This document shows positions 1-64,000 of a DNA stretch of 64,000 bases, piece by piece. The position numbers were made by a program, and so were the translations under genes. Below the pieces are notes generated by a model. That model did no database searches, was not told where the DNA came from, and was given only the letters and a program-made list of their open reading frames with translations. Each line of letters opens with the position of its first letter. Position 1 is the first letter of the stretch. Source of the DNA: the human T2T-CHM13v2.0 reference genome, Homo sapiens; contig CP086569.2 in the NCBI GenBank assembly GCA_009914755.4, forward strand, positions 10,336,001 to 10,400,000, written 5' to 3'.

Positions 1-1189
1 TGCACAGATGGGCTAATTGTCTGCTGCAGCATGAGGGCCAGGGGCTGACAATCAGCTCCCTTGACATCTGCAGTTGAACAGATCATTTAGAGCCTGGTCT
101 CTGCTAAAAAAGTTGCATATTGCCCAAAAAGTTTCTCAAAGATTATATAGTTCCCTGACTAAAGTGGAAGGGCTGGAGCTGAGAGTGGGTCATCCCTATA
201 GGGGACAGAGGCTGGAGAGTCTAAATCCAATTTTCTGCTGGAAAGAGCCTGGATAGACTATATTCATTAGCCCAGACAGGCACTTTCCCCAGCAGGGTAG
301 TTGATTCCCAACAGCAGTGGGAGGGGCTGGAGCTGAGACTGGGATTCTCTGTTTCTGAATAAAGTCATGTGCTCTAGAGATTCTAATGCCCCAGTGATTT
401 CCATTAGATATATCAGAAGTGATCTTCCTTCCAGGGGTACTAAGGCTTATTATATAAACTACTTGCCCACTGGGTCCAGGTAGGGCCAGAAACTTCATCC
501 TTCACTACTAAATTGCCTCTGCTTTTCAGCCTGGGGATGGGTGGAGCACATAGGACTAGGATGGTCAAAAGTATAGCAGTTGGGAATGGGTGGGGTCACA
601 TGACCCTTCTGTGGATAATCACCAAGCTGCCTCTTTGTCACAGCCTTGGAAGTTTTGCAGAGAAAACCAGGGTGGGATTTGGCAGTTGGCCAGTGACTTG
701 AGCCTGGCAGACCCATCAACCATGGTTGGTTCCTGCAGAATGATGCTGTTGCCTAGTTTCTCTGATGGTGTACCTCTGCTGGTTGGAATATAAAACCACC
801 AGTAAGATTACTGTTATGGTCCCTGTGAGCCCCATCCATGTACTTTGTTTCTAACTACCCCCTGTTGTCTCCCAATGTTACTCCCAATGTTTCCCACAGG
901 ATAAGACTAGAGAGGACATCATGTGAAGAAATGCAAAATGGAAAATAAAAGGCTGAATGTACAATTTCAACACTCTCCTCTCCGAATAAACTGCGAGTCT
1001 GGGGAAATTTTTTCTATGCAACCCTGTGCTGGCTTGGGGAGGAGAAAAAGCGTCAAATTAAAACTGTTCTTTTATCCTATGTATGTGGCTATTCTCAGTT
1101 CTATGGTCGAAGAAGGTGTCACAGATTCAATCCCAAGTTATAGAATCATTCACTAAGGTGTCCTTATCTAAGGATAGTTGTGAGTTGAG

Positions 1190-1237
1190 TTGTTTTTGTT
1201 GTTGTTGTTGTTGTTGTTGTTTTTTTGTGGAGGGCAT
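1190..1237. repeat. (TTG)n microsatellite
   Basis: tgtttttgttgttgttgttgttgttgttgtttttttgtgg. Confidence 0.9.
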
Positions 1238-1314
1238 GGGAATTAGCAGAATCACAGAATTCCTATTCTGCCACATTGGATCCTAGAAACAGGCAAGTTA
1301 AAAGACTGTCACAG

Positions 1315-1622
1315 GCTGAGCACAGTGGCTCATGCCTGTAACCCCAGCACTTTGGGAGGCCGAGGCAGGCATATCATGAGGTCAGGAGGCCAAGACCATC
1401 CTGGCTTACATGGTGAAATCCCTTCTCTACTAAACATACAAAAAAAAATTAGCCAGGCCTGGTAGCACATGCCTGCAGTCTCAGCTACTTGTAAGGTTGA
1501 GGCAGGAGCATCTCCTGAACCTTGGAGGTGGAAGTCAAAGTGAGTTTAGATCATGCCACTGCACCCCAACCTGGGTGACAGAGTGAGACTCAATCTCAAA
1601 AATAAATAAATAAATAAATAAA
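1315..1622 (+). mobile_element. Alu (AluS-like) with (AAAT)n tail
   Basis: ggctgagcacagtggctcatgcctgtaaccccagcactttgggaggccgaggcaggc... Confidence 0.9.
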
Positions 1623-2518
1623 ACTGGTCCTAAGGGAGGAGTTTACAAGTTTCAGGTGCTTCCATGGAGAAGCTGAAAGCTAGAGCGAGCCAAGGGTTGG
1701 ACTTAAGGAAGACCTCACGGGACCATTGAAAACCACCTCTTTGTCCTCTATGGAACACAGGAAATAGTGAATGCGGAGCTCCACTGTTTACTGATATAGG
1801 CAAGTTATCAGCCAGAGAAATATGTCTTAGTCTGTTTGTGTTCCTATGAAAGAATATGAGCCTGGAAAATTCATAAAGAAAAGAGCTTTCATTGGCTCCT
1901 AGTTCTGCAGGCTGTAAAAGATGTGTGGTGCCAGCATCTGCATATAGTGAGGGGCTCATGAGGCTTCCACTCAGGACAAAAGGTAAAAGGAAAACAGGCA
2001 TGTCACATGTGGAGAGAGCAAGAGAGACAAGGGGAGAAGGTATCAGGCTCTTTTCAACAAACTATTTGGAATGAAAAGCTGCATTATGAAAACTAATACA
2101 GCAGAAAACTCACTTATTAGCCATGGCAAAGGTGCCAAGCCATTTATAAGGGATCCAGCCCCATGACACAAACACACACCTCCCACTAGCTGCCATTTAC
2201 AGACTGGAGGACCACATTTCAGCCTGAGGCTTGGAGGGACAAATGTCCAAACTGTATCAACAGGCAAGTTTAAAAATCACGCAGAGTTATCGTAAAACAA
2301 TCATTTTTCCTCTTTAGACTCCTGGGACTACAAAAAGCTGGGCTTCATTAGCTTCCAGAGATTGGCAAGTTAGTATTGGAACACTTAGGCAGCAAACTGA
2401 GAAGTCAGGGCCACAGTTGGGTAGTTTGACTTCTTGGAAGGAAAATTTAGAAGCTCAGTATATTGCTAGAGTGAGTGATGATGAAGACCGATGAGAAATG
2501 CCTGTTTGCCTGCTCTCA

Positions 2519-2897
<379 letters not shown>

Positions 2898-3429
2898 CAA
2901 GGCATTAGATTTACAATCTAAGTTCTTCGAGGTACAAAGTGAGAGCTGAGCTTCATTGACTGCTTGAGATCCAGTAAGCCAGGAGGAAAGTTTCGGGAGG
3001 GCTTGAATGTCTACTTAAATCTCTCTTTTATCTTGGGAGGTCTTAGGAGAGTTATGAATGCCAGTCTGTGTTAGAATCCAGAGATAGGCAAGTTAGGAAT
3101 CATTTCATTGAGAAGCATCTGTAAGAGTTGGGGCATTACATATGTGGATTAATACTTCAGTCCTCTGAGAGAAGCTGTGAATTAACAGTTCCCTATGGAT
3201 TCTAGGGCACTGTGTCAGACATGAACTCTAGAACAAAACCATGCTTCAGTTTTTCTTATGTCTTTTAAGTGAGTATTTTCATAATCCTATGTGCAAGAGT
3301 ATCACAACTAGTTTCTGAGTTTATCTCATAGGGAATTAATGTGGGTGTGGCTTTTTATTTATTGCATTTGTGGATGGAGGAACAAATTAGAGCCTCCTAT
3401 TTTGTCCCTACCACACACACACATACACA

Positions 3430-3598
3430 AAAGCTGGGCACGGTGGTGTGTGTCTGTAATTCCAGCTACTTGGGAGGCTGAAATGGAAGGCTCACACATT
3501 TGAACCCAGGAGTTCAAGGCTAGCGTGCTACAGTGATGGAACTGCAGTCCAGGCAGGACAACAGAGTGAGACCCTGCCTCTAAAAATGAAAAAAAGAA
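3430..3598 (+). mobile_element. Alu-derived monomer fragment
   Basis: aaagctgggcacggtggtgtgtgtctgtaattccagctacttgggaggctgaaatgg...gagaccctgcctctaaaaatgaaaaaaag. Confidence 0.6.
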
Positions 3599-3672
3599 AT
3601 AAGTGCTTGAACTGAAGGATACCCTATTTAATATTTACATGTTTGTTGATTTATATAATTATTTTTGAATTG

Positions 3673-3952
3673 GAGTCATGCTCTGTCACCCAGGCTAAAG
3701 TGCATCGCACAATATTGGCTCACTGCAGCCTCAGCCTCCCAGGTTCAGATGATTCTCCTGCCTGAGCCTCCCAATTAACTGATACACATGAAAGGCCTGC
3801 ACCAATGCGGCCGGCTAATTTTTGTATTTTTGGTAGAGATGGAGTTTCATGGTTTTGGCCAGCCTGGTTTTCAACTCCTGACCTAAAAGGATCTGCAAGC
3901 CTCTGCCTTCCCAAGTGTTAGAATTAAAGACCTGAGCCATCACACTTGGACA
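3673..3952 (-). mobile_element. Alu
   Basis: Reverse-complement Alu: ggagtcatgctctgtcacccaggctaaagtgcatcgcacaatattggctcactgcagcctcagcctcccagg... Confidence 0.85.
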
Positions 3953-4413
3953 GTAAGATACACAAGACTAGGGAGTTTTATCTTTTCACTCCATCCTCAC
4001 AATGTTACATTATAGGTAATGAAAACACAACTTCATAACATGAATAACTCACTTGAAAATCAAAGTTTGTAACTTCTCCCTTTAAAATTATTTGCACCCT
4101 TACCCTATAAAAATGATGATCTTGTCAAGAAAATACTTCCTCCTTGCAGATTGGTCTGTCAATTGTAAGAATTATGGACCGTAAAACTTTTGGAACTTCA
4201 TGTATTTTATTTCTTTAGGTTGTATAATCAGGAAAATTAATTGGTTTAGTTATTTAGGTCCAAATCTTTTTATTTTTATCATTTGATGATTTGTTAAACC
4301 TTTAAGCAACTCCATCTTAAACTTTATGCTGTTGTTTATGTTTTATACACTTCACTTTAACAATAGTATGAGGTTTAAAGCATTTCCATTCATATCATCA
4401 ATTAAATCTGATA

Positions 4414-4702
4414 GGCTGAGATCAGTGGCTCATGCCTGTAATTGTAGCACTTTGGGAGTCTGAGGAAGGTGGATCAGGATTTTAAGAACAGCCTGGCAAA
4501 CATGGTGAGACGCTGTCAGTAATAAAAACACAAAAAGTTAGCCGGCTGTGGTGCACACATGTCTAATACCAGTTACTCAGGATGCTGAGGCAAGAGAATA
4601 GCTTGGACCCAGAAGGTGGAGTCTGCAGTAAGCCAAGATGGAGCCACTGCACCCCAGCTTGGGTGACAAAGCTACACTCCATCTCAAAAAAAAAAAAAAA
4701 AA
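4414..4702 (+). mobile_element. Alu
   Basis: ggctgagatcagtggctcatgcctgtaattgtagcactttgggagtctgaggaaggtggatcagg...polyA. Confidence 0.85.
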
Positions 4703-5639
4703 TTGAAAACATCCCAACCATTCTAGATTATTCCTATTTGTAAGAACTTATTACTAAACCATTACTTGCAACAACCATTGTCAAAACTTACAACAAAAAA
4801 TTAACATGAGTACGTCCCAAGACAAAACACTTACTTTTCAGTATTTAAATTAGGAACATTTAATTTCATTATGCTATGTATGCACTTGAGAAACTTAGCT
4901 GGTTCACTATTGATTTAGGTAAAAAGAAATAAATTCATTACTATTATCCCCCTTCAGTCACAAAATGCTTCAAGTAGAATGTTCTGGATGTCTTAAACTT
5001 TAGTATCAACCACATGTAATTATTTCCTTTCACCTGTACTATTCCTCTAATAAATAAACATTTTAGTGTGAGGCAGATAGTTTTGCAGCCTTTCTGAAGA
5101 TTTCTCAAACATTTTAACCTTGTAAGTTTTTGAAGAGAAACAGCATAATTAGAAAACTTGTGCAGCTTGCAAGGGAGATGTAACATATGCCTAATTTTGT
5201 ATCTATTTATTTGAAAGAAACAAAGAAAAACGTTCAGCAAACACCACAATTTACTCTCCTATTGAATTTGTTTTTAAGCATGTGCAGCTAAGCAATAACA
5301 TCAGGTATTTTGCAGTACATGTAAAATTTTATTAGAAAATTTTAATGTAGATATGACATCTAAACAGATAGTTTTCAAATAGCATTAACCAGTAAAAAAT
5401 TACTTGGAAAAAAATTCCTTTTCCTTTGAATAACTCAAAAAATTCATGGAGTAAGTCAGTATCGACCTCTCTCCACAAAACCAGTATGTTTCTTTTAGTA
5501 ATATGCAAGTAACAATGAAAAAAGAACATTTCAATTTTTGATTTGCAAACAAGGTTTGGTATGCAATAACTATTATTTTGAATACTTGCTTTAATATGTG
5601 CTTCAGTCTCCTTTATCATACTGACTTTCCCCACCATCT

Positions 5640-5891
5640 CCTGTAGATGCCACATAACTTCAGCTACCATATGCTTCATGAGGAGCAGGTACACCCTATC
5701 GAGGGAAGATGGATTTCTTTCGTCTTTTCTGCCAATGTGCTCATGACCACAGGAATAAAAATCACCACAGCCCTTTGAGTAACTCTCCCGACTTCTGCCA
5801 TATCTATCTCATATATTGTTATAATCATAGTGGCTGCTTCTACCATAAGACACTTTAGGCCCTCGTGCAGGTGGTGCACCATGAGAGGTCC
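5640..5891 (-). pseudogene. RBMY pseudogene terminal coding exon region, premature TGA
   Basis: It reads [63 protein letters not shown]... RBMY1 has [63 protein letters not shown]. AGA is TGA here. The 3' end and polyA site are not determined. Confidence 0.65.
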
Positions 5892-6296
5892 CTGCAGGGT
5901 TGGTAAAATAATATGTTGGACTACATTTAAACATTTTTACTGCCATCACTAAAGCATGAATTAGTTAAAGTACTATCTGGAAATATCTGCTTTCCTCTGC
6001 CTTTGTTGAAAGGATATTAATTATGCCTGCAATAGTCAGAAGGTTTTATTTAAAAGAAGTGTAAGGGTAGCATTTTGAAGCTTAACAAATTTATTTCTAA
6101 ACTAAACATTGAGTCTCATTTTCTGAATGTGAAGTTTTCAACTTCATATCGTTCCCATGCTTTATACTGTTAAGAATACTCCATATTTAAACATGTTATG
6201 TTTGTCCTTTATAATTTTCCTTTGAATTTCATTAAAATAATGCTCTGATCTATGAAATAAAATTGTAAAATTTACAAATCCATCCTGGACCCTTAC

Positions 6297-6384
6297 CATA
6301 TCTCTGAAATGCATCTCTGTAAGAACTTCCACTTGTATGTTCAGAATAATCTCTACCATAGGCCTCACAGTAGCCATCACGGTA
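6297..6384 (-). pseudogene. RBMY pseudogene exon 7
   Basis: It reads (S)[30 protein letters not shown] then gtaagg. RBMY1 has [31 protein letters not shown]. Confidence 0.75.
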
Positions 6385-6471
6385 ACTAAATTGAAAAAAA
6401 AAAAGGTTTTTTAATGTCAGAATGAACAATTTAAGAAATCTATTAGATAAATCCAGAAAAAGTTACAGTAC

Positions 6472-6582
6472 CTATATCCTCTAGAGGAATGTTCATCCTG
6501 AATAGAATGACCATAATCACGATATGCATAGTCTCTAGGTGGTGGAGCATAATCCCTGGTTTCTCCGGAACTTGGATGATTT
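6472..6582 (-). pseudogene. RBMY pseudogene exon 6: single 111-bp SRGY box
   Basis: It reads [37 protein letters not shown], flanked by cacag| and |gtactg. The 37-aa unit is the SRGY repeat; only one copy is present, against four in RBMY1A1. Confidence 0.8.
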
Positions 6583-6759
6583 CTGTGTGCATAAATTTAA
6601 GCAATAAATTTTAAATTTTCAACTTCTAGTATCCAAACCATAACTATTATAACTTAAACAAAATTAAAAGGCCAAACATCTAAATAGATATTTCTCCAAA
6701 TAAAATAGGCAAATGCCCAAAAAGCACATGGAACAGATACTCACATTCAGTGATTCAGA

Positions 6760-7400
6760 AAATAACTTCAAATCGAAAATGAGATATCATACTTCACACA
6801 CACATTGGAATGGCAATATATTTTAAAAGCAGGAAATAACAAGTGTTTGAGAGGATATAGATAAATTGGAACCCTGATACAATGATAGTTGGAATAGAAA
6901 ATGATGCAGCTACTATGGAGAAATGTGGTGGTTCCTCAAGAAAACAAACATAATTATCATAGGACCAAGCAATTCCACTTGTATAAACATCCAGAATTGA
7001 ATAAGCATACTCAAACAAATATTGGTGCATAGAAACACTGTGGTGGAAGCAACCCAAAGAAAATAATGAGTTAACAGCTTGTGGAAGGAGTGAAGTGCTA
7101 TGATGTAAATGAACCTTCAGGACATCATGCAAAAGCAAGAAGACAGATACAAAAAGTCGTGTAGTATTTGAGCCCATTAACATTAAATGCCCACAACAGG
7201 TAAGTTCAAAGGCAGAACACAGATTGGTGTTTGCTAGCAGCTGAGGGAACGGAGAAAATGAAAGGGACTGCTTAACTGGTAGTTGGAATTTTAGTTTGGT
7301 GTGATAAAAAAATGTTTTGGAACTTGATGGAGGTAGTTGCTGCACAACACAGAATGTATTTAACTCCACTTAACTGTTTACCTTATAATATTTAATTTTG
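6760..7400 (+). mobile_element. Old L1 (L1M/L1P-type) 3'-end fragment inside RBMY pseudogene intron
   Basis: The sequence aaatgagatatcatacttcacacacacattggaatggcaatatattttaaaagcaggaaataacaagtgtttgagaggatatagataaattggaaccctgatacaatgatagttggaatagaaaatgatgcagctactatggagaaatgtgg is the canonical L1 ORF2-end / 3'UTR. Confidence 0.7.
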
Positions 7401-7475
7401 TTATATGAATTTCATCACCACATCAAAAAAAATCAACTGCTTTTAAAAATTTTTTCCTTTATCCTTAGTTGCATA

Positions 7476-7573
7476 ACCATCATCTCTGGGTGACATATGG
7501 CCATTTCTCCAAGAAGAGAATGGCTCTCTGTGTGGAGGACCTCCATAATTCTCTCTTCCACGTGATACAGGAC
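7476..7573 (-). pseudogene. RBMY pseudogene exon 5
   Basis: It reads [40 protein letters not shown]1 has [37 protein letters not shown]. The acceptor is aag|gtcctg. No canonical GT donor is visible after ...gcaactaaggataaagg. Confidence 0.7.
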
Positions 7574-8899
7574 CTTTAATATTAAAATGATGGACCACTA
7601 TGTATAGAAAACCAAACCTGAAACACTATTTTCTCTTCTCTCAAACAACTTTTTACACTTATTTCTTCTATGACTCCATTCTTCGTTCCCTAAATTACTA
7701 AACAGTCATAACACTGTGAATATTTCTTACAGCTTTGGATAATCCCATGGCTCCTGCAAAGCCAGTTCTTCTAATGAAGCTGAAGCCCAACATTAATTCT
7801 TAGATAAAAGTTCATTTGTAATGGTTAATAACTACTTAGTTATTATTCTCATTTTCATATGAATTACTGATGACTACTAATGACACAGGGAACACATGTA
7901 AAGCCATCAAACTCATCAAACATCTTCAAAATGTAAAATACATTTTAAAAATGTATTTTAAAGTTTACATACATTGTCCTTTCTCAGCTGAAGAAGGTAA
8001 ATTTTCCTATGTTGTTCAATCCATCTCACACACACAAATACTGATACCTTTGAACGACTGCATGCTAAATGTTTACATAAAAGTTCTCCTTTATCTCTGA
8101 GTGGTTGCATCTATCCTAAATGTTGACAAATTAAAATGTACTAGTGAAGATTTTCTGAAGATGGCCAACATTTACTTTTACTGCAATAAACAGTACTATT
8201 AAAGGGGTCATTACAACATTGTTGCTATTTCAAAATAGAAAAGGTTCTCCTTTAATATATTATTCACGTGCTACTCATTAGAGGTCAGTGTTTTGCCTAT
8301 GATATGTTCACTGGCTAATTTTCAAATGAAAATGTGTTGCCTTGTGTATCCTGAAGTCCATAAATACCTAACTTCACCAATACTCTACATATCAAATGTA
8401 AAATTGAAAATGGCAGTTTTCAATTTCCTCCATATTAGGGTGGAGGACTAAGTAAGAATTTTAATTTGTTCTGCTTAAACTTCTTGGTTAAGAACTTTTA
8501 TTTATTATCTTGCTTTCTTCTCTTCAGTCTGCAATCTTACAATTCTCCTTCTAAAAAATATTACTTTTATACAATCCTAGTGGTTACCTCATGTTGCTTA
8601 GTTCTAAATTCTCTCCTCAAATAAATTCAAATCTTACAGTAAGGATCTTGTGTTAATGTTTAAACATCCTGGTATGATCTCAATTATTGATTTACATCTC
8701 CTTATATTTCACAACTCTGCACTTCTGTGATATCCACTTAATTTAAGAATATTGGACTCCTTCATGTCTACCTTTAAAGCCTTAAATTTATTTTTTAATA
8801 ATATTTAAGCCCAGTGACTCCTTGTCTGCTAAGTCCTCATGTAGTTCTTTTGAATCTTCATATAAGCAGTAAGAATGACTTGCACATAAGCATTATTGA

Positions 8900-9145
8900 G
8901 GTCTCAGAAGCTGGAAGGCCAGGCTCAGCAGCTCACACTGTGAGCCACTGTAGAAGGCTGAGTCAGCTGTACTGCTTGAGGCCCGGGCTTTAATGTCAGT
9001 TTTGACAATGTAGTGAGATCCTATCTCTACAAAAATATAGGGAAAATAATTTAGCTAGTTGTGGTGGTGCATGCCTGTAGTTGCAGAAACTTGGGAGGCT
9101 GAAACAGGAAAATTGCTTGAGCCCAGGAATTTGAGGCTGTAATAG
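8900..9145 (+). mobile_element. Degenerate Alu-like element
   Basis: ...aataatttagctagttgtggtggtgcatgcctgtagttgcagaaacttgggaggctgaaacaggaaaattgcttgagcccaggaatttgaggctg. Confidence 0.5.
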
Positions 9146-9611
9146 GCCTTCATCTTACCAATAAACTCTGACATGGTAAGGGCAAGACTCCAACCCGACA
9201 TAGAAGCTGAACAAGCAATTTTTAGATTGGGACACCAGGGGACCATTACCAGGGGACACTAGGAAATGGAAGAATTCATTAGATGAAGAAGCATACCATC
9301 AAAGAATACTGCTTGCTAAGAACTTTCAGAAAAATTAAAGGGAATTTTCTAGCAAACACAGGATTAAAAGGAATGTTGGCCTCACTCTAATCACTTCTTT
9401 GATCGGCAATGAGAAGCTCCAGTATTTCTTCACCATAAATCTGAAATGTATCTAGTGAGACAGAAACTATAATAAAAGCTATCGATCAGTAATTATGCCC
9501 ATGTATGTGTTACTTCTCTTTTGTTCAATGAAGTTAAAGTTAAGCACCCAGTTAAAAAAGCTCATTCTTAGTTGTACAAAAAAAATGGTCTTTCTATCAC
9601 GTAGCATTTAC

Positions 9612-9763
9612 CTTGGCCTCCCATACCACTGTTGCTTCTTGCCACAGCAGAAGGAACAGATTTCTTAGGAGGAAGACCTCCACGTCTTGAAGATGGAACT
9701 TTTTAGCTGGAATGGGTCCCCTAGGAGAACACAAGTTAAGATCAAGAGTGCATCCACCATCAT
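9612..9763 (-). pseudogene. RBMY pseudogene exon 4 (DDGG...SNSxMGxQ), diverged, 1-bp deletion
   Basis: It reads DDGGCTLDLNLCSPRGPIP, then a frameshift, then [29 protein letters not shown] followed by gtaaat. RBMY1 has [51 protein letters not shown]. The exon is 152 bp where 153 is expected. The deletion lies in ccagctaaaaag-ttccatct. Confidence 0.75.
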
Positions 9764-11527
9764 CTGTATTTCAAACAAAATATTTTTAGTTAACTAACAT
9801 CACTGTTTCTTAAATGGCTAAGTTTTAGTTGTATATAAAGATTTTCTACATATTATAATCTTACAGATTCACATTTGTCTAAACTAATAAAATTAACATT
9901 TCTATATGAAATTAGTACAATTCAATCAATAAAAGTCCATTTAGAATATCTAGAAAGAAACTCAAGAATCATAATACATTTGTGTGAGAGATGTGGAAAA
10001 GTGGGGAGTGAACAGGGAGCACAAATATATCAATAAAATCATTAAGTATAATATACACAAAAATATTAAAAGAAAAATGATAAATGACTGTTTATATCAT
10101 TGTTATGATGAAAAACTTTCAAAGTATATCATAAAGATAAACTAAATTCCATTCAAAGAAACTGAAATATTTGCAATATCAAAATGTGACACATCAGGAA
10201 AATACATTATCTCTAAAATTTGTTAAGATAATATAGAATTCTTACAATTCCTTTATGAGACACTAATTTTCAGATTAGACTACGCTAAATTTTAATAATC
10301 TTTAAGAATTGCATATAAAAACGTTTTCATATATCTACAAAAAATGTAGATATAAGCCAATTGCCAGGTGGTGTTACAGGTTAGAATACACACATTCTCA
10401 TACATGGCAGAGTATTATTGAACCTCACCCTCAAGATCAATGGAGACAAAATAACCAAGAAGCTATGCATTTTAAAATGGAACAAACACTGCAATTTCAA
10501 CTTTAAAAAAAATCTCCAATTAATTACACATCTGGTTATTAAAACTCCAAGTTAAATGTTAGATTTTTGAAGGCTGGTTAATAGATAATACAAGTTAACC
10601 ATAGGTTTATTTATTTATTTATTTGTTTGTTTATCGAGATGGACTCTTGCCCTATTGCCCAGGCTGGAGTGCAATGGTGTGATCTTAGCTCACTGAAGCT
10701 TCTGCCTCCCAGGTTCCAGTGATTCCTCTGCCTCAGCCTCCCGAGTATCTGGGATTACAGGTGCATGCCACCACGCCAGGCTAATTATTTGTATCTTTAG
10801 CAAAGACAGGGTTTCACCATGTTTGCCAGGCTAGTGTGGAACTCCTGACCTCATGGTCCACCTGTCCCGTATTCCCCAAGTGCTGTGATGACAGGCGTGA
10901 GCCACCTTGCCCAGCCCATCCAATAGTTTTTTTTTTTAATAATACATGTTTTTTATGTAAATATTGGCCCCTCATTTCTATTGTGTAAATCACTCATAAT
11001 TATCATATGATAAATTATCATAATTATCACTGAAAAATTTTCAGTGACTCATCCTCCAGCAAAGAAAGATACATAGATATCTGTGAAGCAGTTGTTTTTA
11101 GAACTTTCCAGAGCCACAGACTCTTCAGAAATTAAAGTTCTACATTTCTTAAATTGAAAATGCTTTATGGCAGGCCAATGTACAAACTCTACGTATCAAA
11201 ATTACAAAGCAATAGATTTGCATAGATGTTTGCACATGTATACACACAAAAAAAATTGAAAAATAAATCTTAAGTACTGAGTTACTTTTTTCCTGTTGGA
11301 AAGTTTTAAATATTCCGTTGTATTTTGATAATACAACTGATATGAAGTTCTGGGCCCCAAAGTAGAAAACTCTAAAGTATAATGAATATAAATCAGTTCT
11401 GCAGAAAACCAGTTGAGTACAGGCAGTCAGCATTCATAAAACTCAATTCAGTTTGAAATCTGCGCTATTTCAATGCAAAGTTATTATAATTTTAAAACAA
11501 ATTTTAGATATTAGTTCAATCATTCTT
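9700..11527. repeat. 1.8-kb tandem duplication, copy 1 (inside RBMY pseudogene intron/exon 4)
   Basis: Positions 9700-11527 and 11528-13337 align end to end at about 85-90 percent identity. Each includes an Alu and the motif cttaaattgaaaatgctttatggcaggccaatgtacaaactct. Confidence 0.85.
10618..10918 (-). mobile_element. Alu (in tandem-duplication copy 1)
   Basis: gagatggactcttgccctattgcccaggctggagtgcaatggtgtgatcttagctcactgaagcttctgcctcccagg... Confidence 0.85.
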
Positions 11528-11588
11528 TTAACTGGAATGAGTCCCCTAGAATAACTCATCTTGAGATCAGGAGTGTATCCACCATCAT
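11522..11588 (-). pseudogene. Duplicated 5' portion of RBMY exon 4 (from the 1.8-kb tandem duplication), RBMY1-identical coding for [22 protein letters not shown]
   Basis: The reverse complement reads tag | gat gat ggt gga tac act cct gat ctc aag atg agt tat tct agg gga ctc att cca gtt aaa ag. It then runs into non-exonic sequence at the duplication junction. Confidence 0.75.
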
Positions 11589-13337
11589 CTATATTTCAAA
11601 CAAGATCTTTTTAGTTAGCTAACATCACTGTTTCTTAAATGGCTAAGTTTTACTTGTTTACAAATATTTTCTACATTTTATAACAAATTCACATTTTGTC
11701 TAAACTAATAAAATTAGCATTCCTACATGGTATTAGTACACTTCAAGCAATAAAAGTTCACTTAGAAAATCTAGAAAGAAACTCAAGTATCATAATATAT
11801 TGGTATGAGAGAGAGATGTGGGAAAATGGGGAGTGAACGGGGGCAGAAATCTATCACTGAAATATCTAAATATAATATGTATAAAAATATTAAAAGAAAA
11901 ATGATAAATGACTGTTTATATCATTCTGTAATGAGGAAAAATTTTCAAAGCACATCATAAACTAATTTCCATTCAAAGAAACTCAAATATTTCCAATACC
12001 AAGAAGTGACATATCAGGAAAATACATTGTCTCTAAAATGTGTTAACACAACATAGAATTTTTAAAATTCCCTTATGAGACACTAATTTTCAGATTAGAC
12101 TATGCTGAATTTTAACAGTTTTTAAGAATTGCATATTCGGTAATATAAAAATATTTTTATACATCTACAAAAACGTAGATATATGCCAATTGCCAGGTGG
12201 TGTTACAGGTTAGAATTTATATATACATTCTCATCCGCGGCAGAGTATAATTGAACCTCACCCTCAAGATCAGTGGAGACAAAACAGCCATGAAGCTATG
12301 CATCTTAAAATGGAGCAAACACTGCAATTTCAACTTGAAAAAAATCTCCAATTAACTACACGTCTCGTTATTAAAACTCCAAGTTAATTGTTAGAGTTTT
12401 GAAGGTTGGTTAATAGATAATACAAGTTAATCAACAGGTTTATTGATTTATTTATTCAGATGGACTCTTGCCCTATCACGCAGGCTGGAGTACCATGGCA
12501 TAACCTTGGCTCACTGCAGCTTCTGCCTCCCAGGTTCCTGTGATTCTCCTGCCTCAGCCTCCTGAGTAGCTGGGATTACAGGTGCACACCACCACGCCCA
12601 GGCAAATTTTTTTGTACCTTTAGGAGAGACAGGGTTTCACCATGTTGGCCAGGCTGGTCTGGAACTCCTGACCTCGTGGTCCACCTGCCCTGTACTCCCC
12701 AGGTGCTGAGGTGACAGGCGTGAGCCACCTCGCACAGCCCATCCAATAGTTTTTTCTTTTTCTTTTTTTTTAAATATATGGTTTGTTTTTCTTTTATATG
12801 TAAAAATAGACCCTCATTTCTATTAAGCGAATCACTCATAAATATCATTTTCAGTGACTCAGCCTCCAGCAAAGAAAGATACATACATATCTGTGAAGCA
12901 GTGGTTTTTAGACCTTTCCAGAGTCACAGACTTTTTTCAGAAATTAAAGTTCTACATTTCTTAAATTGAAAATGCTTTATGGCAGGCCAATGTACAAACT
13001 CTCTGTATCAAAATTACAAAGTAATACATTTGCATAGATGTTTGCACATGTATACACAAGAAAACAAATACTGCAAAATCAATCTTAAGTATTGAGTTCC
13101 TTTTTCCTGTTGGAAAATTTTAAATATGACATCGTACTTTGATAATACAACTGACATGAAGTTCTGGGCCCTAAAGTAGAAAACTCTAAAGTATAATGAA
13201 TATAAATGAGTTCTGCAGAAAATTGGTTGAGTACAGGCAATCAGCATTCATAAACACAACTCAGTTTGAAATGTGTGTTACTTCAATGCAAACTTATTAT
13301 AATTTTAAAACAAATTTAAGTATTAGTTCAATGATTC
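11528..13337. repeat. 1.8-kb tandem duplication, copy 2
   Basis: See copy 1. The junction lies at ...agttcaatcattc|ttttaactggaatgag. Confidence 0.85.
12462..12746 (-). mobile_element. Alu (in tandem-duplication copy 2; paralog of 10618-10918)
   Basis: cagatggactcttgccctatcacgcaggctggagtaccatggcataaccttggctcactgcagcttctgcctcccagg... Confidence 0.85.
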
Positions 13338-25735: not shown

Positions 25736-28700
25736 TTTAACTTTCTCTTATGTGTCAGACCAGAGTTTCACAAACATCCCCAAATAATAACGTGGGTCAT
25801 AAAATATATATGCAGATACTATTTTCCTTCAAAATCCTGGTTCAATCATCTGAAATGAGACCTGGAGAACAAGCAATTCTAACAAGTATGCTAAGTGATT
25901 ATTACCAAAATGAACAACTGTGAAATATTTAGAAAACCATTCAGGAGCTAGGTAATCAACATTTAATAATTCGTTTTTACTATAAGGGTAAAGGATTTTG
26001 TTGAAATGAATATTTAAATGCAAGTTTTATTAAAAGGGTAGAATTGAGCACTTAAGTGCTTTCTAATTAGTATCTTTAAAGTATGTTTTGCTAAAGTGGA
26101 AAAATTATTTTTTCATTTGAAGATAGCATTATGCCCACAAATGAGGTCTGAGTTAGCTTTTTGAAAATCTTCAGATCATAAGTTCTAAAAATTGTCGTGG
26201 GTGTTTATAAGACACCAGAAAATCATTAAGAAAAATATAAATAAAAATACCAGTATCCAAAATATTCAAAATAACTCTTACAGATATATAAGAAAAAATA
26301 TATATACAATCTAGCCAAGTTGAAGAAAGCAGGACAGGTAAATAGTTAGATCCTTTTTAGAAAAGAAGGAAGTCAAATGACCAATGAAAAATGGCTAGAT
26401 GCTTGAGCTCATTAGTAATTTGGGGATATTAATCAAAGCCACATTAGGTTCCAACTGTCATTCATTAGCTTGGCAACTATTAAAATAATAATACTGAGTG
26501 TAGTCAAGGGTGTAAAGAATGGTAATTTTTTTCCACCAATCCACAGGACTGTCTAATGATATTTAGTAAAATTAGGGTGATGAAAACCTTTAGTGCTCCA
26601 AGGGAAACTTTTTTTAGAATAAAAGAGTACTAACATATACAAAATTATTTATTATTTAATATGTGATTTCCTTATAGACAAACTGTCTTCACTATTTCAA
26701 TGGATCTATGAAATAGTTATCTTCCAACTATTTTTGAAAATGAAATCCCTTCGGAAATTTAAAACCACAATTACATATCTTGAAGCAAAACAGAAAAATA
26801 ACTTTTTTACATTTATTATTTGAACATTAGAAATAGTAGGCAGAATAATGATTCTGGAACATATTTATATGAATTAATCCATTTCTTAACAATAATTATC
26901 CATAGTTCTTTTCTGTAAAATGCATTTCTTTTAATTTTATATTGATTTTTAAATGAAGTTACTTGCAAACTTTTCCAAAGTTGCTTCTTCTTGTCACCAA
27001 TAAAAGTTACCAATAATGTTTAGCTTTTTATCTGAACATTAATAAACATTTATTACATTGTCCAGTGTTTTATTTCTGGCACAATAATATTTCAGCAGCT
27101 TTATTTTGGTTCCAGTGATTGATTAAAAATTCAAACCACTTTTAATTTAATTTTCTGTTTGAAACATCTAAATGGCATTATTGAATTCTTTTGGAATTTC
27201 TTCTATAGCTAATGGAGATAATATACTAACAATTACTGATGCATATTTCTTAACTGCAGAAAAATTAGAATTAAAAATATACACAATTGATTTTTAAAGA
27301 ATAGTAATTTGATGTAAATAAAAAGCCAGGTATCTCAGAATTATATGCTTAATTTTTCCAAATTCATATATTAAAACTGTGAAGATGTCATCTTCATCAT
27401 CAGGAATAGTTTTCTTAATGTAACTAAGTCTTATCTTCTGAAATAGCAGCTGCTTCTTCCCCTTAGCCCTCTATATTCTGGATTTCAGGATACCACTTTT
27501 AGCCTTGTGGTCCCAACATGGACTACAAGACTTTATGATTACACCATGTGTTTCTTGGCACTTTTCAACCCATAATTTGATTCAAAGGGAAATTGAGTAG
27601 TTTTTAATTAAATACCTACTTACATTTTCCAGTCATTGCTGCTGAAACAGAATTTTTTTTAAATAGTCTACATCTAAGGATGTTCACTGTTGCAAGAGTT
27701 ACTGACTCTTTAGCCAAACACTCTATCATGGAAAAATCTAACCTAGTGGGCCATTTGGTTATGAGATGGTAAAAAATAATAAAAATATTCCTGGAATGCA
27801 GATAGTGAGAACTACCGGTCTTCAAGAAAAAGTACCCTCAGTAACAATGTGAAAGTTTGTCTGAATTTCCATTTCCACATTATCAAAATTATGCCACTTT
27901 ATGTAGCATTTCTATAAATAATTTCTGGTTTTGAAAATCTTTACTTTTGAATGTGAATTTATCTTTAAGAATTAATATTGTTTTGCAGGAACATTTGCAT
28001 ATATAAATTATGCAACATTTTATGGGAGCTCATACATGGACATCTCATACAAAGCAAGTGATGAGACAGATGTTTGAGATACATTAGGGTGGATGTAGAG
28101 GAAGCACTGTTTCTACTCTCTGGGTCTCTGATTTCCAATAAGACAAACTACAAAATAATTACAAACAAGAGTTCAAAAAAGAATGACTCAATCTCTTGTG
28201 TCCAATTGTTGTTTTGTATCCTATAAACCATTTATGCTATATCTAAGATTTAAAATGTTTTGAACATTAGATGTTGGTCTTTAGGACACCAAGTGGAGGC
28301 AGGCGGACACATGCAGTTGCTGCCTGGGGGATCTTATCTAAGGATATAAGTCAATAACAGGCAGCTGAATGGGCAGTGGTCCAGTGCCAGGTGTTTAGCT
28401 GAGACTTGTATAAGTTTCTCAGTAATTCTCAGAAGTATTCGAGGGAAATGAAACTGGTTTACCAATGCTCTTTTAAAAATCAGCTAAAGAACATCCTAAA
28501 GTGTCCTGAGGAGAAAAATGAGCAAGGTAATTTGACACAGCAAAATTACTAGGTGACTGCAGGAGCATAGAAAATCTCAGGCAGCTGTTTCACACGACTA
28601 GCAAAAATCCACTATTAAAATAGTTGCATAAACTCTGAGTTGATAAGACTGAGGAAAACCAGAAAGCTGGCTAGGAACAGCTGGACCCAAAATGGTGTTG

Positions 28701-30269
28701 AATTTCAGCTAGGTTTCATCTTGGAGAAAATAGCGAAAATATCACTACTACTACCATGCAGCTCTGCTACTACCATACAGCAGAGCAGCTGATCAAAGGC
28801 AGCAACTGCCTAACTATGGACAGTTCACATGTGAAAAACAGAAATCCCTGTTTGTTTAATTCATGCTTACTTTTTCTGTTATATGAAGTAAAAAACATTC
28901 CTTACTGCAAGAATGTTTCATTTTCTTCCTTATTCTCCACCATTTATTTTCTTCTCACATTACTTATAATTTGTAACTTATTTTGTCAAATATATGCGGT
29001 AACACTGCAGTATTATAGAAAGCACACTGCATTGGAAACAGACTCATGTTGAAATGGGAAAATATCCCTTATCTCTTCCCCGGGGGCATGCAATGAGGAC
29101 AGATTGTGGGGCTCTGATCCCAGGGAGCGTCTAGGGGTGAATGTTTACAGCTCCTGAATCCCCAGCAGGCATGTGTTACACAGTGTTAATTTAGTTTATC
29201 CATCTGTAGGCGATTTGTGCTAGCTCAGTTAGGCACCCTAGCTTACTGTAAAGACAGAGAGCTGTCTGAATCCCCGGGTTTCTTGCCTTGTTGTACCTGA
29301 AGAATTGGCTCACAGGTGGGCTTGGAGAAGAAGTACAAGGTTTCATTGACTGGAAGTTCCCAGCAGATAGATGGGGACCCAGAAGGAAGATGAAGTGGGA
29401 AGGTGGTTTTCTCTTGGAATGGGGAAGCTCAGCAGTCTCCTCCCACAGCTCTGTGGAACTCCGCGTTCTTCTGAGGTGGATGGACTGCAGCCTCAGTCCT
29501 TGTGCTCTCCTTCCTCTGTTGTCTTCTTGAGGTCCAGTTGCTGTGTCTGTTTCTGCTGATGGTTCCTCTTGATGCCCAGCTGCTGTCACTGCCTGTTAGG
29601 GTCTCCAGGTTTCTTATATCACAGGATGGAGCTGTGGCAGGCCAGGGTGGTCTTGGGAAATGCGACATTTGGGCAAGAAAACAGAAGTGCGTGTCCTCAA
29701 GTAGGTCAGTGAGCACAGGCCTGAGGGTGGAGCCCTAGCCAAGGACCATGCCCTCCTCTACCCAGCACTTCCCTTCTCCCCTTCCCTATCAATATTTTTT
29801 ATTTAAATCTCCAAAAATAATACTCAAATTCTTCAGAGAAGACAATTGGAGGAAATGGCATTAGAAGAATCTAGGATTAGGGTTACTAAATAGAAAATGG
29901 AAACAAAGAAATCATGTCCTGCAGGCCATGAATCACTGCACAGAAATATATCCCCTGCTGAGGAGAGGGAGACACACTGGCTTCTCTCCTTTTCTTGTTC
30001 TCTAATCTCTGCAGTGTCACACCTCGACTGAACTGAAACAGGAAGTAATTTTTATGGGAGCCTAGGAACCATGCCTCCCAGGGGCCAGGCCTCTCTATTA
30101 CAGAACAGTGCCAGGAGAGTGACTGATGTATCTGTGGGCATATAAACCCGGGATGACACACAAAGGAATATCAGAGAAAAATATATTATCAAAGGATCAA
30201 GAGAGGAGTAGTCTCAGGAATGATCCATGCATGATATTTGTGAAAAGACCAAAAAAGGAAAACAGAGCT

Positions 30270-30627
30270 TATTGTCACATGTGTCCCTGTGAAAACAGTT
30301 CACCAACAGGCTTTGTGTGAGCAATAAGGCTGTTTATTTCACCTGTTTGCAGGTGGGCTGAGTCGAAGAAGGAGTCAGCAAAGGGTGATGGGATTTTCAT
30401 TAGTTCTTATAGGTTTGGGATAGGTGTACAAAGTACCTTCTTAATGGTGGGGGGGGAATATATTGTATCAGTTAGGGTGGGTCAGGAACAAATCACAATG
30501 GTGGAATGTCATCTGTTAAAGCTATTTTCACTTATTTTGTGGATCTTCAGTTGCTTCAGGCCATCTGGATGTACACTTGCAGGTCACAGGGGATATGATG
30601 GCTTAGCTCAGGCTCAGAGGCCTGACA
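30270..30627 (-). repeat. HERV-H 3' LTR (LTR7)
   Basis: It is about 92-94 percent identical to the 5' LTR. cctgaca lies at 30621-30627. The polyA signal is gtgaaataaacag on the minus strand. Confidence 0.8.
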
Positions 30628-33600
30628 TTCCTGTCTTCTTATATTAATAAGAAAAACAAAACAAAATAGTGGTGAAGTGTTGAGGAGGCAAAAATTTTGG
30701 GGGGTGGTATGGACAGATAATATGCGATGTTACTCAGGGCTACTTTGAGTGGGATTAGTGGCAGCATGGGAACCTACAGTGGGAGAGCTTAAGCTGAAGG
30801 AAGATTTGTGGTAAGGGGTGATATTGTGGGGTGATTAAAAGGACCATTTGTCATATAGAATGATTGGTGATGGCCAGGATACAGTTTTGCATGAATTGAG
30901 AAACTAAATGGAAACAAGGTCCGAATAGGAGAAGGAGAAAAACAAGTATTAAAAGACTAAGAACTGGGAGACCCAGGACATTGAATTAGAGAGTGTACAA
31001 GGGGGTTCAGCATAATTACTTATTTGGTTGGTGAGTTTTTGGGCTCTATCCTTTAGTTTTTTATGTTGTCATATACCAGGCCAGATTGATTTAGGTAAAA
31101 ACAACACTCTTCATTTAAAAACATACAGAGTCCCCCCCCCAACTTTTTTTTTTTTTTTTAGCAGTGAGTAAGTCAAGGACTCAGTGATTTGAGGAAAGAG
31201 AAATGCAAAGCCAGCAAATGTTTGTTAAAGAAAGATTAGAAAAGGCTAGGATAGAGTGAGTGAGATTGTTAGTGTGATGGAGATAGCTGGGGAGAGGTAG
31301 AGGGTGGCATAAGAATATAAGAATCAGAACAAAAATAAGAGTGAGTATAAAAGTAAAGAATAGGACGTTATCAGGGTGAAAGTATTGGAGAGCGCCCTGT
31401 CAGCAAAAATCATCTATCCACTGTAAGAGGGAGTCAAGAGTAGTGGATTCGGGTTAGTACCAGGAGATGTCCACTACGATGGTTTGGAGGAAAAGTGTAA
31501 ACTGGCAGTGTAAACAAGGGCAAGGGCACTTATGAGTAGTTGAGAATGGTGAATAGGAGTATAACTAGACAGAAGATAGTAAGGACGACAAGTTTTTGAG
31601 GTGTAGTCCAAGTAGTGGGGGTGACTGGCTAAAGCCCTGTTGTAAAGAGTAGGGTAAGGAAGAAGATACCTAATAAAAATGAAAGGATGTATTAGGCTTA
31701 TAAGGGTTTCTATTATCATTGAGGAATGCAAGTGAGTTTAAGGGAAGTAGGGGTGAGTACTTGCCACTTTCAGAAGGAAGAGGAGAAATCAGACTGTCTG
31801 ATGGGCACAGGTTTACTCTGGAATGATGAACCGAATGGTGGGTGGTGGTCCTGCAGATGAACAGCCATTTGGATACTATAGATGACTAAATGGGCTCCAG
31901 TCCACTGAGGTTGTAGAGTCTGAGGGGTCCGATTTTTAACGAGAACTGACTGTCAAGTTAAAGTGTTTTCATATAGCTGGGAATCTGGGGTAGGCAAAAG
32001 AAGATTAGCAGCTCAGTGAATATCCTGTCTAGCTTGCTGGAGGACTGGAAGATAATCACCTAGAGGGCCGGTGTCTGGAATGAGACTGGGGCCTAATAAG
32101 GCCTAATACAGGAACTCAAATGGCTGTACCCTGTAGCATCCCGAGGACAGGCCCGAATTCTGAGAAGGGCAATTGGTAAAAGTACTGTCCAGTCCTTTCT
32201 AAGTTGGAGGCTAAGCTTGGTGAGGTGTGGCTTTAAAAAATCATTAGTTCTTTCTTCCTTTCCTGAGGATTGAGGGTGATAAGGAGCATGAAGTTATTAT
32301 TGAATGCCAGGAGCCTGGGAGACTGCCTGAGTGATGTGACTGATAAAGGCTGGTCTGTTATCAGACTATACAGAGGTGGGAAGGGAAAACTGAGGAATTA
32401 TGTCTGACAGAAGGAAAGAAATGACTGTGGTGGCCTTCTCAGACCCTGTGGGAAAGGCCTCTACCCATCCAGTGAAAGTGTCTACCCAGACCAAGAGGTA
32501 TTTTAGTTTCCTGACTCAGGGCATGTGAGTAAAGTTAATTTGCCAGTCCTGGGCAGGGGCAAATCCCCCCACTTGATGGGTAGGGAAAAGAGGGGGCCTG
32601 AACAATCCCTGAGGTGTGGTAGAATAGCAGATGGAACACTGAGAAGTGATTTCCTTGAGGATAGATTTCCATGATGGAAAGGAAATGAGAGGTTCTAAGA
32701 GTCAGGCTAGTGGCTTGTAACCTACATGTAAGAGGTTATGAAATGATGACAGAATAGAATGGGCCTGTGAGGCTGGAGATATTTTCCTTGGTTCAAGAAC
32801 CATTTGCCTTGTGTGGGAAGAGATTGATATATGGAAGATTTAGGGGGAGAGTAGGTGGGAGTAAGCAATGAGAAGGAGAAAAAGTGGCCATGATGAACAG
32901 AAGTTGGAATGCTAGCTGCTTGTTTAGCTACCTTATCAGCATAAGCATTTTCTTGAGCAGTGGGATCTGATGCCTTTTGATGGCCCTTGTAGTGAATGAC
33001 TTCAGCTTCCTTTGGAAGTAAAGTGGCTTTAACAAGAGTTTTTATTAAGGAGGTATTAATGATGGAGGACCTAGCATAGTGAAGAAACCTCTTTCAGCCC
33101 ATATACAGCATGGTGGTGCAGGATATTGAAGGCATATTTAGAGGCAGTATAAATATTGACACATAGTCACCTTGCAAGAGTGAGGGACTGAGTTAAGACA
33201 ATGAATTTGGCTTGCTGAGAGGTATGGAGCAGGGCAGAGTGGTAGTCTCAATGATAGATGTGGAAGATACTATAATGTAGCCTGCCTTTGCTGGTGAGTG
33301 GCAATTAGGCCTGGTGGAACAGCCATCAATAAACCAAGTGTGATCAGGGTGAGGAACAGGAAAGAAGGAAATACAGGGAAATGGAGTGAATGTCAGGTGG
33401 ATCAGGGAGATACAGTCATGGGGGTCAGGTGTGATATCCGGAGTAATGTGGAAGGCTGGATTGAAGCCTGGGCCAGGAACAATGGTAATTGTGGGAGACT
33501 CAACAAAGACTGAGTATAGCTGAAGGAGCTGGAGGGCAGAAAGTATATGTGTCAGGGGTGAAGAAGAAAATAGATTTTGGAAGTTATGAGAACTGTAGAG

Positions 33601-34044
33601 ATTGAGTTGAGCATAGTTTGTAATTTTTGATAGCCACTAAAAGAATTAAAGCAGTGGCATCCACCACACACAGACATGAGGGCTAGGCTAAAACAGTAAG
33701 GTCAAGTTGTTTGGACAGAAAAGCTACAGGGTGCAGTCCCGGCTCTTGTGAAAGAATTCCAACCACATATCCCTGTACTTTGGATGGGTGTAATGAAAAA
33801 GGTTGGGATGAGCTAAGGAGAGCTAGTGTGGGAACAGCTTTTAGGGCTGTTTGTTAAGGAATGGAAAGGGGAGTGGGGAAAGTATTTAGGATTTATTGGG
33901 TCAGCTAGGTCTATCTAGAATAGAATAATGGGTTGTGGAGGGAGGTCTCATTGAGGATAGGAGAGTATATGGGTTTGGCACTACGAGGTGGATAGGCAAG
34001 ACAATTTTGTTGATAAGGTGCAGCTCCTGAACTAACCTGTAAGA

Positions 34045-34242
34045 CTAGTCTGGTGTTTGGACAGGTAAAATGGGGGAATTGTAAGGAGAGTTTGCAGGCT
34101 TTAAAAGGCCATTCTGTGACAGGTGAGTGATAACAGGCTTTAATCCTTTGAAAGCATGCTGTGGGATGGGATATTGGCATTGAGCAAGGTAAGGCTGATT
34201 AGGTTTTAATGAGATGGTAAGGGGTGCATCATCCATTGCCAA
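34045..34242 (-). other. HERV-H pol (reverse transcriptase N-terminal) remnant ORF
   Basis: The peptide ...LKPVITHLSQNGLLKPANSPYNSPILPVQTPD resembles the gammaretroviral RT motif L(V/L)PCQSPWNTPLLPVKKP. Confidence 0.55.
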
Positions 34243-34735
34243 GGAGGGAATAGATGTGTCCTATGCTTGTGGATAAAGGTAGGGAGATACAAGGAGAGGA
34301 TGTGAAGGCAGCTTTAAACTGGAGGAAAAGGTGGCAATGAGGTGTGGCTGTAGTCCAGGAATAGTCAGGGAAACAGATAATTTAGTTAAAATGTATCAAG
34401 CTAATATGGGAGCTAGGCAGGTGGGGATAACTAAAAAGGAATGCAGGAAAGAATGTATTCCAAGTTGGCACCAGAGTTGGACAGTTTTAAGAGGTTTAGA
34501 AGCCTGGCCATCAATACCCACAACAGTTATGGAAGCAAGGGAAACATGCCCTTGAAAAGAAGGTAATATGAAGTGTGTAGCTTCCATATTGATTAAGAAG
34601 GGGACGGACTTACCCTCCACTGCAAGAGTTACTCAAAACATCTGCGATTGTCCTGTAGGCTTCTGAGGTGATCAGGCAGCATCAGTCTTCAGCCGTTAAG
34701 CTGAGAAGATCTGGAAAGGAGTCAGTCAGAGAGCC

Positions 34736-35011
34736 TTAGGCCAGAGTTCCAGGGGCTCTGGGAGTGACTGCCGGGTGAGCTGGACAGTCTGATTTCCAGT
34801 GGGGTCCTGCACAATTGGGAGACAGCTTAGGAGGAATCCTGGGCTGTGGGCATTCCTTGGCCCAGTGGCCAGATTCCCAACACTTGAAGTAAGATCCTGG
34901 GGGAGGGAGTCCTGGAGGAATGCCTGGCCCCTGCGGTTTAGGTGTATTGGAGTTCTTGTGTGCTGGAGATGTGGCTGGGGTTTCTCTCACAGAGGAGGCA
35001 AGTAATTGCAA
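34736..35011 (-). other. HERV-H gag nucleocapsid remnant ORF (two Cys-His boxes)
   Basis: The ORF-track peptide contains KCWESGHWAKEC and CAGPHWKSDC (C-X4-H-X4-C). Confidence 0.6.
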
Positions 35012-36477
35012 CTATTCTCTATTATTGTACACCTTGAAAGTGAGGTCAATTAAGCCCTGTTGTGGGGTTGAGGGCCAGAATCTAAATTTTAGAGCTTCTC
35101 TAATGTCAGGAGCCAATTGGGTAATAAAATGCATATTGAGAATAAGATGTCCTTCTGGCCCCTCTGGGTTTAGGACAGTAAAGCAGCTAAGGGTTGTTGC
35201 CAAACAGGCCATGAACTGGGCTGGGTTTTTATATTTGATGAAAAAGATCTTAAATGCTAACTGATTTGGGAGAGGTTCGATAAAGAAAAAAGGAGCATTA
35301 ACCTTGACTATGCCTTTAGCTCCAGCCACCTCTTTAAGAGGAAATTATTGGCCAGATATTGGAGGGCTAGTTGTGGAACAAAAGTGTAAGCTGGACCAGG
35401 TGTGAGGAGGGGAGGAAATAGAAGGGTTATAAGGTGGGGGAGTGGAGGCTGAGGAAGAGTTGGAACCTGACTTAGCCTGGGGAGTTGGGGAGAGGTCAGA
35501 TGAGTCCATAGAAAAGGAGGATTCAAAGGATTCAGAGCTTGGGATGGACACTGAAGGAACAGACAGGAGAGAAAGAAGAAAGATTTGGGATTAGTCACAT
35601 TAGGAGCAGAGACTAGGGAGGGACCAATGTGTAAAAGAATTCTTGGACATCAGGCACATCAGACCATTTGCCCATTTTTTGACAAAAATTATCTAGATCT
35701 TATAGGATAGACAAATTGAAAGTGCCATTCTCTGGCCACTTGGAACTACTGTCGAGTTTGTATTGGTGCCACACGGTATTGCAGAAGAAAATAAGGCACT
35801 TAAGTTTTAGGTCAGGTGTGAGTTGAAGAAGTTTTAAGTTATTGAGAACACAGGCTAAGGGAGAAGAAGGGGGAATGGAGGGTAGAAGATTGCCCATAGC
35901 GAAGGAGGTAAGTTTAAAGATAAAGGAAGAAACATGGAGAAGGGGGTGAGCAGCCCTGGGCTGCAATGTGGGTGAGCAGCCAAAGCAGGTGTCCCTGCAA
36001 TTGACTTGCCACCAAGGGAATGTGAGTGAATGACCAAGGCAGGCATCCCTGTGGTCATCAGACACCAATGAAATGTGGGTGAATAATCAGACAGGCATCC
36101 CCGCAGTGATTAAACACCAAGGGAACACTTTCTTCCTGAGTCCGTGACTGGCACCACAGTTTTGGGTTCACAGGTAAAATGTGTCTCCTTGTCTCTACTA
36201 GAGAGGAAAAAGAATTAGAATTGGAAGTATAGAGAGATTGAAGAGTAGTGAGCAAGGGAGATTGAAGAGTAGTGAGAGAGGAAGATTGAAGGGTAGCAAG
36301 AGAGACTGGAGAAGAGTGAAAAGACCACTTATCCAATTTAAAATTGATGAGATATTTCTTGGGCTGGTTGGTCTGAGGACCCGAGGTCGTAGGTGGATCT
36401 TCTTAGGGAGTGAGGGCAAGGACAGGTAACTGGTCTCCTGAAGGAGTCCTCCTGTCCTGCGTTTCAGCACCACATGT

Positions 36478-36859
36478 CATGCATGTCCGTGTGAAGAGAG
36501 TCCACCAACAGGCTTTGTGTGAGCAACAAGGCTGTTTATTTCACCTGGGTGCAGGCTGAGTCTGAAAAAGGAGTCAGCTGAGGGTTGTGGGATTATCATT
36601 AGTTCTTATAGGTTTGGGATAGGTGTACAAAGTACCTTCTTAAGGGCGGGGGAGAATATTACAAAGTACCTCCTCAAGGGAGAGGGAGAATATATCATAT
36701 CAGTTAGGGTGGGGCAGCAACAAATCACAATGGTGGAATGTCATCAGTTAAGGCTATTTTCACTTCTTTTGTGGATCTTCAGTTGCTTCAGGCCATCTGG
36801 ATGTATACTTGCAGGTCACAGGTGATATGATGACTTAGCTTGGGCTCAGAGATCTGACA
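36478..36859 (-). repeat. HERV-H 5' LTR (LTR7) with internal ~38-bp tandem duplication
   Basis: It begins at ctgaca (36854-36859, reverse complement tgtcag) and ends at ...tctcttcacacggacatgcatga. An extra acaaagtacctcctcaagggagagggagaatat unit is absent from the 3' LTR. Confidence 0.8.
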
Positions 36860-37131
36860 CTTATGAGGTAGTAAACATAACAAGAACGTAGAGAAAAAGG
36901 CAAAAAGTCTTTCCTTTTAGAATTTTAAAAATCCCTTCCGGAACCCTTTTCCCAATATCTTTCATTCATTGATTCATTCAAGAAATATTTATTGAGCTAG
37001 CATGGTCTAAGATTTTGTAAAATGGCATGATAGTCATGGTTGGTACTTCTATCATTGACAGAAAGAATGTTTCTTTTCTCCTACAATGTTTTTCTCTGAA
37101 ACATTCTTCTTGCAAATTCATATTCTTTATT

Positions 37132-37432
37132 TTTTATTTTTATTTTATTTTTTTTGAGACAGAGTCTGGATCAGTTGGACAGGCTGGAGCACAGTGGCCT
37201 GATCTTGGCTCACGACAAGCTCCACCTCCTGGGTTCATGCCATTCTCCTGCTTCAGCCTGCTGAGTAGCAGGGACTACAGGCACCCATCACCATGGCCAG
37301 CTAATTTTTCTGTATTTTCAGTTGAGATGTGTTTCACCATGTTAGCCACGGTGGTCTCAATCTGACCTCATGACCCACCCGCCTCAGCCTCCCAAAGTGC
37401 TGGGATTACAGGCATGAACAACCGTGCCTGGC
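37132..37432 (-). mobile_element. Alu
   Basis: ttttttgagacagagtctggatcagttggacaggctggagcacagtggcctgatcttggctcacgacaagctccacctcctggg... Confidence 0.85.
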
Positions 37433-38449
37433 TGCAAATTCGTATTCTTACAGATCCAATTGATTGTTCCTGCACTAAGAAGGTTCCCCAAACACGTCTA
37501 AACCCAGTTAAGAACTCCCTTTGTCTCCAACTAAGTTACTTAATTTTATATATTGTAACACTTGTTACAGTACATTGCAATTATTGTTCTTCTCTTCATT
37601 CTCCAATTAAGCTGTGAATATTTAGAAGGAAAAGGCTTTAGAGACAATGGATTGACATTTGTCAGTATTTATTTTACAAAAGATTATTAGATATTTATAC
37701 ATAATATTCTAACATATTTATCCTGATTTTTGGAAAACAATATAAATAATTTTCTCTGTGTGGGAAAGAGAGTTTCTGGGATGCCAGATGAGTTGGTCTA
37801 CCCTGTGTGAGACACCCACGGGAGCCATGGGGGGGCTCTGATGAAAAAAGTCTCCTTATTTCCTTTATGTTCTTATGCCTTGAGAGCATAACAGCTCAGT
37901 GGCATGCCACAGGTTGCTCAGGGAGATAACACTCCCTTGAAGCAGTGGAGTATAATCAAACATCTTGGCTCCTCCTGAAACCACCTCCTACCCATTTCAG
38001 TCCCAGTAAGTGAAAGATCTTAAGTAGTTTAGACACATGACTTTGCTCAAGGAAATTCACAGAAAGCGCCCCTGCTATACATCTTATTGAATGACTCATG
38101 ACTTCTCCTTCACTGATTAATCCTTTTCCTCGTCCCTTCCTCCCCTCCCATCTGCTCTAAGAACAAGAGCTTGTAAATCAATAAATTGGATGGAGGCTGG
38201 GAGCTCAGGCCATGAGCAAGCCTCCAATGCTCTGGTCCCCTAGACCCACCTTTTAAACTCTTATTCTGTCTCTTTCGAATTCCTTTGTCTCCACTGGACT
38301 CAGGGTACCTGCTGGGTGGTGTGGGACTGGTTTTCCCAACATCTCTGCCCATTCCCCATGAACTGCTCAACTTTAAACAATGTCTATGCTTTTGGAGCAA
38401 TTATACAAACTTCCAAAAAACACCTGAAAGTGTTTTTATTTTGTTTTGT

Positions 38450-38700
38450 TTCATCATATTATTTTCTAGAAACAAATTCTTGCCCCATGGCCCAGGCTGA
38501 AGTACAGTGTGCCATTACTCCTCATTGCAACCTTGAACTCCCGAGTAAGTAGAACAACAGATGAGTGCCATCATACCCTATTTAATCAATTAATTACTTT
38601 TGTAGAGTTAGGTCTTGTTAGATTGCCTATGCTGGTCTCCAACTCTGGGCTTGAAATGTCCTCCCTTCTCAGCCTCCAAAAAAGCTGGGATTCCAGGCAT
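38450..38700 (-). mobile_element. Degenerate Alu/FLAM-like element
   Basis: gaaacaaattcttgccccatggcccaggctgaagtacagtgtgccattactcctcattgcaaccttgaactcccgag... Confidence 0.5.
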
Positions 38701-52279: not shown

Positions 52280-53190
52280 CCAGGAGCCCCCTAACGAACT
52301 GCACGCAAAGGGCGCTGGGAGCCGCGCCACTACTGCCCACTTCCCGGCAAGACCAATCAGTGCGATGGTGGTGGGCGTCTCCCTGGGTGACACCTCCCCA
52401 GGCTGACCTGCATCACCAGCCCCCCGGGGTAAGCCTCCTCTGAGAAGCCCTCGCAGCTTGTGCCAGGTAGCGCTAGGTGCAGGCACAAGTGGGCTGCATG
52501 GCCTTTGGCATTGTGGGCATGGAAGCCCAGTGCCCTAACTGATATCCTGAGTATGGCAAGCTATTGACCCACAGGGAACACATGAAAACATCTCACTGCA
52601 TTAGGCAGGCCAGGTAGGTGGTACAGAATATTGCAGATCCAGAGGAGAACTCTCTCTGGCTGCTGAGGCGAGGGTGGCGGGGGTGGCCTGGGGTAAGTGG
52701 GTCGGGGCCAGCTCTTGGGAGGAAAGTCGCCTGGTTGTGCTGAGGTGGAATTCGTCTGCTCCAGAGGTCGGAACCCTGGCAAGCACTCTCGCAGGTCTAG
52801 GCAAATACAGGCTCCGAGTACCATGCTTCCTCCTTGAGAATGCTGTACTCCCAGGAGCATTCTAAAAGGCTTCGCATCCTATGTCCCGGGCACACTGGAG
52901 GCCAGCCGCCAGGGTTGGCTACCGACAGCCTGCGTGCCTGCTGTTGTGCACTGCCTTGCCGACCCAGAGGCTCCCGCACGTGCAGCAACGTCTGCAGTGC
53001 CTGCTGGCGGGGCTCTGAAAGCCCAGGACATGGGCCTCTAGATCCTGAACTCCTGTGCGCAGTTGACCCTGGTGGGGACCTGAGCCCCATGGCGAGAGTG
53101 GCGATCTGCGGGCCCAGCGGGGCCCTTCAGGAAACCTGGGTCCATGTAGGTGTGGTACTAGGTTCTCAGCAGGGTGAGGCCCACGGGACT
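52280..53190 (+). promoter_or_regulatory. TSPY-type 5' flank of copy C (paralog of 18290-19250), includes CCAAT/GTAAGC module at about 52330-52445
   Basis: The module is aagaccaatcagtgcgatggtggtgggcgtctccc ... ccccggggtaagcctcctctgagaag. Downstream, 52440-52930 aligns with 18560-19000 at about 80 percent. Confidence 0.4.
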
Positions 53191-53945
53191 TTCAGGGAGC
53201 AGGCCTCTTGTGGAGCAGCCCTCCTGTGGAGCAGCCCCCAGAGCCTAGGGGTGCTGGGGATGCGCTGGGCTGCGCAGGCCGGGGTCTGTCGGAGCACCCA
53301 GGAGGACACCATGTTCAGGCTGGAGGCTCTGCTGGAGAGGAAGGCCGGGGTACAGATCAAGGAGGAGGCCTTGGAAAAGGAGAAGGTGCTTATGGTGGAA
53401 GACCTAATGGCTGAGGTGGAGGTGGTGGTTGAGGAGGAGACCGATGTGAAGTGGCAGAAGGAGGACCAGTGGGCACAGCCTGGCCCTGGAGGCAGCACAC
53501 CCAGGCCGTCAATGAGCTCACTGGAGGTCTTCACTTGGAGCTGGGCTCCATGAATGCCTCAGGCCACAGGGCATCTCCAGCTTCTGGGCCAGAGCCATAT
53601 CCTTGCAGCAGCCCATTTGGGATGGCTGGCAGCAGGGGTTGGGCATCAGGCTTTGGGGGGGTTGTGCGGGATGGGTGGGGGGAGGAGCCAGGAGGGAGGC
53701 ACATGTGGTCAGCCAGGAGGCAGGGGATGGGGGACAGGTGGGAGCTGAGGTCAGTTTCCTGCAGATAGGAGGGCAGATTGCTGTCAGAGCCCTGGGAGCA
53801 GTTGATAGGGATGGGGAGCCAAGCACAGCACTCACAAGAGAGAATCGCGGCTCCAAGGACCCTTCACACACAGCACAAAGTTGAAGGGCATTTTTCCCTG
53901 GGAAAGTCCCTGGAGGAAGGGGACTCTGCACACCCATGCCAGGTA
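53190..53945 (+). pseudogene. TSPY: TSPY pseudogene fragment, copy C (exon 1 equivalent plus start of intron 1), truncated by alpha satellite
   Basis: It reads MFRLEALLERKAGVQIKEEALEKEKVLMVEDLMAEVEVVVEEETDVKWQKEDQWAQPGPGGSTPRPSMSSLEVFTWSWAP*. TSPY1 has [86 protein letters not shown]. Positions 53850-53945 align with copy A 19900-19995, then homology ends. Confidence 0.75.
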
Positions 53946-56900
53946 GAATCTGAAAGTGGACATTTGGAGCGCTTTGAGGCCTATGGTGAAAGAGGATATA
54001 TCTTCAGATTAAAACCAGACAGAAGAATTCTGAGAAACTGATTTGCGATGCATGCGTTCATCTCACAGAGTTGAACCTTTCTTTTGATAGAGCAGTTTGG
54101 AAACACTCTTTTTGTATAATCTGCAAATGGAGATTTAGAGCGCTTTGTGACCTATGGTAGAAAAGGAGATATCTTCACATAAAATCTAGATACAAGCAAT
54201 CTGAGAAACTTCTTTGTGATGTATGCATTCACCTGATAGAGATGAAACTTTCTTTTGATGTGCCAGTTTCGAAATACTCTTTTTGTTGAATCTGCAAGTG
54301 GACATTTGGAGCTCTTAAATGCCTAAGGTGGAAAAAGAAATATCTTCACATAAAAACTAGACAGAAGAATTCTGAGAACCTTCTTTGTGATGCATGCATT
54401 CATCTCACAGAGTTCAGTCTTTTTTTTGATTGAGGAGTTTGGAAGCACTGTTTTTGTAGAATCTGCAAGTGAATATTTGGAGCGCTTGGTGGCCTATGGT
54501 AGAAAAGGAAATGTCTTAACATAAAATCTACATGGAAGCAATCTGAGAAACTTCTTTGTGATGTGTGCATTCATCTCACAGAGTTAAACCTTTCTTTTGA
54601 TTGAGCAGTTTTGAAACTCTCTTTTTGTAGAATCTGCAAGTGGACATTTGGAGTGCTTTGATGCCTATGGTGGAAAAGGAAATATCTTCACATAAAAACT
54701 AGATAGAAGAATTCTGAGAAACTTCTTAGTGAAGAGTGGGTTCATTTTACAGAGTTGAAACTTTCTTTTGATTGAGCAGTTTTGAACCTCTCTTTTTCTA
54801 GAATCTGCAAGTGGACATTTGGAGAGCTTTGAGGCCTACGGTGGAAAAGGAAATACCTTCAGGTAGAAACTAGACAGAAGAATTCTGAGAATCTTCTTTG
54901 TCATGTGTGCGTTCATCTCACAGAGTTAACTTTTTCTTTTGATTGAGCAGTTTGGAAAAACCCTTTTTGTAGAATCTGCAAGTGGACATTTGGAGCGCTT
55001 TGCAGCCTATGGTAGAAAAGGAAATATCTTCACATGAAATCTAGACAGAAGCAATCTGAGAAACTTCTTTTTGTTGTCTGCATTCATCTCAGAGAGTTAA
55101 ACCTTTCCTTTGATGGTGCAGTTTTAAAACTCTCCTTTTGTAGAATCTGAAAGTGGACACTTGGAGCACTTTGAGGCCTGTGGTGGAAGAGGAAATATCT
55201 TCAGATTAAAACCAGACAGAAGAATTCTGAGAAACTTATTTGTGATGCGTGCGTTCGTCTCACAGAGTTGAACTTTTCTTTTGATTGAGCAGTTTGGAAA
55301 CACTCTTCTTGTATAATCTGCAAATGGAGATTTGGAGCACTTTGCAGACTATGGTAGAAAAGGAAATATCTTCACATAAAATCTAGATAGAAGCAACCTG
55401 AGAAACTTCTTTGTGATGTGTGCATTCATCTCACAGATTTGAAACTTTCTTTTGATGGACCAGTTTTGAAATGCTCTTTTTGTTGAATCTGCAAGTGGAT
55501 ATTTGGAGCTCTTTCAGGCCTATGGTGGAAAAGGAAATATCTTCACATAAAAACTAGACAGAAGAATTCTGAGAAACTTCTTTGTGATGTGTGCATTCAT
55601 CTCACAGAGTTCAGTCATTCTTTTGATTGAGCAGTTTGGAAACACTCTTTTTGTAGAATCTGCAAGTGGATATTTGGAGCACTTGGCGGCCTATGGTAGA
55701 AAAGGAAATATCTTAACATAAAACCTACACAGAAGCAACCTGAGAAACTTCTTTGTGATGTGTACATTCATCTCCCAAAGTTGAACTTTTCTTTGGAAGG
55801 AAGAGTTTTGAAATACACTTTTTGTAGAATCTGCAAGTGGACATTTTGAGCATCTTGAGGCCTATGGTGGAAAAGGAAATATCTTCACATAAAAACTAGA
55901 CAGAAGAATTCTGAGAAACTTCTTAGTGATGTGTGGGTTCATTTCACAGAGTTGAAGCTTTCTTTTGATTGAGCAGTTTGGAAACACTCTTTGTGTAGAA
56001 TCTGCAAGTGAATATTTAGAGCGCTATACAGTCTATGATATAAAAGGAAATATCTTCACATAAAATCTAGATAGAAGTAATCTGAGAAACTTCTTTGTGA
56101 TGTGTGCATTCTTCTCACAGAGTTGAACTTTTCTTTTGGCTCAGCAGTTTTTGACCTCTCTTTTTCTAGAATCTGCAAGTGGACTTTCGGGGCGCTTTGA
56201 TGCCTATGGTGGAAAAGGAAATATCTTCATGTAAAAACTAGATGGAAGCTTTCTGAGAAATTTATTTGTGATGTGTGCGTTCACCCCAGAGAGATGAACC
56301 TTTCTTTTGATTGACCAGTTTGGAAACACTCTTTTTGGAGAATGTGCAAGTGGACATTTGGAGCGCTTTGCGGTCTATGTTAGAAAAGGAAATATCTTCA
56401 CATAAAATCTAGACAGAAGCATTCTGATAAACTTCTTTGTGATGTGTGCAGTGATCTCACAAATTTAAACCTTTGTTTTGATTGAGTAGTTTTGAAACTC
56501 TCTTTTTGAAGAATCCGTAAGTGGACATTTGGAGCGAATTGAAGCCTATGGTGGAAAAGGAAATATCTTTGGATAAATACTAGACAGAATAATTCTGGGA
56601 AACATCTTTGAGATGTGTGCATTCATCTCACAGAGTTTAACGTTTCTTTTGTGTGAGCAGTTTGGAAACACTCTTTTCATAGAATCTGCAAGTGGGCATT
56701 TGGAGTGCTTTGCAGCCTATGGTAGAGAAGGAAATATCTTCACATAAAATCTAGACAGAAGCATTCTGATAAACTTCTTTGTGATGTGTGCATTCATCTC
56801 ACAGAGTTGAACCTTTCTTTTGAAGGAGCAGTTTTGAAATATGCTTTTTGTAGAATCTGCAAGTGGACATTTCGAGCTCCTTGAGGCTTATGGTGGAAAA

Positions 56901-59900
56901 GAAAATATCTTCACACACACAAAAAAAGACAGAAGAATTCTGAGGAACTTTTTTGTGATGTGTGCATTCATCTCAAACAGCTGAACCTTTCTTTTGGTTG
57001 AGCAGTTTGGAAACAGTCTTTTTGTAGAATCTGCAAGTGGACATTTGGAGCGCTATGTGGCCTATGGTAGAACAGGAAATATCTTCACATAAAATCTAGA
57101 CAGAAGCAATCTGAGAAACTTCTGTGGGATGTGTGAATTCATCTCCCAGAGTTAACCCTTTCTTTGGATTGGGCACTTTCGACACTCTCTTTATGCAGAA
57201 TTTGCAAGTGGACTTTTGGAAGGCTTTGACCCCTATGGTGAAAAAGGAAATAACTTCACGTGAAATCTAAACCAAAGCAATATGAAAAATTTCTTTTTGA
57301 TGTGTGCATTCATCTCACAGAGTTAAACCTTTCCTTTGATTGTGCAGTTTTGAAAGGCTCTTTTTGTAGAATCTGCAAGTGGATATTTGAAGCACTTTGA
57401 GGCCTATGGTGGAAGAGGAAATATCTTCAGATTAAAACTTGACAAGAATTCTGCAAAACTTACTTGTGATGTGTGCGTGCATCTCAAATAGTTGAACCTT
57501 TCTTTTGATTGAGCATTAGGAAACACTTTTTTTGTAGAATCTGCAAATTGGGATTTGGAGCGCTCTGCAGCCTGTGGTAAAAAAGGAGATATCTTCACAT
57601 AAAATACAGACAGAAGCAATCAGAGAAACTTCTTTGTGATGTGTGCATTCATCTCACAGAGTTGAAAATTTCTTTTGATGGACTAGTTTTGAAATACTCT
57701 TTTTGTTGAATCTGCAAGTGGACATTTGGAGCTCTTTGAGGCCTATGGTGGAAAAGGAAATCCTTGACATAAAAACTAGACAGAAGTATTCTGAGAAACC
57801 ACTTTGTGATGTGTGCATTCATCTCACAGAGTTGAGCATTTCTTTTGATTGAGGAGTTTGGAAACACTCTTTTTGTAGAATCTGCAGGTGGACATTTGAA
57901 GCTTTTTGTGGCCTATCATAGAAAAGGAAATATTTTAACATAAAATCTAGATAGAGGAAATCTGAGAAACTTCGTTGTGATGTGTGCATTCATCTCCCAG
58001 AATTGAAACTTTCTTTTGATTGAGGAGTTTGGAAACAATCTTTTTGTAGAACGTGCAAGTGGACATTTGGAGTGCTTTGTGGCCTATGGTAGAAAAGGGA
58101 ATACCTTTATATAAGAACTAGACAGAAACATTCTGAGAAACTTATCTGGATGTGTGCATACATCTCCCAGAGTTGAACCTTTCTTGTGATTGTGCAGTTT
58201 GGAAACACTCTTTTTGTAAAATCTGCAAGTGGACATTTTGAGCGCTTTGCGGCCTATGGTAAAAAAGGAAATATCTTCACATGAAATCTAGACAGAAGAT
58301 ATCTGAGAAACTTCTTGGTGATGTGTACATTCATCTCACAGAGTTATACTTTTCTTTTCATTGAGTAGTTTTTTAAACTCTCTTTTTGTAGAATCTGCAT
58401 GTGGACATTTGGAGCGCTTTGAGCCCTGTGTTGGAAAAGGAAATATCTTCACATAAAAACTAGACTAAAGATATCTGAGAAACTTCTTTGTGATGTGTGC
58501 ATTCATCTCCCAGAGTTCAACCTTTCTTTTGATGGACCAGTATTGAAATATTTTTTTTTTTTTTAGAATCTGCAAGTGGACATTTCGAGCACCTTGAGGA
58601 CTATGGTAGAAAATGATATATCTTCACATAAAAATTAGACAGAAGAATTATGAGAAACTTCTTCATGATGTGTGCATTCATCTCACAGAGTTGAACCTTC
58701 CTTTGACTGAGCAGTTTGGAAACCCTCTTTTTGTAGAATCTGCAAGTGAATATTTTGAGTGCTTTGAGGCTGATGGTAGAAAAGGAAACACCTTCACATA
58801 GAATCTCCACAGAAGCAATCTGAGAAACTACTTTGTGATGTGTGCATTCATCCCACAGCTTTAAATGTTTCTTTTGCTTGAGCATTTTTGAAACTCTCTT
58901 TTCATAGAATCTGCAAGTGGACATTTGGAGAGCTTTGTGCCCTGCAGTAGAAAAGGAAATATCTTCACATAAAATCTTAACAAAAGCAATCTGAGAAACT
59001 TCTTTGAGATGTATGCATTCATCTCACAGAGATAAACCTTTCTTTTGATTGGACAGTTTTGAAATTCTCTTTTTGTAGATTCTGCAATTGGACGTTTGGA
59101 GCGTTTTGAGGCCTATGGTGGTAAAGGAAATATCTTCACATATAAACTAGACAGAACAATTCTGGGAAATTCCTTTGTGATGTTTGCATTCATCTCATGG
59201 AGTTGAACCTTTCTTTTGATTGAGCAGTTTGGAAACACTCTTTTTGTAGGATCTGGCAATTGGTCATTTCGAGTCCTTTGCAGCCAATGGTAGAAAAGGA
59301 AGTATCTTCACACAAAATCTAGACAGAAACAATCTGAGAAACTTGTTTCTGATGTGTGCATTCATCTCACAGAGTCAAACCTTTCTTTTGATTGAGAAGT
59401 TCTGAAACTTTCTTTTTGTAGAATCTGCAAGTGGGCATTTGGAGCGCTTTGAGGCCTATGGTGGAAAAGGTAATATCCTCACATAAAAATTACACAGAAG
59501 AATTCTGACAAACTTCTTTGTGATGTGTGTGTTCATCTCACAGAGTTGAGCCTTTCTTTTGATTGAACAGTTTGGAAACACTGTTTATGTAGAATCTGCA
59601 AGTGGACATTTGGAGCACTTTGAGGCCTGTGGTAGAAAAGGAAATACCTTCACATAAAATCTAGACAGAAGCAATCTGAGAAACTTCTTTCTGATGTGTG
59701 CATTCATCCTACAGAGTTAAATGGTTCTTTTGATTGAGCATTTTTGAAACTATCTTTTCGTAGAATCTGCAAGTGGAAATTTGGAGCGCTTTGAGGCTTA
59801 TGGTGGAAAAGGAAATATCTTCACATAAAAACTAGACAGAAGAATTCTGAGAAACTACTTTGTAATGTGAGCGTTCATCTCACAGAGTTGAATCTTTCTT

Positions 59901-62900
59901 TTGATTGAGCAGTTTGGAAACATCGTTTTTGTAGAATCTGCAAGTGGACATTTGGAGCTCTTTGCAGCCTATGGTAGAAAAGGAAATATCTTCACATAAT
60001 ATCTAGAAAGAAGCAATCTGAGAAACTTCTTTTTGATGTGTGCATTCATCTCACAGAGTTAAACATTTGTTTTGATTGAGCAGTTTTGAAACTCTCTTTC
60101 TGTAAAATCTGCAAGTAGACATTTGAAGCGCTTTGAGGTCTATGTTGGAAAAGGAAATATCTTCTTAGAAAATGTAGACCGAAGAATTCTGAGAAACTCC
60201 TTTGTGATGTGTGCATTCATCTCACAAAGTTGAATTTTTCTTTTGATTGAGCAGTTTGGAAACATTCTTTTTGTAGAATCTGCAAGTGGAAGTTTGGAGA
60301 GCTTTGCGGCTTATGGTACAGAAGGAAATATCTTCACATGCTATCTATACAGAAGCAATCTGAGAAGCTTCTTTGTGATGTATTTATCTCACAGAGATAA
60401 ATCTTTCTTTTGACAGAGCAGTTTAGAAACTATCTGTAGAATCTGCAAGTGGACATTTAGAGCGCTTTGTGGCCTATGGTAGAAAAGGTAACATCTTCAC
60501 ATAAAATCTAGACAATAGCAATCTGGGAAACTTCTTTGTGAAGGGTGCATTCATCTCACAGAGTTAACCTTTTCTTTTGATTGAACAGTTTGGAAACTCT
60601 CTTGTTGTAGTATCTGCAAGTGGACATTTGGAGCACTTTGATGCCTGTGGTGGAAAAGGAAATATCTTCACATAAAAATAGATAGAAGCATTTTGAGAAA
60701 CTTCTCTGTGAGGTGTGCGTTCATCTCCCAGAGTTGAACCTTTCTTTTGATGGACTAGTATTGACATACTCTTTTTGTAGAATCTGCAAGTGGACTTTTC
60801 TAGCGCCGTGTGGCCTATGGTGGAAAATGATATATCTTCAAATAAAATCTAGACAGAAGAAATCTGAGAAACTTCTTTGTAATGAGTGCATTCGTCTCAC
60901 TGAGTTAAACATTTCTTTTGATTGAGCAGTTTTGAAACTCTCTTTTTGTAGTATCTGCAAGTGGACATTTGGAATGCTTTGAGGCCTGTGGCGGAAAAGG
61001 ACACATCTTCACATAAAACCTAGACAGAAGAATTCAGAGTAACTTCTCTGTGATGTGTGGGCACATCTCACAGAGTTGAAAATTTCTTTTGATTGAGCAG
61101 TTTGGAAACACTCTTTTTGTAGAATCTGCAAGTGGAGATTTGGAGCGCTTTGTGGTCTATGGTAGAAAAGGAACTATATTCACATAAAATCTAGACAGAA
61201 GCAATCTGAGAAACTTCTTCATGATGTATACATTCATGTCACAGAGTTAAACTTTTCTTTTGATTGAGCACTTTGAAACACTCTTTTTGTAGAAGCTGCA
61301 AGTGGACATTTGGAGCACTTTCAGGCCTATGGTAGAAAAGGAAATATCTTCACATAAAAACTACACAGAAGAATTATGAGAAACTTCTCTGTGATGCGTG
61401 AGTTGATCTCACAGAGTTGAACATTTCTTTTGATTGAGCAGTTTGGAAACACTCTTTTTGTAGAATCTGCAAGTGGACATTTGGAGAGCTTTGCAGCCTA
61501 TGGCAGAAAAGGAAATGTCTTCACATAATATCTAGACATAAGCAATCTGAGAAACTTCTTTGTGATGTGTGCATTCATCTCACAGAGTTAAAACTTTCTT
61601 TTGATTGAGCAGTTTTGAAACTCTCTTTTTGTAGAATCTGAAAGTGGACATTAGTATCGCTTTGAGGCCTATGGTGGAAAAGGAAATATCTTCACATAAA
61701 AACTAGTCAGAAGAATTCTTTGTGATGTGTGTGTTCACCTCACAGAGTTGAACCTTTCTTTTGATTGAGAAATTTGGAAACACTCTTTTTGTAGAATCTG
61801 CAAGAGGATATTTGGAGCCATTTGCGGCCTAAGTTCGAAAAGGAAATATCTTCACATAAAATCTAGACAGAAGCAATCTGATAAACTTCTTCATGACGTG
61901 TGCATTCATCTCACAGAGTTAAACATTTCTTTTGATTGAGCAGTTCTGAAAGTCTCTTTTTGTAGAATCTGCAAGTGGACCTTTGGAGCGCTTTGTGGCC
62001 GATGGTAGAAAAGGAAATATCTTCACATAAAATCTAGACAGAAGCAATCTGAGAAAATTCTTTGTGATGAGGGCTTTCATCTCACAGTTAAACCATTCTT
62101 TTGATTAACCAGTTTTGAAACTCTCTTTTGGTAGAATCTGCAAGTGGACATTTGGAGCGCTTTGAGGTCTATGGTGGAAAAAGAAATATGTTCACATATA
62201 AACCAGACAGAATAATTCTGATAAACTTCTTTGTGATGTGGGCTTTCATCTCACAGAGTTGAACCTTTCTTTTGATTGAGCAGTTTTGAAACACTCTTTT
62301 TGTAGGATCTGCATGTGGACATTTGTAGCGCTTTGTGGCCTATGTTAGAAAAGGAAATATCTTCTCATAAATTCTAGACAGCAGCAATCTGAGAAACTTC
62401 TTTGCGATGTGTGCATTCATCTCACAGAGTTCAACATTTGTTTTGATTGAGCAGTTTTGAAACTCTCTTTTTGTAGAATGTGCAATTGGAAATTTGGAGC
62501 GATTTAAAGCCTATGGTGGAAAAGAAAATATCTTCACATAAAAAGTACACAGAAGCATTCTGAGAAACTTCTTTGTGATGTGTACATTCATCTCACAGTG
62601 TTGAACCTTTCTTTTGATTGAGCAGCTTTGAAACACTCTTTTTGTAGTATCTGCTAGTGGATACATGGAGCGATTTGAGGTCTATTGTGGAAAAGGAAAT
62701 ATCTTCACATAAAAACTACAAAGAAGCATTCTTTCAAACTTATTTGTTATGAGTGAATTCATCACACAGAGTGGAAGCTTTATTTTGATTGATCAGTTCT
62801 GAAACACTCTTTTTGTCGAATCTGGAAGTGGATATTTGGAGGGCTTTGAGGCTTATTTTGGAAAGGAACTATCTTCACATAAAAACTACACAGAAGCATT

Positions 62901-63619
62901 ATGAGATACTTCTTTGTTATGTGTCTATTCAACTCACAGAGTGGAAACTATCTTTTGATGGGGCACTTTTAAATCTCTCTTTTTGCAGAATCTGCAAGCG
63001 GATATTTGGAGCGTTTTGAGGCTTACCGTGGAAAAGCAAAAATCTTCACCTAAAAACTACACAGAAACATTCTGAGAAACTTCTTTGTCACGTGTGTATT
63101 CAACTCACAAGGTCGAACCTATCTTTTGATTGACCAGTTTTGAATCTCTCTTCTTGCAGAATCTGCAAGTGGATATTTGCAGAGTTTTTAGGCCTATTGT
63201 GGAAAAGGAAATGTCTCCACATAAAAACTACACAGAGAAATTCTGAGAAACTTCTTTGTGATGTGTGCATTCAACTCAGAGAGCTGGACCGATCTTTTGA
63301 TTGAGCAGTTTTGAAACACTCTTTTTGTAGAATCTGCAAGTGGACACTTGGAGCGCTTTGAGGCCTATGGTGGAAAAGGTAGTATTTTCCAATATAAACT
63401 ATACAGAATAATTCTGAGAAACTTCTTTGTGACATGTGTGTTCATCTCCCAGAGTTGAACCTTTCTTTTCACTGAGCAGCTTGGACACACTCTTTTTGTA
63501 GAATCTGCAAGTGGACATTTGGAGCACTTTGCAGCCTAAGGCAGAAAAGGAAATATCTTCATATAGAATCTAGACAGAAGCAATCTGAGAAACTTCTTTG
63601 TGATGTGTGCATTCATCTC
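53946..63619 (+). repeat. Alpha satellite (~171-bp monomers), divergent monomeric array, consensus orientation
   Basis: Monomers read ...aatctgcaagtggacatttggagcgctttgaggcctatggtggaaaaggaaatatcttcacataaaaactagacagaagaattctgagaaacttctttgtgatgtgtgcattcatctcacagagttgaacctttcttttgattgagcagtttggaaacactctttttgtag... Adjacent monomers differ by roughly 10-30 percent. Confidence 0.95.
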
Positions 63620-64000
63620 GAAACAGCTCATTGAAAAGAAAGGTTCAACTCTGTGTGATAGATGCACCCATCACAAAGAAATTTCTCTGAATGTTTCTGT
63701 GTAGTTTTTATGTGAAGACATTTGCTTTTCCACAATAGGCCTCAAAACACACCAAATATCCACTTGCAGATTCTACAAAAAGAGTGTTTGATAACTGCTG
63801 AATCATAACATAGGTTCAACCCTGTGAGATAAATGTACACATCACAAATAAGTTTCTCATAATGCTTCTCTGTAGTTTTTATTTGAATATATTTCCTTTT
63901 CCACCATAGGCCACAAAGGACCCCAAATATCCAATGGCAGTAACTACAAAAAGAGAGATTCAAAACTGCTCAATCAAAAGATAGGTTCAACTTTGTGAGT
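63620..64000 (-). repeat. Alpha satellite in inverted orientation (continues past window end)
   Basis: From 63620 the monomers are the reverse complement: gaaacagctcattgaaaagaaaggttcaactctgtgtgatagatgcacccatcacaaagaaatttctc... Confidence 0.9.

What the first reader, a model, noticed from the sequence alone, without database searches (positions are those of the whole stretch)
63560..63700. Orientation flip of alpha satellite at 63619/63620 forming an asymmetric palindromic junction
The plus-orientation monomer reads ...ctttgtgatgtgtgcattcatctc and is immediately followed by gaaacagctcattgaaaagaaaggttcaactctgtgtgatagatgcacccatcacaaag. The second string is the reverse complement of the same monomer from about 35 nt further along (...acagagttgaacctttcttttcaatgagctgtttc). 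Both arms therefore come from the same monomer region, with the segment between them deleted. This is a hairpin-like inversion breakpoint. Such junctions mark rearrangement events in pericentromeric satellite and are potential cruciform or fragile sites.
Basis: seen in the sequence. Interest (0 to 1): 0.5.

Follow-up and report, generated by a model that had tools for sequence, protein, structure and literature searches.

The report
Strand flip in decayed alpha satellite
The 171-bp centromere-flanking repeat (alpha satellite) really does reverse direction at 63619/63620, but this is an ordinary old inversion scar of a kind already catalogued in large numbers in this DNA, not a fresh hairpin or a likely fragile site.

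Summary
Monomeric alpha satellite runs in + orientation from 53943 to 63619 (56.6 monomers of 171 bp). From 63620 to the window end it runs in - orientation (2.2 monomers). The + arm stops at position 3 of my monomer model. The - arm stops at position 38, or 42 if the 4 nt TCTC at 63616-63619 is shared. The junction is therefore out of phase by 35-39 nt and has at most 2-4 nt of microhomology.

The two arms are not copies of each other. Mirror-partner monomers are 78-80% identical, ranks 40/56 and 28/56, which is no better than random monomer pairs. The - arm matches nothing in the visible + array above 85%. This excludes a recent fold-back duplication and a fold-back read artefact.

The most likely origin is an old two-break inversion, or an inverted juxtaposition, sealed by non-homologous end joining in a decayed, HOR-free, CENP-B-box-free pericentromeric layer. 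Published T2T work states that divergent alpha satellite contains many such inversions, and about 90% of alpha-satellite strand switches lie in monomeric regions.

With a 39-nt spacer and about 80% arm identity, cruciform extrusion in duplex DNA is unlikely. Only 380 nt of the inverted arm are visible. Its extent, age, chromosome and read support could not be tested here.

The parts
53943..63619 (+). Monomeric alpha satellite array in + orientation. It holds 56.6 monomers, almost all 171 bp, with mean pairwise identity 0.82. There is no higher-order periodicity and no CENP-B box, and 52 monomers carry an A-type (pJalpha-like) box.
63446..63616 (+). Last complete + monomer (p56), model positions 1-171.
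   Evidence: 183.9 bits, E 7.9e-58
63616..63619 (.). TCTC, the zone of breakpoint ambiguity or possible microhomology. It reads as model positions 171,1,2,3 on the + arm (4/4 match) or 42-39 on the - arm (3/4 match).
   Evidence: alignments
63620..63657 (-). Truncated - monomer covering model positions 1-38. It is the unpaired asymmetric centre ('spacer') of the inverted repeat.
   Evidence: (I3: 39 nt between arms)
63658..63828 (-). First complete - orientation monomer (m1). Best match to any + monomer is 84.8% (p54). It is 78.4% identical to its mirror partner p56.
63829..63999 (-). Second - orientation monomer (m2). The window ends here, so the extent of the inverted block is unknown.
63274..64000 (.). 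Imperfect inverted repeat in mirror register: arms 63274-63617 and 63657-64000, 79% complementary. As a single strand it folds into a long mismatched hairpin (-47.1 kcal/mol for 63540-63735, z = -8.4).

Best explanation
This is one end of an old inversion inside a decayed, HOR-free ('monomeric') alpha-satellite layer next to a primate centromere. Two double-strand breaks fell at unrelated monomers and at different positions within the 171-bp unit (model position ~3 on one side, ~38-42 on the other). The intervening segment was rejoined in reverse by non-homologous end joining, using at most 2-4 nt of microhomology. The result is a strand switch with a 35-39-nt phase offset. It looks palindromic only because every alpha monomer is ~80% like every other. 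It is a passive structural scar with no function of its own. Shown: the strand switch, the phase offset, the minimal microhomology, the lack of mirror symmetry and the monomeric nature of the array. Inferred: the two-break end-joining mechanism, the old age, and that the far end lies beyond the window.
For: The strand switch is seen independently by TRF, the repeat finder and the monomer profile. The join is out of phase, with <=4 nt of imperfect shared sequence. Homologous recombination between monomers cannot produce that, so the join was illegitimate.

Mirror-partner identity is 78.4% and 79.5%, ranks 40/56 and 28/56. The mirror dimer is 0.789, rank 30/55. The arms are therefore not sister copies. 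The best match of the - dimer to any + dimer is 0.831, lower than 95% of the + dimers' own best matches (median 0.868). The - arm therefore comes from outside the visible 10 kb.

The array is monomeric. Identity is flat at 0.81-0.83 for lags 1-20, there is no CENP-B box, and A-type boxes occur in 52 + and 2 - monomers.

The literature agrees. [quoted passage not shown] About 89.6% of alpha-satellite strand switches lie in monomeric regions (10.64898/2026.07.22.740206). Inverted segments within monomeric layers on Xq are described in PMC2729386 Text S1.
Against: Only 380 nt of the inverted arm are in the window. The second breakpoint, which would prove an inversion rather than an inverted insertion, is not seen. 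No read-level or independent-assembly support could be obtained: the junction 24-mer and a 27-mer from the - arm were absent from the metagenome and prokaryote-genome contig collections. ORFs across or next to the junction were not on record. With only two full - monomers, the mirror-symmetry test cannot detect a fold-back older than the divergence among the monomers themselves. Microhomology of 2-4 nt does not separate NHEJ, MMEJ and replicative template switching.
Confidence: 0.72

Rival explanations
1. Edge of an inverted insertion or duplicative transposition. A block of alpha satellite from another part of the pericentromere, or from another chromosome, was pasted in reverse orientation. 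In that case 63619/63620 is an insertion or segmental-duplication boundary, not an inversion end.
For: The - arm is somewhat more distant from the + array than + monomers are from each other. Its mean identity is 0.79 against a median of 0.82, and only 5-6 of 56 + monomers are as low. Its best dimer match is 0.831 against a median of 0.868. The join is out of phase and non-homologous, which fits either model.
Against: Two monomers are too few to call a different layer. Both arms are 171-bp A-type monomers of the same general kind. No donor copy or second boundary is available.
Confidence: 0.12
2. Assembly artefact: a chimeric join of two alpha-satellite regions, or a collapsed or misjoined contig end, gives a false strand switch.
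For: Satellite DNA is the classic place for mis-joins. No read evidence is available here, and no independent copy of the junction was found.
Against: The common fold-back artefact (a missed-adapter or chimeric long read) produces an exact reverse-complement copy of the adjacent sequence. Here the arms are 79% identical in mirror register, and the - arm has no match above 85% in the window. Monomers that are ~20% divergent from one another are effectively unique sequence for long-read assemblers. Real strand switches are frequent in exactly this kind of array.
Confidence: 0.08
3. Fossil fold-back (hairpin) inverted duplication. A break at model position ~38-42 was resected, the 3' end snapped back on 2-4 nt of microhomology and primed synthesis. 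This made a palindrome with a ~39-nt loop that has since diverged.
For: The geometry fits: inverted arms, a short asymmetric spacer made entirely of one arm, and a possible GA/GA-A microhomology at the turn. The first 30 bp next to the spacer pair at 87%.
Against: There is no excess similarity of mirror partners over random monomer pairs: ranks 40/56, 28/56, and dimer rank 30/55. The 87% near the spacer falls in the most conserved part of the monomer. A fold-back old enough to erase all mirror signal would have to predate most of the divergence among the monomers themselves.
Confidence: 0.05

Closest known systems
Strand switches (inversion breakpoints) in divergent/monomeric alpha satellite, as catalogued in T2T-CHM13 and pangenome centromere studies (10.1101/2021.07.12.452052; 10.64898/2026.07.22.740206)
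   Same: There is an abrupt change of monomer orientation inside a HOR-free, ~80%-identity, CENP-B-box-free alpha-satellite array next to non-satellite DNA. This is the compartment where ~90% of alpha-satellite strand switches are reported.
   Different: Nothing detectable. I could not map the window to a chromosome, so I cannot say whether this particular switch is already in the annotation tracks.
Inverted sub-segments of monomeric layers on Xq (Shepelev et al. 2009, PMC2729386, Text S1)
   Same: [quoted passage not shown] Monomer length of 171 bp, pure A-type boxes and monomeric arrangement match the features listed for the 'yellow'/M1 (SF4) layer (Table 1).
   Different: Layer assignment was not tested against reference consensus monomers. 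The chromosome is unknown.
Fold-back inverted duplications and cruciform-prone palindromes (closely spaced, highly similar inverted repeats; Alu-IR model, PMC10164571)
   Same: Inverted arms are separated by a short spacer. The single strand folds into a long hairpin (z = -8.4).
   Different: The arms are ~80% identical, not near-identical. The spacer is 39 nt, and mismatches occur within 4 bp of the centre. There is no mirror symmetry of monomer variants. In duplex DNA these parameters abolish or greatly reduce inverted-repeat instability. In long single-stranded DNA, repeats of >=75% identity can still interact.

Membership tests
Alpha satellite (primate centromeric 171-bp satellite) | Head-to-tail tandem monomers of ~171 bp | tested here: met
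   TRF gives period 171, 56.7 copies and 80% matches. Monomer lengths are almost all 171.
Alpha satellite (primate centromeric 171-bp satellite) | Sequence match to the canonical alpha-satellite consensus | not testable with these tools
   No repeat library (Dfam/RepBase/HumAS-HMMER) is available. The window-derived consensus reads as canonical alpha satellite from my own knowledge (e.g. ...TTGTAGAATCTGCAAGTGGA...CTGAGAAACTTCTTTGTGATGTGTGCATTCA...). A primate host is supported by an L1 ORF2 fragment with E 2e-69 to human ORF2p.
Monomeric (HOR-free) alpha-satellite layer | No higher-order periodicity; monomers ~70-90% identical at all lags | tested here: met
   Mean identity is 0.81-0.83 at every lag from 1 to 20. 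The overall mean is 0.819, range 0.70-0.94.
Monomeric (HOR-free) alpha-satellite layer | Pure A-type monomers (pJalpha-type box), no CENP-B boxes | tested here: met
   There are 0 matches to NTTCGNNNNANNCGGGN on either strand. A-box-like sites occur in 52 + and 2 - monomers.
Monomeric (HOR-free) alpha-satellite layer | Assignment to a named suprachromosomal family or layer (e.g. SF4/M1) | not tested
   Only length (171 bp), A-type boxes and monomeric arrangement agree with the 'yellow'/M1 row of Table 1 in PMC2729386.
Satellite strand switch / inversion breakpoint | Adjacent monomers of the same satellite on opposite strands | tested here: met
Satellite strand switch / inversion breakpoint | A second, reciprocal breakpoint delimiting the inverted segment | not testable with these tools
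   The window ends 380 nt after the switch. No external copy of the locus was found.
Fold-back inverted duplication (palindrome) | Arms are mirror-image copies of each other: partner monomers much more alike than non-partners | tested here: not met
   Mirror partners are 78.4% and 79.5% identical, ranks 40/56 and 28/56. The mirror dimer is 0.789, rank 30/55.
Fold-back inverted duplication (palindrome) | Short spacer with microhomology at the turn | tested here: inconclusive
   The spacer is 39 nt. At most 2 perfect nt, or 3 of 4, are shared, which is not more than chance would give.
Cruciform-forming / fragile palindrome | Near-perfect arms with little or no spacer | tested here: not met
   Arm identity is 79-80%, the spacer is 39 nt, and the longest perfect run is 18 bp. 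Thresholds come from the Alu-IR work cited in PMC10164571.

The most novel reading that the evidence does not exclude
The junction could be the surviving centre of a very old fold-back (breakage-fusion-type) event at an ancestral centromere. Alternatively, it could be one end of an inversion that is still polymorphic or lineage-specific and not yet in any annotation. In either case it would be a datable marker of pericentromere rearrangement.
Probability: 0.05. Interest if true: 0.3.

Novelty: already known. Interest (0 to 1): 0.08.

Why it matters
It matters little beyond bookkeeping. Strand switches in monomeric alpha satellite are a documented, frequent by-product of the decay of dead centromere layers. 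This one adds a base-resolution example showing an out-of-phase join with minimal microhomology, consistent with end joining rather than homologous exchange. Such junctions are useful as unique markers for mapping reads in satellite DNA, for checking assemblies, and for dating layers if the orthologous junction is found in other apes. Nothing here suggests a functional element or an unusual instability hotspot.

Tried and rejected
(1) I looked for independent copies of the junction in public contigs, hoping for human contamination. The exact 24-mer across the junction and a locus-specific 27-mer from the - arm both gave 0 hits in metagenome contigs and genome contigs. This says nothing either way.

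(2) I looked for the junction in assemblies of public sequencing runs through ORF products. The 43-aa and 34-aa ORFs spanning the junction and the 73-aa ORF in the - arm are not on record.

(3) I tried to assign the suprachromosomal family using the supplements of Shepelev et al. 2009.

(4) I tried to identify the chromosome from the flanking 54 kb. The long ORFs in the GC-rich regions have no Pfam match, and there is no Rfam family in the window. Only a LINE-1 ORF2 fragment was recognised. The chrY suggestion is untested. T2T-Y has only ~49 kb of non-DYZ3 alpha satellite (366 kb total minus the 317-kb DYZ3 array), which neither supports nor excludes it.

(5) Recent fold-back duplication and fold-back read artefact are rejected on the mirror-symmetry test.

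(6) Recombination between monomers as the origin of the join is rejected because the arms meet 35-39 nt out of phase.

Full report
OBSERVATION. Tandem Repeats Finder reports a 171-bp array from 53943 to 63619 (56.7 copies, 80% matches). It reports a separate 171-bp array from 63621 to 63999 whose consensus is the reverse complement of the first. The repeat finder reports long inverted matches between everything left of 63619 and everything right of it. In the mirror register the arms are 63274-63617 and 63657-64000: 344 nt, 79% complementary, 39 nt apart.

I built a profile HMM from the window's own monomers. It finds 57 + strand hits tiling 53943-63616 and two full-length - strand hits at 63999->63832 and 63828->63662 (E about 1e-45). 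It finds nothing elsewhere in the 64 kb. The strand flip is real and far beyond chance.

ANATOMY OF THE JUNCTION. I phased the profile so that the last complete + monomer (63446-63616) covers model positions 1-171. The + arm then continues for three more bases, CTC (63617-63619), which are model positions 1-3. On the other strand, the monomers 63999->63829 and 63828->63658 are followed by a truncated monomer running 63657->63620, which covers model positions 1-38. The alignment can be extended over 63619->63616 (GAGA against model gaaa, positions 39-42).

The four bases TCTC (63616-63619) can be read as part of either arm (4/4 on +, 3/4 on -). Microhomology at the join is at most 2-4 nt, which is no more than chance. 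The unpaired centre of the inverted repeat (63618-63656) is made entirely of the extra piece of the - arm. Nothing needs to have been deleted.

WHAT KIND OF SATELLITE. The 56 complete + monomers are almost all 171 bp long. Their mean pairwise identity is 0.819 (range 0.70-0.94), and identity is flat at 0.81-0.83 for every lag from 1 to 20, so there is no higher-order repeat. There is no CENP-B box on either strand. An A-type (pJalpha-like) box is present in 52 + and both - monomers. These features describe monomeric, A-type, 171-bp alpha satellite. They match the features listed for the old 'yellow'/M1 layer by Shepelev et al. (PMC2729386, Table 1), but I could not test the family assignment against reference consensus monomers.

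The array begins abruptly in mid-monomer at 53943 against GC-rich non-satellite DNA. The flanking 54 kb contains a LINE-1 ORF2 fragment (E 2e-69 to human ORF2p) and a decayed LTR element. The window is therefore a primate arm-to-pericentromere transition.

ARE THE ARMS COPIES OF EACH OTHER? This question separates a fold-back (hairpin) origin, or a fold-back sequencing artefact, from a plain inversion breakpoint.
- Mirror partners. The first full - monomer (m1) is 78.4% identical to its mirror partner p56, rank 40 of 56. The second (m2) is 79.5% identical to p55, rank 28 of 56. The mirror dimer scores 0.789, rank 30 of 55.
- Best matches anywhere. The best match of m1 to any + monomer is 84.8% and of m2 is 84.2%. 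Both lie inside the ordinary + versus + distribution, whose 75th-95th percentile is 0.84-0.88.
- Distance of the - arm. The best in-register match of the - dimer to any + dimer is 0.831. That is lower than the best match of 95% of + dimers, whose median is 0.868. The mean identity of the - monomers to the + array (0.79) is matched or undercut by only 5-6 of the 56 + monomers.

The - arm is therefore not a copy of the neighbouring sequence, nor of anything in the visible 10 kb. The junction looks palindromic only because all alpha monomers resemble each other at about 80%. This excludes a recent fold-back duplication. It also excludes the usual fold-back read artefact, which would give an exact reverse complement.

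MECHANISM. The arms meet 35-39 nt out of phase and share at most 2-4 nt, so the join cannot come from homologous exchange between monomers. It is an illegitimate join. The simplest history is two double-strand breaks in the array, with the intervening segment religated in reverse by non-homologous or microhomology-mediated end joining. 63619/63620 would be one of the two resulting junctions, and the other lies beyond the window. A replicative template switch would leave the same scar, and an inverted insertion of an alpha block from elsewhere cannot be told apart with 380 nt. The lack of any arm similarity above background, together with the ~18% divergence of the layer, suggests the event is old, but its age is inferred and not measured.

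COMPARISON WITH WHAT IS KNOWN. [quoted passage not shown] It quantifies inversion breakpoints (strand switches) per Mb for divergent alpha satellite and describes flanking layers accumulating 'mutations, inversions, TE insertions' (10.1101/2021.07.12.452052). A 2026 survey of about 8000 centromeres finds that ~89.6% of alpha-satellite strand switches lie in monomeric regions (10.64898/2026.07.22.740206). Shepelev et al. describe an inverted sub-segment of a monomeric layer on Xq and list inversion among the events that cut segments off from homogenisation (PMC2729386). The present junction is an ordinary member of this known class.

CRUCIFORM / FRAGILITY CLAIM. As a single strand, 63540-63735 folds into a long mismatched hairpin (-47.1 kcal/mol, z = -8.4), as any inverted repeat would. 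In the mirror register the arms pair at 87% over the first 30 bp and 80% over 120 bp. The longest perfect run is 18 bp, there are mismatches 4-5 bp from the centre, and the spacer is 39 nt.

For 320-bp Alu inverted repeats in yeast duplex DNA, widening the spacer from 12 to 20 bp lowers recombination ~40-fold. A single central mismatch reduces it, and instability disappears at 75% homology. Only in long single-stranded DNA do repeats of >=75% identity still interact efficiently (PMC10164571). Cruciform extrusion here is therefore unlikely, and a residual fold-back risk exists only if the region becomes extensively single-stranded. The same holds for every one of the many strand switches in monomeric satellite.

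WHAT COULD NOT BE DONE. No human or primate genome, read set or repeat library was available. Attempts to find independent copies of the junction in public contigs or gene-call indexes found nothing, which is uninformative. Mis-assembly therefore remains formally open. I rate it low because ~20%-divergent monomers are effectively unique for long-read assembly, and because such switches are common in reality.

VERDICT. It is an inversion-type breakpoint, but not a hairpin of one monomer on itself, not a deletion, and not a credible cruciform site. It belongs to an already known class of feature and is of low interest.

Noticed in passing
window 30273-36859: Two ~590-nt direct repeats lie 6.2 kb apart and are 86-96% identical in pieces. 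The first begins TGTCAC... They look like the LTR pair of a decayed endogenous retrovirus. The interior has a strong G-over-C skew (0.34-0.36) and no ORF of 130 aa or more.
   Followed up: partly
window 45203-45601 (+): A 132-aa ORF is a LINE-1 ORF2 C-terminal fragment, E 2.2e-69 to human L1 ORF2p (8sxt_A residues 1139-1260). This supports a primate origin for the window.
   Followed up: yes
window 53943: The alpha-satellite array starts abruptly in mid-monomer (model position 53) directly against 61%-GC non-satellite DNA (52-54 kb). There is no transitional or older 172-bp layer in between.
   Followed up: partly
window 18000-22000 and 52000-54000: Two GC-rich blocks (56-61% GC, CpG-island-like) lie in otherwise AT-rich DNA. 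Their long ORFs (e.g. 20209-20922, 52834-53553) have no Pfam match. A perfect (CCACCT)x7.8 microsatellite lies at 52010-52056.
   Followed up: partly
window 60221-60553 and 61579-61737: A few + monomers carry small deletions (lengths 167, 167 and 160 bp) and a few carry small insertions (174, 175 bp). No transposon interrupts the 10-kb array.
   Followed up: no
window 53943-63619: A handful of non-adjacent + monomers are 92-94% identical to each other (p35/p44, p9/p22, p6/p35, p1/p8) with no regular spacing. They are probably just the copies closest to the consensus and not a hidden higher-order repeat.
   Followed up: partly
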